Assembly: GCA_035717205.1 (NCBI GenBank)
Contig: DASTIW010000006.1
Span: 1,417-65,416 of the forward strand
Source: Propionibacteriaceae bacterium
GTDB lineage: Bacteria > Actinomycetota > Actinomycetes > Propionibacteriales > Propionibacteriaceae
Length of the DNA stretch: 64,000 bases
Direction of reading: 5' to 3'
This document shows, piece after piece, positions 1 to 64,000 of this stretch. The position numbers were made by a program, and so were the translations under genes. How positions within the stretch are numbered: position 1 is the first letter of the stretch; each line of letters opens with the position of its first letter. The notes beneath the pieces are model-generated. The model made no database searches and was not told the origin of the DNA. It worked only from the letters and a program-made list of their open reading frames with translations.

Positions 1-1
1 C

Positions 2-490
2 AACAACGCCTACTTCACCATCCACGCCGGCGAGGCGTTCGGGCTGCCATCGATCTGGGAGGCGGTGCAGATCTGCGGCGCCAACAGACTGGGCCACGGG
101 GTCCGGGTGGTCGACGACATCACCGTGGCCGACGGCGCCGAGCCGGTGCTTGGCGACCTCGCCTCCTACATCCGCAACCAGCGGGTTCCGCTGGAGATGT
201 GTCCGACGTCGAACGTGCAGACGGGCGCCGCCGCCTCCATCGCCGAGCACCCCATCGGTCTGCTGGCGAAGCTTCGGTTCCGGGTCACGGTCAACAGTGA
301 CAACCAGCTGATGAGTCGGACCACGCTGTCACGGGAGTTCGCTCTGCTCAGCGACGCCTTCGGCTACGACCTCAAGGACCTTCAGTGGTTCACCATCAAT
401 GCGGCCAAGAGCGCGTTCTACCGCTTCGACCTCCGACTGTCCTTGATCGAGGACGTGATCAAGCCCGGGTTCGCCAAGCTCGCCGGCTAG
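2..490 (+). CDS. add: Adenosine deaminase, C-terminal part (gene starts before the window)
   Basis: Frame from base 2 reads [14 protein letters not shown]...RLGHGVR...[12 protein letters not shown]...[11 protein letters not shown]: HAGE, GHG, CPTSN and metal-ligand (S)D motifs of the adenosine deaminase family. Confidence 0.9.
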
Positions 491-587
491 CAAGCGAGCC
501 GCCGTGTCGGCGGGGGGCTGCGGGGTGCCGGTCCGGGCGAGATATTGGCGCCGGGACTGCAGGTGCCGGGGCACTAGGGTTGGGCGC

Positions 588-2375
588 ATGAGCTCTCGAG
601 TGCTGACCGCCGTGGCTTGGCCGTACGCGAACGGCCCACGGCACATCGGCCACGTGTCCGGGTTCGGCGTGCCGTCGGACGTCTTCTCGCGCTTCATGCG
701 GATGAGCGGCCACGACGTCTTGATGATCTCGGGCACCGACGAGCACGGAACTCCAATTCTGGTGCAGGCAGAGCGTGAGCAGCTGTCGACGCGGGAGACC
801 GCGGACAAGTACAACCGGGTGATCGTGGAGGACCTTCAGGGTCTCGGGTTGTCGTACGACCTGTTCACCCGAACCACCACCCGAAACCACTACCAGGTGG
901 TGCAGGACCTCTTCCTTGGCCTGCACCGAAACGGCTATGTGGTGCCGAAGAAGGCCATGGGCGCCGTGAGCCCGTCCACCGGACGGACGCTGCCCGACCG
1001 CTACATCGAGGGCACCTGCCCGATCTGCGGGTACGACAGCGCCCGTGGCGACCAGTGCGACAACTGCGGCAACCAGCTCGACCCCATCGACCTGATCTCC
1101 CCCCGGTCCCGGATCAACGGGGAGACCCCGAAGTTCGTCGAGACGGAGCACTTCTTCTTGGACCTTCCGGCCCTGGCCGGATCGTTGGGCAGCTGGCTGT
1201 CAGCTCGGACCGACTGGCGACCCAACGTGTTGAAGTTCAGCCAGAACCTGCTCGAGAACCTGCGACCCCGGGCCATCACCCGCGACCTCGACTGGGGCGT
1301 GCCGGTCCCGCTCGACGGCTGGCGTGACCAGCCGATGAAACGGCTATATGTCTGGTTCGACGCCGTCATCGGCTATCTCTCCGCGTCGGTGGAATGGGCC
1401 AAGCGCACCGGAGACCCCGAAGCCTGGCGCGAGTGGTGGACCAACCCCGACGCCCGCGGCTACTACTTCATGGGCAAGGACAACATCGTCTTCCATTCCG
1501 TCATCTGGCCGGGCATCCTGCTCGGCCACAACGGTCGCGGTGATCATGGTGGCACTGTTGGTCCGCTCGGTGACCTGAGCCTTCCCGACGAGCTGGTGTC
1601 CAGCGAGTTCTTGACCATGAGCGGGTCCAAGTTCTCCACCAGCCGTGGAAAGGTGATCTACGTCGGCGACTTCCTCAAAGACTTCGGCCCTGATGCGCTG
1701 CGCTACTTCATCGCGGTGGCCGGCCCGGAGAACCAGGACACCGACTTCACCTGGGAGGAGTTCGTCCGCCGGACCAACTTCGAGCTCGCCAACGAGTGGG
1801 GAAACCTGGTGAACCGCTCGGTGTCGATGGCCCACAAGAACATTGGCGCCATTCCGGCTGCGACCGATCTTCGCGACGTTGACGCAGAACTGCTGGCGAC
1901 CTCCCAGCGCTCCTTCGACCTGGTCGGGGATCTGCTGAAGCGCAGCCGGTTCAAGCTCGCCGCGGGTGAGGCGATGCGGCTGGTCTCGGCCGCCAACAAG
2001 TACATCTCGGACACCGAGCCGTGGAAGCTCGCCGCTGACCCGGCTCGCCGCGACACGGTGCTGCATACCGCGTTGCAGGTGGTATCCGACGCCAACACGT
2101 TGCTGACGCCGTTCCTGCCGCACGCAGCCCAGCAGGTACACCAGACGCTCGGTGGCACCGGTGTGTGGGCGGCGCAGCCGGAGATCCGGACCGTCACCGA
2201 GGCCGGGGGACCTGAGTACCCCGTGCTGATGGGCGAGTACGCCGCGGAGCAGGCCCGCTGGGCCAGCACCCCGATCGAAGTGGGCCGGCCGCTGCAGAAG
2301 CCGACACCGCTGTTCACCAAGCTGGACGAGAAGCTGGGCCGGACCGGTCCCGACTGGGCGCCACTGGAGGTCTGA
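588..2375 (+). CDS. metG: Methionine--tRNA ligase
   Basis: [16 protein letters not shown] (HIGH), GTDEHG, Zn knuckle [30 protein letters not shown] (KMSKS variant). ATG 588 follows TAGGGT (575-580), so probably leaderless. Confidence 0.97.
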
Positions 2376-2411
2376 CGGATTTTCCGTAGATCACCGATAT
2401 CGGGGGTTTCG

Positions 2412-2465
2412 CCGGGATATCCCTGTCTGCCCGGATAGCCTGTGGAACCCGGATAGCCTGTCCAG
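2412..2465. repeat. Three imperfect 18-bp tandem repeats upstream of the glycan cluster
   Basis: ccgggatatccctgtctg / cccggatagcctgtggaa / cccggatagcctgtccag at 2412, 2430, 2448. Confidence 0.8.
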
Positions 2466-2513
2466 CCTGGCGCGCCGGGTATCGAATAGCCCAGGTCAGA
2501 AGGAGGTGTCGGG

Positions 2514-4859
2514 ATGCACGTTGCCCTGGTGTCGGAGCACGCCAGTCCGCTGGCGGTGCTGGGAGGGGTGGACGCGGGCGGACAGAACGTCCATGTGGCT
2601 GCACTGGCCGCCGGTCTGGCAGCCGGCGGCGAGCGGGTCACGGTCTACACCCGGTTCGACAACCTCGCGCTGCCGGCTCAGCTGCGTACGGCGCAGGGGT
2701 ATGACGTGGTTCATGTGCCGGCGGGTCCGGCGCAGCCGCTGCCCAAGGACGAGCTTCTCGGCCACATGCCTGACTTCGGGCGGTTCCTTCGAGGCTCCTG
2801 GCAGCAGGACCGCCCGGATGTGGTGCACGCGCACTTCTGGATGTCCGGGGTGGCGGCTGTCGAGGCAGCCGGGCCGCTGGGGATACCGGTGGTGCAGACC
2901 TTCCACGCCCTCGGCTCGGTCAAGCGCCGCCACCAGGGCAGTGACGACACCAGCCCCTCGGCGCGGATCCGGCTGGAGACCGAGCTGGCCCAATCGGTGA
3001 GCCGGGTGCTGGCGACCTGCTCCGACGAGGTTGCCGAGCTGGTCCGGCTCGGCGTACCGGAGGACCGGGTGTCGGTGGTGCCGTGCGGTGTCGACCTGGA
3101 TGCCTTTGTGCCCCGAAGCCGCCCAGAAGCCAACGAACCCGCCGAAGGGAGCTCACGTCCGACCGCTCGGGTGGTGACGCTCGGCCGGCTGGTACCGCGT
3201 AAAGGCTTCGACACGGTGATCGAAGCGGTGGCCCAGCTGCCCGCGGTGGAACTGCTGATTGCAGGTGGTGGCCCGCCGGCGGAGGCCGGCACCGACCTTG
3301 AGCGGTCGCGGCTGCTCGAGGTGGCCGACCGGTGCGGAGTCGGTGATCGCGTCCGGCTGGTCGGCCAGGTGCAGCGGGCCGACGTGCCGGCGCTGCTGCG
3401 CTCCGCCGACGTCGTCGTCTGCGCCCCGTGGTACGAGCCGTTCGGCATCGTGCCACTGGAGGCCATGGCCTGCGGGGTGCCGGTGGTGGCCACGTCGGTC
3501 GGCGGGTTCCTCGACACCGTGGTCGATCGGGTCACTGGGCTGCTGGTGCCTCCGCGCGACCCGGAAGCCCTCGCTGGGGCGTTGCGCACGGTGCTCGGCT
3601 CCCCGCAGACCCGCCGGGCGATGGGTACGGCGGGACGCCGGCGAGCTGAGCAGCGGTACAGCTGGACCCAGGTGGCCGCGGACACCGTCACGGTGTACCG
3701 ACAGGTGCTGGCCTCGGCGGGAGGCCCCGTCAGTGCGGCCGCACCGCCGGCCAACGAGCCGACGGAGGCGATTCGCGGGGCCGCCGAAGGCTTCCCACCT
3801 GAGCGGCCGCGGACGCGCCTTCGGAACGAGCCATTGCCCACCCAGCTGCATCGCGTGGCCGCTCGACCGGCGATCCGGCGGGCGGTGGTGCTGGGCGGCG
3901 CAGGCTTCGTCGGGTCCCATCTCTGTGACGCGCTGGTGGCGGACGGCACCGCCGTCATCTGCGTCGACAACTTCCTCACCGGAGCCAAGGACAACGTGGC
4001 CGACCTAGTCGGCTCCGGCCTGTTCGAGCTGGTGGAGCATGACGTCAGCGAGCCCTTCGACGGAGATCTCTGCGCCGTCGGTCAGACCGACCGCCGGCCG
4101 CTGGACGTCGTGTTCCACCTCGCCTCGCCGGCGTCTCCGCTGGACTACCAGCGGTATCCGATCGCGACCCTCCATGCCGGCTCTCGCGGCACCGAGTTCG
4201 GGCTGAGGATCGCGGCCGAACAAGGCGCCCGATTCGTGCTCGCGTCCACCAGCGAGGTGTACGGAGACGCCGAGGTCCATCCGCAGCCCGAAGGCTACTT
4301 CGGCAACGTCAACCCGATCGGGCCGCGCAGCGTCTACGACGAGGCGAAACGGTACGCCGAAGCTCTCACCTTCGCCTACCGTCGGGCCCGCGGCGTGGAC
4401 ACCGCAGTCGCTCGGATCTTCAACACCTACGGCCCCCGGATGCGGCCCGGCGATGGCCGGATGGTTCCGACCTTCATCCGCCAGGCGCTGGCCGGGGAAC
4501 CGATGACGGTCACGGGCACCGGCACGCAGACGCGCTCGCTGTGCTACGTGAGCGACACCGTTGCCGGCCTGCTCGCGCTTGCGCGGTCGGAGCATCCGGG
4601 CCCGGTGAACATCGGCAACCCAGACGAGCAGACCGTCGCCGATCTCGCGCGACGGGTGGCATGCCTGACCGGTTCGGTGTCGCAGGTCCAGCTGATCAGC
4701 GCGGTGCCGGACGACCCGCAACGGCGATGCCCCGACATCAGCCGGGCCATCCGAGATCTTGGATGGGCGCCGAGCGTTGGCGCGAACGAGGGTCTGCAGG
4801 CGACGATCGAGTGGTTCGTCGAGACGGCACAGCTCACATCCGGAAATCACCTGAAGTGA
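2514..4859 (+). CDS. Fusion: GT4 (MshA-like) glycosyltransferase + NAD-dependent epimerase/dehydratase (UDP-glucuronate decarboxylase-like)
   Basis: N-terminal part: HVALVSEHASPL, DAGGQNVHV, HAHFWMSG, GRLVPRKG, PWYEPFGIVPLEAMA. C-terminal part: GGAGFVGSHL, HLASPASP, ASTSEVYGD, YDEAKR (YxxxK), RIFNTYGPRM, DDPQRRCPDI. SD AAGGAGG upstream; no internal stop. Confidence 0.9.
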   Translation: MHVALVSEHASPLAVLGGVDAGGQNVHVAALAAGLAAGGERVTVYTRFDNLALPAQLRTAQGYDVVHVPAGPAQPLPKDELLGHMPDFGRFLRGSWQQDRPDVVHAHFWMSGVAAVEAAGPLGIPVVQTFHALGSVKRRHQGSDDTSPSARIRLETELAQSVSRVLATCSDEVAELVRLGVPEDRVSVVPCGVDLDAFVPRSRPEANEPAEGSSRPTARVVTLGRLVPRKGFDTVIEAVAQLPAVELLIAGGGPPAEAGTDLERSRLLEVADRCGVGDRVRLVGQVQRADVPALLRSADVVVCAPWYEPFGIVPLEAMACGVPVVATSVGGFLDTVVDRVTGLLVPPRDPEALAGALRTVLGSPQTRRAMGTAGRRRAEQRYSWTQVAADTVTVYRQVLASAGGPVSAAAPPANEPTEAIRGAAEGFPPERPRTRLRNEPLPTQLHRVAARPAIRRAVVLGGAGFVGSHLCDALVADGTAVICVDNFLTGAKDNVADLVGSGLFELVEHDVSEPFDGDLCAVGQTDRRPLDVVFHLASPASPLDYQRYPIATLHAGSRGTEFGLRIAAEQGARFVLASTSEVYGDAEVHPQPEGYFGNVNPIGPRSVYDEAKRYAEALTFAYRRARGVDTAVARIFNTYGPRMRPGDGRMVPTFIRQALAGEPMTVTGTGTQTRSLCYVSDTVAGLLALARSEHPGPVNIGNPDEQTVADLARRVACLTGSVSQVQLISAVPDDPQRRCPDISRAIRDLGWAPSVGANEGLQATIEWFVETAQLTSGNHLK

Positions 4860-4862
4860 ACT

Positions 4863-4906
4863 ACCTATAGGTTGGCCTACCCTAGGCAAAAATCTGCGAC
4901 GCAGAT
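4863..4906. promoter_or_regulatory. Three adjacent palindromes in an AT-richer spacer (candidate operator/promoter)
   Basis: ACCTATAGGT 4863-4872; GCCTA-ccc-TAGGC 4875-4887; ATCTGCG-a-CGCAGAT 4892-4906. Confidence 0.45.
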
Positions 4907-4927
4907 CTGAATGGCGGAGGTGGACCT

Positions 4928-6553
4928 GTGCGGGTACTCGGCGTGAACGCCGTCTTTCATGACTCGGCCGCGGCTGTCGTCGTCGACGGGCGCACCGTGG
5001 CGGCCGCTGAGGAGGAGCGGTTCAGCCGGCGCAAGCACGGCAAGCGGCCCGTGCCCTTCTCCACCTGGGAGCTGCCGGAACAGGCGATCGAGTGGTGCCT
5101 GCAGGAGGCCGGGTTGGCGCCCGGGGACCTCGACGCGGTGGCGTACTCCTACGACCCGGCGCTGGTGGACCACGACTCCGGCGGCCTCGACCCGTCCTGG
5201 GAGTCGCTGCGAACCACCTACGCCACTCGGGCGCCGCACTTCTTGAAGACTCTGCTGCCGACGTACTCACCGGAGATCTTCCGTTTCGTCCGGCACCACG
5301 TCGCCCACGCGGCCTCCGCCGGCCTGGTCGCGCCCTTCGGCAACTGCGCCGTCCTGGCCGCCGACGGTCGGGGTGAGTCCACCTCCATGCTGGCCGGTGA
5401 GTACCGCGATCAGAAGCTGGACATTCTCGCCGCCCAGTCCCTGCCGCACTCCCTCGGACTCCTGTACGAGGACCTCACCGAGCATCTGGGGTTCGCCCGG
5501 TCCAGCGACGAGTACAAGGTGATGGCGCTCGCCTCCTATGGCACGCCGCGGTTTCGTGACCGGCTGGCCAAGCTGGTGTACGCCACCGGGGATGGCGGCT
5601 TCCGGACCGAGCCCATCGAGTGGGAGGCACTGGCCCCCCGTCGCCGCGGCAGCGAGGAGTTCGACGAGCGGCACGCCGACCTGGCCGCCAGCGTTCAGCT
5701 CGTCTTGGAGGAGGTGCTGTTGCTGCTGCTGCAGTGGCTGCACCAGCGGACGGGATCGCCGTACCTGGCGCTCGCCGGTGGGGTGGCGCTCAACTGCGTG
5801 GCGAACACCCGGCTGCTGGCGGAGGGGCCGTTCGAGGACATCTGGGTTCAGCCGGCCTCCGGTGACTCCGGCACCGCGCTTGGCGCGGCGCTGGCCGTGG
5901 CTGCCGACAACGGCGACACCATCGAGCCGATGACCACAGCGGCCCTCGGCCGGGGTTGGAACGACGAGGCGGTCGAGGCTGCGCTGCGGACGGCGCGGGT
6001 CGGATTCGAGCGGCCGCCGAACATCGCTGTCGCCGCGGCGGAGGTGATCGCGGGCAACGGCGTGGTGGCCTGGTTCCAAGGTCGCTCCGAGTTCGGTCCG
6101 CGGGCGCTGGGCCACCGATCGCTGCTGGCCCACCCGTCGCGGGCAGACAACGTCGAGCGGCTGAACGACATCAAGGGCCGCGAGCAGTTCCGCCCGGTCG
6201 CCCCGATGGTGCTGGCCGACCGGGCCGCTGAGATCTTCACCCGCGGACCGATTCCCAGCCCCTACATGCTGTTCGTGCACGACGTCGTACCGCAGTGGCG
6301 TGAGCGGCTGCAGGGTGTCACCCACATCGACGGAACGGCACGGATCCAAACCGTCGAGCCGAGCGACGACCCACTGATGGCCGAGCTGCTGACAGCCTTC
6401 GACCGGCTCACCGGCGTGCCGGTGGTGGTGAACACCAGCCTGAACACCGCGGGGCGTCCGATGGTCGACAGCCCGCGTGACGTCTTGGAGCTCTTCGGGT
6501 CGGCGCCGGTTGATGCGCTGGCCATCGGGCCCTTCCTGGTACGGCGGCCGTGA
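4928..6553 (+). CDS. O-carbamoyltransferase (NodU/CmcH/TobZ family)
   Basis: HDSAAA, EEERFSRRKH, HHVAHAAS, DGRGE, EYKVMALASYG, LAGGVALNC, GRSEFGPRALGHRS, KGREQFRP, HIDGTARIQTV, NTSLN. Confidence 0.95.
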   Translation: MRVLGVNAVFHDSAAAVVVDGRTVAAAEEERFSRRKHGKRPVPFSTWELPEQAIEWCLQEAGLAPGDLDAVAYSYDPALVDHDSGGLDPSWESLRTTYATRAPHFLKTLLPTYSPEIFRFVRHHVAHAASAGLVAPFGNCAVLAADGRGESTSMLAGEYRDQKLDILAAQSLPHSLGLLYEDLTEHLGFARSSDEYKVMALASYGTPRFRDRLAKLVYATGDGGFRTEPIEWEALAPRRRGSEEFDERHADLAASVQLVLEEVLLLLLQWLHQRTGSPYLALAGGVALNCVANTRLLAEGPFEDIWVQPASGDSGTALGAALAVAADNGDTIEPMTTAALGRGWNDEAVEAALRTARVGFERPPNIAVAAAEVIAGNGVVAWFQGRSEFGPRALGHRSLLAHPSRADNVERLNDIKGREQFRPVAPMVLADRAAEIFTRGPIPSPYMLFVHDVVPQWRERLQGVTHIDGTARIQTVEPSDDPLMAELLTAFDRLTGVPVVVNTSLNTAGRPMVDSPRDVLELFGSAPVDALAIGPFLVRRP

Positions 6554-8088
6554 GCCGGTCGTCGCTGGTGGACTACACGGTGGTGATTCCCACCATCGGC
6601 CGCCCGAGCCTGACCCGACTGCTTGAGGCGGTCGCTGACGCCGCCGCCAGCGGGCCGCCGCCGCGGCAGATCGTTGTCGTTGACGACCGCCGCACGTGCC
6701 AGCCCCTGGAGCTGACGGACACCTCGATCCCGATTACTGTCCTCCGCAGCGGCGGCCGCGGCCCGGCGGCGGCCCGCAACGCCGGCTGGCGAGCAGCCAC
6801 CACCGAGTGGGTGGCCTTCCTCGACGACGATGTGCTGGTCAGCCCCGACTGGTGCGCCCGGCTGTGCGATGACCTGCGTGACCTGCCGCCGGAGACGGCC
6901 GGCTCGCAGGCCGTACTTCGGGTGCCACCGCCCGACGGGCGGCGACCCACCGACGACGAACGGCGCACCGTCGGACTCGTTGACGCTCCCTGGATCACCG
7001 CCGACATGGCCTACCGGCGAGCTGCCCTGGCCGCCGTCGACGGCTTCGACGAGCGGTTCCCGCGCGCCTTCCGTGAGGACTCCGACCTGGCCCTGCGGAT
7101 CGTTCAGGCCGGCTTCGAGGTGGTCTGGGGCAGCCGGCAGACTGACCACCCGCTGCGGAACGGGTCGTGGACCGCCAGCATCCGGGTGCAGGCGGGCAAC
7201 GCCGACAACGCACTGCTGCGGGCCAAGTACGGTCGACACTGGCGTCAGCTGATCCATGAGCGTCCCGGTCGACTGGGACGCCATCTGCTGACGACGGCGG
7301 CCGGGACCGCGACTGTTGCGGCAGCACTGGCGTCCCGGCCCCGGTTCGCGGCCGCGACCGGAGCCCTCTGGACGTTGCTGACCGTCCAGTTCGCCGCGCC
7401 GCGGATGGCAGCGGGCCCCCGGACGCTCCGCGAGCTCTCGGTCGTGGCATTCACCAGCACCCTGATTCCGCCGGTGGCGGTCTATCACCGGGCGGGTGGG
7501 GCGTGGCGGTTCCGCCGGGTCGACCCGGTTCCGGCGGTGGCTGAGGAACGGCGTCGTCCGTCCGGCCCGCGGGCCGTGCTGTTCGACCGCGACGGCACGC
7601 TGATCGTCAATGTCCCGTACCTTGCGGACCCGGCCGGCGTGCAGCCGGTCCCCGGCGCTCGGAAGGCGGTCGAGGATCTGCGGGCCCGCGACATCCGGAT
7701 CGGAGTGGTCAGCAACCAGTCCGGGGTCGCCAAAGGCCTGATCGATGCCGACCAGCTCGCGGAGGTGAACGCCCGGGTCGTGGAGCTGCTGGGGCCCTTC
7801 GACACCTGGCAGCAGTGCCTGCACGACTCCGGCGATGGCTGCGAGTGTCGCAAACCCGCACCTGGCATGGTGCTCGCCGCCGCCAAGTCGCTCGCCGTCG
7901 ATGTAGCTGACTGCGTTCTGATCGGCGACACGGCAGCGGACGCCCAGGCTGCACTGGCAGCCGGTGCACGGGCGGTGCTGGTGACAACTCAGGGCGTCGG
8001 TGGACCACCCACCTTCCGGCCGGCCGGGGTCCCGCTCGCCTCGACGCTCACCGAGGCGGTGGCGGTCGCCGTCGGGGCGTCCCGGTGA
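6550..8088 (+). CDS. Fusion: GT2 glycosyltransferase + membrane segments + HAD-IIIA heptose-1,7-bisphosphate phosphatase (GmhB-like)
   Basis: VVIPTIGR, GPAAARNAG, AFLDDD (DxD), GFDERF; hydrophobic stretch; then LFDRDGTL (DxD), SNQSG, CLH..CECRKP Zn motif, IGD. Confidence 0.9.
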   Translation: MSRSSLVDYTVVIPTIGRPSLTRLLEAVADAAASGPPPRQIVVVDDRRTCQPLELTDTSIPITVLRSGGRGPAAARNAGWRAATTEWVAFLDDDVLVSPDWCARLCDDLRDLPPETAGSQAVLRVPPPDGRRPTDDERRTVGLVDAPWITADMAYRRAALAAVDGFDERFPRAFREDSDLALRIVQAGFEVVWGSRQTDHPLRNGSWTASIRVQAGNADNALLRAKYGRHWRQLIHERPGRLGRHLLTTAAGTATVAAALASRPRFAAATGALWTLLTVQFAAPRMAAGPRTLRELSVVAFTSTLIPPVAVYHRAGGAWRFRRVDPVPAVAEERRRPSGPRAVLFDRDGTLIVNVPYLADPAGVQPVPGARKAVEDLRARDIRIGVVSNQSGVAKGLIDADQLAEVNARVVELLGPFDTWQQCLHDSGDGCECRKPAPGMVLAAAKSLAVDVADCVLIGDTAADAQAALAAGARAVLVTTQGVGGPPTFRPAGVPLASTLTEAVAVAVGASR

Positions 8089-9143
8089 CAGCACCAGGCG
8101 CCGGCGGGCGGGTGTTGATCTGCCGGCTCGACAGCATGGGCGACGTGCTGCTGGCAGGTGGCGCGATCCGTGCGGTGGCCCGTTCGGCCGAGGTCACACT
8201 GCTGGTCGGTCCGCAAGGCAGATCCGCTGCGGGCCTGCTCCCCGGCGTCGGTCGGCTACTCGAGTTCGCGGCACCATGGGTGCCGCTGAAGCCCGAACCA
8301 GTGGACCGCGACGCAGTTGATCGCCTGGTGCGGACAGTAGCGAGCGCAGACGTCGATGCCGCCTTCATCCTCACCTCCTTCCACCAGTCGCCGTTGCCCC
8401 TCGCGCTGCTGCTGCGGCTGGCCGGGGTGCCATGGATCGGCGCCTGCAGTGTGGACTACCCGGGCGCCCTTCTTGACCTGCGGCACAGTGTCCACGACGG
8501 CCTGCACGAGGCGGAGCGCAACCTGTCCCTGGTGACGGCGGCCGGCTTCGCCGCGGACCCCCGCGGCGCCGCTCTGGACGTCCGCCGTCCGCTACCCGAC
8601 GTGGCGCAGTACACCGCGGCGGGCCCGTACGTCGTGCTGCACCCGGGGGCTGCCACCGCTGCCCGGCGCCCGAGCGCGGAGTGTGCCACCGCAATCGCAG
8701 CAGCGCTCCGCAACGACGGTCGCCGCGTGCTGGTGACCGGCTCGGCGCAGGAAGCGGCGCGCACCGCTCGGGTCGCCGTCGCCGGGGCCGAGGACCTCGG
8801 GGGACGGCTCGACCTCGCAGAGCTCGCGGCAGTGCTCGCCGGCGCCGACACTGCCGTGGCGCCGAACACCGGTCCCGCGCACCTCGCGGCCGCGGTCGGT
8901 ACGCCCGTGGTCTCGCTGTTCGCCCCGGTAGTGCCGAGCGGGCGGTGGCGGCCGTACGGGGTGCCGGTGGTGCTGCTCGGCGACCAGCATGCGCCCTGCC
9001 GCGACAGCCGGGCGCGTACCTGCCCGGTTCCCGGACACCCCTGCCTGGACGGCATTCGTCCCGCCGACGTGGTGCAGGCCGTCTCTACCCTGGCCGGCAG
9101 CAGCCTGTCGGCCATCCCGGCACCGATCGGAGATTCACTGTGA
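8085..9143 (+). CDS. Glycosyltransferase family 9 (heptosyltransferase-like)
   Basis: RLDSMGDVLL, VVLHPGA, NTGPAHLAAAVGTPVVSLFAP. Confidence 0.9.
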   Translation: MTAPGAGGRVLICRLDSMGDVLLAGGAIRAVARSAEVTLLVGPQGRSAAGLLPGVGRLLEFAAPWVPLKPEPVDRDAVDRLVRTVASADVDAAFILTSFHQSPLPLALLLRLAGVPWIGACSVDYPGALLDLRHSVHDGLHEAERNLSLVTAAGFAADPRGAALDVRRPLPDVAQYTAAGPYVVLHPGAATAARRPSAECATAIAAALRNDGRRVLVTGSAQEAARTARVAVAGAEDLGGRLDLAELAAVLAGADTAVAPNTGPAHLAAAVGTPVVSLFAPVVPSGRWRPYGVPVVLLGDQHAPCRDSRARTCPVPGHPCLDGIRPADVVQAVSTLAGSSLSAIPAPIGDSL

Positions 9144-9703
9144 TCCAGAACCATCTCAGCGCCCTGGCTCGAGCAGTGGAGCAGAACCTTCCGGCCGCAG
9201 CCACGGTGACTGACTGGGGCAACCAGCTCGCGGACGTGCTCCGGGCGGGCGGACGGCTGCTCGCCTGTGGAAACGGTGGCAGTGCCGCCGAGGCGCAGCA
9301 CCTCACCGGCGAGCTGGTCGGGCGGTTCCGTCACGACCGGCAGGCCTACTCCGCCATCGCGCTGCATGCCGACACCTCCTCGCTGACCGCGATCCTCAAC
9401 GACTACGGGGTGGAGGAGATGTTCGCCCGCCAGGTACGCGCGCATGGCCGGCCTGGTGACGTGCTGGTCGCCTACTCGACCAGCGGCTGCAGTAGCAACG
9501 TCTTGGCGGCGGTGAAGGCAGCCCAGGAGATCGGCGTTACCGTCTGGGCGCTGACCGGCCCGGCGCCGAACCCGCTGGCCTCGATCGCCAACGACGCCGT
9601 CGCCGTCGAAGCGCCGTCGACCGCCACGGTGCAGGAGATCCACCTGGCGCTGACTCACGGCCTCTGCCTGGCCCTGGACGCGGCCCTCGGGGTGCCGACG
9701 TGA
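9140..9703 (+). CDS. gmhA: Sedoheptulose-7-phosphate isomerase (SIS domain)
   Basis: GNGGSAAEAQHLTGEL, NDYG...FARQV, GDVL..STSG, VQEIH. GTG 9140 overlaps the GT9 stop (GTGA). Confidence 0.9.
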   Translation: MIQNHLSALARAVEQNLPAAATVTDWGNQLADVLRAGGRLLACGNGGSAAEAQHLTGELVGRFRHDRQAYSAIALHADTSSLTAILNDYGVEEMFARQVRAHGRPGDVLVAYSTSGCSSNVLAAVKAAQEIGVTVWALTGPAPNPLASIANDAVAVEAPSTATVQEIHLALTHGLCLALDAALGVPT

Positions 9704-11244
9704 CCGACCCTGCCCAGCCGACCAGCCCGGCGCGCATGCACGAGACCGCCGAGTCAACTCAGGGCGCCTCCTGGACCGGAAGCGGCCGAGGACCGCTGGT
9801 GGTCGTCGGCGACTCCCTGCTGGACGTGGACCTGGTGGGAACCGCCGACCGGCTCAGCCCGGAAGCCCCGGTGCCGGTCGTTGACGTCGCCCAGCGGCTG
9901 AACCGCCCCGGCGGCGCCGCGCTGGCCGCGCTGATGGCTGCCCGGAGCGGCTCGGAGGTCGTGCTGATCACGGCACTGGCCGGGGACGAGGCGGCGCGGC
10001 TGCTGCTGACCCTGCTGCCGGGTGTCGAGGTCGTGCCCATCCCGCTTCAGGGCCGGACGGTGTGCAAGACCCGAGTCCGGGCATCCGGACAGCCGATGCT
10101 GCGGCTCGACTGCGGTAACGGCAGGGCGGCGAACCTGCCGCTACCGGACCGGGCGGTCCAGCTACTGGCCGAGGCCGGAGCCATCCTGGTCTCCGACTAC
10201 GGCCGCGGGGTCACCGCCATCGACAGCCTGCGAGCCGAGCTTGCGCAGCAGACACGGCGGATCCCGGTGGTCTGGGACCCCCATCCGCTCGGCACGACGC
10301 CGGTTGCCGGCATCGCGCTGGCAACCCCCAATGCGGCAGAGGACGCGGCGCAGGCTCGAGCGGACGCAGGCATCGCCGTGCACTCCACCGCCGGGGTGCA
10401 GCACAGCGCATCCGATCCGAGTAGCGCGGAGATGCGGTGCCGGCGGTGGCATGCCGCCGCGGTCGCGGTCACGGCGGGGGAGCAGGGGGCACTGCTGAGT
10501 CAGAGGTCCACCGGCGCGCCGACCCGGGTGCCGGTTCCCGAGCACGTCGCGTGGACTTCGCCCCAGCCGCCGGACACCTGCGGCGCCGGCGACCGGTTCG
10601 CCAGCGCCGCGGCTGTCGCGCTGCGCAACGGGGCGACTGTGCTCGACGCCGTCCGGTCCGGCGTCGAGGAGGCCACCCGGTACGTCTTCGACGGCGCAGC
10701 GGCAACCCTGTCCAGTGGCGGGGACCCACATGCGCTGGTGGTCGGCGAGGACCGTCCAGCCGTGACGGAGGCGGCGACGACGGCCGCCGACCTGCAGGCG
10801 CTGGCGCAGCAGGTCCGCCGGCGCGGCGGTCGGGTGGTCGCTACCGGCGGCTGCTTCGACCTGCTGCACCGCGGACACCTGGCGCTGCTGGAGCATGCCC
10901 GGGCGCTGGGGGACGCGCTGGTGGTCTGCCTGAACTCAGACGCGTCGGTCCGCCGAGCCAAGGGAGCTGACCGGCCGGTGATGTCCCAGCAGGACCGGGC
11001 ACGTCTGCTGAATGCGCTCGCGGTGGTCGACGCCGTGATCATCTTCGACGAGGACACCCCGGTACGGCTGCTGGCCGAGCTCAGACCCGATATCTGGGTC
11101 AAGGGCAGTGACTACGCCGGCAGGGAGCTACCGGAGGAGTCCGTAGTGCAGCGGTACGGCGGTCAGATCGTGCTGGTCCCGACCGTACCGGGCTACTCGA
11201 CCAGCCACCTCGTCTCCACGGTTCGGCTCACCGCAACGCAGTGA
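9700..11244 (+). CDS. hldE: Bifunctional heptose-7-phosphate kinase / heptose-1-phosphate nucleotidyltransferase (HldE/RfaE-like)
   Basis: PfkB part: GDSLLD, RLSPEAPVPVV, PGGAA, SDYGRG, DTCGAGD. Transferase part: GCFDLLHRGH, LNSDASVRRAKGADRP, FDEDTP, VKGSDY, GYSTS. Confidence 0.92.
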   Translation: MTDPAQPTSPARMHETAESTQGASWTGSGRGPLVVVGDSLLDVDLVGTADRLSPEAPVPVVDVAQRLNRPGGAALAALMAARSGSEVVLITALAGDEAARLLLTLLPGVEVVPIPLQGRTVCKTRVRASGQPMLRLDCGNGRAANLPLPDRAVQLLAEAGAILVSDYGRGVTAIDSLRAELAQQTRRIPVVWDPHPLGTTPVAGIALATPNAAEDAAQARADAGIAVHSTAGVQHSASDPSSAEMRCRRWHAAAVAVTAGEQGALLSQRSTGAPTRVPVPEHVAWTSPQPPDTCGAGDRFASAAAVALRNGATVLDAVRSGVEEATRYVFDGAAATLSSGGDPHALVVGEDRPAVTEAATTAADLQALAQQVRRRGGRVVATGGCFDLLHRGHLALLEHARALGDALVVCLNSDASVRRAKGADRPVMSQQDRARLLNALAVVDAVIIFDEDTPVRLLAELRPDIWVKGSDYAGRELPEESVVQRYGGQIVLVPTVPGYSTSHLVSTVRLTATQ

Positions 11245-11290
11245 ACCACACCGCGGCCCGAAAGATGACACATCACCACAGGAGGATTCG

Positions 11291-12025
11291 ATGAACACCA
11301 CCACGCTGGCGGCGGCTGAGCCCGTCGCCTCCGCACCACCCAAGCTCGGTACCATCCTGGTCACCGGCGGCGCCTCGGGCCTGGGAGCGGCCACCGTGGA
11401 GGCGGTGCTGGCCCACGGCGGTACGCCGCTGGTGCTGGACCGTGCCACGCCGCGGGACGGCGTCGAGGCCCAGCAGGTGGATCTGTCGGACTCTGCGGCC
11501 GCCGAGCGGGCGGTCCGCGAGATCGTTGCCGCAAACGGAAATCGGCTGGACGGCGTCTTCACCGCGGCGGGCATCGACTCCTGCGGGCCGCTGGACGGCG
11601 TCAGCACCGAGGACTGGGAACGGGTGCTGCGGGTCAACCTGTTCGGAACTGCCGCAGTCGTCCGAGCGGCGCTGCCCTACCTGCGCGAGTCACAGGGGCG
11701 GGTGGTCACCTGCGCTTCGACGCTGGGCATCAAGGCGGTCGGCGACGCGACCGCGTACTGCGCCTCCAAGTTCGGCGTGGTGGGCTTCACCCGAGCACTG
11801 GCTGCCGAGACGGCCGGATCGGTCGGCGTAACGTTGCTGATCCCCGGAGGCATGCACACCGCGTTCTTCGACGACCGGACCCCGCAGTACAAGCCGCCTG
11901 CTGACGCCCGGCTCAACCAGCCCGCCGACGTCGCCGCCGCCGTCGTCTTCGCCCTCAGCCAGCCCGCGGGCTGCGAAATCCGTGAGCTGGTCGTGTGCTG
12001 CTCGACCGAGTCGTCATGGCCCTGA
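11291..12025 (+). CDS. SDR family oxidoreductase
   Basis: TGGASGLG, AAG, YCASK (YxxxK); SD GGAGG upstream. Confidence 0.92.
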   Translation: MNTTTLAAAEPVASAPPKLGTILVTGGASGLGAATVEAVLAHGGTPLVLDRATPRDGVEAQQVDLSDSAAAERAVREIVAANGNRLDGVFTAAGIDSCGPLDGVSTEDWERVLRVNLFGTAAVVRAALPYLRESQGRVVTCASTLGIKAVGDATAYCASKFGVVGFTRALAAETAGSVGVTLLIPGGMHTAFFDDRTPQYKPPADARLNQPADVAAAVVFALSQPAGCEIRELVVCCSTESSWP

Positions 12026-12047
12026 CCGGTCCGCGAAGTGCCGCAGG

Positions 12048-13052
12048 GTGACCCCTGCTGATCGCCGTCCGGTGCGTCGCGCGCTGGTGCTGCGGGCGCT
12101 CGGCCTGGGTGACCTGCTGACCGCAGTACCGGCGCTCCGCGCCATTCGGCGCGCGTTCGCCGGGGCCGAGGTGACCCTGGCGTGTCCGCGGGTCCTGCAG
12201 CCGCTGGTCGAGCTGACCGAATCGGTGGACCGGCTCGTGGACGTCCCCGGGCTGGGCGCCCTCGGGCAGCCCGACCCGACTCCTGATCTGGTGGTCAACC
12301 TGCACGGGCGCGGCCCAGAGAGCATCCGCGACCTGATGGGTACCGGTGCCGCCGAGGTATGGTCGCACCGGCACCCGGAGTTTCCGCGGCTCGATGGCCC
12401 GACCTGGCGAGCCGACGAGCATGAGGTCCAGCGGTGGTGTCGGCTGCTGGAGCACTACGGGGTGCTCGCCGACCCGGCGGAGCTGACGATCGCCCGGCCT
12501 GCCCGGGCGAGTCCGGCTGCCGGCGCCGTCGTGGTTCATCCGGGCGCCAAGGACCCCGCTCGGCGCTGGCCCGTCGACCGGTTCGCGACGGTGGCCCGGG
12601 CCCTGGCGGACCGCGGCTACCGGGTGGTGCTGACCGGATCCACCGCGGAGCGGCCGTTGGCCGGCCAGCTCGCCGAGCTGGCTGGACTGGGCCCCGAGGC
12701 AGTGCTGGCCGGGAAGCTGGACCTGGCGCAGCTGGCGGCCCTGGTCGCCGACGCCCGACTGGTGGTGTGCGGTGACACCGGCGTCGCCCATCTGGCCAGC
12801 GCCTATGCGACGCCCTCGGTGCTGCTGTTCGGTCCGACCCCGCCGAGTCTGTGGGGACCACCCGAGAGTGGCCCGCACGTCGTGCTGTGGTCTGGCCGGG
12901 CGGGCGACCCGCACGCCCGCACACCCGACACCGGCCTGCTGGAGCTCAGCCCGACCGACGTCCTGTCCGCCCTCCCGACGGACTCCGAGCTCGCACCCCC
13001 ATCCCAACCCAAGAGCCCCACCACGCAGCCCGCGAGGTCGGCGCACGGCTGA
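12048..13052 (+). CDS. Second glycosyltransferase family 9 protein
   Basis: LRALGLGDLLTA, VHPGAKDPARRWP, GDTGVAHLASAYATPSVLLFGPT; start at GTG 12048 inferred. Confidence 0.9.
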   Translation: MTPADRRPVRRALVLRALGLGDLLTAVPALRAIRRAFAGAEVTLACPRVLQPLVELTESVDRLVDVPGLGALGQPDPTPDLVVNLHGRGPESIRDLMGTGAAEVWSHRHPEFPRLDGPTWRADEHEVQRWCRLLEHYGVLADPAELTIARPARASPAAGAVVVHPGAKDPARRWPVDRFATVARALADRGYRVVLTGSTAERPLAGQLAELAGLGPEAVLAGKLDLAQLAALVADARLVVCGDTGVAHLASAYATPSVLLFGPTPPSLWGPPESGPHVVLWSGRAGDPHARTPDTGLLELSPTDVLSALPTDSELAPPSQPKSPTTQPARSAHG

Positions 13053-13077
13053 GCGTGCGTGTGATCCGGCAGGGCTG

Positions 13078-14778
13078 TCAGGTGGTCGACGGCTGACCAA
13101 GAGCGGACGCGATCTCGGTCCTCGCCCGCTGCAGCAGGTCCCGGGCCTGTCGCCGCGCCGCCACCAGGTCGGCACTGAGAGCCGGCGGCATCCGGGCCTC
13201 CAGGTAGCACTTGAGCTTCGGCTCGGTGCCCGACGGCCGAACAACCACCGACAGCCGCTCGCCGACCAGCCGTACCGCGTCAGTTGGCGGCAGGTCCGCC
13301 GAGCCGGCGGCGAGATCCAGCACCTCAACCGGATCGCCGACCAGCGAGGAGGGCGGTTGCGCCCTTAGCCGGCTCATGGCGTCGGCGATAATGCCCAGGT
13401 CGGTCACCCGGACCGAGAGCTGATCGGTCTCATGGACCCCATACGATCGGGCGACCTCGTCCAGACGGTCGGCCAGGCTGAGGCCGGCACTCTTCAGCTC
13501 GGCGGCCAGGGCGAGCACGCGGAGCAGCGCCGAGATGCCGTCCTTGTCCGCAACGGCGGCCGGGTCGACGCAGAACCCGAGTGCCTCCTCGTACCCGAAC
13601 ACCAAGCCGGGCACCCGGGCGATCCACTTGAACCCGGTCAGGGTGCACGCGAACGGCTGACCGTACGCGGCTGCCATCTTCGCAAGCAGTGCGCTCGAGA
13701 CGATCGAGCAGGCGTAGGTTCCCCGCATCCCTCGGCGCAGGGCGTCGTCGGCCAGCAAGGAGCCGAGCTCGTCACCGCGGAGCATCCGCCATCGCCCGTC
13801 AATGGGCACCGCGGCCGCGCAGCGGTCAGCGTCGGGGTCATTCGCCACCACCAGGTCCACGTTCTCGGCCACCGCCTGCGTCAAGGCCAGGTCCAAAGCG
13901 CCGGGCTCCTCCGGGTTCGGGAAGGCCACCGTCGGGAAGGTCGCGTCCGGCTGCGCCTGCTCCGCCACCATGCTCGGCTGACCGAACCCGGCTCCCCGGA
14001 CAGCGCGTGCGACCACTTCGGCGCCGACGCCGTGCAACGGCGTGTACACCCAGGAGACTCGACGGGGCGCGCTCGCCGGAACCAGCGCCGCGACCCGGTC
14101 GAGGTAAGCCTGCACGAGCTCGTCACCGAGAACCGTGTAGGTGGCCGAACGCGGAATCGCGCTCAACGGCTGCCGGGTGGCCGTCTCGATCTGCTCGGCT
14201 ATCCTCCGGTCCACCGGATCCACGATCTGGCAGCCGTCGCCCAGGTACACCTTGTAGCCGTTGTCCCGCGGCGGATTGTGTGACGCCGTCACCACCACCG
14301 CGGCCACGCAGCCAAGCTGGCGGATGCCGAACGCGATCACCGGTGTGGGTATCGGCGCGCTCGTCAACAACGGGTCGAAGCCGGCGCCCGCCATGACCTC
14401 GGCGGTGTCGGCTGCGAAGACGTCTGACTTGTGCCGTGCATCGAACCCGATCAGCACCCGCCCGCCGGCCAGCCCCTGCTGGCGCAGGTACGCCGCGAGC
14501 CCGGCGGCGGTCTGAGTGACGACCACCCGATTCATCCGGTTCGGCCCGGGTCCGAGCGGCCCACGAAGGCCGGCCGTTCCGAACCTCAGCCGACCTGAGA
14601 ACGCGTCGACCAGCTCGGCTTCCGCGTGCGGATCGCCGGCATTCGCCTTCGCTGTCAGATCGGTGAGCATCGCGGTGGTATCAGGGTCGGGATCTTCGAC
14701 TCGCCACCGGTCGATCCGTGCCCGGAGCTCCGCGGACCACGCCGGTCTGCCGGGGTCCGTCCCGACTGCTCGGGTCAC
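13078..14778 (-). CDS. Phospho-sugar mutase (phosphomannomutase/phosphoglucomutase family)
   Basis: FGTAGLRG, TASHNP (phospho-Ser), DPDADR (metal loop), GYEEALG, RPSGTEPKLK. Confidence 0.95.
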   Translation of the reverse strand: MTRAVGTDPGRPAWSAELRARIDRWRVEDPDPDTTAMLTDLTAKANAGDPHAEAELVDAFSGRLRFGTAGLRGPLGPGPNRMNRVVVTQTAAGLAAYLRQQGLAGGRVLIGFDARHKSDVFAADTAEVMAGAGFDPLLTSAPIPTPVIAFGIRQLGCVAAVVVTASHNPPRDNGYKVYLGDGCQIVDPVDRRIAEQIETATRQPLSAIPRSATYTVLGDELVQAYLDRVAALVPASAPRRVSWVYTPLHGVGAEVVARAVRGAGFGQPSMVAEQAQPDATFPTVAFPNPEEPGALDLALTQAVAENVDLVVANDPDADRCAAAVPIDGRWRMLRGDELGSLLADDALRRGMRGTYACSIVSSALLAKMAAAYGQPFACTLTGFKWIARVPGLVFGYEEALGFCVDPAAVADKDGISALLRVLALAAELKSAGLSLADRLDEVARSYGVHETDQLSVRVTDLGIIADAMSRLRAQPPSSLVGDPVEVLDLAAGSADLPPTDAVRLVGERLSVVVRPSGTEPKLKCYLEARMPPALSADLVAARRQARDLLQRARTEIASALGQPSTT

Positions 14779-15569
14779 AGCACGGCCGCCAGACCGGTGA
14801 GCAGCTGCCGCAGCCGGGGTGCCGCGGCGAGGCCGGCTTCGATCACCTCACGGTGATGCAGCGGGGTCGGCGAGATGCCCGCCGCCAGGTTCGTCACCAA
14901 GGAGATCGCCAGCACCTGCAGGCCCGCCTCGCGGGCGGCGATGGCCTCCAGCGACGTTGACATGCCGACCAGGTCGCCGCCGAGGACGCCGGCCATTCGC
15001 ACCTCCGCGGGCGTCTCGTACTGGGGTCCACGGAACTGCACGTACACCGCGTCGGCCAGCGTCGGGTCGACAGTCCGCGCCAGCTCGCGCAGTCGCGGCG
15101 GGTAGACGTCGGTCATGTCGATAAACGTCGGGCCGTGCAGCGGGCTGGTTCCGGTCAGGTTGATGTGATCGCGGATCAACACCGGTGTGCCCGGTGCCCA
15201 GTCCGCTCGCAGGCCGCCGCTGCCGTTGGTGAGCACGACAAGGGAGGCCCCGGCGGCGGCCGCCGTCCGGACCCCGTGTACCACCGAGTCGACGCCGCGT
15301 TCCTCGTACAGGTGGGTACGGCCGGTGAACACCGCCGCGGTCCTACCCGCCGGTGTGCGCACCACTCGCAGCTCGCCGCCTTGACCCGCCACCACGGGTG
15401 CCGCGAAATGCGGCAGATCGCCGAGCTGGCAGCCGCCGATCACGCTTCCCAGATCATCGGCGGCCGCGGACCATCCTGATCCGAGCACGAACGAGATGTC
15501 GATCCGCGTCAACCCGAAGAGCGCGAGCAGTGCCTGCCCGCTCTCCGCGGCACGCTCATGCGCGGCCAC
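14775..15569 (-). CDS. punA: Purine-nucleoside phosphorylase
   Basis: VLGSGW, GRTHLYE, LTNGSGG, DHINLTG, GPQYETPAE, VGMST, LVTNLAAG; GTG 15569 with GGAAGG SD inferred as start. Confidence 0.93.
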   Translation of the reverse strand: MAAHERAAESGQALLALFGLTRIDISFVLGSGWSAAADDLGSVIGGCQLGDLPHFAAPVVAGQGGELRVVRTPAGRTAAVFTGRTHLYEERGVDSVVHGVRTAAAAGASLVVLTNGSGGLRADWAPGTPVLIRDHINLTGTSPLHGPTFIDMTDVYPPRLRELARTVDPTLADAVYVQFRGPQYETPAEVRMAGVLGGDLVGMSTSLEAIAAREAGLQVLAISLVTNLAAGISPTPLHHREVIEAGLAAAPRLRQLLTGLAAVL

Positions 15570-15651
15570 CGTTGGCCTTCCCGGACTGACCTGAGCGTGC
15601 TCTACCGCCGGCCTGGTGGGCCCGGGACTTCCGGCTGCTGCGGCAGGGCCG

Positions 15652-16092
15652 TCACCAGCCACTGGCGCAGTCCCGGGAACGCAGCTCCTTGACGTAGTCG
15701 TCGGGCGCCCCGGCGACCTCCGCGGCGTCTGCCAGCAGGCCGAGGGTCCGAGCACTCGGACGGCCGCCCTCGAAGTCGTTCAGCACGTACACCCAGGCAC
15801 CCGGCTCACCCTCCAGGGTCGCGATCCGCAGCCGCACCTTGCGGTACAGCCCGGTGTCGGCGCTCTCCCACTGGTCCAGGGACTGCTCATCGGCGTCGGT
15901 GACGTCGTACAGCGCGACGAAGACCTGCGAGCCGGGATCCTCCACCAGGGTCGGCAGGGCGCCATCCCAACCCTCCCCGCCGAAGGTGATTCGCCAACCG
16001 GTCAACCACCCGGTGCCCTGCAGCGGAGAGTGCGGGCAGCGTCGCGCCATCTGCTGAGGGTCCAGGTTGCTCCCGTAAGCGGCATACAGCAC
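15652..16092 (-). CDS. Gamma-glutamylcyclotransferase-like protein
   Basis: YAAYGSNL motif; conserved position divergent from lpdA. Confidence 0.85.
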   Translation of the reverse strand: MLYAAYGSNLDPQQMARRCPHSPLQGTGWLTGWRITFGGEGWDGALPTLVEDPGSQVFVALYDVTDADEQSLDQWESADTGLYRKVRLRIATLEGEPGAWVYVLNDFEGGRPSARTLGLLADAAEVAGAPDDYVKELRSRDCASGW

Positions 16093-16124
16093 AGGAGGGA
16101 GGCTACCGGCTCCGGCGTGGAAGA

Positions 16125-17549
16125 ATGCGGACCGTGACCCGTGTAGTGATCGTCGGTGGTGGGCCCGGAGGCTACGAGGCAGCGCTGGTCGGCAGCCAGC
16201 TCGGTGGCGAGGTCACCCTGATCGACACCGATGGGCTGGGTGGGTCTGCGGTCCTGACCGACTGCGTGCCGTCCAAGACGCTGATCGCGACGGCCGAGGT
16301 GATGAGCGAGGTCAAGGGCTCCGCCGAGCTCGGGCTGCGCTTCGGGCCGTCCGGTGAAGGCTCGGTGCAATCCAACGTGCACGTGGACCTGGCCGCGGTC
16401 AACCGGCGGGTGCTGGAGCTCGCCCGGGCTCAGTCGCAGGACATCGGTGCCCAGCTGGAGCGGGAAGGCGTCCGAGTGATTACCGGCTGTGGCCGGATGG
16501 ACGGCCCGGAACGAGTGATCGCCACCACCGACGCGGGTGAGGAGTCCCTGGACGCCGACGTCGTGCTGATCTCGACGGGTGCCCATCCCCGGATCCTGCC
16601 CGAGGCGGTGCCCGACGGCGAACGCATCCTCACCTGGACCCAGGTGTACGAGCTGACCGAGCTGCCGAGGCGGCTGATCGTGGTGGGCTCAGGCGTCACC
16701 GGAGCAGAGTTCGCCAGCGCCTACGACGCCTTGGGCGCGGACGTGGTGCTGGTGTCCTCCCGCGACCGCGTGCTGCCGGGTGAGGATGCCGACGCAGCTC
16801 AGGTGCTGGAGGATGTCTTCACCCGCCGCGGGATGACGGTGATGTCGCGCTCGCGGGCGCAGTCGGTGACCCGGAACGGCGATGAGGTCACCGTGTCCCT
16901 CACCGATGGCCGGTCGGTCACCGGCTCCCACTGCCTGCTCGCCGTCGGGTCGATCCCCAACACGGCCGACATCGGCCTGCCCGAGGCGGGCGTCGAGCTG
17001 GACCGCGGCGGCTACATCCAGGTCGACCGGGTGTCGCGCACCTCGGCCCGCGGGGTCTACGCTGCGGGAGACTGTACCGGCGTCTTCATGCTGGCTTCGG
17101 TGGCCGCGATGCAGGGACGGATCGCGATGTGGCATTCCCTTGGCGACGCGGTCGCGCCGCTCAACTTGCGAAACGTCTCGTCCAACGTCTTCACCGCGCC
17201 CGAGATCGCCACCGTCGGCGCCACCCAGGCGCAGGTCGATGCGGGTGAGGTGCGCGCCATCAGCGTGACCCTGCCGTTGAAGGGCAACCCGCGCGCGAAG
17301 ATGCAGGGCATCCGGGACGGCTTCGTCAAGCTCTTCTGCCTGCCCGCGACCGGCATTGTGGTCGGGGGAGTGGTGGTGGCGCCGCGAGCCAGCGAGCTGA
17401 TCCACCCGTTGTCGGTCGCGGTGGCCGAACGCATCACCGTCGACCAGTTGGCCGGCTCGTTCACCGTCTATCCCTCGCTGTCCGGCTCGGTCGCCGAATC
17501 CGCCCGGAGGCTGCACGGGCACAGCATCGCCCAGCTCACGTCCTCCTGA
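16125..17549 (+). CDS. lpdA: NAD(P)H-quinone dehydrogenase (LpdA flavoprotein disulfide reductase); start may be GTG 16134
   Basis: GGGPGG, GGSAVLTDCVPSK (only one Cys of the redox pair, as in LpdA), GSGVTGAEFA, YAAGD, TVYPSLS. Confidence 0.92.
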   Translation: MRTVTRVVIVGGGPGGYEAALVGSQLGGEVTLIDTDGLGGSAVLTDCVPSKTLIATAEVMSEVKGSAELGLRFGPSGEGSVQSNVHVDLAAVNRRVLELARAQSQDIGAQLEREGVRVITGCGRMDGPERVIATTDAGEESLDADVVLISTGAHPRILPEAVPDGERILTWTQVYELTELPRRLIVVGSGVTGAEFASAYDALGADVVLVSSRDRVLPGEDADAAQVLEDVFTRRGMTVMSRSRAQSVTRNGDEVTVSLTDGRSVTGSHCLLAVGSIPNTADIGLPEAGVELDRGGYIQVDRVSRTSARGVYAAGDCTGVFMLASVAAMQGRIAMWHSLGDAVAPLNLRNVSSNVFTAPEIATVGATQAQVDAGEVRAISVTLPLKGNPRAKMQGIRDGFVKLFCLPATGIVVGGVVVAPRASELIHPLSVAVAERITVDQLAGSFTVYPSLSGSVAESARRLHGHSIAQLTSS

Positions 17550-17602
17550 TCTGCGGCTCGGGTGTCGGCGTCGCAGTGGAGCGCCCGGGTACGGTCGATG
17601 TC

Positions 17603-18559
17603 GTGCACGTCTCCACCGTGACCAGCGCCCTCACCGTCGACGACACCCTCACCGTCGACGACACCCTCACCGTCGACGAGGCCGTTACCGTCGACGAGGC
17701 CGTTACCGTCGACGAGACACTCACCGCGGACAGAGCGCTCACCGTGGCGGCTGAGCTCTTGCGGGGCCGCAGCTGGGTGGCGCTGACCGGTGCCGGCATC
17801 TCCACCGACAGCGGCATTCCGGACTATCGCGGTCCGACGTCGGTGCGGGCCACTCCGATGATGTACGGGGAGTTCGTCGGCTCAAGGTCGGCCCAGCAGC
17901 GGTACTGGGCACGCTCGTACCTGGGCTGGCGGCGGATCGGCACCGCCGCACCCAACCTCGGACATCGGGCCCTGGTCCAGCTGGAGCGACACGGGCTGGT
18001 CGGGGTGATCACGCAGAACGTCGACGGTCTGCACCGCCGGGCGGGCAGCCGCCGGGTGATCGAGCTGCACGGTGAGATCGCTGCCGTCGTCTGCCTGGAC
18101 TGCGGTGCCCGGTCGCCGCGAGCGGATGTGCAGCGTCGGCTGGCGCTCCTCAACCCCGATCTCGGCGAGGCGCCGGTGCTCGAGCATGCCGAGCTTCGCC
18201 CCGACGGCGACGCGGTGGTGGAGGACTGGCAGGACTTCGTGCTGGCCGACTGCTTGGGCTGCGGTGGACGGCTCAAGCCGGATGTGGTCTTCTTCGGCGA
18301 GCCCGTGCCGAAGAACCGCGTCGCGGATTGCTACTCCCTGGTGGACCAGGCCGAGGTGCTGGTCGCGGTGGGATCGTCCTTGACCGTGATGTCCGGCCTC
18401 CGATTTGTCCGTGCGCAACGGAAGGCGCAGCGTCTGGTGGTCATCATCAACCGCGGCGCGACCCGCGGCGATGAGCTTGCCGATGTGAAGGTGAACGGCG
18501 GCTGCTCGGAGAGCCTGCTCAGCCTTCTCCATGCCTACGACACGAATCCCGCTGCCTAG
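17603..18559 (+). CDS. Sir2-family NAD-dependent deacylase (class II/SIRT4-like) with N-terminal hexapeptide repeats
   Basis: TGAGISTDSGIPDYRG, ITQNVDGLH, ELHG, CxxC...CxxC, LKPDVVFFGE, GSSLTVMSG, INRG. Start at GTG 17603 (7 nt after TACGGT) or 17576. Confidence 0.92.
   Translation: MHVSTVTSALTVDDTLTVDDTLTVDEAVTVDEAVTVDETLTADRALTVAAELLRGRSWVALTGAGISTDSGIPDYRGPTSVRATPMMYGEFVGSRSAQQRYWARSYLGWRRIGTAAPNLGHRALVQLERHGLVGVITQNVDGLHRRAGSRRVIELHGEIAAVVCLDCGARSPRADVQRRLALLNPDLGEAPVLEHAELRPDGDAVVEDWQDFVLADCLGCGGRLKPDVVFFGEPVPKNRVADCYSLVDQAEVLVAVGSSLTVMSGLRFVRAQRKAQRLVVIINRGATRGDELADVKVNGGCSESLLSLLHAYDTNPAA
17612..17755 (+). repeat. In-frame 18-bp VNTR (about 8 units) encoding (L/V)TVD(D/E)(T/A)
   Basis: ctcaccgtcgacgacacc x2, ctcaccgtcgacgaggcc, gttaccgtcgacgaggcc, gttaccgtcgacgagaca, plus degenerate flanking units. 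Confidence 0.92.
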
Positions 18560-18615
18560 GCTCGCCACGCAGCTGCGCACGCGATGCTTGCTGGCGCTGC
18601 CGGCTGCTGAGCGCG

Positions 18616-19248
18616 CTACTGCCAGGCTGCCGCGACCCGTCCGTAGGAGCGTCCGAACACTCGGGCGAGGATGAAGAGCACCGGCTTCGGGATCTCGTGC
18701 CGCACGTATGCACGCGCTTGTGGGTCGGCGTCGTCGAGAACCCACGCGAGGAAGCTGCCGGCCGAGGGCAGAGTCTGGGTCTTGCGAATGGCCTTCGACG
18801 CCTGCTTGATCTGCGGGGTGTGCGACTGCGCGAGCATCATCGGCTCGAGGTCTCGCTCCTCGTGGGCGAAGTGGCCGGTGATCACCTCCTGCAGCGTGTT
18901 GACCGCGGCCCGTGCCTTGTCGAGGGCGTCCTGGTCTGGTTCGGCCGCCAGGGCGGACATCGCTGACCGGGTGTGTGTCATGGCCTCCGCCATCCGCTCA
19001 TGCTCCCCGTTGAGGTCTGCCACCAAAGATTCGTCGGCTCCGAGCTCTCGCAGCGCCGGCCAGAAGATCGTCTCCTCGCCGTGGTGATGGTGGTACAGCT
19101 GGTCGTCAAGGTGCCGCCAGGCCGAGTTCAGCTGGTCCGCACGCTGCCGGGAGCCGACCGGGAAGGATTGCAGCGCACGCCTGAAGCGAGCGAGATCCCG
19201 CCTCACTGCCGCATGGATGACGGTGTTCATCGTCAGGTGTTCGGTCAC
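18616..19248 (-). CDS. Hemerythrin/HHE cation-binding domain protein
   Basis: HAAVRRDL, HHHHGEE, EHE, HFAHEE; start uncertain (19248 or 19230). Confidence 0.85.
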   Translation of the reverse strand: MTEHLTMNTVIHAAVRRDLARFRRALQSFPVGSRQRADQLNSAWRHLDDQLYHHHHGEETIFWPALRELGADESLVADLNGEHERMAEAMTHTRSAMSALAAEPDQDALDKARAAVNTLQEVITGHFAHEERDLEPMMLAQSHTPQIKQASKAIRKTQTLPSAGSFLAWVLDDADPQARAYVRHEIPKPVLFILARVFGRSYGRVAAAWQ

Positions 19249-19408
19249 CTCAGCGATGCTAATCCGGACCACCGACAAAAATGGTCAATTGCCGATTTTG
19301 CTTTTCTGGGGCGATCGTGACGTGGCATCGGGCCGCACCGCGGAGTTCCTCGCGCCGTTGCGGTGCGGGCGGGGAATACTGGAGCTCTGGTAGCGGGTTG
19401 CCACGAAT

Positions 19409-19828
19409 ATGAGGATTGAGCAGGCCTTGGCGGCCGCCCGCGCGACGAAGCAGTCGGTGCTCACCACGCTGCGTAATGACGGACGACCTCAGCTGTCGAA
19501 CGTGATACACCACGCCGACGATCGGGGCGTTATTCGAATCTCGACGACTGCAGATCGGGCGAAGTACGCCAATCTGACTCGACGGCCGTGGGCAGCCCTG
19601 AAGGTGGATGGCGCGAACTTCTGGTCCTATGCCGTCTTGGAGGGCGACGTCGAGCTGTCCGCGGTGGCTGCCGAACCCGACGATTCCGCCGTCGAGGAAC
19701 TGGTGGAGCTGTACCGCAACCTCTCGGGCGAGCACCCGGACTGGAGCGAGTACCGACGCGCCATGGTCGCCGACCGGCGAGTTGTCGTGCGGCTGCAGCC
19801 GACCTACGCGTACGGCAGCCTTCGATAG
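19409..19828 (+). CDS. PPOX-class F420-dependent oxidoreductase
   Basis: LTTLRNDGRPQLSNV, KYANL, YRRAMVADRRVVVRL. Confidence 0.88.
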   Translation: MRIEQALAAARATKQSVLTTLRNDGRPQLSNVIHHADDRGVIRISTTADRAKYANLTRRPWAALKVDGANFWSYAVLEGDVELSAVAAEPDDSAVEELVELYRNLSGEHPDWSEYRRAMVADRRVVVRLQPTYAYGSLR

Positions 19829-19889
19829 TCGGTCGCTCATAGCCCTGTTTCGGATGGTCCGGCCCGTCAGGGGTCCCCCGTGCGAGCGG

Positions 19890-20315
19890 TTACTCGGGTC
19901 GCGGATGGGCGGCCAGCCACTCGGCTTGGCGTCGTTTCGAGACCCTGCACAGCCACGCATCTTCGACCACCTCGGCGAGCTCGGCGTAGCCGAGCTCACC
20001 GATCCGACTCGCGCGCACCAGCACGGACAGATGTCCGTCGAAGTGCGGCGTGGTGAAGTACGGCGTCCGCTCGTCTTGCACCATGGCAATCTTGTCCGAC
20101 TCGTCTGGAACCCAGAAGACGATCACGTCGTGATACCGCTCGCCCGTTTCGGGATCCACCGCGTCCGGACGTGGGTTCCGGAAGAAGATGAAGCTCTTCC
20201 CGCCCACCTGGTACACCGGGTTGTCCGATGGCCCATTCTGTACCGTGACGTACGGCATGGCGGTGGCCAGGTCATGGACATCGTCGACGGTGGCGGGTCG
20301 GTTCGAGCGCCTCAT
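19890..20315 (-). CDS. MmcQ/YjbR family protein
   Basis: PVYQVGGKSF..., FTTPHFDGHLSVLVR, LAEVVEDAWL; ATG 20315 inferred. Confidence 0.82.
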   Translation of the reverse strand: MRRSNRPATVDDVHDLATAMPYVTVQNGPSDNPVYQVGGKSFIFFRNPRPDAVDPETGERYHDVIVFWVPDESDKIAMVQDERTPYFTTPHFDGHLSVLVRASRIGELGYAELAEVVEDAWLCRVSKRRQAEWLAAHPRPE

Positions 20316-20390
20316 GTCCGGCAATGTAGCCACTTCCCCGCGACGATGGGTCACCGACCGCGCCGACGACCCGTGATCTAGGTTCGATGC

Positions 20391-20822
20391 ATGATCACCA
20401 ATGTCTCCTTGCTTACGTTGTTCGTCCTCGACCAGGACGAGTCGAAGGCCTTCTATCTGGACAAGCTTGGCTTCGTCGTGGGGACCGACATCAGTGTGGA
20501 CGGGTTTCGCTGGGTCACGGTGAAGCACCCCGCGCAGGCCGAGCTGGAGGTTGTGCTGTCGGTGCCGGGTCCGCCGATGGACGACGAGATGGCCGCAGCG
20601 ATCCGCCGGGCGCTTGCCAACGGCACGATGGGTGGCTTCGGCATGCATACCGACGACTGCCGCAAGGAGTACGACAGGCTGACGGCTGCGGGCGTCGACT
20701 TCGTTCAGCCGCCGACGGACCGTCCGTACGGGGTGGAGTCGGTCATGCGTGACAACTCGGGCAACTGGCTCGTCCTGGTGGAACCGCGCCCGTTCAACGC
20801 CTCAGACTTCGCCGACCACTGA
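20391..20822 (+). CDS. VOC (glyoxalase/bleomycin-resistance) family protein
   Basis: LFVLDQDESKAFYLDKLGF, RWVTV, PYGVESVMRDNSGNWLVLVE. Confidence 0.9.
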   Translation: MITNVSLLTLFVLDQDESKAFYLDKLGFVVGTDISVDGFRWVTVKHPAQAELEVVLSVPGPPMDDEMAAAIRRALANGTMGGFGMHTDDCRKEYDRLTAAGVDFVQPPTDRPYGVESVMRDNSGNWLVLVEPRPFNASDFADH

Positions 20823-20845
20823 TCCGTCCCGACCCTGCCGAAGCC

Positions 20846-21610
20846 CTAGGCGGCCAGGATGAACTCGGGATGTGCGTCCGCGGGTCGGGTTCGCGGGGTC
20901 CGGCTGTGGGACATGGCGAGCAGGACGACACCGAGGATGAGCAGCAACGCCGCGCGCAGCAGCCCTTCACCAGGTGCGTAACCGTGTGAGTTGTACGCGG
21001 CCCGCCAGGCCAGCATGTCGCCGAAAACGCCGACCGGGCCGGCTACCACAATGGTGACCAACAGGATCGACAGCCGGGCACCGCCCCGCCGCCGTGAGGC
21101 GATGCTCTCCGCCGCAGTGAACTGCAGTGCAGGTGTGAACGTGATCAACGCCAGCGTCAGCCAGCACAGGTCCGACACCACGTCCACGTGCGAGGCGAGC
21201 CGGGAACCGCCGACCTGCCACCACAGGTCCACGATGCTCTGTGCCGAGCAGCCCAGCGCCAACACCCCAACCGCGACCAGCCGCCACGTCGCCGCCGGAG
21301 CCAGCAACAGCGGTACGCACCACAACGCGCCCGAGGCGATCATGCCGACCGCCAGCAGCACTGCGGCGACCCGCAGGTCACCGGGCAGCACCGTGAAACC
21401 GTCCAGTCCGAGACCATCGGCTCGCCGCGCCGTACAGGCCGCCGCATCCATCGATGTCGGCAGACATACACCCCACCACCGGATGGCCCCGGCGGCGAGA
21501 GCCAGCAGCCCGGCGATCAGCACGGCGGCAGCACTGGTGACCCATGGGACGTGCCGGAGTCGTCCGCGCAGCCGAGGGCTGTTCACTGGGATCGGTTCGT
21601 CAATGCGCAC
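20846..21610 (-). CDS. Hypothetical multi-pass membrane protein
   Basis: About 6 hydrophobic segments; fills the gap between genes; no family recognised. Confidence 0.65.
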   Translation of the reverse strand: MRIDEPIPVNSPRLRGRLRHVPWVTSAAAVLIAGLLALAAGAIRWWGVCLPTSMDAAACTARRADGLGLDGFTVLPGDLRVAAVLLAVGMIASGALWCVPLLLAPAATWRLVAVGVLALGCSAQSIVDLWWQVGGSRLASHVDVVSDLCWLTLALITFTPALQFTAAESIASRRRGGARLSILLVTIVVAGPVGVFGDMLAWRAAYNSHGYAPGEGLLRAALLLILGVVLLAMSHSRTPRTRPADAHPEFILAA

Positions 21611-21742
21611 GTCTCAACCTCCGAGCCGGTTAACGTAGCCCTCAGCATGCCATCCAGATTGGCGGTTTCGATAGGGCTGCGCCCGCGCAGGGCGGATCCG
21701 CGCACGGAGCGGATCGGGCCACGGTCCTGCGCGAGTCAAGGA

Positions 21743-22615
21743 TCAGATGTTCGCGCCGTCGGGCGGGACGTCGTGCGGCAGCTCGGCGGCCGGCGTCGTG
21801 CCGCTCGCGGCGCCGGGACAGGCGAGGTCCAGCGTGTACGCCGTCATCGAGAGTGAGCCGTAGGCGTAGCCGTCGATGAGCACGTCCGTGCCGGAGTTGC
21901 TGGCACCGGCCAGACCGGCGAGGTACAGCAGCGGAAGGAAGTGGTCCGGAGTCGGGACCGCATGGGTGAAGTCGTGGTGTCGATCCAATGCCGGGACCTC
22001 GGCGGGGTCGGCCCGCATGGTCTCCTTCACCTGCTCATCGAACCGCTGCGCCCAGTCGTATCCCGTCTCCGGAAGGCTCGACGTCATGCCACGCAGATTG
22101 TGCACCACGTTGCCGCTGCCGACGATCAGCACACCGCGTTCGCGCAACGGCGCCAGCTTCGCGCCGAGCTCGAGGTGGTAGTCGAAGTCCTTGTCTGCGT
22201 TGATACTCAGCTGCACGACCGGGATGTCGGCCTTCGGAAATGCGTGCAGCAGGACCGACCAGGTGCCGTGGTCGATCCCCCAGCTGTCGACATCGGCGCC
22301 GACCCAGGTCGGCTTGACGACATCGCTCACCTCGGCCGCCATCTCCGGCAGTCCCGGTGCGGGGTAGTCGATGTCGAACAGCGGCTGCGGGAACCCGTAG
22401 AAGTCGTGGATGGTGCGAGGCTTGGGCATCGCCGTCACAGCGGTGGCGTTGATGTACCAGTGAGCCGACACGACCAAGATGGCACGTGGTCGGGGGACGG
22501 ATGCGCCCAGGGCGCGCCAGGCCTGGGTATAGCGGTTGTCGTCCAGGGCATTCATGGGGTTGCCGTGCCCGAGGAACGCGGCGGGCATGAGGCCATTCTC
22601 TGCAGCTGTGCTCAT
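21743..22615 (-). CDS. ygiD: 4,5-DOPA extradiol dioxygenase (YgiD/LigB family)
   Basis: FLGHGNPMNAL, VVSAHW, TIHDFYGFP, WGIDHGTW, GSGNVVHNL, PTPDHFLPLLY, GSLSMTAY. Confidence 0.93.
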   Translation of the reverse strand: MSTAAENGLMPAAFLGHGNPMNALDDNRYTQAWRALGASVPRPRAILVVSAHWYINATAVTAMPKPRTIHDFYGFPQPLFDIDYPAPGLPEMAAEVSDVVKPTWVGADVDSWGIDHGTWSVLLHAFPKADIPVVQLSINADKDFDYHLELGAKLAPLRERGVLIVGSGNVVHNLRGMTSSLPETGYDWAQRFDEQVKETMRADPAEVPALDRHHDFTHAVPTPDHFLPLLYLAGLAGASNSGTDVLIDGYAYGSLSMTAYTLDLACPGAASGTTPAAELPHDVPPDGANI

Positions 22616-22732
22616 GGCTTGCCTCCGGAAGGAGTCGAGAATCGACGTGGGCGGATCTGACGGTCCGTTCCGATCCTTGCAGGTATCGCGCCGGGTCTGG
22701 CGACCCGGACACGGGCGTGTCAGCATAAGGTC

Positions 22733-22951
22733 GTGGAACGACGACGGTGGAAAGACCTGTCTGAGGGGCAGCGCGCTGTTGTTGCGGTCCTCGGAGCTGT
22801 GCAGGTTGCCCTGCTCGCCGCGGCAGAGTTCGACCTGGCCCGCCGAGCGCCCGATCAGGTACGGGGCCCCAAGGTGGCGTGGCAGCTCGTGTGCCTGATC
22901 AACACGATCGGGCCGCTGCTCTACTTCTGGCGCGGCCGGCTGCGACGGTAG
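22733..22951 (+). CDS. Small membrane protein, PLDc N-terminal (PLDc_N) domain
   Basis: DLARR..VRGPKVAW..V.LINTIGPLLYF hairpin motif. Confidence 0.8.
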   Translation: MERRRWKDLSEGQRAVVAVLGAVQVALLAAAEFDLARRAPDQVRGPKVAWQLVCLINTIGPLLYFWRGRLRR

Positions 22952-22957
22952 TGCGGC

Positions 22958-23521
22958 CTAGCGGTCCATCAAGGCGTCGACGGCGACGGCGCACGCGGCT
23001 GCTATCCGCCAGTCCAGCCCGTCCTCGTGCACCTCGATGCGGTACACATCGCGCACCTTGAACTGACGATCGACCGCGAAAAGGGTTCGCTCCTGCTGGT
23101 CGACGAAGTCGAACTGCAACGGAAGCAGCCAGGGCCAGTCGCTGACCATGGACACTACCCGGCGAGCGATGGGACGCCACCGGGTGCGCTCCCGCCCTGT
23201 CAGGGTGCCTAGGGGCGTCTCGACGTGGTAGGTCGACCGGAACAAGGAGGCGACCGCGTCCTTGCGCAGGGTCGCCAGCACCTGCCCGTTCGGCTCGACG
23301 ATGTCGTAGATGCCGACCAGCTCGATGATGTTGCGGGCCTGGAGCGTGAACGCCACAGTCCGGGCGGACTCGTCGGTATAGAAGCTGATCTTCTCCCGCA
23401 GCGACAGGCGCTTCTGCTGAGCGAAGGCCAGCGGGGTCTCGCCCGCCCCGTCGATGCGGGCGACGTCGTACCGGTTCTGCATCACCGTGAACCGCTGGCG
23501 AAGTTGAAGGGTGTAGCTCAT
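22958..23521 (-). CDS. LURP-one/scramblase-like (tubby C-terminal-like) protein
   Basis: LRQRFT...Y, FAQQKRLSLREKISFY, FAVDRQFKVRDVYRI, IAAACAVAVD. Confidence 0.75.
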   Translation of the reverse strand: MSYTLQLRQRFTVMQNRYDVARIDGAGETPLAFAQQKRLSLREKISFYTDESARTVAFTLQARNIIELVGIYDIVEPNGQVLATLRKDAVASLFRSTYHVETPLGTLTGRERTRWRPIARRVVSMVSDWPWLLPLQFDFVDQQERTLFAVDRQFKVRDVYRIEVHEDGLDWRIAAACAVAVDALMDR

Positions 23522-23591
23522 CTGCGGCTCCCGGTCGTGGTGTCTGGGCTGGAGAGGCGGTCAGGGAAGCGTCAGACCCACCGCCTCGACG

Positions 23592-24419
23592 TCAGTCGAA
23601 CAGGTCCCCGAACATGTCGCCGATGCCGCCGCCGATGTCTCCGAGGCCATCACCGATGCCTTCGCCGATACTACCGACGCCGTCACCGATGCCGCCGAAC
23701 ATGTCGCCCATCCCGGCGCCCACGCCGCCGAAGACGTTACCCATCCCGCCGAACAGGAAGCTGCCGATCAGCACACCGGACAGCATGTCGCTGCCGCTCC
23801 ATCGGCTGTAGTAGCCCTGTGCCCAGGGAGCGTACGCCTGACCGCCCTCCCAGTACGGCACCCGCTGGGCGCCCACCTGGACGGTACGAATGTAGGGGTC
23901 CGCACCCGCCAGGACCCGTTCCGCGTCGGCGGCACAGGCCGGGATCGATCGGACCGCCCCACCGGGAGGCGCCCAGTCCACGTTCTGGGTGGACGGGCCG
24001 TGCGCCGGGTTGAAGAAGCACGGCGGTCGTTTGGCGGGCAGCTTCTGCCCGGCGATCCGGGCCTTCACGCAGGCGACGGCGTACCGGCCGTCCTCCAAGA
24101 TCTCGGTGACGTGCTTGATCTCCTCGGGCCGACGGACGGCGTCAAGCGACACCTTGGCGTCGTCGTAGGCGTCCAGGGCCCGCTGGTAGTCCTGCTGCAT
24201 CGCCTCGTCAAGGGCATGGCCAGCCACGTCGGCGTCCAGCCGCTGCAGTTCTTCCCCGAACTTGGTGACGTCCTCGTCGGCAGCGCGCCGCGAGACGGAC
24301 AGCTGGTTCTCCAGCTCCGCCTGCTCAGCCTGGGCTCGCTGGCGGGATGCGCGTCTGGAGTAGAGCAGCGCACCGCCCCCGAGGGCGAAGAGGAAAATGA
24401 GCACGAACAAGCCATCCAT
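23592..24419 (-). CDS. Hypothetical membrane-anchored protein with coiled coil and Gly/Asp-rich tail
   Basis: N-terminal TM helix, coiled-coil-like region, RPPCFFNPAHGPS, C-terminal (G/D)xGx repeats. Confidence 0.7.
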   Translation of the reverse strand: MDGLFVLIFLFALGGGALLYSRRASRQRAQAEQAELENQLSVSRRAADEDVTKFGEELQRLDADVAGHALDEAMQQDYQRALDAYDDAKVSLDAVRRPEEIKHVTEILEDGRYAVACVKARIAGQKLPAKRPPCFFNPAHGPSTQNVDWAPPGGAVRSIPACAADAERVLAGADPYIRTVQVGAQRVPYWEGGQAYAPWAQGYYSRWSGSDMLSGVLIGSFLFGGMGNVFGGVGAGMGDMFGGIGDGVGSIGEGIGDGLGDIGGGIGDMFGDLFD

Positions 24420-24502
24420 ATGGTCCAGTGTGCCTGCCCGACCTACCGATCGCGGAACCGACGATGGAGTTCTTAGTCCTTTTTTGGGTCCTCAGGAGGA
24501 GA

Positions 24503-26275
24503 TCAGACGTCCACGATCTCGCACAAGGCGGACCCGCTGGTCACTGTTGCACCGACCTCCGCGCTGAGGGCGGTCACCTTGCCGCCTCGGTGAGCGGTCA
24601 GCGGCTGCTCCATCTTCATGGCTTCCAGAACGACGATCAGGTCGCCGGTCTCCACCACGTCGCCGTCGGCGACCGCCACCTTGACGATGGTGCCCTGCAT
24701 CGGCGAGGTGAGGGCGTTGCCCGAGGGTGCCTTCGCGCTGCTGCCGCTGCCACCGCGGCGTACCGGCTTCTTGGCTCGTGCAGCGGCGGCCGGGGCGCTG
24801 TTGGCGGCGCCGAGACCGCTCGGGACGACCACCTCCAGCCGCTTGCCGTTGACCTCGACCACCACAGTCGACTTCTCCACCGGTTCTGGCGCGGCTCCGA
24901 TGGGGCCCTCGTACGGGGCGATCTCGCCGCGGAACTCGGTCTCGATCCAACGGGTGTGCACGCCGAAATGCCCATCCTCCGCGGTGAAGGCCGGATCATT
25001 CAGCACTGCCCGGTGAAACGGCACCACTGTCGGCATACCGTCGATCACCAGTTCGGCCAGCGCACGGCGAGACCGAGCCAGTGCCTGTGCGCGGTCCGCA
25101 CCGGTGATGATGATCTTCGCCACCAGGGAGTCGAAAGTGCCAGGTACGGTCATGCCGGCGACGTAGCCCTCGTCCACCCGGACACCCGGCCCCGCTGGCG
25201 GACGCCAGGTCACCAACGTGCCCGGTGCCGGCATGAAGTTACGGCCGGCGTCCTCGGCGTTGATGCGAAACTCAATCGAGTGTCCTCGCACCGGCGGGTC
25301 GTCGTAGCCGAGCTGCTCGCCGTCGGCAATCCGGAACATCTCCCGTACCAGGTCCAGGCCGGTGACCTCCTCGGACACGGGGTGCTCGACCTGGAGCCGG
25401 GTGTTGACCTCGAGGAAGGAGATCGTTCCGTCCAGGCCGACCAGAAACTCACAAGTGCCGGCGCCGACATAGCCGGCCTCCAGCAGGATCGCCTTGGACG
25501 AGCTGTAGAGCTGTTCGACCTGGTCCGGTGTCAGCGACGGCGCCGGCGCCTCCTCGACCAGCTTCTGGTGCCGGCGTTGCAGGGAGCAGTCGCGGGTGGA
25601 GACGACCACGACGTTGCCGTGACGGTCGGCCAGGCACTGGGTTTCGACGTGCCGCGGCTTGTCGAGGTAGCGCTCAACGAAGCACTCGCCGCGGCCGAAC
25701 GCGGTCACGGCCTCACGGGTCGCTGAGTCGAACAGGTGCGAGATTTCGCTCATCTCCCGGGCCACCTTCAGCCCGCGACCGCCGCCGCCGAATGCCGCCT
25801 TGATGGCGATCGGCAGGCCGTACTTCTCTGCGAAGGCAGTCACCTCGGCCGCGTCCGCCACCGGATCGGCCGTGCCGGGAACCAGCGGGGCGCCAACCTT
25901 CTGCGCGATGTGGCGAGCCTGGACCTTATCGCCGAGGCTCTCGATCGCCGCCGGTGGCGGCCCGATCCAGACCAGCCCCGCGTCCAGGACGGCTTGGGCG
26001 AATCGTGAGTTCTCGGCCAGGAAGCCGTAACCAGGGTGAATTGCGTCCGCGCCGCTGCGGGCCGCGACCGCCAGGATCTTCTCCACGTCGAGGTAGGTCT
26101 CAGCAGGGCTCGTGCCGCCTAATGCATAAGCATCGTCGGCAAGCTGCACAAAGAGCGCATCGGCGTCAGTGTCCGCGTACACCGCCACGCTTCCAAGGCC
26201 CGCGTCGGCAGCCGCCCGGATCACCCGCACTGCGATCTCGCCACGGTTGGCGACCAGCACCTTGCTGATTCCCAC
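24503..26275 (-). CDS. accA3: Acetyl/propionyl-CoA carboxylase alpha subunit (biotin carboxylase + BCCP)
   Basis: [50 protein letters not shown] biotinylation site. Confidence 0.97.
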
Positions 26276-26512
26276 TGTTCCTCCCAGACCTGTGCGGTAG
26301 ACCTTCGGCGCTGAAGTGCACCACCTTGCCGGAGTCTAGAGGCTTCCGCGTTCAGGCGCTGATCGGCCCGGCGGTGTCGCACGAGGATCTGGGCCGCGCG
26401 TGCGGCGAGGGTGTTGGCTGGTCCAGGACGAGGAAGTTGACGACCGACGGCGAGCAGGCCGACGACCACCGTGACCCGCGCCCCCACAGCCGGATCGCAC
26501 TAGGCTGGTCGC

Positions 26513-27046
26513 GTGCAACCGACTCCTGACACCAAGGACTGGACCTGGACGCTGAGCCGTCGCTGCGACGAGTGCGGCCTGTCGGCCGGGGAGATCGAGG
26601 TCGCCGAGCTGCCCGACCGGATCGAGGCCGTCGCCGCAGAATGGGTGCAGATCCTGACGTCCAGCCCCGCGGTGTCGGCGCGCCCGTTCCCCGACGTCTG
26701 GTCCCCGCTGGAGTACGGGGCGCATGTCCGCGACGTATGCCGCCTGAGCGATGCCCGGCTGGCTTTGATGCTGGTCGAGGACTACCCGACCTTCGCGTAC
26801 TGGGACCAAGACGAGACCGCCATCGCCGAGAACTACTTGGAGGCCGATCCCGACGAGGTGGCCGCCGAGCTGGTCGAGGCCGCGGAGTCCTTCATCGCCC
26901 GGCTGCAGCCGCTCAGCCCCGCGCAGCTCGAGCGGCGTGGCCGGCGCTCCGACGGTGCCGAGTTCACCGTGACCACGTTCGCTCAGTATTTCTTTCACGA
27001 CATCTTCCATCACCTCTGGGACGTCACCGGTCAGCAGGAGGTCTGA
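26513..27046 (+). CDS. DinB family protein
   Basis: WSPLEYGAHVRD, HDIFHHLWD, N-terminal CDEC; leaderless GTG after TAGGCT. Confidence 0.85.
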   Translation: MQPTPDTKDWTWTLSRRCDECGLSAGEIEVAELPDRIEAVAAEWVQILTSSPAVSARPFPDVWSPLEYGAHVRDVCRLSDARLALMLVEDYPTFAYWDQDETAIAENYLEADPDEVAAELVEAAESFIARLQPLSPAQLERRGRRSDGAEFTVTTFAQYFFHDIFHHLWDVTGQQEV

Positions 27047-27164
27047 GCCGTCGCCCTGGCGGGGGTGGCCCGAACTCGGTGGGCCTGGGACGGGAGACCC
27101 AAGAGCCGCAGCGGCGGAGCGACCGGCCTACGGTGCGGATGTCAACGACGACAGGAACACCTGA

Positions 27165-28334
27165 ATGAGCGGGAACTTCGAACTCGACGAGGAGCACAAC
27201 GACTTCCGCGCCGCCGTGGCGGACTTCGCCGCCGAGCGCCTGGCTCCGCATGTGAGTCGCTGGGACGCCGGACACACGCTGCCGCTGGATGCGGTCCGCC
27301 AGATGGGGCAGCTCGGCCTGTTCGGCCTGAACGCGCCGCCTGAGTACGGCGGCGCCGGAGACTTCACCAGTCTCTGCGTCGCCATCGAGGAGATCGGCAA
27401 GGTCGACCAGTCCCTGGGTATCACGTTGGAGGCGGCGGTCGGGCTGGGGATAGCCCCGATCGCCCGCTTCGGCACCCGCGAGCAGAAGGAGCGTCTGCTG
27501 CCGGACCTGATCGCCGGCAGGGCGTTGGCGGGCTTCGGACTGACTGAGCCGGAGGCTGGCTCTGATGCCGGCGCTACCAGGACGACCGCGGTGCTGGAGG
27601 ACGGCGCATGGGTGATCAACGGCTCCAAGCAGTTCATCACCAACTCCGGCACCGCTATCACCTCGGTCGTGACGATCACCGCGCGTACCGGCACCCGGCC
27701 CGACGGCACAGCCGAGATCTCGGCGATCCTCGTTCCGGCGGGAGCACCCGGATTCGGCGTGGGCCCCGCCTACGACAAGCTGGGCTGGCACGCCTCGGAC
27801 ACGCACCCGCTCACCTTCGATCACGTGCGGCTCGGCCCCGACGCCTTGCTGGGTGAGCGCGGTCGGGGCTTTGCGGAGCTGCTCGCCGTCCTCGACTCGG
27901 GCAGGGTTGCGATCGCGGCACTAGCGCTCGGCTGCATCCGCGCCTGTGTGGAGATGTCGACCCGGTACGCGCTGGAGCGCACCAGCTTCGGAGCTCCTAT
28001 CGGCCGCCGGCAGGGCGTCGCGTTCCAGATCGCCGACCTCGACGTGATGGCGCATACTGCCCACCTGCTCGTCTACTCCGCGGCCGCGATGAAGGACCGC
28101 GGGTCTGATCATGCGGCCTTCCGCCGGGCGGCCGCGATCGCGAAGGTCTACGCCACCGAGTCAGCCGTCACCGCGACCCGGATCGCGACTCAGATCTTCG
28201 GCGGGTACGGGTTTATGGAGGAGTATCCGGTGGCCCGGTTCTACCGGGACGCCAAGGTGCTCGAGATCGGCGAGGGCACCTCGGAGGTGCAGCGTCTGCT
28301 GATCGCCCGTGCGCTCGGTCTGCCGGTCGAGTGA
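27165..28334 (+). CDS. Acyl-CoA dehydrogenase
   Basis: [59 protein letters not shown]. Confidence 0.95.
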   Translation: MSGNFELDEEHNDFRAAVADFAAERLAPHVSRWDAGHTLPLDAVRQMGQLGLFGLNAPPEYGGAGDFTSLCVAIEEIGKVDQSLGITLEAAVGLGIAPIARFGTREQKERLLPDLIAGRALAGFGLTEPEAGSDAGATRTTAVLEDGAWVINGSKQFITNSGTAITSVVTITARTGTRPDGTAEISAILVPAGAPGFGVGPAYDKLGWHASDTHPLTFDHVRLGPDALLGERGRGFAELLAVLDSGRVAIAALALGCIRACVEMSTRYALERTSFGAPIGRRQGVAFQIADLDVMAHTAHLLVYSAAAMKDRGSDHAAFRRAAAIAKVYATESAVTATRIATQIFGGYGFMEEYPVARFYRDAKVLEIGEGTSEVQRLLIARALGLPVE

Positions 28335-29914
28335 GCGCTCCATCCGCAGGGCAGGATGTGCCCATGACTGATGCTGCCCCCCAGATGAGCGGCGGTACGG
28401 CGGCGGCCATCCGCGCCGCGCGGCAGCGCACCCTGCAGCCAAGCGAGCGCGCGGCGGCCAAGCTTCGGGCGCAGGGGAAGCTGTTCGCTCGCGAGCGGAT
28501 CGCTGAGCTGTTCGATCCGGACACCTTCGTGGAGGACGGCCAGCTCGCCAACGCGCTGGCCGACGGCCTGCCGGCCGACGCAGTGGTAACCGGTCGGGGT
28601 CTGGTGGATCGACGTCCCGCGCTCGTGGTGGCGAACGACCCCAGTGTAAAAGCCGGCTCCTGGGGTGCCAGGACGGTGGAGAAGATCATCCGCGTGACCG
28701 AGGTGGCGCTCCGCGACGAGCTTCCGATCTTCTGGTTCATCGACTCCGCGGGGGCTCGGATCACCGATCAGGTCGACCTGTTTCCGGGGCGACGGGGCGC
28801 GGGCCGGATCTTCCGCAACCAGGTAGCTCTATCGGGCAAGGTTCCGCAGATCTGCTGCCTTTTCGGGCCCAGCGCCGCGGGCGGTGCGTACATCCCGTCC
28901 TTTTGCGACCTGGTGATCATGGTCGAGGCGAACGCGTCGATGTATCTGGGCTCCCCGCGGATGGCGGAGATGGTGGTCGGGGAGAAGGTGACGCTGGAGG
29001 AGATGGGCGGTGCGCGGATGCATGCCACGGTCTCTGGCTGCGGCGACCAGCTCGCCGCGGACGACTCGGACGCCATCGAGCAGGCGAAACAGTACTTCTC
29101 GTACCTGCCGGGAAGCTGGCGCTGCGCCCCACCGCGGTACGACCCGTCCCCAGCCGCTCGGCCCTTCACCGAGGCCCTCGTGCCGACGGACGAGTCAGCG
29201 GGGTACGACATCACCACGGTGATCGAGGCGGTGGTGGACGGCGGCTCGTTCCTGGAGCTCAAACCGCTGTTCGCGCCCGAGGTGGTGACCGGGCTCGCGC
29301 TGCTGGACGGGCAGCCGATCGGGATCGTGGCGAACCAGCCCGCCGTCAAGGGCGGCGTGTTGTTCGTCGACTCGGCCGACAAGGCGGCGCGCTTCATCTG
29401 GCTGTGCGACGCCTTCAACCTGCCGCTGCTGTACCTGGCGGACGTCCCAGGCTTCATGATCGGCAGTGAGGTGGAGCGGCACGGGATCATCCGACACGGC
29501 GCCAAGATGATCACCGCCGTCGCGGAGGCTACCGTACCCACGGTGTCGCTGATCGTGCGGAAGGCGTACGGCGCCGGTCTCTATGCCATGGCCGGACCCG
29601 GCTTCGGTCCGGATGCCTGTCTGGCCCTGCCGACGGCCAAGATTGCGGTGATGGGACCGGAAGCCGCGGTCAACGCCGTTTTCGCCAACAAGATCGCCGC
29701 AATCGAGGACGCCGACGAGCGGGCGGCCTACGTGCGTGACCGCGAGCGGGAGTATGAGCTCAACATCGACATTCTTCGGTTGGCGAGCGAGCTGATCGTC
29801 GATGGCATCGTCGAACCTGCGCAGGTACGTGGCGAGCTGATCGCCCGGTTTGCGGCCGCCGCGAGCAAGGACCGGCACTTCAGCACCCGTCGACATGGTA
29901 TCCCGCCGGTCTGA
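28331..29914 (+). CDS. Acyl-CoA carboxylase carboxyltransferase (beta) subunit
   Basis: DSAGARI, GPSAAGGAY, EEMGGARMH, ADKAARFI, DVPGFMIG, RKAYGAG, AVMGPEAA. Confidence 0.93.
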   Translation: MSAPSAGQDVPMTDAAPQMSGGTAAAIRAARQRTLQPSERAAAKLRAQGKLFARERIAELFDPDTFVEDGQLANALADGLPADAVVTGRGLVDRRPALVVANDPSVKAGSWGARTVEKIIRVTEVALRDELPIFWFIDSAGARITDQVDLFPGRRGAGRIFRNQVALSGKVPQICCLFGPSAAGGAYIPSFCDLVIMVEANASMYLGSPRMAEMVVGEKVTLEEMGGARMHATVSGCGDQLAADDSDAIEQAKQYFSYLPGSWRCAPPRYDPSPAARPFTEALVPTDESAGYDITTVIEAVVDGGSFLELKPLFAPEVVTGLALLDGQPIGIVANQPAVKGGVLFVDSADKAARFIWLCDAFNLPLLYLADVPGFMIGSEVERHGIIRHGAKMITAVAEATVPTVSLIVRKAYGAGLYAMAGPGFGPDACLALPTAKIAVMGPEAAVNAVFANKIAAIEDADERAAYVRDREREYELNIDILRLASELIVDGIVEPAQVRGELIARFAAAASKDRHFSTRRHGIPPV

Positions 29915-29964
29915 ACCCGACCTCTGGTCAACCCGGCCGACCCGGATGGGTCCAGCGGGGCGTC

Positions 29965-30024
29965 CGCATATCTCCCATCCAGCCGCACACCTCCTACGGT
30001 GTGCGCCGGCGTGGGAAGTATGCG
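29965..30024 (+). repeat. Structured 60-nt repeat, copy 1 (nested hairpin)
   Basis: cgcatatctccca...tgggaagtatgcg outer stem; cgcacacc-tcctac-ggtgtgcg inner stem; 48/60 identical to 31081-31140 without gaps. Confidence 0.85.
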
Positions 30025-30086
30025 GATTCTCCACAGATCGGATTCGGGCTGACCACCCGGGTGCTGTGAGGTGCTTCGGTGGTGCG

Positions 30087-31001
30087 ATGGATGAGGGTTT
30101 CGTCGTACGCCTGTGCCGGGATCTCCACGAGGAGGGGTACGGGGCCGCAGAGGTTGCGAAGCTGGTCGCCTCCGGGCAGCTCAAACGGATCCGCCGGGGA
30201 GGCTACGCCGCGAAGGCTGCCTCGAACGCCGTCGAGCTGCACCGTCAGCTGATTGCCGCGACCGTGCCGATGTGGCGAGCGACGCCTGCGTGAGCCACAT
30301 TTCCGCCGCGGTCGTACACGGCCTGCCGTCGTGGCCCGACTTGTTGTCCCGAGTGCATGTCATTCGGTCCCGGCACGGCGGTGGCCGGCGTGGGACCGTC
30401 GTCCATGTACATCCTGGGCGCCTCGAGGTCGGCGACGTCGTCGCGCTGGAGGACCTCCGGCTGACCAGCATCGCTCGGAGCGTCGCTGACTGTGCTCGTA
30501 CCGTGTCCTACATCCGTGCCGTGGCCATTGGCGACGCGGCGCTCCGCATCGGTCTGAACCGATCAGACCTGGCCGACTGCCTCGGTCGCACGGCCGGCTG
30601 CCGAGGGGCGGGGCAGGCGCGGCGGGTGGCATCCTTCATCGACCGAGGCGGGGAAAGCGTCGGCGAGTCCTTCAGCCGGATCCTGCTGCATAGGGCCGGC
30701 CTGCCGGTCCCTCGACTGCAGTTCGATGTGCGCGACGGCGCCGGGGTCACGGTGGCGCGAGCCGACTTCTGCTGGCAGGAGCAGCGGACGCTCGGCGAGT
30801 TCGACGGCAGGGTGAAGTACGGCCGACTGCTGAAACCGGGTGAGAGCCCTGGAGACGTCGTGTTCCGGGAGAAGGTACGTGAGGACATGGTCCGCGACCT
30901 CGGCTGGGAGGTGGTTCGTTGGACCTGGGACGACCTGGACCGCCCCGCCGTACTCGCTGAACGCCCTTCTCCGCGCATTCGCTCGCGGCCAGCGTCGCTG
31001 A
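30087..31001 (+). pseudogene. AbiEi-type wHTH + DUF559/Vsr-like nuclease-fold protein, frameshifted at about 30272 and about 30964
   Basis: Frame A: MDEG...LVASGQLKRIRRGGYA. Frame B: CVSHISAAVVHGLP, TSIARSVADCAR, ESVGESFSR, GLPVPRLQ, ARADF, GEFDGRVKY, VVRWTW. The expected end (E)RLLRAFARGQRR* appears only after removing one C at about 30964. Confidence 0.8.
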
Positions 31002-31061
31002 GGCCACACGGGCGCTCGGCCGGCTCGGGAGGTTCGCCGCACCCAGGGGACGGATGGCCGG

Positions 31062-31140
31062 CGCACATCTCCGATCCAGCCGCACATCTCCGATCCAGCC
31101 GCACACCTTGCGGGGTGTGCGCGAGCGTGGGGGGTGTGCG
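31062..31140 (+). repeat. Structured 60-nt repeat, copy 2 (31081-31140), preceded by a 19-nt tandem duplication of its 5' end
   Basis: cgcacatctccgatccagc at 31062 and 31081; inner stem cgcacacc-ttgcgg-ggtgtgcg; outer stem cgcaca/tgtgcg. Confidence 0.85.
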
Positions 31141-31178
31141 AGGAGCGGAACCGTCCGCGCCGCGGGGCGCGTGGGTGC

Positions 31179-31463
31179 TCAGCCGACGTCGGAGAAGTGC
31201 TCCACCCGGGGCGGGCCGGCGAAGTACGGGCTGATGGCGGCTCGCCAGCTGCGAAACCGGTCGGTCTGGCGGAAGTTCCGCTCATGTGCCACGACGGAGT
31301 CCCATTCGACCAGCAGGACGAACCTGTTGGGCGACTCGATGCCGCGGGTCATCCGGACCGATCTGCACCCGTCGGCGCCGCTCAGGACATCACGTATGCC
31401 GAGATACGCCGACTCGAAGCCGTCGGAGTCGGTGACGTCGAAGAGGGCCACTTCAAGAACCAT
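31179..31463 (-). CDS. Antibiotic biosynthesis monooxygenase (ABM) family protein
   Basis: FESAY..., GCRSVRMTRGIESPNRFVLLVEWDSVVAH, FRQTDRF. Confidence 0.85.
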   Translation of the reverse strand: MVLEVALFDVTDSDGFESAYLGIRDVLSGADGCRSVRMTRGIESPNRFVLLVEWDSVVAHERNFRQTDRFRSWRAAISPYFAGPPRVEHFSDVG

Positions 31464-31495
31464 GAGTTTCCGATCGTAGGGAGATGATGGAGACC

Positions 31496-32251
31496 TCAGA
31501 TCGGCAGTCGGCGAAACAGCGTACGGGGTACGTGCCGAAGTCCCGACATCACGAAACGCATCTGCGCCGGTACCCAGATGATCTCCCGCTTCTCCTTCAC
31601 CGCCGTCACGATCGCGTCGGCCACCTCTGCGGGGGTCACCGCCAACGGGGCGGGCGGCAACCCCTGCGTCATCTTGGACTTCACGAAGCCTGGCCGCACC
31701 ACCAGCACCCGTACGCCGGTGGGGCGGAGCGCCTCTCCCAGCCCGAGATAGAACCCGTCCAGCCCAGCCTTGGTGGATCCGTAGACGAAGTTCGAGCGGC
31801 GTACCCGCTCGCCAGCCACGCTGGACAGCGCCACGATCCGGCCGTGGGACTGCGCCTTCATCCGGTTGGACAGCAGCACTCCCAGATGCAGCGGTGCGAC
31901 GTAGTTCACCTCGGCCAGCTCGATCAGATGCTGCGGATCCGACCATGCCCGCTCCGCGTCCCCGAGCAAGCCGAAGGCAACCACCGCGATGTCGATGTCA
32001 CCGCCGGCGAAGGCCTGCTCGATCGCGGCCTCCCTGGATCCGGCGTCAACAGCCTCCAGGTCGACCTCCTCGACGGTGCAGCCGATCCCGGTCAGCTCCG
32101 CGGCCGCGGCGGTCCGGCGCTCGCTCGGTCGGGCCGCCAGCAGCACCCGCAGCGGTCGGACCTCGGCATACCGTCGAGCGACCGCAAGCGCGATATCGGA
32201 GGTACCGCCGAGGAGCAGCAGCGACTGGGGTGCGCCGAGGGCGTCGATCAT
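31496..32251 (-). CDS. dprE2: Decaprenylphospho-beta-D-erythro-pentofuranosid-2-ulose 2-reductase
   Basis: MIDALGAPQSLLLLGGTSDIA, AFGLLGD, SSVAGERVRRSNFVYGSTKAG, VRPGFV; follows dprE1. Confidence 0.9.
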   Translation of the reverse strand: MIDALGAPQSLLLLGGTSDIALAVARRYAEVRPLRVLLAARPSERRTAAAAELTGIGCTVEEVDLEAVDAGSREAAIEQAFAGGDIDIAVVAFGLLGDAERAWSDPQHLIELAEVNYVAPLHLGVLLSNRMKAQSHGRIVALSSVAGERVRRSNFVYGSTKAGLDGFYLGLGEALRPTGVRVLVVRPGFVKSKMTQGLPPAPLAVTPAEVADAIVTAVKEKREIIWVPAQMRFVMSGLRHVPRTLFRRLPI

Positions 32252-32308
32252 GGTTCTCCTTTCTCGATGCCGCCCGAGTCCCGGGCGGCTGGATGGCTGG
32301 TTGGCCGG

Positions 32309-33730
32309 TCAGCGCAGCTGCAGGCGTCGGGCCAGGTCGGAGTTGAACAGACCGTCGGGGTCAACCTGCCGACGGATGGCGAGGAACTCGTCCACCCGCG
32401 GATACATCTGCCGAAATGTCGACGCGCTCATTCGGGAATCTTTGGCCAGATACACCCGACCGCCCGCGGCCACGACCAGCTCGTCAAGGGTGTTGCACAG
32501 GGTGTCCAGGCCCTCCTCGATCGGCAGGTCGACCGTCAGCGTCCATCCGGGCATCGGGAACGACAGGGGAGCCTGGTTGCCCTCGCCGAAGCGCTTCAAC
32601 ACGTTCAGGCAGGACACGTGGTCCGACCTCACAATCAGCTCGAAGCACCGGCGAAACGTCTCATGCTCACTGAACGGGACCACGAACTGGTACTGCAGAA
32701 ACCCATGCGGCCCGTACAGCCGGTTCCACTCGGCCACCACGTCGAGCGGGTGAAAGAACGCGGTGATGTTCTGCAGCTCGCCAACCTTGTACTTGGGCGC
32801 CTTGTAGTACCACGCCGTGCTGAACGCCTTCGCGGTCGCCTTGTTCACCATCTTGTTCGGGAAGACCTCCGGGATGGTCCCCAGCGAGGGCGCGACGAAC
32901 TGCAACGGGTCGCGGCGCAGCTTGGGGGTCAGGTCCTGCAGCCGGGCCTTGTTGCCGCGCGTCAGGACCGCCCGGCCCATGTTCTTGCCCCGGCTGACGG
33001 CGTCGAACCAGGCCACCGAGTAGGTGTACGCGTCGTCGCCGTCGCTCATCCGCGCCATCAGCGTGTCCAGGTTCTGGCAGCGCTCGGTATCCACCAGGAA
33101 GTACGCGGTCTCGGTGCGCTGGAGAGCCAAGGTGGCGCCGAGCACAACGCCGGTCAGACCCATCCCGCCGATGGTCGCCCAGAACAGTGGCGCGGTGTCG
33201 CCGGTCGGCGTCAGCGTCTGCACCTCCCCGTTGGCGCGGAGCAGCTCCAGCGAGACCACGTGGTTGCCGAAGCTGCCATCGACGTGATGGTTCTTGCCGT
33301 GCACATCGGCGGCGATGGCGCCCCCGACAGTCACCTGACGGGTGCCGGGCAGCACCGGTACCCACAGCCGGAACGGCAGCAGGGTGCGCATCAAGGAGTC
33401 CAGGCTGACGCCCGCCTGCACCTGTACGGTCGGTGGCTCGCTCTCGGCGTCGACCGACAGCACCCGGTTCAACTTGGTGAGGTCGAGGGCGGTCCCGCCG
33501 GCGTTCTGCGCAGCGTCCCCGTAGCTGCGCCCCAGGCCGCGGGGCACAACCCCCCGACCGGACCGCTCAGCCGAGCGCAGCGCGGAGACCGCGCCGGAGA
33601 TCGACTCGATCTGGGTGAGGTGCGCGCTGGTCGACGAGGCCCGGCCCCAGCCCTGCAGCGGGACCATCGGCTGCTCCTCCGGCATCGACGGGGTGATCTT
33701 GGTTTCCTCGTACGGGAAGTCGTCGCTCAA
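32309..33730 (-). CDS. dprE1: Decaprenylphospho-beta-D-ribofuranose 2-dehydrogenase (FAD oxidoreductase)
   Basis: GWGR, RGLGRSYGDAAQN, PGTRQVTVGGAIAADVHGKNHH, GGMGLTG, YSVAW, FLQYQ, VLKRFG, GRVYLAKD; TTG 33730 overlaps the ubiA stop. Confidence 0.9.
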   Translation of the reverse strand: MSDDFPYEETKITPSMPEEQPMVPLQGWGRASSTSAHLTQIESISGAVSALRSAERSGRGVVPRGLGRSYGDAAQNAGGTALDLTKLNRVLSVDAESEPPTVQVQAGVSLDSLMRTLLPFRLWVPVLPGTRQVTVGGAIAADVHGKNHHVDGSFGNHVVSLELLRANGEVQTLTPTGDTAPLFWATIGGMGLTGVVLGATLALQRTETAYFLVDTERCQNLDTLMARMSDGDDAYTYSVAWFDAVSRGKNMGRAVLTRGNKARLQDLTPKLRRDPLQFVAPSLGTIPEVFPNKMVNKATAKAFSTAWYYKAPKYKVGELQNITAFFHPLDVVAEWNRLYGPHGFLQYQFVVPFSEHETFRRCFELIVRSDHVSCLNVLKRFGEGNQAPLSFPMPGWTLTVDLPIEEGLDTLCNTLDELVVAAGGRVYLAKDSRMSASTFRQMYPRVDEFLAIRRQVDPDGLFNSDLARRLQLR

Positions 33731-34626
33731 CCGAACACCGCAATCGAGATCAACACCAGCCACACCAATCCAATCCCTTGCAGCACATGGTCATGCAAGA
33801 CGACATCTTCGGGTTCACCAGCGGCTCCAGCATCCACCTCCAACGCGTACTGCAACAACCCGAGGGTGAAGGGAGCTATCGACAACGCCGTCCATGGCAC
33901 GCCGAACGCGGGCTCGGACGCGTTCTCGAACGCCCACAGGCTGTAGGAGATCAGCACCATCGCGGCCGCTAGCATCCAGGCGAACCGGAGGTAGGACTGC
34001 GAGTACCGGCCGAGCGACCGCCGGGTGCCGGCGTCGACGCCGATGTCCTTGTGCTCGGAGTATCGCTTGCCGGCCACCATGAACAGCGAGCCGAAGGAGG
34101 CCACCAGCAAGAACCACTGACTCAACGGGATGTCACTGGCGACACCGCCGGCGATGGCGCGGAGCAGGAACCCGCTGGAGACCATGGCGAGGTCGACGAC
34201 GGGAAGGTGCTTGAGGACCATCGAGTAGACGATCTGGAGCGCCAGGTAGACCGCGAGCGTGATGCCGAGGCCCATCGTGGTGAGGAAACCCAGGGCCAGA
34301 CCGGCCGCGCCGGTGACGGCGGCCAGCACGAGGGCCGCGCCGGGACTGATCTCGTTCGCGGCGATCGGGCGCAGCCGCTTGCGCGGATGTAGCCGGTCCT
34401 CCTCCACGTCGTGGACGTCGTTGATCAGATAGACGCACGCGCTCACCAGACAGAACGCGACAAACGCCCGGACCGCACCCAGCAAGACGGCTGTGTTGAA
34501 AAGCTCACCGGCGGCCAGCGGCGCGGCCAGCACGAGAACGTTCTTGACCCACTGATGGGGCCGCATCGCACGCACGGCGGCCGGGACTCTGGTCTGTCGG
34601 AGGGTGAGCTGGTTCGGTTCGGACAT
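33727..34626 (-). CDS. ubiA: Decaprenyl-phosphate phosphoribosyltransferase (UbiA family)
   Basis: RPHQWVKNVLV, YLINDVHDVEEDRLHPRKRLRP, LKHLPVVD, FLLRAIAG, GKRYSE, GEPEDV. Confidence 0.92.
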   Translation of the reverse strand: MSEPNQLTLRQTRVPAAVRAMRPHQWVKNVLVLAAPLAAGELFNTAVLLGAVRAFVAFCLVSACVYLINDVHDVEEDRLHPRKRLRPIAANEISPGAALVLAAVTGAAGLALGFLTTMGLGITLAVYLALQIVYSMVLKHLPVVDLAMVSSGFLLRAIAGGVASDIPLSQWFLLVASFGSLFMVAGKRYSEHKDIGVDAGTRRSLGRYSQSYLRFAWMLAAAMVLISYSLWAFENASEPAFGVPWTALSIAPFTLGLLQYALEVDAGAAGEPEDVVLHDHVLQGIGLVWLVLISIAVFG

Positions 34627-34788
34627 CTCGGGTCGACCTTAGCCGCCCGGTTCGGCCGGTACCCAATTCCGGACCCGGGTCGGCGCGTCCGGCCCAGCGG
34701 TTCGGAGACGAGCCGGCCTGCACACTCCCCGCTGCCCACGCCCCGCGCCCGGGCCTTCGAGCGTGCCGCAGGGAACTACGTTTGACCC

Positions 34789-35307
34789 GTGCGTGTACCC
34801 AGATCTCGGTCGGCGGCCGCCGCCAGGCTGGTCGGTCTTCTCGGGCTGGTCGGTGTTCTCGGGCTGCTCGGTCTGGTCGGTCTGGTCGGTCTCGTCGGAC
34901 TGGCCGGCTGCGGTACCAGCGCGCAGCTGCCTGCTGACTTGCCCACGCCGGACCGGGGGAGCGCACCGCCACCTGCGCCGGACTCCACCCCGGTCCCGGT
35001 TCGAGTACCCGAGGATGGGATCACCTTGGCCTCGCTGGGATTCGAGCACGGCCCGATCGGCAGTTTCTCGCTGCCCAGGTCGGCGGTGATCTCCACCCGA
35101 GTGGATCAGCCGAACGCTGTCACGGTGGTCCTCAGTGCCCCTTCGACGAGCGCCATTGCACGTTATCTGAGCCGAGCGCTACCGCTCACCGGTTACCGAG
35201 TCACCGCAGCGACCCCATCGGCAACAGCCATCATCTTCACCGGCTACGGCTGGGAGGGCTCGTTCACCGGCACAGCTCAGACCGCGGCGATCGCGCTGCG
35301 CCGGTGA
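34789..35307 (+). CDS. Putative lipoprotein with a repeat-expanded signal peptide
   Basis: Basic N-region, (L/V)(V/L)G x9, lipobox LAGC (Cys41), Pro-rich linker. Confidence 0.7.
   Translation: MRVPRSRSAAAARLVGLLGLVGVLGLLGLVGLVGLVGLAGCGTSAQLPADLPTPDRGSAPPPAPDSTPVPVRVPEDGITLASLGFEHGPIGSFSLPRSAVISTRVDQPNAVTVVLSAPSTSAIARYLSRALPLTGYRVTAATPSATAIIFTGYGWEGSFTGTAQTAAIALRR
34828..34908 (+). repeat. In-frame 9-bp VNTR (9 units, consensus ctggtcggt)
   Basis: ctggtcggt cttctcggg ctggtcggt gttctcggg ctgctcggt ctggtcggt ctggtcggt ctcgtcgga ctggccggc. Confidence 0.88.
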
Positions 35308-36542
35308 GGACGGGCCCGATGATGCTGGTCGGCCGCGCCGAGCTGAGGGAACGCTCACGGCTGCTGGGGCCCGCCTTCGTGGCGGCCGTCGCCTACGTCG
35401 ATCCCGGCAACGTGGCGACCAACACTGCGGCCGGCGCCACCTACGGCTACCTGCTGCTGTGGGTCCTGGTCGGTGCCACCATGATGGCCGGCCTGGTGCA
35501 ATACCTGTCGGCCAAGGTCGGCTGGCTGACCGGTGAATCCCTTCCGGCCCTGGTTGGCGACCGGAACCGCCGCTTCGTCCGGCTCGCTTACTGGGTGCAG
35601 GCCGAGCTGGTCGCGGTGGCGACCGACATCGCCGAGATTGTCGGCGGAGCTGTGGCGCTGCAGCTGCTCTTCGGACTGCCCACCGTGGTGGGCGCCCTGA
35701 TCACCACCGCAGTCTCCACCAGCCTGCTGCTCGTGCAGGACCGGCGCGGCCAACGTACCTTCGAAGCGGTGATCACCGGCTTGCTGGCGATCGTCAGCAT
35801 CGGCTTCCTGTCCGGACTCGTGCTGGCCCCGCCCGACCCCAGCCAGGCGACCGCCGGACTGGTCCCGCGGCTTGCCGGTGCCGACAGTGCACTGCTGGCC
35901 GTCGGCATGCTCGGGGCGACGGTGATGCCGCACGCGGTCTACCTCCACTCGGCGCTGGTCCGAGACCGTCACGGGAAAGCCGACAAGTCCTGCGCACGAC
36001 CCACCCTGCGGGGGATTCGGCTCGACGTCACGCTGGCGATGATCGTTGCCGGGGCGGTCAACATCGGCATGCTGCTGCTGGCCGCCAGCACCCTGTTCGG
36101 TCTGGAGATCGCCAATCTCCAGGATGCGCACGCCGGTGTCCAGACGCAGCTAGGCAACCTGATCGGCGCAACCTTCGCCCTCGGACTGCTCGCATCGGGC
36201 CTTGCCTCCACCTCCGTCGGCGGATACGCCGGGGCGGTGATCATGGCCGGACTGCTGCACCGGCGGATCCCGCTGATCTGGCGACGCATCCTCACCGCAG
36301 TCCCGGCGCTGGTGCTGTTGGCGCTGGGCATGGACCCGACCCGGCTGCTAATCCTGTCGCAGGTGACCCTGTCCTTCGGCATCCCCTTCGCACTGGTCCC
36401 GCTGGTGCGGATCGCGCGCGACCGTCGGCTCATGCGGCTGGTGCCCACCCACCGGGGCACCATTGTGAGCGCCTGGGCCGTGGTCGGGATCGTGGTCACG
36501 CTGAACCTGGTGCTGATCGTGCTGACCGTTGCGGAGGCCTGA
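35304..36542 (+). CDS. mntH: Nramp-family divalent metal (Mn2+) transporter
   Basis: AYVDPGN and MPHAVYLHS signature motifs; ILSQVTLSFGIP. Confidence 0.95.
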   Translation: MRTGPMMLVGRAELRERSRLLGPAFVAAVAYVDPGNVATNTAAGATYGYLLLWVLVGATMMAGLVQYLSAKVGWLTGESLPALVGDRNRRFVRLAYWVQAELVAVATDIAEIVGGAVALQLLFGLPTVVGALITTAVSTSLLLVQDRRGQRTFEAVITGLLAIVSIGFLSGLVLAPPDPSQATAGLVPRLAGADSALLAVGMLGATVMPHAVYLHSALVRDRHGKADKSCARPTLRGIRLDVTLAMIVAGAVNIGMLLLAASTLFGLEIANLQDAHAGVQTQLGNLIGATFALGLLASGLASTSVGGYAGAVIMAGLLHRRIPLIWRRILTAVPALVLLALGMDPTRLLILSQVTLSFGIPFALVPLVRIARDRRLMRLVPTHRGTIVSAWAVVGIVVTLNLVLIVLTVAEA

Positions 36543-36566
36543 GGGCCTGGCGATGTCACCCGTTCG

Positions 36567-37241
36567 TCAGGCCTGACGGGTCAGGCGTGATTCGTCCGGT
36601 GAGATCTGTTCGGCCGGGTCGTTCTCGGTGTGCACCCACAGCCTGGGCCAGGCCACACCGAGGTCGGCCAGCATGGTGCGGACCAGCGGCAGGCTGATCC
36701 CGACCACGTTGTGGTGATCACCCTCGATGCGGGAGACGAACGGCCCGCCAAGCCCGTCCACGGTGAAGCCGCCGGCCACCTGCAGCGGCTCGCCGGTGGC
36801 GACGTACGCCTCCACCTCGGCATCGCTGAGGTGGGCGAAGTGCACCACGGTGGATGCCGTCTCGCTCCTCGCGGACCGGCGGGCGTGGTCGATCAGCATG
36901 ACGTGGTGCCCGGTGTGCAGCACACCCGACCGGCCACGCATCCGGTACCAGCGCTCGACCGCAGTCTGGGGAGTTCCCGGCTTGCCGTGGACTTGACCGT
37001 CAAGCTCGAGTACGGAGTCGCAGCCGATCACCACCGTGAGGGCTGAGCCGGGGGCCAGCTGCTCGGCCACGGTCTCCGCCTTGAGCGTGGCCAGCGCTTG
37101 CGCCAGTCCCGCGGCGGTCGGAGCCGCTACCGCGCCCTCGTCAACCCCGGAGACCGTCTGCTCGGGGTTCAACCCAGCCTGTCGCAGGGTCGCCAGGCGT
37201 GCCGGCGAAGCCGAGGCCAGCACCAGCCGGATCGTTGTCAT
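36567..37241 (-). CDS. maf: Maf family nucleoside-triphosphate pyrophosphatase
   Basis: LVLASASPAR, LKA, IGCDS, GKP, GEPLQVAGGF, EGDHHNVVGISL. Confidence 0.93.
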   Translation of the reverse strand: MTTIRLVLASASPARLATLRQAGLNPEQTVSGVDEGAVAAPTAAGLAQALATLKAETVAEQLAPGSALTVVIGCDSVLELDGQVHGKPGTPQTAVERWYRMRGRSGVLHTGHHVMLIDHARRSARSETASTVVHFAHLSDAEVEAYVATGEPLQVAGGFTVDGLGGPFVSRIEGDHHNVVGISLPLVRTMLADLGVAWPRLWVHTENDPAEQISPDESRLTRQA

Positions 37242-37266
37242 GGCGTTCTCCTGGCGCGATCGGGCG

Positions 37267-38976
37267 TCACAGCCGGGCCAACGCGCGCCGCAGCGGGTCG
37301 AGGCCGAGCGGGCCGAGGTTGAGCGCGGCGGCATGGAAGCGTCGCAGGTCGAAGTCGGCGCCTTTGCGGGCACGGGCCTCCTCGCGGGCGGCAAGCCAGA
37401 TCCGTTCGCCAATCTTGTACGACGGCGCCTGGCCGGGCCAGCCGAGATAGCGGTCCAGCTCGAACCGCAGCGTCTGTTCATCCAGGGAGCAGTTGGCCGT
37501 CAAGAACTCGAAGCCTGCCGCCGGTGTCCACCGCTCGCCCGGGCGGAAGCCCCACGCATTGTCGGCGGGGATCTTCAGCTGCAGGTGCATGCCGATGTCG
37601 ATGATCACCCGGATGGCCCGGAAGGCTTGGGAGTCCAGCATGCCCATCTTGTCGCCAGGGTCGTCGAGATACCCGAGGTCGTCCATCAGCCTCTCGGCGT
37701 AGAGCGCCCAGCCCTCGCCGTGTCCTGCGACGAAGCACAGCTGCCGCTGCCACCGGTTCAGCAGGTCCTTGCGGTACGCGTTCTGGGCAATCTGCAGATG
37801 ATGCCCGGGCACCCCCTCGTGGTAGACGACGGTGACCTCCTTCCAGGTGTGGAAGTCCTCGATGCCCTCAGGCACCGCCCACCACATCGCTCCCGGTCTG
37901 GAGAAGTCCTCCGTCGGCGGCCGGTAGTAGATGGCACCCTCATGGGTTGGCGCCAGGCAGCAGTCGATCTTCTTGATGGGGTCGGGGATGTCGAAGTGCT
38001 TGCCGGCAAGCTCCTCGACGGCCTGGTCGGCGAGCCGCTGCATCCAGTCCCGGAAGTTTTCCGCACCGTGGATCCGTCGAGCGTCGTCGGCGTCCAAGGC
38101 CGCACAGGCCTGTGCGATGTCGTCGCTGCCGACCAGCTCGCGGGCGATCGTACGCTGGTCGTCCTGGATCCGCCGGAGCTCGTCCCAGCCCCAGGCGTAG
38201 GTCTCCTCCAGGTCAATCGTGGCGCCCAGGGACTCACGCGAGTTCAGCGCGTAGCGCTCCGCGCCGACAGCGTCCAGGCTGGGCGCCAGCGGTGCAAGCT
38301 CGTCGGTCAGGAAGCGGCCGAAGGCGGCGAACTGCTCCCTGGCGCTGTCGGCGGCTGCCCCGACCGCACGGTGCACGGTCTCGGGCATCTCGGCCGGGAC
38401 GCGGTCCCGCATTCCGGCGAAGTAGTCGTCGCTGCCGGTCTCACCACACCAGTCCTTGATCTGGTCCGCGGTGCCCGTCACCTGTCGGACGGCCGAGATG
38501 TTCCCGGCGTCGGCCTCCGCCAGCAAGCGGCGACGGGTCTGCTGCAGCGGGTCGCCGATGGTCCGCAGCCGGGTCGCGATGTTGTGCCAGGCTTCAGCAG
38601 TGGCGGTCGGCATCAGGTCGAGGATTGACAGGATCTGCTGCGCTGTGCCCACCGCGACGCTGACCCTGCTTGTAGTGACGTGGGCGTCGTAGAGCTCGTC
38701 CTCCAGGCCGAGGCGCTCCAGCATGGACTCCTTGGCGACGTTCTCGCGCTGGTCGCAGGGCCGAGCGCCGTGCAGTTCCACGATCGTCTTCCGGACGTGG
38801 GCGATGTGGTCCGCCATGCCGTCCACCGAGTAGTCGCTCCAGAGATGGTCCGAGCCAGGAAGTCCCAGCGAGGTGGCCAGCTCCGGATAGCGTGCCGCGC
38901 ACTCCTCCACGTAGCGTTCCGCGATGGAGTCCACCGCACGGGTCTGGTCCGGCGCGGTAACCAGGTGGTGGGTCAC
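37267..38976 (-). CDS. DUF885 domain-containing protein
   Basis: YHEGVPGHHLQ, EGWALYAE, FRAIRVIIDIGMH, RYLGWPGQAPSYKIGE. Confidence 0.92.
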   Translation of the reverse strand: MTHHLVTAPDQTRAVDSIAERYVEECAARYPELATSLGLPGSDHLWSDYSVDGMADHIAHVRKTIVELHGARPCDQRENVAKESMLERLGLEDELYDAHVTTSRVSVAVGTAQQILSILDLMPTATAEAWHNIATRLRTIGDPLQQTRRRLLAEADAGNISAVRQVTGTADQIKDWCGETGSDDYFAGMRDRVPAEMPETVHRAVGAAADSAREQFAAFGRFLTDELAPLAPSLDAVGAERYALNSRESLGATIDLEETYAWGWDELRRIQDDQRTIARELVGSDDIAQACAALDADDARRIHGAENFRDWMQRLADQAVEELAGKHFDIPDPIKKIDCCLAPTHEGAIYYRPPTEDFSRPGAMWWAVPEGIEDFHTWKEVTVVYHEGVPGHHLQIAQNAYRKDLLNRWQRQLCFVAGHGEGWALYAERLMDDLGYLDDPGDKMGMLDSQAFRAIRVIIDIGMHLQLKIPADNAWGFRPGERWTPAAGFEFLTANCSLDEQTLRFELDRYLGWPGQAPSYKIGERIWLAAREEARARKGADFDLRRFHAAALNLGPLGLDPLRRALARL

Positions 38977-39007
38977 CGGGTCAGACTAACGTCCGGGTCA
39001 CGAAGAC

Positions 39008-39238
39008 TCAGAGGCTCCCGCGACCGGATGCCCGCCACACCCCTGGACCCGGCTGAAGAGGAACGCGCAGGCTGCGCCAGTAGGCCGACCAGCCGAAGTC
39101 GCCGCGCGGAGTGCCCGGCTCAGGCGCAGCTGCGGAGGCGGCTCGAAGCACCGCGACCAGGGCAGCGAGCTCCTCGTCGGTGGGTGAGCCCTTCACTACC
39201 GAGAAACTCGGCCGCGCCGGCTGGTCGTGGTCGGTCAC
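39008..39238 (-). CDS. accE: Acyl-CoA carboxylase epsilon subunit
   Basis: [18 protein letters not shown]...W motif; GTG overlaps the accD5 stop. Confidence 0.88.
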
Positions 39239-40806
39239 AGCGGGATGTTCCCGTGCTTCTTCGGCGGCAGCGTCTCGCGCTTGGTCCGGAGCAGCCGCAG
39301 TGCCCGGGTGATCTCCACCCGGGTCTCGTGCGGGCTGATGACGGCGTCGACGAAGCCGCGCTCGGCGGCGATGTAGGGGTTCGCGAGCTCGTCGTCGTAC
39401 TCGGTGATGAGCTTTGCCCGACGCTCCTCCGGGTTCGGCGACTTCGCCAGCTCCTTGCGGTACAAGATGTTCACCGCGCCCTGCGCTCCCATCACCGCAA
39501 TCTGCGCGGTCGGCCACGCCAGGTTGAGGTCCGCGCCGAGATGCTTCGACCCCATCACGTCGTACGCTCCGCCGTAGGCCTTCCGGGTGATCACCGTCAC
39601 GAGCGGCACCGTCGCCTCTGCGTAGGCGTAGATCAACTTCGCCCCGCGTCGGATGATGCCGCTCCACTCCTGGTCGGTGCCCGGGAGGAAGCCGGGGACG
39701 TCCACGAAGGTGAGCACCGGGATGTTGAAGGCGTCGCAGGTTCGGACGAACCGGGCGGCCTTCTCGGAGGCGTCGATGTCGAGACAGCCCGCGAAGTGCA
39801 GCGGCTGGTTCGCGACGATGCCGACGCTGCGCCCGTCGATCCGACCGAAGCCGATCACCACGTTCGGGGCGAACAGCGCCTGCACCTCAAGGAAGTCGCC
39901 GTCGTCGAGCACGCGGGAGATCACCTCGTGCATGTCGTACGGCTGGTTGGGGGAGTCCGGGATCAGCGTGTCCAGATCGCGGTCGACGTCGCTGGGCGTC
40001 AGGTCGTTCTCGATCTCGAACGTGGGTGGGTCCTCGAGGTTGTTCTGCGGCAGGAAGCTCACCAGCGTCTTGACGTACTCGATGGCATCCTCCTCGTCCG
40101 CTGCGAGGTAGTGCGCGTTGCCGGACTTGGTGTTGTGGGCCCGGCCACCGCCGAGCTCTTCCATGGTGACGTCCTCACCGGTGACGGCCTTGATCACCTC
40201 GGGTCCGGTGATGAACATCTGCGAGGTCTGGTCGACCATGACGATGAAGTCGGTCAGCGCGGGGGAGTAGACGTGCCCGCCGGCGGCGGCGCCCATGATC
40301 AACGAGATCTGCGGGATGACGCCGGAGGCATGCGTGTTGCGCCGGAAGATCTCCCCGTACAGGCCAAGCGACACGACGCCCTCCTGAATCCGAGCGCCGC
40401 CACCTTCGTTCAGGCCGATCAACGGGCAACCGGTCTTGAGGGCGAAGTCGATGATCTTGACGATCTTCTCGCCATAGACCTGACCCAGGCTGCCGCCGAA
40501 CACGGTGACGTCCTGGCTGAAGACGCAGACGGGGCGCGAGTCGATGGTGCCGAACCCGGTCACCACCCCGTCGCCATAGGGTCTCTTCTTCTCCATCCCG
40601 AACGCGGTGGAGCGGTGCCGGGCGAACTCGTCCAGCTCGATGAACGACCCCGGGTCGAGCAGCAGTTCGATCCGCTCCCGCGCTGTCTTCTTCCCTCTCG
40701 CGTGCTGCTTCTCCACCGCTGCCCGCGAGCCGGCATGCACGGCCTCGTCGATGCGGCGATCGAGGTCGGCGAGCTTGCCCGCGGTGGTGTGGATGTCGAG
40801 GTCCAT
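39235..40806 (-). CDS. accD5: Propionyl/acetyl-CoA carboxylase beta subunit
   Basis: [58 protein letters not shown]. Confidence 0.96.
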
Positions 40807-40868
40807 AGGTCAGCACCCTAGTCACTTAGTTCCCAGGCTGCCCACAACCCCGGAGTAATGTCTGACCG

Positions 40869-41669
40869 GTGTCTGCATCCGACCCGCTTGACGTCCACCG
40901 CATGCGCGAGCAGCTACTGATCCCCGGAGCGCTGTGGCAGACGATCGACGTGGTCGCCGAGACGGGATCGACCAACGCCGACCTGGCCCGCCGCGCCCGG
41001 CAGGATGGCATTGCGGGGTCGGTCCTGGTCACCGATTACCAGCACGCCGGTCGCGGCCGGCTGGGGCGGAGCTGGAGCGCACCGCCCGGATCCTCGGTCG
41101 CGATGTCGGTCGTGCTCCGACCCGCCGGTATCTCGAGCACCCGCTGGACCTGGTTGCCGCTGCTGGCCGGGCTGGCGGTGGTGGAGGCACTGCGTCGGGC
41201 TGCCGATGCTCCCGCGGTGTTGAAGTGGCCGAACGACGTGCTGGTGGGGGAGAAGAAGATCTGCGGGATCCTGGCCGAGCGCGTGGATACCCCGCACGGA
41301 CCCGCCTGCGTCATCGGTATCGGTCTCAACGTGCACCTCAGCGAGGCGCAGCTGCCGGTGCCGACAGCGACCTCCCTGGAGCTGTTCCGCCCTGGCCGGG
41401 TGCCGCAGCGCACCACGCTGATCGTCACTATCCTGCGTGCCCTGGAACTGCTGGTCAGCTCCTGGGAGACCAGTGACGACGACGAGGCCTTCGCCTCCTC
41501 CTACATCGATCGGTGTGACACGATCGGTCGCCGAGTGCGGGTCATCCTCTCCTCGGACAAGGAGGTCGAGGGGACGGCGGAGGCCATCGACCCTGCTGGT
41601 CGGCTGGTCGTACGGACGGCCACCGGTACCCAGACGTTCGGCGCCGGTGACGTCGTCCACCTGCGCTGA
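40869..41669 (+). CDS. birA: Biotin--[acetyl-CoA-carboxylase] ligase
   Basis: TGSTN, QHAGRGRLGRSW, KWPNDVL, KICGILAE, GIGLNV, AGDVVHLR. Confidence 0.96.
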   Translation: MSASDPLDVHRMREQLLIPGALWQTIDVVAETGSTNADLARRARQDGIAGSVLVTDYQHAGRGRLGRSWSAPPGSSVAMSVVLRPAGISSTRWTWLPLLAGLAVVEALRRAADAPAVLKWPNDVLVGEKKICGILAERVDTPHGPACVIGIGLNVHLSEAQLPVPTATSLELFRPGRVPQRTTLIVTILRALELLVSSWETSDDDEAFASSYIDRCDTIGRRVRVILSSDKEVEGTAEAIDPAGRLVVRTATGTQTFGAGDVVHLR

Positions 41670-41708
41670 CTTCCGAATCGGGCTGCAGCTGCGCAGCCGT
41701 GTGCCAGC

Positions 41709-42272
41709 ATGGACGCCATGGGGTTCCCGGCCAGGCTGCTCGGTGCCGACGAGTACGTGGTGGCGCACCTGCGTACGCATGGAAAAGCGCTCATCCTGCC
41801 GGCCTGCGGCCTCATCCTGGCCGGCGGCCTGACCGGAGCCGGCGCAGCCCTGGTCCCCAGCGGATACCGGCCCGGGGCGCAGTACGTGGTCGCCGGCTTC
41901 GGCGGCCTGCTGGCGATCTGGTGGGCTCTGATGCCGTTTCTGCGGTGGCGGACCACCACGTACACGATCACCAACCATCGGCTGATCTCCCGGCGCGGCG
42001 TCCTGAGTCGAGCCGGCAAGGAGCTGCCGCTGGTGCACGTTGTCCACGTCTCCTACGACCGCAGCCTGTCCGACCGGATGCTCGGATGCGGGACCTTGTA
42101 CATCCGAACCGTCGGTGACGGCGTTCCGGTGGTGCTGCCCGATGTGCCCGACGTTGAGGAGGTCCATCGGGAGATGACCAGTCTGCTGTTCGGGTCCGCC
42201 GAGCACACCCCACGTCTGGGTTCCGACCTCGACGGTCACGCCGGCTACAACCAGTCGGCGGCCGGTCGGTGA
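41709..42272 (+). CDS. PH domain (bPH_2) membrane protein
   Basis: RTHGKAL, W..TTYTITNHR, DRMLGCGTL, DVPDVEEV; conserved neighbour of birA. Confidence 0.85.
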   Translation: MDAMGFPARLLGADEYVVAHLRTHGKALILPACGLILAGGLTGAGAALVPSGYRPGAQYVVAGFGGLLAIWWALMPFLRWRTTTYTITNHRLISRRGVLSRAGKELPLVHVVHVSYDRSLSDRMLGCGTLYIRTVGDGVPVVLPDVPDVEEVHREMTSLLFGSAEHTPRLGSDLDGHAGYNQSAAGR

Positions 42273-43069
42273 CCGTACGGGTCGAGCACCCGGCGGCGTT
42301 CGTCGCCGAGCTGGTGATGGATCGACCCGAGGCTCTGAACGCGATCTCGACGCAGCAAGCGGCCGCGCTCGCGAACGCATGTCACCGGGTCGCCGGCGAC
42401 GAGTCGGTCCGAGTGGCGGTGCTCGCCAGTGCGCTGCCGCGGGCGTTCTGTGTGGGTGCGGATCTGAAGGAGCGGCTGCACGCCACCAACGAGGAGCTGC
42501 TGGCCCAGCGCCCCGCCTTCCGCGGCGCCTTCGCCGCGCTGCTTGGACTTCCGATGCCGGTACTGGCAGCGGTGGACGGCTTCGCCCTCGGCGGCGGTTG
42601 TGAGCTTGCGCTGTCCTGCGACCTGGTGGTGGGCTCGGAAACCGCGACCTTCGGGCTGCCGGAGGTCGGTCTTGGACTGGTCCCAGGCTGCGGCGGGACG
42701 CAGCTGCTGCCGCGGCGGGTGGGCGCGCCACGGGCGGCCGAGCTGATCTTCACCGGTCGCCGGGTTACCGGCGCCGAAGCGGCGCGGATAGGCATGGTCG
42801 ATCGGCTGGTTCCGCCCGGGCAAGCCCGTGCCGCCACGCTCGCCTGGGCCGTCCAGATCGCGGCTGGGTCGCCGGTGGCGCTGCGGAACGCGAAGCAGGC
42901 GCTTCGCGACGGCTACCGTCGGCCGCTGGCAGAAGCGCTGGAGATAGAGGACGCCGCCTGGCACCGCGCCGCCGTGTCAGCCGACCGGGTGGAGGGGATC
43001 GCCGCATTCAACGAGAAGCGGCCGGCCCGCTGGCCGGATCCTGCGCCACCGTCGCAGTCTGACCGGTGA
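42269..43069 (+). CDS. Enoyl-CoA hydratase/isomerase family protein
   Basis: RPEALNA, FCVGADL, AVDGFALGGGCEL, FGLPEV, FNEKRP. Confidence 0.93.
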   Translation: MTVRVEHPAAFVAELVMDRPEALNAISTQQAAALANACHRVAGDESVRVAVLASALPRAFCVGADLKERLHATNEELLAQRPAFRGAFAALLGLPMPVLAAVDGFALGGGCELALSCDLVVGSETATFGLPEVGLGLVPGCGGTQLLPRRVGAPRAAELIFTGRRVTGAEAARIGMVDRLVPPGQARAATLAWAVQIAAGSPVALRNAKQALRDGYRRPLAEALEIEDAAWHRAAVSADRVEGIAAFNEKRPARWPDPAPPSQSDR

Positions 43070-43523
43070 ACACGAACCGCCGGTAGGACCAGAACCGAAA
43101 GAGCGTGCCCAGGCCGAGGCCGATGACATTGCCGGACAAGTTGTCGGCGAGCGGCGAGGTCAGGCCGAGCAGGTAGTGGCTGACAGCCAGACAGAGGGCG
43201 CCGATCGCGATGGCGATGGCGTTCAGCACGACGAAGATCGGCAGTTCCCGGCTCACCCGGCCCTTCTCCTGGTGGTGGTAGGTCCAGTACCGGTTGCCGA
43301 GGTACGTCACCACCGTGGCCACCGCGATGGCGATCACCTGAGCGGTGATCGGCTTGTTCTCGAGCACGCCGGAGTAGTTGGGGCCCGCGTAGCGCAGCAG
43401 GTTGAAGACAACGATCTGCACGCCCACTCCGGTCAGTCCCACTATCGCGAACTTGGTCGCCTCCGGTCCCAGATGCCGAAGACGGTCCACCCAGCGGGCG
43501 ACGGATGAGGACTCGGCAGGCAT
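43008..43523 (-). CDS. GtrA family membrane protein
   Basis: KFAIVG, VVFNLL, YLGNRYWTY, FRFWSYRRFVF. Confidence 0.9.
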   Translation of the reverse strand: MPAESSSVARWVDRLRHLGPEATKFAIVGLTGVGVQIVVFNLLRYAGPNYSGVLENKPITAQVIAIAVATVVTYLGNRYWTYHHQEKGRVSRELPIFVVLNAIAIAIGALCLAVSHYLLGLTSPLADNLSGNVIGLGLGTLFRFWSYRRFVFTGQTATVAQDPASGPAASR

Positions 43524-43611
43524 GACAGCGCCCACAGTACCGGCCGAGGCCGGCCGAACCGGCGCCGCGAGCCGGTCGCTGGCGGTCGGCGATCGACTAG
43601 GCTCGTGCCCC

Positions 43612-44766
43612 GTGACTGCAGCACGGCCCTTCGTAGTGGGCATCATCGGCGGCGGCCAGCTGGCGCGGATGATGCACGCCGCCTCGATCGGCCTGGGCAT
43701 TCAGGTCCGGCTGCTGGCGGAGGGCCCCGAGGTGTCCGCGGCCACCGTGGTGCATGACGTCACCGTGGGCGACTACACAGACCCCGCGACGGTGCGCGAC
43801 TTCGCCGCCCGCTGCGACGTGGTCACCTTCGATCATGAGCACGTCCCCACCGGTCTGCTCCGACAGCTGCAAGCGACGGGCATCGCCGTCCGGCCTGGGC
43901 CGGAGGCGCTGATTCATGCCCAGGACAAGGCGGTCATGCGTGACCGGCTCGCCGCCTTCGGCGCCCCGTGCCCGGCCAGCCGGGTGGTCAGCGGTGCCGA
44001 GCAGCTGGTGGCCTTCGGAGCGGAGCAGGGCTGGCCCCTGATCGCCAAGACGACCCGCGGCGGCTACGACGGCAAGGGGGTCTGGAAGATCGCGTCGGCT
44101 GCGGAGGCGGAGCTGCCCTTCACCGACCTTGCCGACGGTGTTCAGATCCTGGCGGAGGAGTTCGTCGCGTTCACCCGGGAGCTCAGTGCCCTGGTGGTCC
44201 GGTCGCCCTCGGGTCAGGCGGTGGCCTATCCGGTGTCGGAGTCGGTGCAGCGCGACGGCATCTGCGTCGAGACCATCACGCCGGCACCCGGGCTCGCCGA
44301 TGAGCAGGCGATAGCGGCGCAACAGCTGGCGTTGACGATCGCCGCCGAGCTCGAGGTGGTGGGCGTACTCGCGGTGGAGCTGATGGAACGCCCAGACGGC
44401 ACGGTGGTGGTGAATGAGCTCGCCATGCGGCCGCACAACACCGGGCACTGGACCATCGACGGGTCGTACACCTCGCAGTTCGAGAACCACCTGCGTGCCG
44501 TGCTCGACCTCCCGTTGGGTGACCCGGCCGCCCGGAGTCCGTGGACGGTGATGGTCAACGTTCTGGGCGGAGGCGTCGACGACCTGCCCTCAGCACTCCT
44601 GCACTGTTTCGCTCGCGACCGACGGCTGCGGGTCCAGCTGTACGGCAAGCAGGTGAGGCAAGGCCGCAAGGTCGGTCACGTCACCACCTTCGGCCAGGAA
44701 CTCGACGGCGTACGCCACCGAGCCGTGCATGCTGCGAACTATCTGATGGGAGTGCCGAATGCCTGA
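43612..44766 (+). CDS. purK: N5-carboxyaminoimidazole ribonucleotide synthase
   Basis: [60 protein letters not shown]. Confidence 0.96.
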
Positions 44767-45265
44767 TCCCCGGGTGGCGATTCTGATGGGGTCGGACTCC
44801 GACTGGCCGGTGATGGAGGCGGCGGCAACCGCGCTGACGGAGTTCGATCTGGGCTACGAGGCGGATGTGGTCTCCGCCCACCGGATGCCCGAGGCCATGG
44901 TGTCCTTCGGGCGTGCGGCCCACGCCCGTGGCATCGAGGTGATCATCGCCGGAGCGGGCGGGGCGGCTCATCTGCCCGGCATGCTGGCCGCAGTCTCGCC
45001 GCTGCCCGTGATCGGGGTCCCGGTGCCCTTGAAGTATCTCGACGGGATGGACTCGCTGCTGTCCATCGTGCAGATGCCGGCCGGGGTGCCGGTGGCGACG
45101 GTATCGATCGGCAACGCGCGAAACGCCGGCCTGCTGGCGGTCCGCATTCTGGCCGCCGGGGACCCGGACCTGACCCGGCGGATGGTGCAGTTCCAAGATC
45201 AGCTCCGGCTGGCGGCGGAGGCGAAGGGCGCTCAGGTCCGCGGCTACGCTGCACCGACCCTCTGA
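44759..45265 (+). CDS. purE: N5-carboxyaminoimidazole ribonucleotide mutase
   Basis: [40 protein letters not shown]. Confidence 0.97.
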
Positions 45266-45308
45266 TCGATCAGGCTGTGCCCGGGCTTCTGAGCTAGGGT
45301 TTCGCTCC

Positions 45309-46082
45309 GTGGCGAACACCGTGTCGGAGCTGCTGTCCGGAGCCGCGCTACTGGGCCGCGCACTCTCCATGATCACCAAGCGGCCGAGACTGTTCGTCCT
45401 GGGCGCCATCCCACCGCTGATCACGTCGATGATCTTCGTCGGAGTCCTGGTAGCGCTGCTGCTCCAGATCGAGCGGATCGTCGGCGCGCTGACGCCGTTC
45501 GCCGACGCCTGGTCCGACGGGCTGGCGACGCTGGCCCGTGCCGTGGTCGGTGTGGCTCTGGTCGCCGGGGCAGTGCTCATCATGGTGATCTCGTTCACGG
45601 CGCTGACGCTCGCGCTCGGGTCGCCGCTCTACGACAAGATCTCCGAGTCCGTCGAACGCGAGCTCGGCAGCACCGGCCCGGCGTATGACGAGCCGGCTGG
45701 TCAGGGGGTTGTTCGGGCGGTCCGGCAGTCGGCGGGTCTGATCCTGGTTTCGACGGTGGTCGCCGGTGTGCTGTTCTTCCTCGGGTTCATTCCGGTGGTC
45801 GGGCAGACCGTGGTCCCGATCGTCTCGGCCGCCTTCGGTGGCTGGGTGCTGGCTATCGAGCTGATCGGCTCCACCTTCGACCGGCGCGGGCTGCTGCAGA
45901 TCGCCGACCGCCGAGCGGCGATGCGAAGGCGCCGGGCGCGGGTTCTCGGGCTAGCAGTGCCCACGTTCCTCCTGCTGTCCATCCCCTTCGCCGGGGCGGT
46001 GGTGTTCCCGGTGGCGACCGCGGCCGGCACTATCTTGGCGCGCGACCTGCTGAGGGAGAACACGACGCCCGGGCAGGTCTGA
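45309..46082 (+). CDS. EI24/CysZ-like membrane protein
   Basis: LGSPLYDKISE, FIPVVGQ, GLAVP.....IPFAGAVVFPVATAAGT. Confidence 0.8.
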   Translation: MANTVSELLSGAALLGRALSMITKRPRLFVLGAIPPLITSMIFVGVLVALLLQIERIVGALTPFADAWSDGLATLARAVVGVALVAGAVLIMVISFTALTLALGSPLYDKISESVERELGSTGPAYDEPAGQGVVRAVRQSAGLILVSTVVAGVLFFLGFIPVVGQTVVPIVSAAFGGWVLAIELIGSTFDRRGLLQIADRRAAMRRRRARVLGLAVPTFLLLSIPFAGAVVFPVATAAGTILARDLLRENTTPGQV

Positions 46083-46094
46083 CCTGTCGTCGAC

Positions 46095-46117
46095 TTGTCG
46101 GAATCTGACCGTACTGT
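46095..46117 (+). promoter_or_regulatory. Leaderless promoter matching the PafBC/RecA-NDp pattern TGTCGG-N10-TA-N3-T
   Basis: TGTCGG 46096-46101, TACTGT 46112-46117, GTG start 46124. Confidence 0.45.
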
Positions 46118-46123
46118 AGGCAC

Positions 46124-46873
46124 GTGTCTGAGTCACTCAAGCTCTCCGTGCAGCTCTACTCCGTCCGCAACCAGCTGGCCGCGGACTTCGACGGCACGCT
46201 GGCGCGGCTTGCCGAGTTCGGATACACCAGGGTCGAGCCGTTCCGGTTCACCAGCTTCGTGGACGACCTGCGGTCGGGGCTCAGTCGGTACCACCTGGCG
46301 GCCCCGACGACTCATGTCGGGCTGCTGGCCGGCGACCAGGAGGAGATTTTCGCCGCGGCCAAGGAGCTTGGCATCACCACGGTCATCGACCCGGCGACCG
46401 ACGCTGCTCGATGGCAGAGCGTCGATGACATCAAAGCCATCGCGGGCGAGCTGAACGCTGCCGCCGAGAAGGCGGCCTCGCACGGCGTGAGGGTCGGGTA
46501 CCACAACCACTACTGGGAGCTGGAGTCCGTTCTCGACGGCAAACGTGGCTTGGAGATCCTCGCCGACAACCTCGCCCCGGAGGTGGTGCTGGAAGTCGAC
46601 ACCTTCTGGGCATACGTCGGCGGTGCTGACGTGCCGGCCCTACTGGGGCGCCTGGGGGAGCGCGTGGTCGCGCTGCACATCAAGGACGGCGACGGCAGTC
46701 GGGATACCAAGAAGCAGGTGGCCGTGGGGTCCGGCGTGCTGCCCGTCTGGGACTTCATCGCAGCCGCCCCGGACGACGTGCTCTTTGTGGTCGAGCTGGA
46801 CGACAGCTCCGGCGACCTGCTGCAAGCAGTCCGCGACAGCCTCACCTACCTCACCGCCGGAAGAGAGTCCTGA
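46124..46873 (+). CDS. Sugar phosphate isomerase/epimerase (xylose-isomerase-like TIM barrel)
   Basis: SVQLYSVR, YHNHYWE, LEVDTFW, LHIKDG, VELD. Confidence 0.9.
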   Translation: MSESLKLSVQLYSVRNQLAADFDGTLARLAEFGYTRVEPFRFTSFVDDLRSGLSRYHLAAPTTHVGLLAGDQEEIFAAAKELGITTVIDPATDAARWQSVDDIKAIAGELNAAAEKAASHGVRVGYHNHYWELESVLDGKRGLEILADNLAPEVVLEVDTFWAYVGGADVPALLGRLGERVVALHIKDGDGSRDTKKQVAVGSGVLPVWDFIAAAPDDVLFVVELDDSSGDLLQAVRDSLTYLTAGRES

Positions 46874-46875
46874 CC

Positions 46876-47994
46876 ATGAGCGAGACCACGCACACACCTA
46901 CCGGCCCCGTTGGCGTCGGCGTCATCGGCGCCGGAGTCATCAGCGGCACGTACCTGGAGAATCTGAACAGCTTCCCCGATACCACGGTGCTGGCCATCGG
47001 TGACCTGTTCCCGGATGCGGCCAATAGCAGAGCCCAGCAGCACGGGGTGGCTGTCAGCGGCGGCGTCGAGGCCGTCTTGGACAATCCCGACGTTGAGCTC
47101 GTGGTCAATCTGACCATCCCGGCGGCCCATGCCGCGGTCGCCGGCCAGGTCATTGCGGCGGGAAAGCATGTCTGGAACGAGAAGCCGCTGGCGCTCGACC
47201 GCGCCAGCGCGCGGGCGGTACTCGACGCTGCTGACACGGCCGGGCTCAGGGTGGGCTGTGCCCCCGACACCTTCCTCGGCTCAGGTCTGCAGGCCACTCG
47301 CCGGGCACTCGACGGTGGACTGATCGGCGACCCGCTGTCCGCCCTGATTCTGTTGCAAGGGCCGGGCCCGGAGTCCTGGCACCCCAGCCCGGAGTTCCTG
47401 TTCCAAGAGGGCGGAGGCCCGTTGCTGGACATTGGCCCGTACTACCTGACGGCGATGGTCCAGTTCTTCGGGCCGGTATCCGATGTCGCCGCGATCGCCT
47501 CCAAGTCGCGGGAGACCAGGGTGATCGGCACCGGACCGAAGGCCGGCAAGGAGTTCGACGTGACGGTACCGAGCCAGATGAGCGCCCTGGCCCGCTTTGA
47601 CAGTGGCCAGTCGATGACCGCGGTGTTCAGCTTCGACTCGCCCGTGCCGCGGACCTTGCTCGAGATCACCGGCACCGAAGGCACTCTGCTCGTGCCTGAC
47701 CCGAACATGTTCGGTGGCGAGCTCACCGTTCGCAAGGTCGGCGCGGACGACTGGGAGGAGGTGCAGCAGGCCCCGGAGGTCTCGTCGCGGGGGACCGGCG
47801 TCCTGGAGATGGCGCGCGCGATCCGACAGGGGCAACCCCACCGCGCCCAGGGCGAGCTGGCATACCACGTGTTGGACGTGATGCTCTCGATGGCGGAGTC
47901 GGGCGACAGCCGTGAGTTCGTACGGGTGGAAAGCACCGTTGAGCCGGCTGAGCCGCTGCCGCACGACTGGGACCCGCACCGGGCCACGCTGTAA
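46876..47994 (+). CDS. Gfo/Idh/MocA family oxidoreductase
   Basis: GVIGAGVISG, VNLTIPAAH, KHVWNEKP, APDTFLG, GGGPLLDIGPYY. Confidence 0.93.
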   Translation: MSETTHTPTGPVGVGVIGAGVISGTYLENLNSFPDTTVLAIGDLFPDAANSRAQQHGVAVSGGVEAVLDNPDVELVVNLTIPAAHAAVAGQVIAAGKHVWNEKPLALDRASARAVLDAADTAGLRVGCAPDTFLGSGLQATRRALDGGLIGDPLSALILLQGPGPESWHPSPEFLFQEGGGPLLDIGPYYLTAMVQFFGPVSDVAAIASKSRETRVIGTGPKAGKEFDVTVPSQMSALARFDSGQSMTAVFSFDSPVPRTLLEITGTEGTLLVPDPNMFGGELTVRKVGADDWEEVQQAPEVSSRGTGVLEMARAIRQGQPHRAQGELAYHVLDVMLSMAESGDSREFVRVESTVEPAEPLPHDWDPHRATL

Positions 47995-48063
47995 CAGGTT
48001 CAGTTGGCTTGGCGACTGGCTGTGGAGGTTACCCGCCAGTAGGTTCCGCGTAGGCTGATTCGC

Positions 48064-49236
48064 GTGAGCGACTTCACCGACATGTTCCGCCCAACGGAGG
48101 AGCACGAGGCGTTCCGACGTGCCGTACGCGAGGTGTGCGATGCCAAGGTCGCACCGCATGCGACCGAGGCAGACGAGCGGGCTGAGTTTCCGCAGGCGTC
48201 GTACGACGCGTTACGGGCCTCCGACTTCCACGCCCCGCACATTCCGGAGGAGTACGACGGGGTTGGTGCCGACGCCCTGGCCACCGTCATCGTCATCGAG
48301 GAGATCGCGCGAGCCTGCGCGTCGTCGTCGCTCATCCCGGCGGTGAACAAGCTAGGCACACTGCCACTGCTGTTCGCCGGATCGGATTTCCTCAAGCGCA
48401 CCTATCTGCCACCGGTGGCCCGGGGCGAGGCGATGTTCTCCTACTGTCTGTCCGAGCCGGAGGCGGGTTCTGACGCCGCCGCGATGAAGACCCGCGCCGT
48501 TGCCGGCGGGAACGGGTACGTTCTGAACGGCGTCAAGCGGTGGATCACCAACGCCGGGATCTCAGAGTTCTACACCGTCTTCGCTGTGACCGATCCAAAC
48601 GGGCGAGGCAAGGGCATCAGTGCCTTTGTGGTGGAGAGATCAGATCCCGGGCTTTCCTTCGGGGCTCCGGAGAAGAAGCTGGGCATCAAGGGGTCACCGA
48701 CTCGCGAGGTCTACTTCGACAACGTCGCAATTCCGGCGGACCGTCGAATCGGTGCGGAGGGAGCCGGCTTCGCGCTGGCGCTGAGGACGCTGGACCACAC
48801 CCGGGTCACCATCGCCGCCCAGGCCGTTGGCATTGCCCAGGGGGCGCTGGAGTGCGCGCTCTCGTTCGTTCAGCAGCGCCAGCAGTTCGGCAAGGCGGTG
48901 GCTCAGTTCCAGGGCCTGCAGTTCATGCTGGCCGACATGGGGATGAGGCTGTCCGCGGCTCGCCAGCTGACGTACGCGGCGGCGGCGCGATCGGAGCGCG
49001 AGGACGCCGACCTGACCTTCTTCGGTGCTGCCGCCAAGTGCTTTGCCTCCGACGTCGCCATGCAGGTCACCACCGACGCTGTCCAGCTGCTGGGAGGATA
49101 CGGCTATACCAGGGACTACCCGGTCGAGCGGATGATGCGGGACGCCAAGATCACCCAGATCTACGAGGGCACCAACCAGATCCAGCGGATCGTGGTCGCT
49201 CGGGAGCTGCTGAAGGCGTCGGCTCAGATCCAGTGA
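48064..49236 (+). CDS. Acyl-CoA dehydrogenase (FadE25-like)
   Basis: [61 protein letters not shown]. Confidence 0.95.
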
Positions 49237-50180
49237 TGGACACGGACGGTGGTGCCGGTCGAGGTCGACCGCAGCTGCACGAGGTCGCAGACCTGGTTCG
49301 CGAAGGCCAGGCCCTTGCGCTGGTCCGCGGCTGTCGGCCTGCGGCCGGTCAGCGGGTCACTGATCCTGGTCTCATCCTGAACATCGCAGATCACCGCGTG
49401 CTGCTGGCAGGAGATTCGAACCACACCGCTGGCTGAGCCCCGGTGAAGGCTGGACTGGGCCAGCTCGTGAACGGCCACCGCGAGTGCGGCCGCCTTCTCC
49501 GCCGTCAGCCCGGCCGCGTGAGCCCGAACCGCGACGAACATCGACAGCCCCTGAGTGTCGTCGGCAGTGAACGTAATCTCCTCGAACGGCCCCGCGAGGG
49601 GGGGCAGCTCAGTAGCGAAAATGACGTCAATGTGTGGTCGTCCGGCGTAAGCGGCGCTGCCGCGGTATCCGTCTGCGTCGAAGATGGCCGGGTGGCTGCG
49701 GTGCGCCTCCTCGATCACGACCGGCGGCAGTCCTCCAGTGTCGTAAGGGCACACCAGCCAGAACGGCGTGTCAGGGTCGACTGCGATGTTCAACAGCGCC
49801 TCATGGAGCTGGCACTCCAAGATCTCCTCCGGTCGGCGACCGGCCCAGATCGGCTCACCGATGCCCCGAAGTGGCCGGCCCGCCGATGACTCGGCGTCGA
49901 GAAACTCCCGCCAGGCAGGGATGATCTTCGCGGGGTTGCGGCCGAGCTCAGCCATGTCGACAAACATGACCCGGTCCGCGTCATCCTTGCCGAGCGCTTC
50001 TCGTATCATTGCCGCTCGCGGCTCGATGACGGCCACCATCACGGGTTCCTCGGCAGCGAGGCCGTCCTTGATGAAGGGGACCGTCCCGGCCAGGAAGTCA
50101 TCCAGATCGCGCCACAAGAACGCCTCGTGCCGATAGCTCGAGTGCGGCTTGGTGACCGTCTGAACTTGGTCGATGACAAT
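49224..50180 (-). CDS. MEDS-domain + HATPase anti-sigma-factor-like regulatory protein (start codon non-canonical or uncertain)
   Basis: YRHEAF upstream of the ORF-track start, [43 protein letters not shown]..., [12 protein letters not shown]. Confidence 0.8.
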
Positions 50181-50409
50181 GCTCCTCAGCGCGTGGACGA
50201 GCGGTTCTTCGGAGAACCCGGGCCGGGGGCGCCCGTCGCGGAGGCCGGACTGACAGCTGCCCTCTTGCCCCGGCTCTCAACGATACCGGATAACGAGGCC
50301 CCGATCGAATAGCCGAACCGTTATATCGTCTACCTATTCATCGTCCACGCGGGAGCACCTGAGATCTTTTCTGAAATCTTCAGGAAGCCGGCAGCGAGGT
50401 GGCTGCGGT

Positions 50410-50619
50410 TACAACGTTCACGTGCAATCGACCCGTCAACCGTGACTGATCGCATCCGCGTCGCGCCGCTGAGGGTCGACCGAGGTGCGGCCAGCGTCTG
50501 GAGCCGGCAGGCAGATCGCGACCGGGTACTTGCACCCGCGGGTACAACGATGTAGTGTCCTGCTCTGTGACCTCAGATTTCGGCGGCATCCTCACGCCAC
50601 CCATCGTTACAACGATGTA
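50410..50619. promoter_or_regulatory. Three LacI-type operator-like palindromes upstream of abfA
   Basis: TACAACGTTCAC 50410-50421; TACAACGATGTA 50543-50554; TACAACGATGTA 50608-50619 (central CG). Confidence 0.75.
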
Positions 50620-50737
50620 TGTGGCGGTAGGTCGCGCGACGCAGGAGCGGACGTGCGGATTCGCACCGGTCGCCCGGCGCCCATTCTCGCTGTTCTGATC
50701 CTTCCTGTTCCGACTTCCCGCAAAGGAGCTCTTCTTC

Positions 50738-52267
50738 ATGCCTGCTGCCAAACTGGTGCTCGACGCGGCCTTCACGGTCGCCCCTGTCCCTCGGCGACTC
50801 TTCGGCTCGTTCGTGGAGCACATGGGCCGCTGTGTGTACACCGGGATCTATGAGCCCGGCCACCCCAGCGCCGACGAGCAGGGGCTCCGTCAAGACGTGA
50901 TGGAGTTGACCCGGCAGATCGGGCCGACGGTTGTTCGTTACCCGGGTGGCAACTTCGTCTCCAACTATCGCTGGGAAGACGGTGTCGGACCGAAGGATCA
51001 GCGTCCCACCCGGCTTGACCTGGCGTGGCACTCAATCGAGACCAACCAGTTTGGCCTGCACGAGTTCGACGACTGGGCCAAGAAGGTTGACACCGAGGTC
51101 ATGATGGCCGTCAACCTCGGTACTCGTGGGCTTCAGGAAGCCTGTGACCTCCTGGAGTACACCAACCATCGCGGCGGCACGTACTGGTCAGACCGGAGAA
51201 TCGCCAACGGCGCCAAGGAGCCCTTCAACTACAAGCTCTGGTGCCTTGGGAACGAGATGGACGGACCGTGGCAGGTGGGCCACAAGACCGCGGCCGAGTA
51301 CGGCCGGCTGGCCAACGAGACCGGCAAGGCGATGCGGCTGATCGACTCCGAGATCGAGCTCGTGGCATCGGGCTCCTCCAACTCCAGAATGCCTACCTTC
51401 GGCTCCTGGGAGTCCACCGTCTTGGACCTGTGCTACGACACCGTCGACTACATCTCGATGCACGCCTACTACCAAGAGGATGACGGCGACCCGCTGTCCT
51501 TCCTGGCCTCGGCTGTGAACATGGACAACTTCATCGACGACGTCGTCTCCACCGCCGACGCGGTCCGCGCCAAGGGCCGGCACAAGAAGCGGATCAATCT
51601 CTCGTTCGACGAGTGGAACGTCTGGTACATCAACCGGTTCAGTGGCGACGGGCCCAAGGCGAATACCGTTGTCTGGGAGCCGAAGCCCAGGCTGATCGAG
51701 GACGAGTACACCGTTACCGACGCAGTCGTCGTCGGCACCTTGATGAACTCGCTGCTCCGTCACGGCGACCGCGTCACGGTGGCCAACCAGGCCCAACTGG
51801 TCAACGTGATCGGGCTGCTGCGGTCGGAGGAGGGGGGCGATGCCTGGAAGCAGACGATCGCCTACCCGTTCGAGCAGATGCGCCGGCTGGCCACCGGCCA
51901 GATCGTCCAGGTGGTCGCCACCGGCGACAAGTATGACTCCACCACCTACACCGATGTGCCCGTGGTCGACGCCAGCGCCACGTACGACGCCGAGACCGGC
52001 CGCGCCGCACTCTTCGTGGCCAACCGCAGCCTGGAGGACACCTCGACGTTGGAGGTCGACCTGAGAGGACTTCGGGTGAGCTCGGTGCTCGAGTCGACCA
52101 CTCTGCACGCTGGGGAGCGTCAAGACCGTCACACCACCAACCTGGAGGTCCATGACGCGGTCACACCGCGTACCTTCGACGACTACACGCTGGACGGTGG
52201 TCAGCTGAAAGCCAACCTGCCTGCGCTGTCTTGGACTGTTTTCGAGTTCGAGGCCGTCCGGGGTTAA
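50738..52267 (+). CDS. abfA: Alpha-L-arabinofuranosidase (GH51)
   Basis: FGSFVEHMGRCVYTGIYEP, RYPGGNF, WCLGNEMDGPWQ (acid/base Glu), SFDEWNVW (nucleophile Glu), ANQAQLVNVI. Confidence 0.95.
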   Translation: MPAAKLVLDAAFTVAPVPRRLFGSFVEHMGRCVYTGIYEPGHPSADEQGLRQDVMELTRQIGPTVVRYPGGNFVSNYRWEDGVGPKDQRPTRLDLAWHSIETNQFGLHEFDDWAKKVDTEVMMAVNLGTRGLQEACDLLEYTNHRGGTYWSDRRIANGAKEPFNYKLWCLGNEMDGPWQVGHKTAAEYGRLANETGKAMRLIDSEIELVASGSSNSRMPTFGSWESTVLDLCYDTVDYISMHAYYQEDDGDPLSFLASAVNMDNFIDDVVSTADAVRAKGRHKKRINLSFDEWNVWYINRFSGDGPKANTVVWEPKPRLIEDEYTVTDAVVVGTLMNSLLRHGDRVTVANQAQLVNVIGLLRSEEGGDAWKQTIAYPFEQMRRLATGQIVQVVATGDKYDSTTYTDVPVVDASATYDAETGRAALFVANRSLEDTSTLEVDLRGLRVSSVLESTTLHAGERQDRHTTNLEVHDAVTPRTFDDYTLDGGQLKANLPALSWTVFEFEAVRG

Positions 52268-52279
52268 GACAACGTTGCA
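52268..52279. promoter_or_regulatory. Fourth LacI-type operator-like site, before the ABC transporter
   Basis: GACAACGTTGCA, same CAACG(T/A)TG core as the sites at 50410-50619. Confidence 0.55.
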
Positions 52280-52290
52280 AAAGCGTCACC

Positions 52291-52328
52291 GGCACGCTCG
52301 CGGATTTCCATGGATTCACGGGCGTGCC
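52291..52328 (+). other. GC-rich intercistronic stem-loop
   Basis: ggcacgc 52291-52297 pairs with gcgtgcc 52322-52328; stem extends to about 14 bp with wobbles and one mismatch; no U-tract. Confidence 0.5.
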
Positions 52329-52470
52329 TGTGTGACCATCGACACATGCGTGTCAATAGTTTTCGCCGAGTCGAAGCCTCGGGAATTCTCTGCCACAAGC
52401 AGATCCCGGCTATCGGCAACGGTCGTGCAGCTCTTGCCGGCCACCACCACACATCTCGTTGAGAGGAAGC

Positions 52471-53868
52471 ATGATGGCAAAGACGTTCAGTGCATCGAAT
52501 AGTGGAGCCCCGTTCATTCGGGACGGCAACATCAGTCGCCGGGGACTCCTCGGTGGCGCCCTTGGCGTTGCTGCCGGGATCGGTCTGGCGGCTTGCGGAG
52601 CCGGCTCGGCCGGAACCCCAGGGCAGCAGGCGTCAGCCCCAGGCGGTGGCGGGGCAGAAGGCTACGACGGACCTCCGGTCTCGCTGGCCTACTGGAACGG
52701 GCTGACCGGCGGCGACGGCCCGGTGATGAAGAAGATGATGGACAACTTCAACAAGGAGCACCCGAACATCAAGGTCAGTATGACCGCCATCGCCTGGGCT
52801 GACTACTACCAGAAGGTGCCGGCTGCCGTGAGCAATGGCAAGGGTCCCGATGTCGGCATCATGCACGAGTACTCCCTCGCCACCAATGCGGCACGGCAGG
52901 TGCTCCAGCCACTCGACGACGTAGCCAGTGCGCTGGGCATGCAGGAGTCGGACTTCTCACCGCTGGTCTGGGCCGCTGGTCTGTACAAGGGACCCAAGGA
53001 TGACAACCCGGTTCGCTACGGCATCCCGCTGGACCTGCACCCTGCCGGCCTGTACTACAACAAGACTGTTCTGGAGAAGATCGGCGCGGACCCCGAGAAG
53101 CCGCCGACCACCGGCGACGAGCTGATCGCCATTTTGGACAAGGCCAAGTCGAAGAACATCCAGGGCATGTGGACCTCGGCACTGAGCGTCTATGGCCTGG
53201 AGTGGCAGACCTTGGTCTACCAGTTCGGCGGCAAGATGGTGAACGACGACGGTCTCACCGTCGGGTTCGGTGATGAGCCGGCCGTGAAGGCACTCACCTG
53301 GTGGAAGGACCTGATCGACAAGGGTTACAGCCCGAAGAACGCGGCCGCCAACGGCAACGACGTGTCCTTCCAGAACGACAAGGCTGCGTTCATGATCAAC
53401 GGGCCTTGGATGACGACACCGCTCAGTGACAAGAAGGGTCTGAAATGGGGTGCCGCACCGGTTCCGAAGATCGGTGACTCGCTGCAGACCTGGTCCGGTG
53501 CACACCACTTCGTGCTGCCTCGTCAGAAGACGCGCGATGAGAACAAGCTGCAAGCCAGTCGGGTGTTCGTCAACTGGATGTCCCAGCAGTCGCTGGCGTG
53601 GGCAACCGCTGGCATGGTGCCGGCCCGCAAGTCCGTCCGGGAGTCTCCGGAGTTCGCCAAGCTGGGTGCGGTCACCCAGTTCGCCAAGGAGCTCGACTAC
53701 GTGAACTTCGTGCCGGCTGTGCCTGGAATCCAAGACATCGACCCGGTGCGGAACGCCGCCGTCAGCGAAGCCATGCTTGGCAAGAAGGACATTGCCACGG
53801 CTCTGGGTGAGGCTGCCGAGAAGGCCAACAAGATCCTCGCCGCGAACGCGGAGAAGTACGGCGGATGA
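52471..53868 (+). CDS. Sugar ABC transporter substrate-binding lipoprotein (Tat signal)
   Basis: SRRGLL twin-arginine motif, LAAC lipobox, WNGLTGGDG, GKGPDVG, GIPLDLH, FMINGPW. Confidence 0.93.
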   Translation: MMAKTFSASNSGAPFIRDGNISRRGLLGGALGVAAGIGLAACGAGSAGTPGQQASAPGGGGAEGYDGPPVSLAYWNGLTGGDGPVMKKMMDNFNKEHPNIKVSMTAIAWADYYQKVPAAVSNGKGPDVGIMHEYSLATNAARQVLQPLDDVASALGMQESDFSPLVWAAGLYKGPKDDNPVRYGIPLDLHPAGLYYNKTVLEKIGADPEKPPTTGDELIAILDKAKSKNIQGMWTSALSVYGLEWQTLVYQFGGKMVNDDGLTVGFGDEPAVKALTWWKDLIDKGYSPKNAAANGNDVSFQNDKAAFMINGPWMTTPLSDKKGLKWGAAPVPKIGDSLQTWSGAHHFVLPRQKTRDENKLQASRVFVNWMSQQSLAWATAGMVPARKSVRESPEFAKLGAVTQFAKELDYVNFVPAVPGIQDIDPVRNAAVSEAMLGKKDIATALGEAAEKANKILAANAEKYGG

Positions 53869-54818
53869 GCACCTCGACGGCGCCGGCGACGATCGCGCCG
53901 CCGGCGATCGAGGAGGGACCGGCGAAGCACAGGAAGCTGCGGCTGCACCATGCGGCGACGCCGTACCTCCTCTGCTCGCCCTACCTACTGCTGCTGCTGA
54001 CCTTCGTCCTCGGCCCCGCCGTATTCGGGGTGTGGATCAGCCTGCATGACTGGGACTTCATGCTCCCGTCGAAGCCCTTCGTGGGGATGAAGAACTACCA
54101 GAACCTCTTCGACCCGAGTTCGGTGATCTATGAGCCGTTCTGGAAAGGGATGCGAGCGACTGCGGTCTTCACGGTCGCCAGTGTTCCGTTCCTGATCCTC
54201 ATCCCGTTGCTGATCGCCATCCTGCTCAACCGGAAGTTCCCCGGGCGGACCTTCTTCCGCGCGATGATCTTCGCCCCGTTCGTGCTCGGTATCGCGGTCA
54301 TCGGCGTGCTGTTCAACTACCTCCTGGACACGCAGTTCGGACTGATCAACTATCTGCTCGGTCTGGTAGGGATCGGTCCGATCGGCTGGGTCCAGACCCA
54401 GCCGTGGGCATGGGTCGCGCTGGTCGGCATGACGGTGTGGTGGACGCTGGGCTTCAACACGGTGATCTATCTTGCCGGCCTGGGAAACATCCCGGCGGAG
54501 CAATACGAGGCCGCAGACCTCGATGGTGCGGGCGCCTGGGGCAAGTTCCGGTTCGTCACCGTACCCGGTCTGAGGACGGTGATGGTCTTCATCATCACGA
54601 CGACCATCCTGGCCAGCGCCAACATGTTCGGGCAGTCGTATCTGGTGACCAAGGGCGGTCCTGGTGACAGTACCCGAACGGCAATCATGGTCATGACGGA
54701 GGAGGGCCTGAGGCAGTTCAAGATGGGCACCGCATCCGCCATGAGCTATGTGCTGGCGATCTTCCTGGCGATCATCTCCATCATCAACTTCGTGCTCATG
54801 AGGGAGAGGAAGTCATGA
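53865..54818 (+). CDS. Sugar ABC transporter permease
   Basis: YLAGLGNIPAEQYEAADLDGA (EAA loop). Confidence 0.94.
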   Translation: MSTSTAPATIAPPAIEEGPAKHRKLRLHHAATPYLLCSPYLLLLLTFVLGPAVFGVWISLHDWDFMLPSKPFVGMKNYQNLFDPSSVIYEPFWKGMRATAVFTVASVPFLILIPLLIAILLNRKFPGRTFFRAMIFAPFVLGIAVIGVLFNYLLDTQFGLINYLLGLVGIGPIGWVQTQPWAWVALVGMTVWWTLGFNTVIYLAGLGNIPAEQYEAADLDGAGAWGKFRFVTVPGLRTVMVFIITTTILASANMFGQSYLVTKGGPGDSTRTAIMVMTEEGLRQFKMGTASAMSYVLAIFLAIISIINFVLMRERKS

Positions 54819-55684
54819 CGCAGGTACTGACCCCGACAGAGCCGACCCACCGCAGGCGGCGGCGTCGTCGCAACGGTCCGGTGTTCTGGATCGGGATGGT
54901 GGTCCTGGCTGCCATCTTCATCACGCCGATCCTGTGGATGTATGTCACCTCGTTTCGGACGTTGACCGACTCCCGCACGGTTCCGCTGGAGATCATCCCG
55001 AACGAGACCACGCTGCGAGCCTTCCGGTTCATCTTCTCGGAGACTCAGAACCCGGTCCTCATCTGGGCGCTCAACTCGCTGCTCGCCGCCACGGCGCACT
55101 CGATCCTGGTGCTGATCGTGGCGTCGATGGCGGCGTACCCGCTGGCTCGCATGCAGTTCAAGGGGCGGGGGGTCATCTTCGCGGTGATCATCGGTACCCT
55201 CTTCGTTCCGCACTTCATCTTCTTGATGCCGAACTATCTGATGATGGACCGGCTGGGATGGCTGGACACGCTGCTGGCGCTGATCGTGCCGGGTGCGGCC
55301 AGTGCTTTCGGTGTCTTCTTCCTGCGGCAGTTCTTCATGGGCATCCCCAGGGAGCTGGAGGAGAGCGCGCTGATCGACGGCGCGAACACCTGGACGATTC
55401 TGACCAGGATCGTGCTGCCGATCTCGAAGTCGGCGTTGATCACGCTTGCTGTGCTGTCGTTCCTGGGCAACTGGAACGACTTCCTGTGGCCCGTCTTCGT
55501 GTTGTTCTCACCTGAACGGCTCACCCTGCCGGCGGGACTGTCGACGTTGCAGGGCGCCTTCGCCACTGACTACCCGGTCATCATGGCGGGAGCGACGATC
55601 GCTTCCGTGCCGGTGCTGATTCTCTACATCGCGCTTCAGCGCTACATCATCGAGGGTGTCGCCACCAGCGGCCTGAAGGGCTGA
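54815..55684 (+). CDS. Sugar ABC transporter permease
   Basis: IPRELEESALIDGA, WNDFLWP, TDYPVIMAGA. Confidence 0.94.
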   Translation: MTQVLTPTEPTHRRRRRRRNGPVFWIGMVVLAAIFITPILWMYVTSFRTLTDSRTVPLEIIPNETTLRAFRFIFSETQNPVLIWALNSLLAATAHSILVLIVASMAAYPLARMQFKGRGVIFAVIIGTLFVPHFIFLMPNYLMMDRLGWLDTLLALIVPGAASAFGVFFLRQFFMGIPRELEESALIDGANTWTILTRIVLPISKSALITLAVLSFLGNWNDFLWPVFVLFSPERLTLPAGLSTLQGAFATDYPVIMAGATIASVPVLILYIALQRYIIEGVATSGLKG

Positions 55685-55765
55685 TCGCACACCTGCACGC
55701 AAGACCTCGGCCCGTCGACGGTGTTGGCGGGCCGAGGTTTTCCACCGACTGCCGAAGGAGCTCAG

Positions 55766-57301
55766 ATGGCACATGCCCGGATCACTCTCGACCGCGACTT
55801 CACCGTGGGCCCGGTGCCGAGACGCCTGTTCGGGTCCTTCGTCGAGCACATGGGTCGATGTGTCTACACCGGGATCTTCGAGCCCGGTCACCCGACCGCC
55901 AACGAGCAGGGTTTGCGCCGTGACGTGCTGGCGCTGACCCGCGAGCTGGGCGTGACCGTCGTCCGCTACCCGGGCGGCAACTTCGTCTCCGGTTACGACT
56001 GGGAAGACGGCGTCGGGCCGGTCGAGCAGCGACCGCGGCGGCTGGACGGGGCCTGGCACACGCTGGAGACCAATGCCTTCGGACTGCACGAGTTCGTGGA
56101 CTGGGCCAAGCTGGCCGAGGTGGAGGTGATGGAGGCGGTGAACCTGGGTACTCGCGGCGTGCAGCAAGCGCGGGCCCTGGTCGAGTACGCCAACCACCCA
56201 GGCGGCACCGCCCTGTCGGACCAACGGCGGCGCAATGGCGCGGAGCAGCCGTTCGACATTCGCCTGTGGTGTCTGGGCAACGAGATGGACTGGCCGTGGC
56301 AGATCGGCTTCAAGACCGCACACGAGTATGGCCGGCTCGCACAGGAGGCAGCGCGGGCCATGCGCATGATCGACCGCAATCTTGAACTGGTGGCCTGCGG
56401 AAGCTCCGGTTCGGCGATGTCCACATTCGGATCCTGGGAGCACACGGTGCTGACCCACACCTACGACCAGGTGGACTACATCTCACTGCACGCCTATTAC
56501 TCCGACTCGGACGCGGACCCAGGAAGCTACCTCCCCAGCGGGGTCAACATGGACAGCTTCATCGAGTCCGTGGTCGCCACGGCGGATGCGGTGCGCGCCG
56601 CCGGCAAGCATGCCAAGGTGATCCGGCTTTCCTTCGACGAGTGGAATGTCGCCTAGCGGCATCACGAGAGCGAGGGCTTGGCGACCGAGGCTGAGCTGAC
56701 CCGGGAGTGGGTGGAGCATCCGCCGATCGGTGAGGGAAACTACGACGTGACCGATGCAGTCGTCGTCGGCACGTTGCTGAACTCGCTGCTCCGACACGGG
56801 GACCGGGTCGCGATCGCGAACCAGGCGCAGCTGGTCAACCTGCTCGGGATGATCAGTACCCAAGAGCGCGGACCGGCGTGGCGGCAGTCCATCTTCTTCC
56901 CGTTCGCGGCGATGGCGAACACCGCGCGGGGCGACATCCTGCGGGCGTCGGTGACCTCGGATCGCTACTCGACCAGCAGGTACGGCGACGCCGACCTGGT
57001 GGACGCCAGCGCCACCTGGGACGCCGACCGCGGCGTGGTGGCGCTTTTCCTGGCCAACCGCGGCCTTGACCAGAGGGCGGACGTCGACGTGACGCTGCGG
57101 GGGCTGAGTCCGGAGCGGATCAGCACAGCAGTGGTCCTGACGACTCCGGACGACGGCGACCGTTTCGCCGCGAACACTGCAAGGCACCAGCCCGTTGGGA
57201 TGGTCAAGCTGGAGAACGTGCGCTTGGATCGCCAGCAGCTGAAGATCTCGTTGCCGGCGCTGTCCTGGGCTTCCCTGACGATTGAGGTGACGGTGTGCTG
57301 A
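55766..57301 (+). pseudogene. Second GH51 alpha-L-arabinofuranosidase interrupted by one in-frame TAG (56654-56656)
   Basis: ORFs 55721-56656 and 56678-57301 share a frame; ...FDEWNVA*RHH... aligns with FDEWNVWYINR of the first paralogue; both halves are collinear with abfA. Confidence 0.88.
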
Positions 57302-58110
57302 CAGCAGACCCGCGGGCGCTTGTCCAAGCGCTGTACACCGACGGCATCATCGCTTGCAAGGGCGCGTTTTCGCGGCAGTGGGCCGCCGCCATGCGCGAGG
57401 ACATCATGGCCTGCTTCCAGGACGCCATCGCCCGCGAAGGCGGTGCTGTCGGGCGGGGGCCCAAGCGCTACTACGTCGAGATGCACCCCGAGGAACTGCG
57501 CGGCTTCGTTGACCTCGTCACCCATCCCTGGGTGACGACGGTCTGCGAGACGGTGCTGGGACCTGACTACGAGATCGTCGAGATCGGCTTCGACATCCCG
57601 TTCGCGGGGGCGCAGAACCAGCGCTGGCACCGTGACTTCCCCGCGCCACCTGAGACCTACCAGCAGCGACGGCTGACCTCGCTGGCGTTCAACCTCACCG
57701 CCGTGGACACCATTGCGGAGATGGGTCCGTTCAACATCGCGCTTGGCACCCAGTACGAGAGCGGGCTGGACTTCGACCACGGCATGTTCCCGCACAAGAG
57801 CGAGTGGCCACGGTACGAGGAGCTAAGCGTCTACAAGCTTCCGCAGATGGGCGACATCTCGGCGCGGTCGGCGCTGACCATCCACCGCGGCACCGAGAAC
57901 AGGTCCGAACTGGCCCGGCCCGTGCTGGTGCTGGGTGTGGATGCACCGGGCGCCGGCCACGCTGAGCTGCACGACATGATGGTGACTCGCGGGTATCACG
58001 CACAGCTGCCGGTGCAGGTACGCCGGCACCTGCACGCCCGTGTGACCGACGAGCTGGTGCCGATCGTGCAGAAGCACACCATCGAGGGTCTCGTGATGGG
58101 CGCGCCGTGA
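57295..58110 (+). CDS. Phytanoyl-CoA dioxygenase (PhyH)-like Fe(II)/2-oxoglutarate oxygenase
   Basis: WHRDF (HxD), GDI..RSALTIHRGT (distal His). Confidence 0.8.
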   Translation: MLTADPRALVQALYTDGIIACKGAFSRQWAAAMREDIMACFQDAIAREGGAVGRGPKRYYVEMHPEELRGFVDLVTHPWVTTVCETVLGPDYEIVEIGFDIPFAGAQNQRWHRDFPAPPETYQQRRLTSLAFNLTAVDTIAEMGPFNIALGTQYESGLDFDHGMFPHKSEWPRYEELSVYKLPQMGDISARSALTIHRGTENRSELARPVLVLGVDAPGAGHAELHDMMVTRGYHAQLPVQVRRHLHARVTDELVPIVQKHTIEGLVMGAP

Positions 58111-58157
58111 CATGAGGTTGCCATGCCGGTAGGCCAACGCTGAGCTCGGTGTACGGC

Positions 58158-59435
58158 CTACTCGGCGTATTTGCCCAGTCCGGAGGTGTCCCCGCGGGCC
58201 AGGTCGGCGAAGAGCGCCTCAGCGCGCTCGTCGTCCCAGCCGACTGCCGAGCCCACTGACGTCGAGAGGTTGGTATCCGACACCGGCACGGTCAGGGTGT
58301 AGCCGCCGTCCCCGGAAACCTTGGTCATCGCCAGGGCAAGCTTGCCCATCTCCCATGCACTGGTGTCCTCCCCGAGCTTGAGGGCGTCGGCCGAGGCGGT
58401 GGAGAGGTTCCAGTAACGGACCGGATTGAGAAATGAGGCAGGTGAAGCCGCCTTCTTGGCCACCGCCGCCAACATCTGGCGCTGTCGCTCAACCCGACCC
58501 AGGTCGCCCTTGGGGTCTGCGTACCGCATCCGGACGTAGCCAAGCGCATCGGCCCCGGCGAGCTCCTGACATCCCTTCGGCAGGTCAATATGGCTCTTGG
58601 TGTCCTTGATCGCCCGGGGCAGGCACATCTCGATGCCGCCGAGGGAGTCGATCACATTGACGAACCCGCCGAATCCCACCTCCAGATAGCCATCGACTCG
58701 CAGACCCGTGTTGCGCTCGATCGTCTGCACCATCAACTTCGCCCCACCGATGGAGTACGCGGCGTTGATCTTGTTCTGACCGTTCTTCGGGATGCGCACA
58801 TAGGAGTCGCGGGGGATGGAGATCAGCGCCGGCTTGCCGCCCGGGGGGATGTACATCAGCATCACCGTGTCGGTCCGTTGTCCGGCTGCACGCCCCGTAC
58901 CCAGTCTCTTCCGTTCGGCGGCGGTCAGGCCCTCACGGGAGTCGGAGCCCAACAACAAGAAGGTGGTGCCCGGCTGGTTGGCGGGCCGGTCACCCTCGGG
59001 GGCGACGTCGATTCGGTCGACCTTGCTCCAGGCATACACCAAAACAGCGAGCAGGCCGACGACGGCCAGCACCACCACGAGCGCGAGCAGCCGAAGCACG
59101 ACTCCCGCTGGGCGCCGACGTTTCCGCGGTGACCGACCCGGAGGCGGCACTCGAGGCGCGCCGGCAGGTGGGGGCGGGGTTCGCGTTCCGGCTCCGGAGG
59201 TCCCCTGACGCGCATCGTATGACGGAGACGACGAGCGCGCACCAGTCGCAGGTTGGGCCTGCGTCGGTGGCGCATCGTGGAAGCTCTCGGGCTGGCGCGA
59301 CCGCGTACCGCCCTCGGGTGCGCGGGCGTCTCCAGCCGATGTCGGTGGCATCACGCGGGTATGCTCCGGCTCAGGATCGGCCTGAGGCTTTCGTCCGTAG
59401 AGCCAGTCCAGGTCCTCGTCGCGGCTGCCTGCCAT
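58158..59435 (-). CDS. LCP (LytR-CpsA-Psr) family cell-wall ligase
   Basis: Pro-rich N-terminus, TM helix, LLLGSDSR, RTDTVML, SIPRDS, KINAAY, YVRMR, DLGRVERQ; ATG 59435 inferred. Confidence 0.93.
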   Translation of the reverse strand: MAGSRDEDLDWLYGRKPQADPEPEHTRVMPPTSAGDARAPEGGTRSRQPESFHDAPPTQAQPATGARSSSPSYDARQGTSGAGTRTPPPPAGAPRVPPPGRSPRKRRRPAGVVLRLLALVVVLAVVGLLAVLVYAWSKVDRIDVAPEGDRPANQPGTTFLLLGSDSREGLTAAERKRLGTGRAAGQRTDTVMLMYIPPGGKPALISIPRDSYVRIPKNGQNKINAAYSIGGAKLMVQTIERNTGLRVDGYLEVGFGGFVNVIDSLGGIEMCLPRAIKDTKSHIDLPKGCQELAGADALGYVRMRYADPKGDLGRVERQRQMLAAVAKKAASPASFLNPVRYWNLSTASADALKLGEDTSAWEMGKLALAMTKVSGDGGYTLTVPVSDTNLSTSVGSAVGWDDERAEALFADLARGDTSGLGKYAE

Positions 59436-59527
59436 GAGTGAAGACTGTACCCGCGCGAACGTCCAAGTCGTCGGCGTAGCCGGGCGTGGCGCCGGTTCGG
59501 CGCAGACGACCGCCGGCAGGTCGATCG

Positions 59528-59584
59528 GTGGCAGTGCCACGGCACAATGGCACGTGGCAGTGCCACGGCACAATGTGTGCCGTG
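59528..59584. repeat. 22-bp direct repeat (26-bp period) with internal palindromes in the divergent LCP/GT2 promoter
   Basis: gtggcagtgccacggcacaatg at 59528 and 59554; GTGGCA-g-TGCCAC palindrome in each unit. Confidence 0.85.
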
Positions 59585-60607
59585 ACCGATAGCAACGCTG
59601 CCGAGGCAACCACGACGAGTCCAGGCGTCAGCGTGGTGATGCCGGTGCTCAACGAGGAACGGCATCTTCGGGCGGCCGTTCGCCAGGTTCTGGACCAGCA
59701 CTACCCCGGCGAGCTCGAGGTGATCATGGCCGTCGGTCCCAGCCACGACCGGACAGCCGAGATCGCCGCCGAGCTGGCGGCCGCGGACGACCGGCTGCGC
59801 GTGGTCGACAACCCCGCCGGCCGGACCCCCCACGCGCTGAACCTGGCCGTTGCCGCGGCCCGGCACGACATCATCGTGCGGGTGGACGGGCATGGGGAGC
59901 TCACCGCCGGCTACATCGCCAAAGCGGTGGACCTGCTCCGATCTACCGGGGCGGCGAACGTGGGCGGCGTGATGGACGCGCAGGGGAGCAGCCCGTTCGA
60001 GGAGGCGGTGGCCTGCGCCTATACCAGCCGACTGGGTCTGGGCGGTTCCACGTTCCATCTGGCCGAGTCCCCGGAGGGACCGGCCGACACAGTCTTCCTC
60101 GGCGTCTTTCGCAAGGAGGCGCTGGATGCTGTCGGAGGATTCGATGAGTCCATGCATCGCGCCCAGGACTGGGAACTCAACTACCGGCTGCGCCGAGCCG
60201 GCCATGCAGTCTGGTTCTCACCGGAGCTGAAAGTCACCTACCGCCCGAGATCCACCTTGAAAGCGCTGGCCCAGCAGATGTACGAGACCGGCAAGTGGCG
60301 GCGTGAGGTAGTCCGGCGACACCCGGAAACGGCGAACAAGCGCTATCTGGCGCCGCCGCTGGCCGTGGTGGGCATCGTGGCCGGCACCACAGCCGGACTG
60401 CTGGGGATGGCGACCCGCACAACGTGGCTGCGCGTCGGCTTTGCTGCCCCGGCGGGATATCTGGCCGTGCTTGCGGTGGCAACCGTGACGGCCCCACCCA
60501 CCGTGGCGCCGGCTGCCCGGGGCTGGCTGCCGGCGGTTCTCGCGGCCATGCACATGTCGTGGGGCGCCGGCTTCCTGGTGGGGCTTCGGCATCCACGGCG
60601 TCGCTAG
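59582..60607 (+). CDS. Glycosyltransferase family 2 (ExoA-like)
   Basis: VSVVMPVLNEE, ALNLA, VRVDGH, GGFDE...QDWELNYR, C-terminal TM region. Confidence 0.92.
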   Translation: MTDSNAAEATTTSPGVSVVMPVLNEERHLRAAVRQVLDQHYPGELEVIMAVGPSHDRTAEIAAELAAADDRLRVVDNPAGRTPHALNLAVAAARHDIIVRVDGHGELTAGYIAKAVDLLRSTGAANVGGVMDAQGSSPFEEAVACAYTSRLGLGGSTFHLAESPEGPADTVFLGVFRKEALDAVGGFDESMHRAQDWELNYRLRRAGHAVWFSPELKVTYRPRSTLKALAQQMYETGKWRREVVRRHPETANKRYLAPPLAVVGIVAGTTAGLLGMATRTTWLRVGFAAPAGYLAVLAVATVTAPPTVAPAARGWLPAVLAAMHMSWGAGFLVGLRHPRRR

Positions 60608-60670
60608 GTGGTCTCGTCGGCGAACCGCGTTCCAGCTCTCCCATGAGCGGGAAGGAGATGTCTTCACGGC

Positions 60671-60700
60671 TTGACTTAATGTCTTTACAAACTCTAGGAT
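60671..60700 (+). promoter_or_regulatory. Sigma70-type promoter with an IolR-like operator in the spacer
   Basis: TTGACT 60671-60676, 18-nt spacer, TAGGAT 60695-60700; TGTCTTTACAAA 60680-60691. Confidence 0.7.
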
Positions 60701-60726
60701 GAGTCATCGACCTAGAAAGGAACACC

Positions 60727-61116
60727 ATGCCGCTCGTTCGCATCGACGTACAGCAGGGCCGGACGGCCGAGGAGCTTCGCGGGATCGCCGACACCGTCCA
60801 CGATGTGATGCTTGACGTCTTCGCAGCACCCCCCGGCGACCGCTACCAGATCATCACCGAGCATCCAGTCGGCCACATCATCGCCGAGGACACCGGTCTC
60901 GGCTTCAGTCGCACCGATGGCGTGACTGTCATCCAGATCTTCCAGCAGGGTCGCAGCGAGGCTCAGAAGAAGGCGACCTATGCGGCCCTGGCTGAACGAC
61001 TCGAGTCGAAGTGCGGCATCCTGGCGACAGATCTGGTCGTCTCGGTCATTGGTAACCAACGCGAGGACTGGTCGTTCGGTCTCGGCCGCGCTCAGTTCCT
61101 AGAGGGCGACTTGTGA
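60727..61116 (+). CDS. Tautomerase-superfamily protein, malonate semialdehyde decarboxylase (MSAD/IolK)-like
   Basis: Pro1, DRYQ (Asp37), EDTGLG, Gln73/Arg75, WSFGLGRAQFLEGDL. Confidence 0.85.
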   Translation: MPLVRIDVQQGRTAEELRGIADTVHDVMLDVFAAPPGDRYQIITEHPVGHIIAEDTGLGFSRTDGVTVIQIFQQGRSEAQKKATYAALAERLESKCGILATDLVVSVIGNQREDWSFGLGRAQFLEGDL

Positions 61117-61139
61117 CCGGATCCACAGCCATGGCATTT

Positions 61140-61183
61140 TGTCATTACAAAGCATTGACTCGGAGTGTTCCAGGGTCTAGCGT
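61140..61183 (+). promoter_or_regulatory. iol operon promoter with an upstream IolR-like operator
   Basis: TGTCATTACAAA 61140-61151; TTGACT 61155-61160; 17-nt spacer; TAGCGT 61178-61183. Confidence 0.7.
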
Positions 61184-61246
61184 TCCCTCTGTGGCCGACG
61201 GAGCCGACCCGGCCATCAACCATCGAAGAAGGCTCAAGGGAGAGAT

Positions 61247-62257
61247 ATGAGCAGCGCGACTGCCCCCATCAACTCAAGCGAGCTGGAGGTACTCACCTTC
61301 GGTCGCAGCGGTGTCGACATCTACCCGCAGCAGATCGGCGTCGGGCTGGAGGACGTGCAGACCTTCGGCAAGTTCCTCGGCGGCACCACCGCGAATGTGG
61401 CGGTGGCAGCAGCGCGCCTGGGTCGTCGTGCGGCGATCATCACGGGCGTGGGCAACGACCCGTTCGGCCGTTTCGTCCGGCGGGCCCTGCTCGACCTTGG
61501 AGTCGACGACAGCCACGTAGTGGTGAACACCGAGTTCCAGACGCCGGTGACCTTCTGCGAGATCTTCCCGCCCGATGACTTCCCGCTGTGGTTCTACCGG
61601 AAGCCGACAGCGCCCGACCTCCAGGTCAAGCCCTCGGACATCGACTTCGACGCCGTCCGGGGCACCCAGCTGATGTGGCTGTCGGTCACCGGCCTCAGCG
61701 AGGAGCCCAGCCGCGAGTCGCATTTCGCCGTACTCGAGGCGCGCGGACGGAAACCCTTCACGGTTTTGGACCTGGACTATCGTCCGATGTTCTGGGACAC
61801 CCCCGCGCATGCCACCGAGCAGGTACGCAAGGCGCTGCCGTACGTCACGGTCGCTGTCGGCAACCGCGAAGAGTGTGAGGTGGCGGTTGGCGAGACCGTG
61901 CCGGAGAAGGCTGCGGACGCGTTGCTGGACGCCGGCGTCGAGCTCGCCGTGGTGAAGCAGGGACCGAAAGGCGTGCTTGCCAAGACCCGCACCGAGCGAG
62001 TCGAGTCACCCCCCATCATGATCAAACCATTGAACGGGCTGGGCGCCGGAGACAGCTTCGGCGGGTCGCTTGCCCATGGTCTGCTGGCCGGCTGGCCATT
62101 GGAGAAGGTGCTTCGCAATGCCAACGCAGCGGGGGCGATTGTGGCCTCGCGGTTGGAGTGTTCCACAGCCATGCCGACCGAGGCCGAGATCGACCTCTTG
62201 ATCGCTGGCGGCGATCCGAACGCCGAGCTGACACCTGCCGGTGCGGAGGTTCGATGA
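61247..62257 (+). CDS. iolC: 5-dehydro-2-deoxygluconokinase
   Basis: GRSGVDIYP, KFLGGTTANVAVAAARLG, FPPDDFPLWFYR, DLDYRPMFW, NGLGAGDSFG. Confidence 0.94.
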   Translation: MSSATAPINSSELEVLTFGRSGVDIYPQQIGVGLEDVQTFGKFLGGTTANVAVAAARLGRRAAIITGVGNDPFGRFVRRALLDLGVDDSHVVVNTEFQTPVTFCEIFPPDDFPLWFYRKPTAPDLQVKPSDIDFDAVRGTQLMWLSVTGLSEEPSRESHFAVLEARGRKPFTVLDLDYRPMFWDTPAHATEQVRKALPYVTVAVGNREECEVAVGETVPEKAADALLDAGVELAVVKQGPKGVLAKTRTERVESPPIMIKPLNGLGAGDSFGGSLAHGLLAGWPLEKVLRNANAAGAIVASRLECSTAMPTEAEIDLLIAGGDPNAELTPAGAEVR

Positions 62258-63156
62258 TCATGTCGAAGGCTCACCCTGACTTCGTGTCAGACATCTCCGA
62301 GATCAACGACGTTCGGCTGCGCGAGCCGGGCCGGATCAAGAAGCTGCTGGCCTCTCGCAAGCGGCGGCCGCTGATCGGCGACGACGGCCGGTTGATGATC
62401 GTCGCTTGCGACCACCCGGCGCGTGGCGCGCTCGGTGCGACCGGAAAGCCGACCGCCATGGCCAGTCGCACCGAGCTGCTCGCCCGGCTGGTCACCGCGC
62501 TGTCGCGTCCGGGCGTGGACGGGTTGCTCGCGACAGCCGACATCATCGAGGACCTGGTGCTTCTCGGGGCACTCGAGGGCAAGGTGGTCTTCTCGTCGAT
62601 GAACCGCGGTGGTCTGCAGGGCGCGATGTTCGAGATGGACGACCGGTTTACCGGGTACGACGTCCAGGGCACCATCGAGGCCGGCTGCGACGGCGCCAAG
62701 ATGCTGACCCGGATCGACCTGGACGACCCGGGAACCGTGGCGACGCTCGAGGCCTGCGGACGCGCCATGACCGAGCTCAACCGTGCCGAGCTGATCGCAT
62801 TGGTGGAGCCGTTCATGTCCAGCCGGGTGAACGGCAAGGTGGTCAACGACCTGAGCGCCGATGCGGTGATCAAGTCCGTGCACATTGCGCAGGGCATGGG
62901 CTCCTCGACCGCCTACACCTGGATGAAGCTGCCGGTCGTGGACGAGATGGAGCGGGTGATGGACTCGACCACCTTGCCGACACTGCTCCTCGGGGGCGAT
63001 CCCGACGCGGCGTCGGCGGAGGACACCTATGCGTCCTGGCGGGCGGCGTTGCAGCTTCCCTCGGTACGTGGACTCGTGGTTGGCCGCACGCTGCTGTACC
63101 CCGCTGATGACGACGTGGCCGGGGCAGTCGACACCGCTGTCTCGTTGGTGCGGTGA
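62254..63156 (+). CDS. DeoC/FbaB-like class I aldolase of actinobacterial iol operons (probable DKGP aldolase)
   Basis: ACDHPARG, SMNRGGL, GAKML, ALVEPF, WMKLP, LLLGGD, VVGRTLLYP; lies between iolC and iolB. Confidence 0.82.
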   Translation: MIMSKAHPDFVSDISEINDVRLREPGRIKKLLASRKRRPLIGDDGRLMIVACDHPARGALGATGKPTAMASRTELLARLVTALSRPGVDGLLATADIIEDLVLLGALEGKVVFSSMNRGGLQGAMFEMDDRFTGYDVQGTIEAGCDGAKMLTRIDLDDPGTVATLEACGRAMTELNRAELIALVEPFMSSRVNGKVVNDLSADAVIKSVHIAQGMGSSTAYTWMKLPVVDEMERVMDSTTLPTLLLGGDPDAASAEDTYASWRAALQLPSVRGLVVGRTLLYPADDDVAGAVDTAVSLVR

Positions 63157-63170
63157 GACCGGTGGGCGAA

Positions 63171-64000
63171 ATGGATGGGCTCTACCTCCCGGCGGGCGGC
63201 GCCGGGACCTCCGACTACGACCTCGAGATCACCCAGAAGTCGGCCGGCTGGGGCTACTCCAGCCTGCGGATCGTCAGCCTGCTGCCGGCTGGCACCCATC
63301 GCTTCCACACCGAGTCCGATGAGGTCATCGTGGTGCCGCTCGAGGGTTCTGCCACTGTCGAGGTGGACGGCTCCTTCGTCGATCTGGATGGCCGCCTGAA
63401 CGTGTTCGCCGGGCCGACAGACTTCGCGTACCTGCCGATTGACAGCCTGGTGACCATCAGCGCAGCAGGGGGAGGACGGTTCGCGCTGGCCGGTGCCCGA
63501 ACGGATCAGAAGCTGCCGCTGCGCTACGGGCCGGTGCAGAACGTGCCGGTCGAGCAGCGAGGGGCGGGACAGTGCAGCCGTCAGGTACGAAACTTCGCCA
63601 CGCCCGAGGCGTTCGAGGCTGGCAAGATCATCGCGTGTGAGGTGATCACCCCCGGCGGCAACTGGTCCTCCTATCCGGCGCACAAGCATGACGAGCAGAC
63701 CGACACCGAGGCTGAGCTGGAGGAGATCTACTACTTCGAGATTGCGAGCGGCCCGAACGGCGAGCCCGGCTTCGGCTTCCACCGGACATCCTCCTCACCA
63801 GGCAAGGACATCGACATCCTGGCCGAGGTCCACGACCGCGACGCCGTCTTGGTGCCGTACGGCTGGCATGGGCCGTGTGTCGCCGCGCCGGGCTTCGACA
63901 TGTACTACCTGAACGTGATGGCGGGTCCCGGCGATGAGCGGGCTTGGCTGATCTCCGACCACCCCGACCAGGGATGGGTGCGCGGCACCTGGGCCTCTCA
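63171..64000 (+). CDS. iolB: 5-deoxy-glucuronate isomerase, truncated by the window end (start may be GTG 63153)
   Basis: GWGYSSLRI, EVITPGGNWSSYPAHKHD, ELEEIYYF, LVPYGWHGP, MYYLNVMAGP. Confidence 0.93.
   Translation, partial: MDGLYLPAGGAGTSDYDLEITQKSAGWGYSSLRIVSLLPAGTHRFHTESDEVIVVPLEGSATVEVDGSFVDLDGRLNVFAGPTDFAYLPIDSLVTISAAGGGRFALAGARTDQKLPLRYGPVQNVPVEQRGAGQCSRQVRNFATPEAFEAGKIIACEVITPGGNWSSYPAHKHDEQTDTEAELEEIYYFEIASGPNGEPGFGFHRTSSSPGKDIDILAEVHDRDAVLVPYGWHGPCVAAPGFDMYYLNVMAGPGDERAWLISDHPDQGWVRGTWAS

Follow-up and report, generated by a model that had tools for sequence, protein, structure and literature searches.

The known system nearest to the locus analysed here is the cwg operon of Streptomyces coelicolor (sco6179-6190, cwgA-L), named by Hong, Paget and Buttner in 2002, as cited in Tran et al. 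(2019, PMC6767563). The same paper reports a mapped sigma-E promoter, induction by vancomycin and membership of the cell-envelope stress regulon. Its product was still treated as unknown in 2019 (PMC6767563) and in 2026 papers, and the papers up to 2026 record no product isolated from any cwg cluster. In PMC5839063, cwgB-E are annotated as transferase, transferase, dehydratase and transferase, and cwgG-J as transferase, phosphoheptose isomerase, bifunctional synthase/transferase and transferase, cwgF being missing from the table; cwgE is reported as a putative heptosyltransferase in PMC5882110. Salt induces cwgA without induction of sigE, and one member of the operon is so steadily expressed that it has been used as a reference gene in RT-qPCR. 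Biochemically characterised use of heptose in actinomycetes is that of septacidin and hygromycin B (PMC9978623).

The window, i.e. the whole stretch of 64,000 nucleotides that was analysed, derives from a member of the Propionibacteriaceae near Microlunatus. ORF calls, Pfam and NCBIfam bore out the gene set, the shared orientation and the GTGA overlaps proposed in a previous sequence-only reading: eight genes lie on the forward strand within 2514-13052, as stated there, and GTGA overlaps join four gene pairs, at 6550, 8085, 9140 and 9700. No transmembrane segments were found in any of the eight encoded proteins. The flanks consist of housekeeping genes: adenosine deaminase and MetRS lie upstream (Pfam, NCBIfam); on the downstream side, a PGM-like gene in convergent orientation and PNP are followed by an oxidoreductase and Sir2. 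The MetRS is 92% identical to that of a Propionibacteriaceae MAG and 86% to that of Microlunatus panaciterrae, and neither LpxC nor Kdo transferase was found in the 93%-complete genome by a search that detected control genes; both results support the description of the host as an LPS-free actinobacterium. The eight genes are very probably this organism's intact copy of a cwg-type operon, which would provide ADP-D,D-heptose, UDP-xylose and a short carbamoylated heptose oligosaccharide.

The heptose donor would be supplied by GmhA, HldE and GmhB, which, by homology and motifs, outline a route to ADP-D,D-heptose. The predicted sedoheptulose-7-phosphate isomerase GmhA (9140-9703, +; cwgH-like) matches SIS_2 in Pfam, has the gmhA models as best NCBIfam matches at 163-173 bits, under their cut-offs, and contains the motifs GNGGS, H54/E58, STSGCS and Q165/H173. 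A longer ORF from 8681 was rejected in favour of the GTG at 9140, which overlaps the preceding GT9 gene. HldE (9700-11244, +; cwgI-like), a predicted heptose-7-phosphate kinase / heptose-1-phosphate adenylyltransferase, is composed of PfkB kinase and cytidylyltransferase-like domains and matches PRK11316 of NCBIfam at 273 bits. Its C-terminal motif is GYSTS, without the STTR5 arginine; orthologues have R, Y or H at this position. The pathway had been called complete. This holds for the HldE adenylyltransferase domain, the only pathway domain to pass an equivalog cut-off (rfaE_dom_II, 189.9 bits vs 181.5). GmhA, GmhB and the kinase domain of HldE, albeit best matches, fall below the curated NCBIfam equivalog cut-offs, but they keep their catalytic and metal-binding motifs. 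The genome has a single copy of every heptose gene. No HldD is encoded in it, RmlB and two GalE making up the remaining extended SDRs; for this reason the pathway claim was corrected, the donor being expected in the D,D-heptose form, with no L,D-epimerisation. A classical short-chain dehydrogenase/reductase of 244 aa (11291-12025, +; adh_short, 124 bits in Pfam), found at the same position in 47 of the 63 related loci of full length, may oxidise or reduce one position of the product.

The GmhB domain is part of a fusion protein encoded by 6550-8088 (+), in which residues 1-230 form a GT2, 242-320 a three-helix linker region and 340-512 a HAD-IIIA, GmhB-type D,D-heptose 1,7-bisphosphate phosphatase (Pfam, NCBIfam). 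In PDB searches the HAD domain scored 57-75 bits against GmhB structures vs 30 bits for HisB; it contains the motifs DRDGT and CxHx5CxC-RKP, and the AF2 model of the fusion (pLDDT 85.7) matches GmhB in Foldseek with a TMt of 0.77. There are more than 7,700 homologues. When the GT2 and its three long uncharged helices were compared by Foldseek, the best matches were the membrane GT2s PcManGT, HAS (hyaluronan synthase), BcsA and ArnC; the GT2 motifs DDD, GGFDERF and ED.D are those of WbbL/GlfT-type enzymes, which act on lipid-linked intermediates. Like the name cwg itself, these features argue for an envelope component, namely a wall-linked or lipid-anchored heptose glycan built on a polyprenyl-phosphate or membrane-lipid acceptor, with priming, flipping and ligation enzymes encoded elsewhere, a reading which we hold to be possible and place second. 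However, the helices are not convincing as membrane spans, because their mean Kyte-Doolittle hydropathy is only 0.5-1.4 and one of them bears a Glu conserved in most orthologues.

Two GT9 genes, cwgE-like 'a' (8085-9143, +) and cwgJ-like 'b' (11982 or 12048 to 13052, +), are the only ones in the genome. The start of GT9b may be either the GTG at 11982, in which case the gene overlaps that of the SDR by 44 nt, or the GTG at 12048. GT9a matches Pfam GT9 at 82.5 bits and retains the GD catalytic Asp; GT9b matches at 108 bits and carries the conserved LGLGD motif. The AF2 model of GT9a (pLDDT 90.8) is closest in Foldseek to WaaF, WaaC and 3tov (TM 0.66-0.76), and since LPS heptosyltransferases act on a membrane-anchored glycolipid this also favours an envelope component. 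In sequence, the likeness of GT9a to WaaC and the PDB matches of GT9b (3tov, WaaF, WaaC) are limited to the donor-binding domain, the N-terminal acceptor domains showing no similarity to the LPS enzymes. Heptosylation of proteins is the other precedent to be considered: AAH and TibC heptosylate Escherichia coli autotransporters, and TibC-type enzymes use ADP-heptose and have a GT-B fold. TibC was recovered by Foldseek with GT9a and the acceptor domains would leave room for a protein substrate, the remaining enzymes then elaborating a protein-linked glycan. The TM of 0.50-0.55 is, however, lower than for the LPS enzymes, TibC was not recovered by sequence for either GT9 at E<=1e-3, no conserved candidate substrate protein adjoins the cluster in 80 loci, and the presence of three more transferases, UXS and a carbamoyltransferase points to an oligosaccharide built stepwise, so that protein O-heptosylation is very unlikely.

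The first gene of the operon (2514-4859, +) encodes a 781 aa fusion of a GT4 (residues 1-400) to a NAD-epimerase/dehydratase (residues about 455-781), identified by Pfam and PDB matches and corresponding to cwgG-like and cwgA-like functions, respectively. The C-terminal domain, previously listed as a UXS-like enzyme, is indeed a UDP-glucuronate decarboxylase / UDP-xylose synthase, and a bona fide one (human UXS1, 333 bits vs at most 120 for any other SDR in the PDB search), fused to the GT4 rather than free-standing. It would convert UDP-glucuronate, supplied by Ugd encoded elsewhere in the genome, to UDP-xylose. The GT4-UXS fusion is rare: elsewhere it was found in about six protein clusters, all metagenomic, and in the related locus L006, and the two are separate genes in same-genus loci. 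GT4-GmhA fusions occur in many genomes and, like the GT2-GmhB and GT4-UXS ones, tie the transferases to sugar-supply enzymes in the manner of Rosetta-stone proteins. The upstream intergenic region (2376-2513, +) contains two exact copies of the direct repeat CCGGATAGCCTGT at 2431-2443 and 2449-2461, with no third exact copy in the window, a GGGTAT hexamer at 2478-2483 and the ribosome-binding site GAAGGAGG preceding the ATG at 2514. No matches to sigma-70, sigma-E (AAC...CGTCT) or full SigF/SigB (GTTT-N14-19-GGGTA) promoters were found in 2376-2513, and no sigma-E-type promoter was recognised in the window.

Over its full length the GT4 domain can be aligned with the sucrose-phosphate synthase Tll1590 and with Corynebacterium glutamicum MshA, which score 231 and 181 bits in the PDB search; PimA and PimB, which act on lipids, score 68-75 bits. 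Sucrose-6-phosphate and GlcNAc-inositol-phosphate are both made by starting on a phosphorylated acceptor. A similar start, on a phosphorylated sugar or cyclitol, followed by extension by the GT2 and GT9s and by carbamoylation, would yield a soluble, stress-induced heptose glycoside or oligosaccharide within the cell. This is the reading we prefer, if tentatively. It is favoured by the frequent GT4-GmhA fusions, by the solubility of all eight proteins and by the conservation in the GT4 of the equivalents of MshA K78 and R154, which bind the acceptor phosphate in MshA. On the other hand, Y110 and T134 of the MshA phosphate site are replaced by F and A, so that two of its four residues are changed. 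The 239 bits obtained are well under the MshA equivalog cut-off of 462, and unlike members of the SPS/MshA family, this GT4 does not stand alone, being joined to UXS and elsewhere to GmhA. The resemblance of the GT2 helical region to membrane GT2s also counts against an intracellular product, as does the fact that, to our knowledge, GT9s of known acceptor use lipid-anchored or protein acceptors.

The spacer at 4860-4927 (+) contains a palindromic box, ACCTATAGGT, at 4863-4872, a 15-bp palindrome, ATCTGCGACGCAGAT, at 4892-4906, and a GGAGG ribosome-binding site. It precedes the gene (4928-6553, +; cwgB-like) for a NodU/CmcH/TobZ-type O-carbamoyltransferase, single-copy in the genome, with Kae1-like and YrdC-like domains (Carbam_trans_N 189 bits, Carbam_trans_C 215 bits in Pfam; PDB matches 7xb6, NovN, TobZ and GdmN, 278-310 bits), which may carbamoylate one hydroxyl with carbamoyl phosphate and ATP. 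In 8 loci from several families the box ACCTATAGG, allowing at most 1 mismatch, occurs in the roughly 100 nt that precede the carbamoyltransferase gene, the background being 33 matches in 3.37 Mb. A SigF/SigB-type general-stress promoter consensus was found 5' of the same gene in 17 of 48 loci vs 0.4 expected, which, together with the salt induction of S. coelicolor cwgA, suits an intracellular stress product; the sigma-E, vancomycin-responsive control of the S. coelicolor operon argues against it.

The genes recur together, their order conserved, in 80 fetched loci, which range from Nocardia, Mycobacterium and Amycolatopsis to Acidimicrobiales and Euzebyales and represent many orders and three classes. 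Among the 63 loci with full flanks, the six core functions are present in 48 and all nine in 31. When the phylum was sampled evenly, the operon was present in 45 of 401 genomes (about 11%), and in 8-11 of 24 sampled congeners, depending on the scoring of fragmentary matches; being patchy even inside the genus, the cluster is dispensable. A secondary-metabolite role of the septacidin/hygromycin B kind, with heptose decorating a small bioactive molecule, would fit the characterised uses of heptose in actinomycetes and the typical role of NodU/TobZ-type carbamoyltransferases in tailoring antibiotics. It is nevertheless most improbable: the order of the genes is conserved across three classes, the flanks are housekeeping genes, one S. 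coelicolor member is stable enough to serve as an expression reference, and no nucleoside, aminocyclitol, PKS or NRPS scaffold, resistance or exporter genes are found in or beside the cluster, whose lack of LPS, nucleoside, aminocyclitol and exporter genes agrees with what had been noted before.

The 80 loci show no conserved association of the cluster with a priming transferase, flippase, ABC exporter, polymerase or ligase, and we therefore lean towards a small product that stays inside the cell or at the inner leaflet, and not towards a wall polymer that is exported. An envelope component is further disfavoured by the lack of a transporter, flippase, WecA/TagO-type primer, polymerase or LCP ligase in the window as well as in those loci, and by the literature searched, in which no report of heptose as a constituent of actinomycete wall glycopolymers was found. 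Four soluble transferases would put together a short oligosaccharide on the cytoplasmic side: a retaining GT4 of the SPS/MshA-like kind, a GT2 and two GT9 heptosyltransferases, the last three inverting and the GT9s adding alpha-linked heptose. The idea that a small O-carbamoylated product containing heptose, be it a glycan, a glycolipid or a solute, is made by the operon withstood all the tests run. The cluster had also been presented as uncharacterised and without a described product; the gene set was named cwg in 2002 and is phylum-wide, so it is not a discovery of this window. Particular to this copy or newly noted are the rare GT4-UXS fusion, the promoter consensus and palindrome in relatives, and the SPS/MshA-like GT4.

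Compared with S. coelicolor cwg, the operon has the same inventory and relative order of functions, in a co-oriented set of soluble enzymes. Orthology is proposed from annotation strings and from genomes of 72-76% GC, of one genus, probably Streptomyces, with the order UXS, CarbT, GT2, GmhB, GT9a, GT-like, GT4, GmhA, HldE, GT9b, which agrees position by position with the published strings; the published sigma-E promoter was not found in these loci. The operon differs from cwg in having eight genes instead of 12, in the fusion of GT4 to UXS and in the absence of a recognisable sigma-E promoter upstream. In the probable Streptomyces loci, moreover, GT2 and GmhB are separate and no SDR gene was seen, and the small GT-like gene, extra GT2s and Ugd lie here on other contigs, outside the operon.

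In Streptomyces, a Gram-positive actinomycete, the septacidin and hygromycin B clusters likewise make ADP-heptose with homologues of GmhA, HldE and GmhB, but they are strain-specific and include a nucleoside or aminoglycoside scaffold with tailoring genes, whereas the present operon is scaffold-free and phylum-wide. The Gram-negative LPS core shares the four-step ADP-heptose route, the conserved catalytic motifs and GT9s with the WaaC/WaaF fold and catalytic Asp; it adds lipid A/Kdo machinery and HldD, both absent from this monoderm host, and its GT9s have acceptor domains unrelated in sequence to those found here. The LPS core of Pseudomonas aeruginosa contains 7-O-carbamoyl-heptose, and a NodU-family carbamoyltransferase gene lies beside waaC and waaF. 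By its gene content, this system also combines a NodU/CmcH-family carbamoyltransferase with GT9 heptosyltransferases and HldE; its product belongs to LPS, so that the acceptor context differs, and it provides a precedent for an O-carbamoylated heptose.

Eight genes in the same direction had been described by the sequence-only reading between 2514 and 13052, and this was confirmed by ORF listing combined with Pfam and NCBIfam searches. On the forward strand, a 781-aa fusion of a GT4 glycosyltransferase to an extended SDR (2514-4859) is followed by a two-domain carbamoyltransferase (4928-6553), a GT2 fused to a HAD-IIIA phosphatase (6550-8088, GT2-GmhB), a GT9 (8085-9143, GT9a), GmhA (9140-9703), HldE (9700-11244), a classical SDR (11291-12025) and a second GT9 (GT9b), starting at 11982 or 12048 and ending at 13052. 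Start-stop overlaps of the GTGA type are found at four gene junctions. The GTG codon at 9140 was chosen as the start of gmhA, because it yields a normal 187-aa protein; a longer ORF, at 8681-9703, was rejected, its initial 150 codons lying out of frame over GT9a. No membrane spans were detected in any of the eight proteins, nor any RNA element in 2200-13300 by Rfam search.

The operon is flanked by unrelated housekeeping genes: adenosine deaminase and MetRS upstream; a convergent PGM-like gene, purine nucleoside phosphorylase and then a flavoprotein disulfide reductase, Sir2 and a hemerythrin downstream. MetRS shares 92% identity with that of a Propionibacteriaceae MAG and 85-86% with those of Microlunatus and Friedmanniella. 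As listed, its ORF (504-2375) encodes 623 aa, about 28 residues more than homologues of about 595 aa (95% query coverage), so that the real start is probably located downstream of 504. The genome is a 3.47-Mb assembly in 48 contigs, 93% complete. The two GT9 genes of the operon are the only ones it contains, and there is one copy each of gmhA, hldE and the carbamoyltransferase gene. Two genes that other taxa have inside the cluster, one small and GT-like and one for a GT2, are located here on other contigs. The small GT-like gene (region of C34:59738-61554 and C34:65253-66215) stands alone, about 4 kb from two tandem genes for SigB/SigF-like sigma factors, and is adjoined by an ABC sugar-uptake operon.

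The enzymes of the heptose-donor pathway were evaluated by profile scores, motifs and structural comparison. GmhA matches SIS_2 in Pfam (90.5 bits), and gmhA models are its top NCBIfam matches, yet under their cut-offs; the motif GNGGS, H54/E58, the STSGCS phosphate loop and Q165/H173 are all present, and we take the metal-binding and catalytic residues to have the roles of their E. coli GmhA counterparts. HldE contains both the PfkB kinase and the nucleotidyltransferase domain, PRK11316 being aligned across residues 32-509; the adenylyltransferase domain passes the NCBIfam equivalog threshold (rfaE_dom_II, 189.9 against a cut-off of 181.5), and the kinase domain, at 110.6, is under its cut-off of 345. 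For the HAD domain of GT2-GmhB, GmhB is the best match, below its NCBIfam equivalog cut-off; against the PDB the domain scores 57-75 bits with GmhB structures and 30 bits with HisB, and its predicted fold is superimposed on GmhB by Foldseek with a TMt of 0.77. Its DRDGT motif and zinc loop (C423-x-H425-x5-C431-x-C433-RKP) are invariant across 18 orthologues. HldD, the ADP-heptose 6-epimerase responsible for the L,D-heptose of most LPS, was not found in the 93%-complete genome: scores with the heptose_epim model stay at 98-103 bits where 274.6 would be needed, and the remaining extended SDRs turned out to be RmlB (454 bits) and two GalE (320-325 bits), which argues for its absence. The HldE motif reads GYSTS in the window, without the STTR5 arginine; in orthologues GRSTT (21), GYSTT (14), GHSTT (11) and GYSTS (7) are found. 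In the summary of Tang et al. 2024 given in PMC11461863, this arginine is said to permit synthesis of CDP- and UDP-heptose.

The C-terminal half of the 2514-4859 fusion is, judged by sequence, a UDP-glucuronate decarboxylase (UXS), matching human UXS1 structures with 330-333 bits over residues 2-322, while the next SDR family reaches 120 bits. A UDP-glucose dehydrogenase (Ugd) candidate, for UDP-GlcA supply, is encoded on contig C38 of the same genome. By homology, the operon is predicted to supply ADP-D,D-heptose and UDP-xylose. The GT4 half can be aligned over its entire length with cyanobacterial sucrose-phosphate synthase (231 bits) and MshA (181 bits), and reaches 68-75 bits with the lipid-acting PimA/PimB. 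At the acceptor-phosphate site of MshA, a Lys and an Arg, residues which bind the phosphate there, are kept in the GT4, although a Tyr and a Thr are substituted. Both the kinship to enzymes glycosylating phosphorylated soluble acceptors and the retention of these two residues favour a soluble or inner-leaflet start of synthesis, and with it a product staying inside the cell, a reading to which we would give not quite an even chance.

Several gene fusions (GT2-GmhB, the GT4-UXS of the window, and GT4-GmhA) join transferases to supply enzymes. GT4-UXS is rare, with about six other protein clusters among 5.8 billion, all metagenomic, and one Propionibacteriaceae MAG locus; in two same-genus genomes GT4 and UXS are adjoining but unfused. 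GT2-GmhB has more than 7,700 homologues, and GT4-GmhA fusions of about 600-637 aa occur in many genomes, including Solirubrobacteraceae MAGs (P0150, P0155, P0158, P0162 and others). Transferases have thus been fused to heptose-phosphate enzymes twice independently, as GT4-GmhA and as GT2-GmhB.

The structural model of GT2-GmhB (pLDDT 85.7) shows a GT2 and three long uncharged helices, best aligned with membrane-embedded GT2s. This resemblance speaks against a wholly intracellular product, although the linker helices are only moderately hydrophobic, for which reason the Foldseek likeness remains a lead and no finding. The same direction is indicated by the control of the related cwg operon of Streptomyces coelicolor by sigma-E and vancomycin. 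An envelope component, either exported or lipid-anchored, would agree with both observations and is held tentatively, at clearly less than an even chance; the GT4 kinship, as said, points to the cytosol or the inner leaflet.

Both GT9 proteins score far over the Pfam cut-off of 22 (82.5 and 108.3 bits), and the catalytic Asp of the GD motif (D20, D44) is invariant in both GT9 families; sequence likeness to WaaC/WaaF is confined to the donor-binding half. The AlphaFold model of GT9a (pLDDT 90.8) gives TM values of 0.66-0.76 with WaaF, WaaC and a Veillonella GT9 (structures 1psw, 2gt1 and 3tov). Heptosylation of a protein, instead of a glycan, by these GT9s was considered, TibC being a protein heptosyltransferase; the GT9a model reaches a TM of only 0.50-0.55 with TibC, below WaaF/WaaC, and neither GT9 has a TibC sequence match at E<=1e-3. 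Such an activity is therefore regarded as very improbable. The carbamoyltransferase is a single chain with a Kae1-like domain at its N-terminus and a YrdC-like one at its C-terminus (Carbam_trans_N, 189 bits; Carbam_trans_C, 214.6 bits; Pfam). It matches NovN, TobZ and GdmN with 278-310 bits, in near full-length alignments for NovN and GdmN, and is under the NodU equivalog cut-off (202 against 1000).

The distribution of the gene set was evaluated by scanning species-representative genomes and taking the best 80 loci, none of which is from Streptomyces. They belong to Nocardia, Mycobacterium, Mycolicibacterium, Amycolatopsis, Prauserella, Propionibacteriaceae and Streptosporangiaceae, as well as to Geodermatophilaceae, Micrococcales, Acidimicrobiales and Euzebyales. 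The commonest order is carbamoyltransferase, GT2-GmhB, GT9, (GT-like, GT4), GmhA, HldE, SDR, GT9, with UXS and Ugd close by. Six core functions are present in 48 of the 63 loci with full flanks, and all nine in 31 of 63; Geodermatophilaceae loci are without carbamoyltransferase and SDR. In an even sample of the phylum, the cluster was found in 45/401 genomes and 28/249 genera, and among 24 sampled congeners in roughly 8 to 11, the range depending on the scoring of fragmentary matches. One same-genus locus, L094 (G419:C2:122000-141900), keeps the gene order, but the alignments of GT4, GT9a and HldE are each split in two and incomplete, a sign either of decay or of poor assembly. Among the best 80 loci, the neighbourhood of the cluster has no conserved primer, flippase, ABC exporter, polymerase or ligase.

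Upstream of the operon, in 2376-2513, no sigma-70, sigma-E (AAC at -35, CGTCT-like at -10) or SigF/SigB promoter was detected, also when the -35 was relaxed; the region shows no more than the hexamer GGGTAT and an exact direct repeat of 13 nt. The repeat, CCGGATAGCCTGT, occurs at 2431-2443 and 2449-2461 with 18-nt periodicity, these being its sole exact copies in the window, and a degenerate third copy, CCGGGATATCCCTGT, lies immediately ahead of the first. It is a possible regulator-binding site, and is conserved neither in the same-genus locus L092 nor in L006, a related locus also bearing the GT4-UXS fusion. In the probable Streptomyces loci (L083-L086), a search allowing up to 7 mismatches gave no match to the 29-nt cwg promoter known from the literature. 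In L083, GGAACCGGTCCCCGCGGCGTCGGTCC, about 200 nt upstream of UXS, bears a loose likeness to the published S. coelicolor cwg sigma-E promoter. Control by sigma-E may be specific to Streptomyces.

Outside Streptomyces, the SigF consensus of M. smegmatis, GTTT-N14-19-GGGTA, which was derived experimentally (PMC4694148), is matched ahead of the carbamoyltransferase gene, at a distance of 10-86 nt, in 17 of 48 loci (drawn from L001-L080, L092 and L094), where the background rate predicts about 0.4. Spacing is mostly 15-16 nt (examples are L003, near 8300, L014, L020, L028 and L062), and the consensus is also found ahead of the GT4 gene in L092. These sites suggest that cwg-type operons outside Streptomyces would be under general-stress sigma control; no paper linking SigF or SigB to such genes was found. 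In S. coelicolor, cwgA is salt-induced without induction of sigE (PMC13011467), which would fit a second, general-stress input.

A palindromic box, ACCTATAGGT ((A/T)TACCTATAGG(T)), was in addition detected no more than about 100 nt ahead of the carbamoyltransferase gene; the 8 loci concerned are from several families (window 4863-4872, L004:1440, L006:2977, L026:8238, L028:8317, L052:8264, L080:8270 and L094:7202), and the background is 33 matches in 3.37 Mb. In at least three of the eight it directly abuts the -35 GTTT, and the box is a candidate operator for some regulator. In the window, the SigF/SigB site ahead of the carbamoyltransferase gene appears to be degenerate, with the palindrome retained. 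The AT-richer spacer also contains a perfect 15-bp palindrome, ATCTGCGACGCAGAT, at 4892-4906, 22 nt ahead of the carbamoyltransferase start codon; no counterpart was detected ahead of this gene in related loci.

The reading preferred here commits to a small carbamoylated heptose glycan, predicted to be assembled at the cytoplasmic face. Four transferases, a retaining GT4, an inverting GT2 and two inverting GT9s, would assemble a short oligosaccharide, to be carbamoylated by the TobZ-type enzyme and altered at one position by the SDR. For carbamoyl-heptose, a precedent exists in the Pseudomonas LPS core. In a more specific form, the cwg core would be a general-stress pathway, driven in many lineages by a SigF/SigB-type promoter beside ACCTATAGGT and making a soluble, carbamoylated, heptose-containing glycoside instead of a wall polymer; we consider this rather unlikely. 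The first acceptor of the SPS-like GT4 would then be a phosphorylated sugar, for which the frequency of GT4-GmhA fusions makes a heptose or heptulose phosphate a possibility, and the GT9s would extend the chain. ADP-heptose is an ALPK1 agonist sensed by mammals, and is tied by textbooks to the LPS of Gram-negatives; if true, the stress pathway would represent a new class of actinobacterial stress metabolite and provide a physiological reason for an ADP-heptose pool in monoderm soil bacteria.

Among known heptose systems, LPS core synthesis uses a Kdo2-lipid A acceptor, made by Lpx enzymes and WaaA. LpxC and Kdo transferase, the searches for which detected controls in Gram-negative genomes, are absent from the 93%-complete genome; an LPS-like glycolipid was accordingly rejected, LpxC and WaaA being missing, and the claim of the sequence-only reading that lipid A/Kdo genes are lacking was borne out. 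In TibC/AAH systems the acceptor is a protein; GT9a is nearer in fold to WaaF/WaaC than to TibC. Clusters for septacidin and hygromycin B carry scaffold, tailoring and resistance or export genes beside the heptose genes; none are present in positions 1-24000 of the window, so that the reported lack of a nucleoside or aminocyclitol scaffold and of an exporter also holds, and none are conserved in related loci.

The closest named system is the 12-gene cwg operon of S. coelicolor (sco6179-6190). Both this operon and that of the window are co-oriented and encode a phosphoheptose isomerase, a bifunctional HldE, a heptosyltransferase, other transferases and a nucleotide-sugar 'dehydratase'. From cwgB to cwgJ, the published annotation (PMC5839063) reads transferase, transferase, dehydratase, transferase, (cwgF missing from the table), transferase, phosphoheptose isomerase, bifunctional synthase/transferase and transferase; cwgE is a putative heptosyltransferase (PMC5882110). 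In the probable Streptomyces loci (one genus, 7-10 Mb genomes, 72-76% GC), orthologues at 44-66% identity are found in cwg order: UXS, carbamoyltransferase, GT2, GmhB, GT9, GT-like, GT4, GmhA, HldE, GT9, as in L084 and L085. This order would fit the cwg annotation position by position, provided that the 'dehydratase' CwgD is, as we infer, a HisB-like GmhB. GT2 and GmhB are separate genes there, whereas they are fused in the window. L083 (G306:C1:6192000-6211900) retains only UXS, carbamoyltransferase and the first half of GT2, indicating that the cluster is truncated.

The cluster is most probably one more copy of a widespread operon that already has a name. The earlier description of the glycoconjugate as uncharacterised stands, and the gene set itself is not new; a small O-carbamoylated heptose product remains a reasonable expectation. 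The cwg product is treated as unknown in a 2026 paper (PMC13011467), and no paper describing it, or heptose in actinomycete wall glycopolymers, was found; among the widely conserved glycoconjugates of actinobacteria, few others still await a chemical description. The gene set was named in 2002 and is spread phylum-wide; the copy in the window alone adds little. What the comparison provides are four handles, namely a predicted D,D-heptose donor, a GT4 resembling enzymes acting on phosphorylated soluble acceptors, export machinery that does not travel with the cluster, and, in many copies, a SigF/SigB-type promoter and a conserved palindrome. For these reasons, the product should be sought in the cytosol and under general stress, besides in the wall after vancomycin.

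What the first reader, a model, noticed from the sequence alone, without database searches (positions are those of the whole stretch)
29963..31140. AbiEi-wHTH/DUF559-like nuclease gene bracketed by covarying 60-nt hairpin direct repeats: a candidate unrecognised REPtron-like or mobile unit
Seen: 29965-30024 and 31081-31140 align without gaps at 48/60. Both fold as a hairpin within a hairpin. The 8-bp inner stem cgcacacc/ggtgtgcg is invariant while its 6-nt loop differs at 5 of 6 positions (tcctac vs ttgcgg). The outer stem shows a compensatory change (cgcaTa/tAtgcg to cgcaCa/tGtgcg). Copy 2 carries a 19-nt tandem duplication of its 5' arm. A mycobacterial-type DnaA-box match (TTCTCCACA, 30027-30035) abuts copy 1 but could be chance. 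The enclosed gene has a wHTH, the SHxSAA..HGL motif and a D...E-x-DG nuclease-like C-terminus. Known: ssDNA hairpins flanking a nuclease gene define REPtrons and IS200/IS605 elements, but those use HUH enzymes. Inference: structure-selected ends recognised by a non-HUH nuclease family that is multi-copy in actinobacteria and whose function is unclear.
Basis: partly seen in the sequence, partly recalled or inferred. Interest (0 to 1): 0.8.

Follow-up and report, generated by a model that had tools for sequence, protein, structure and literature searches.

The report
Nuclease gene framed by its palindromes
A broken gene for a DNA-binding nuclease sits between two copies of a 60-base palindrome that has 14 more copies in the genome. 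The same layout, a gene framed by its own palindrome family, recurs across Actinobacteria, so it looks like an undescribed counterpart of the REP/RAYT repeat-plus-enzyme systems built on an unrelated enzyme.

Summary
The two 60-mers match at 48/60 (shuffles reach at most 33). Copy 2 carries a 19-nt arm duplication. The enclosed gene (30087-31001) is an AbiEi-type winged-helix protein with a Vsr-like nuclease domain, and it is broken by two frameshifts.

The repeat is not local. The genome holds 16 copies, all intergenic, each with four CGCACAC boxes (two direct, two inverted, 19-nt period). Same-genus genomes hold none.

The other three paralogues each sit beside a different palindrome family. 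In 121 homologous loci from many Actinomycetota, 70 share a repeat between their upstream and downstream flanks, against 0.7% of cross-locus pairs. The box sequences differ between loci but the architecture is the same.

A GTT(G/A)TCCACAGAT motif, which reads as a DnaA box, lies about 57-60 nt before the start codon in most loci.

Relatives have an empty site where the carboxyltransferase and ABM genes lie 55 nt apart. The genome has no HUH/RAYT gene.

Best reading: a decayed copy of a REP/RAYT-like partnership between a non-HUH nuclease and its own palindromes. The association is shown. That the nuclease moves the palindromes is inferred. I found no paper describing this.

The parts
28331..29914 (+). 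Left flanking gene: acyl-CoA carboxyltransferase. Not part of the unit; it marks the left edge of the insertion.
   Evidence: Pfam Carboxyl_trans, E = 5e-150. In relatives this gene lies 45-150 nt from the ABM or SDR gene.
29965..30024 (+). Upstream copy of the family-A nested palindrome. Layout: box CGCATAT, 12-nt linker, box CGCACACC, 6-nt loop, box GGTGTGCG, 12-nt linker, box GTATGCG.
   Evidence: It is one of 16 genome copies.
30027..30039 (+). TTCTCCACAGATC. This is the local copy of the family-wide motif GTT(G/A)TCCACAGAT (DnaA-box-like). Its TCCACAG core starts 57 nt before the start codon.
   Evidence: TCCACAG is present at about -57 to -60 in 65/77 loci and most of 44 loci. The same motif flanks dnaA in this genome: AGTTGTCCACAGG and AGTTATCCACATC.
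30087..31001 (+). Pseudogene of an AbiEi-type wHTH protein with a C-terminal Vsr-like PD-(D/E)xK nuclease domain. It has two frameshifts, near 30268-30270 and at 30964-30966.
   Evidence: Translations. Sub-threshold Pfam AbiEi_4. For an intact paralogue: PADLOC AbiEi E = 5e-17, an AF2 model with pLDDT 91.6, and Foldseek hits to 1zel/6y8q for the N-terminal part and to the catalytic domain of I-Bth0305I (3r3p_B, TM 0.77) for the C-terminal part.
31061..31079 (+). Extra 19-nt arm unit (box plus linker), a tandem duplication of the 5' arm of copy 2.
   Evidence: 18/19 identical to 31080-31098. The same kind of expansion occurs at C20 (6 units) and C10 (4 units).
31081..31140 (+). Downstream copy of the family-A nested palindrome, in the same orientation as copy 1.
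   Evidence: nhmmer scores 59.0 on the + strand versus 46.9 on the - strand.
31179..31487 (-). Right flanking gene: ABM (antibiotic biosynthesis monooxygenase-like). It is convergent with the unit and marks the right edge.
   Evidence: Pfam ABM, E = 3.6e-7. Synteny with relatives.

Best explanation
The window holds a decayed copy of a recurrent actinobacterial one-gene unit: nested palindrome, DnaA-box-like motif, AbiEi-wHTH/Vsr-like nuclease gene, nested palindrome.

SHOWN
- The gene family is multi-copy and diverse.
- Each gene copy is framed by its own palindrome family.
- The palindromes share one architecture: a 7-12-nt box repeated twice per arm at a period of about 19 nt, with the arms inverted around a 4-10-nt loop. 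The box sequences are unrelated between families.
- The same palindromes occur as solo intergenic copies: 14 of the 16 family-A copies here, 13 in G001 and 3 in G014.
- The gene copies themselves are never near-identical within this genome (37-55% identity between paralogues).
- Protein relatedness tracks which repeat a locus carries.
- The unit is absent from the orthologous site in relatives.

INFERRED
- The winged-helix part of the protein reads the boxes. AbiEi proteins are known to bind inverted repeats.
- The nuclease domain nicks or cuts the bound palindrome, either as duplex or as an extruded cruciform or hairpin. Repair or copying then spreads and homogenises the palindrome at intergenic sites, mostly just behind stop codons.
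- This would be a repeat-plus-enzyme partnership that works like REP/REPIN-RAYT but uses a PD-(D/E)xK enzyme.
- The conserved DnaA-box-like motif probably ties expression, or local DNA opening, to the replication state.
- In this window the enzyme gene is broken, so family A is now a non-autonomous or fossil population. The 19-nt arm expansions look like slippage between the direct boxes.
For: Family A has 16 copies, all intergenic, in one ungapped 66-nt register.

The exact core occurs 11 times here. It occurs 0 times in 36 same-genus genomes and once in 24 same-order genomes.

Boxes are conserved at 0.88-0.98 and linkers and loop at 0.60-0.69.

Paralogue-to-family pairing in this genome: C6 with family A on both sides; C45 with family B (13 copies) on both sides; C34 with its own array downstream; C35 with family D (13 copies) downstream.

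Across 121 homologous loci, the upstream and downstream flanks of the same locus share a repeat (>=40 bits) in 70 cases, against 0.74% of cross-locus pairs. In the second set it is 56/77 loci, including Microlunatus, Pseudonocardia, Prescottella and a Nocardioides MAG.

The anatomy of 44 loci shows the same two-boxes-per-arm design with unrelated boxes.

Solo copies exist in other genomes.

Pairs of loci share flank repeats in 100% of cases at >=80% protein identity, 37% at 60-70% and 0.1% at 40-50%.

Domain and fold evidence: AbiEi (PADLOC E = 5e-17) and a Vsr-like homing-endonuclease fold. D226, E237, D239, K262, E265 and D266 are invariant in 50 homologues.

The empty site is shown. There is no target-site duplication and no Y1/HUH transposase in the genome.
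Against: - There is no direct evidence that the protein binds, cuts or moves the palindromes.
- No exact insertion junction could be defined, because the nearest genomes are at most about 81% identical in coding DNA.
- Pfam's DUF559/Vsr models do not hit the protein. The nuclease assignment rests on a predicted fold and invariant acidic and lysine residues.
- The two flanking copies here are no closer to each other (0.80) than to some solo copies (0.78-0.82).
- Family A keeps conserved boxes although its gene is broken. This needs either recent inactivation or some other constraint.
- About 40% of loci show no shared flank repeat.
- Wobble-pair bias gives only weak support for a single-strand hairpin (193 G-T versus 141 A-C).
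Confidence: 0.5

Rival explanations
1. The whole cassette (palindrome, gene, palindrome) is the mobile element. It would be a slow, selfish one-gene transposon or homing-type element with palindromic ends. Solo palindromes would be footprints, or miniature derivatives mobilised in trans.
For: The 1.26-kb unit is present here and absent at the orthologous site of relatives. Units sit in unrelated chromosomal contexts. The C-terminal fold resembles a homing endonuclease. Pairs of family-A copies also bracket other DNA: a broken MDMPI_N gene at C20 and a 330-nt segment at C9.
Against: No two gene copies in this genome are closely related (37-55% identity), whereas the palindromes reach 85-100% identity within G001. 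What multiplies recently is the palindrome, not the cassette. There is no target-site duplication. The orientation of the two flanking copies varies between loci, direct in some and inverted in others.
Confidence: 0.2
2. This is an ordinary autoregulated transcription factor. The upstream palindrome is the operator of an AbiEi-like repressor, and the other copies are regulon operators and/or terminators kept by the host. Nothing is mobile.
For: AbiEi-type proteins bind inverted repeats in their own promoters (structure match to 6y8q; this is established knowledge of AbiE systems). The boxes are conserved as sequence rather than only as pairing. The upstream palindrome lies just before the putative promoter and DnaA-box region.
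Against: - A second copy sits directly after the stop codon in most loci.
- Some copies lie between convergent gene ends, for example window copy 2 and C45:21935.
- Solo copies in G001 sit 7-36 nt behind ORF ends in 9/12 cases, not in promoters.
- Families are species- or lineage-specific and absent from relatives.
- Tandem arm expansions occur.
- The protein carries a conserved nuclease-like domain.
- Family A persists beside a dead gene.
Confidence: 0.1
3. The gene is a homing-type insert that targets pre-existing palindromes. The palindromes spread by some other means, and each gene copy landed between, or next to, copies of the family it recognises.
For: Palindrome doublets without a gene exist: C45:167930/168059 and C9:14840/15230. 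IS elements that target REPs are known from the established literature on IS1397-type elements. The fold is homing-endonuclease-like.
Against: The genome has no other candidate enzyme for spreading the palindromes, as it lacks RAYT. Gene copies are old and single per family. Insertion into a palindrome would split it, yet complete palindromes are found on both sides.
Confidence: 0.07
4. Coincidence or hot spot: generic REP-like terminator hairpins and an unrelated decaying gene both happen to accumulate in the same variable intergenic region.
For: Different repeat families cluster in some regions, for example C10 and C11. The carboxyltransferase-ABM gap is variable among relatives, from 45 nt to 2 kb.
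Against: A same-locus flank match rate of 58%, against 0.74% across loci, in 121 loci from several orders cannot be coincidence.
Confidence: 0.03

Closest known systems
REP/REPIN-RAYT systems ('REPtrons') of Proteobacteria
   Same: A single-copy enzyme gene is flanked by copies of a short palindromic repeat, and that repeat is also scattered through intergenic regions. Each gene lineage has its own repeat family. Repeats multiply while the gene does not. There is no target-site duplication. Solo copies sit mostly behind gene ends.
   Different: The enzyme here is not an HUH/Y1 transposase. It is an AbiEi winged-helix protein fused to a Vsr-like PD-(D/E)xK domain, and the genome has no Y1_Tnp. 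The repeat is a 60-90-nt nested palindrome with four boxes at a 19-nt period, not a 20-40-nt REP with a GTAG/CGTC head. Copy numbers are tens, not hundreds. A DnaA-box-like motif is part of the unit. The orientation of the flanking copies is variable. Mobilisation is unproven.
AbiEi antitoxins of type IV AbiE toxin-antitoxin systems (S. agalactiae AbiEi, PDB 6y8q; M. tuberculosis Rv2827c, PDB 1zel)
   Same: The N-terminal ~185 residues match AbiEi profiles (E = 5e-17) and these structures. AbiEi binds inverted repeats.
   Different: There is no AbiEii nucleotidyltransferase partner gene. The neighbours are a carboxyltransferase and an ABM gene. An extra C-terminal nuclease-like domain is present. 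The palindromes occur on both sides of the gene and are dispersed through the genome.
Vsr/DUF559 clade of PD-(D/E)xK nucleases, including the homing endonuclease I-Bth0305I (PDB 3r3p)
   Same: The C-terminal ~110 residues of the predicted model superpose on the I-Bth0305I catalytic domain (TM 0.77, rmsd 3.3 Å). Steczkiewicz et al. 2012 (PMC3424549) place Vsr, DUF559 and 3r3p in one clade.
   Different: There is no significant Pfam DUF559/Vsr hit. The gene is not inside an intron or intein. No activity is known.
Iteron-type plasmid origins (a Rep winged-helix initiator, 17-22-bp iterons, inverted half-iterons as operator, DnaA boxes)
   Same: Direct box repeats at a fixed period of about 19 bp, inverted copies of the same box, a DnaA-box-like motif, and an adjacent gene for a winged-helix protein. 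This resemblance is recalled from general knowledge and is a lead, not a test.
   Different: The units are chromosomal and present in many divergent copies. The protein is AbiEi-like with a nuclease domain. There is no evidence of replication function, and solo copies lack the gene.

Membership tests
REPtron (REP/REPIN-RAYT) | The enzyme is a RAYT: an HUH Y1 transposase (Pfam Y1_Tnp, PF01797) | tested here: not met
   PF01797 has no match in the whole own genome, while 6 of the 14 control genomes are hit. The enclosed gene is AbiEi plus a Vsr-like domain.
REPtron (REP/REPIN-RAYT) | The gene is flanked by copies of a palindromic repeat that is also dispersed in extragenic copies | tested here: met
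   Two flanking and 14 other copies of family A. The layout holds family-wide.
REPtron (REP/REPIN-RAYT) | The flanking REPs are in inverted orientation | tested here: not met
   Both window copies score best on the + strand, so they are direct. Other loci are direct or inverted.
REPtron (REP/REPIN-RAYT) | The enzyme cleaves and mobilises its REPs | not testable with these tools
   This needs biochemistry or strain-level and read-level data.
IS200/IS605 | An HUH TnpA with subterminal hairpins, inserting 3' of a short target sequence | tested here: not met
   No Y1_Tnp in the genome. No conserved flanking tetranucleotide or pentanucleotide next to family-A copies.
AbiE type IV toxin-antitoxin system | An AbiEi-fold antitoxin (wHTH plus C-terminal domain) | tested here: met
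   PADLOC AbiEi E = 5e-17 over residues 10-185 of the paralogue. Foldseek matches 1zel and 6y8q at E = 1e-5. For the window copy itself, Pfam AbiEi_4 is only sub-threshold (23.4 bits against a cut-off of 25).
AbiE type IV toxin-antitoxin system | An adjacent AbiEii (DUF1814 nucleotidyltransferase) toxin gene in the same operon | tested here: not met
   The neighbours are a carboxyltransferase and a convergent ABM gene, and the 1.26-kb gap holds no other ORF of the family.
Vsr/DUF559 PD-(D/E)xK nucleases | A match to the family profile (Pfam DUF559 PF04480 or Vsr PF03852) | tested here: not met
   No such hit at E <= 1 for the three intact paralogues, nor at E <= 0.01 for the window fragment.
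Vsr/DUF559 PD-(D/E)xK nucleases | A restriction-endonuclease-like fold with conserved acidic and lysine catalytic residues | tested here: met
   The predicted model (pLDDT 91.6) matches 3r3p_B at TM 0.77. D226, E237, D239, K262, E265 and D266 are invariant. The fold is predicted, not solved.
MITE / DDE-transposon derivative | Terminal inverted repeats plus a target-site duplication | tested here: not met
   No direct repeat longer than chance (2-4 nt) flanks any of 11 family-A copies.
Known RNA families / intrinsic terminators | A match to an Rfam model, or a hairpin followed by a T-tract | tested here: not met
   No Rfam match above the gathering score. No terminator-like site.

The most novel reading that the evidence does not exclude
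This is a second, HUH-independent class of repeat-mobilising enzyme. An AbiEi-type winged-helix domain reads four boxes in its cognate nested palindrome. A Vsr-like PD-(D/E)xK domain cuts the bound duplex or extruded cruciform. Repair then copies the palindrome to new intergenic sites. Expression or DNA opening would be gated by DnaA through the conserved box. The system would have persisted with its host lineages across Actinomycetota, as REPIN-RAYT systems have in Proteobacteria.
Probability: 0.35. Interest if true: 0.9.

Novelty: new variant of a known kind. Interest (0 to 1): 0.75.

Why it matters
REP/REPIN-RAYT systems are the only well-described case of short bacterial repeats kept and multiplied by a dedicated, vertically inherited enzyme. 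All known cases use an HUH transposase and are mainly proteobacterial.

A structurally unrelated enzyme paired with lineage-specific palindromes across Actinomycetota would show that this kind of partnership evolved at least twice. It would also do several other things:
- give a function to a very large family that is now annotated as 'AbiEi antitoxin domain protein' or 'hypothetical' (more than 2,200 members among only 8,000 scored candidates);
- explain a class of actinobacterial intergenic repeats;
- explain why contigs carrying these genes are often only 1-2 kb long in metagenome assemblies;
- offer a set of natural protein-DNA specificity pairs, one box type per paralogue.

The conserved DnaA-box-like motif suggests a link to replication that can be tested directly.

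Tried and rejected
- Generic REP unrelated to the gene. This was my first reading, after finding 11-16 dispersed copies and none near the paralogues. I dropped it when each paralogue proved to have its own palindrome family and the layout proved family-wide.
- RAYT/IS200 enzyme. None in the genome.
- Known RNA or terminator. No Rfam match above threshold and no T-tract terminator.
- Target-site duplication or a conserved target next to family-A copies. None found.
- Strand-specific hairpin test by wobble pairs. Only a weak bias: 193 G-T versus 141 A-C on the sense strand, with many C-C and G-G mismatches. Inconclusive.
- Covariation within family A. Weak.
- oriC test of the DnaA-box reading. 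dnaA is flanked by four TCCACA boxes, two of them AGTT(G/A)TCCACA(G). That is supportive but modest. A TCCACAG cluster at C37:52.4 kb lies next to an integrase, not oriC.
- Exact-protein look-up of the ABM gene. Nothing on record.
- Metagenome scan for the four-box family-A pattern. Three hits. I compared all three with the window's gene and found no family gene, and the one locus I read in full (L159) has none beside the palindrome.
- Empty-site search for a young solo copy of G001 (L164). The relatives are at most 81% identical and the flanks are not syntenic.
- Sequence search of the PDB. Nothing.
- Literature searches for DUF559, AbiEi, REP and RAYT in Actinobacteria. No description of this association. 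One search timed out.
Full report
**What is in the window**

The intergenic space between a carboxyltransferase gene (28331-29914, +) and a convergent ABM gene (31179-31487, -) is 1,264 nt long. It contains, in order:
- a 60-nt palindrome (29965-30024);
- the motif TTCTCCACAGATC (30027-30039);
- a 915-nt gene (30087-31001);
- an extra 19-nt arm unit (31061-31079);
- a second copy of the palindrome (31081-31140).

The two copies match at 48/60 without gaps. Shuffled flanks give at most 33. Copy 1 folds far better than shuffles (z = -4.9 and -6.7 on the two strands). Copy 2 folds only slightly better.

The gene is broken. Its first 63 codons and last 12 codons are in one frame and the 230 codons between them in another. 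Contig ends in this assembly overlap by 141 nt. That suggests a short-read k-mer assembly, in which indel errors are rare, so the frameshifts are probably real.

**The repeat is a dispersed family with a four-box design**

The core CGCACACC-N6-GGTGTGCG occurs 11 times in the 3.47-Mb genome. A profile search finds 16 copies. All are intergenic and all fit one ungapped 66-nt register.

Each copy has the same heptamer four times: two direct and two inverted, with 19 nt from the start of one box to the start of the next. The boxes are nearly invariant (majority-base frequency 0.88-0.98). The linkers and loop are not (0.60-0.69).

Family-internal covariation is weak. Arm units expand in tandem: six at C20, four at C10 and two in window copy 2. 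There is no target-site duplication.

The exact core is absent from 36 same-genus genomes and occurs once in 24 same-order genomes. Only three four-box matches exist in the JGI metagenome collection. The genome has no Y1/HUH transposase.

**The gene family and its own palindromes**

tblastn finds three intact paralogues at 37-55% identity: C34, C45 and C35. None lies near a family-A copy, which at first suggested no link. Each, however, sits beside a different palindrome family.
- C45 has family B on both sides (box CGCGCGAC, the same 19-nt design, 13 genome copies).
- C34 has its own array downstream.
- C35 has family D downstream (13 copies).

I then fetched 40 homologous loci from same-genus and same-order genomes, and 80 more from the GTDB species set. 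The upstream flank (about -90 to -200) and the flank just after the stop codon share a repeat of 45-130 nt in roughly 30/40 and 56/77 loci.

A control makes this quantitative. Same-locus flank matches of at least 40 bits occur in 70/121 loci. Cross-locus pairs reach that in 0.74% of cases, and most of those are orthologues or the same locus fetched twice.

The palindromes have unrelated boxes, such as CCCCCCACTT, TCTGCATGG, ATCCACACCC, GCACCCT and CGACGAGGCACC. They keep the same design of two boxes per arm at a period of about 19 nt.

Named isolates in other orders show the layout too: Microlunatus ginsengisoli, Pseudonocardia alaniniphila and P. acaciae, Prescottella agglutinans and P. subtropica.

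Loci whose proteins are at least 80% identical always share the repeat. At 60-70% identity 37% do, and at 40-50% only 0.1% do.

**Solo copies in other genomes**

The palindrome that frames the G001 gene has 15 full-length copies at 85-100% identity, of which 13 are solo. The G014 palindrome has 5 copies, of which 3 are solo. G002 shares the G001 family at eight or more sites. In G001, 9 of 12 solo copies begin 7-36 nt after the end of an open reading frame with coding-type GC3.

So the palindromes multiply, while the genes within this genome are old and divergent. That is the REPIN-RAYT pattern.

**The conserved motif before the gene**

TCCACAG lies 57-60 nt before the start codon in 65/77 loci. 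The aligned consensus is GTT(G/A)TCCACAGAT, whatever the palindrome family. From memory, TTGTCCACA is the DnaA box of high-GC Gram-positives. In this genome dnaA is flanked by AGTTGTCCACAGG, GGTCCACAG, AGTTATCCACATC and TTACTCCACAC. That agrees with the DnaA-box reading but is modest evidence.

**The protein**

- Pfam gives only a sub-threshold AbiEi_4 match. NCBIfam gives nothing.
- PADLOC AbiEi models match residues 10-185 at E = 5e-17.
- An AlphaFold2 model built on 50 homologues has pLDDT 91.6.
- Foldseek matches Rv2827c (1zel) and S. agalactiae AbiEi (6y8q) for the N-terminal two-thirds. For the last ~110 residues it matches the catalytic domain of the Vsr-like homing endonuclease I-Bth0305I (3r3p_B, TM 0.77).
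- That structure is grouped with Vsr and DUF559 in the PD-(D/E)xK survey PMC3424549.
- D226, E237, D239, K262, E265 and D266 are invariant.
- The family is very large: 2,238 hits among only 8,000 scored candidates. Many contigs that carry it are only 1-2 kb long.

**Empty site**

In relatives, the carboxyltransferase is followed by ABM, or directly by the SDR gene, after 45-150 nt. In G001 the gap is 55 nt. No family gene is present there. The unit is therefore an insertion, or a lineage-specific retention, at this site. The relatives are too distant (about 80% protein identity) for base-level junctions.

**Interpretation**

Shown:
- a gene family framed by lineage-specific palindromes of one architecture;
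- dispersed solo copies of those palindromes;
- co-inheritance of protein type and repeat type;
- a conserved DnaA-box-like motif;
- an AbiEi DNA-binding part joined to a nuclease-like fold;
- no HUH enzyme in the genome.

Inferred: the protein binds the boxes, and its nuclease activity spreads or maintains the palindromes.

I put this REP/RAYT-like partnership at about 0.5. The rivals are the cassette itself as the mobile unit (0.2), a plain autoregulator with a regulon (0.1), a homing gene that targets palindromes (0.07), and coincidence (0.03). The first two readings are not exclusive.

The window copy is a degenerate example, because its enzyme gene is dead. Both genes bracketed by family-A pairs in this genome, this one and the MDMPI_N gene at C20, appear frameshifted. 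I cannot explain that.

**Novelty**

Searches of the paper library for DUF559, AbiEi, REP, RAYT and REPIN found no description of this association.

Notes of other agents in this scan describe the same layout in at least 32 other genomes. I reached my reading before consulting them. They are leads, not independent evidence.

Noticed in passing
own genome C20:62040-62990 (outside the window): Two family-A palindromes, 727 nt apart, bracket an ORF with only the C-terminal half of an MDMPI_N (mycothiol maleylpyruvate isomerase-like) domain. The N-terminal half is in another frame. The left palindrome carries six tandem 19-nt arm units. So both genes bracketed by family-A pairs in this genome look frameshifted.
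   Followed up: partly
own genome, 13 sites, e.g. C35:35384-35476, C11:65962-66087, C11:85671-85820: Family D is a ~90-nt two-hairpin intergenic repeat (gatgttggcactcccc...ggggagtgccaacatc, then cccacgtgaacgtggg). It has 13 copies. One lies directly after the most divergent paralogue (C35), and several lie within 1-2 kb of family-A copies.
   Followed up: partly
own genome C9:14808-15260: Two degenerate family-A copies, 390 nt apart, enclose a copy of a third hairpin repeat (ccgctgatattcccgcccgacc...ggtcgggagggaatatcagcgg). That repeat also occurs twice at C40:31644-31912.
   Followed up: no
own genome C45:29663-29800: Two adjacent nested palindromes built on the box CGTCCCA, with the same spacing of about 17-19 nt. 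I found no cognate gene nearby.
   Followed up: no
own genome C37:52400-55100: A cluster of TCCACAG/TTGTCCACA boxes sits next to a tyrosine-integrase-like ORF (MASIERRVIQRRDNSGRLRKVTRYRVRYRD...). It may be an integrative element whose replication region uses DnaA-type boxes.
   Followed up: no
G001 solo copies, loci L161-L172, positions 797-864: The 3-4 bases just outside the 60-nt palindrome are often complementary to each other but differ between copies (ctcg/cgag, ccga/tcgg, ctca/tgag). The stem thus extends into copy-specific sequence, which might carry information about the insertion mechanism.
   Followed up: no
public metagenome assemblies (table): Many contigs that encode family members are only 1.0-2.5 kb long, about the size of the unit. 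This fits assemblies breaking at the flanking multi-copy palindromes.
   Followed up: no
relatives L029, L031, L033, L036 (the carboxyltransferase-ABM gap): In four same-genus genomes the same intergenic spot holds 1.8-2.1 kb of other DNA that does not match this gene family. The site is a recurrent place of insertion.
   Followed up: no
L023 (G003), about 300-450: The orthologous carboxyltransferase-SDR gap in this relative holds a different long GC-rich hairpin (RNA fold energy about -76 kcal/mol over 150 nt).
   Followed up: no
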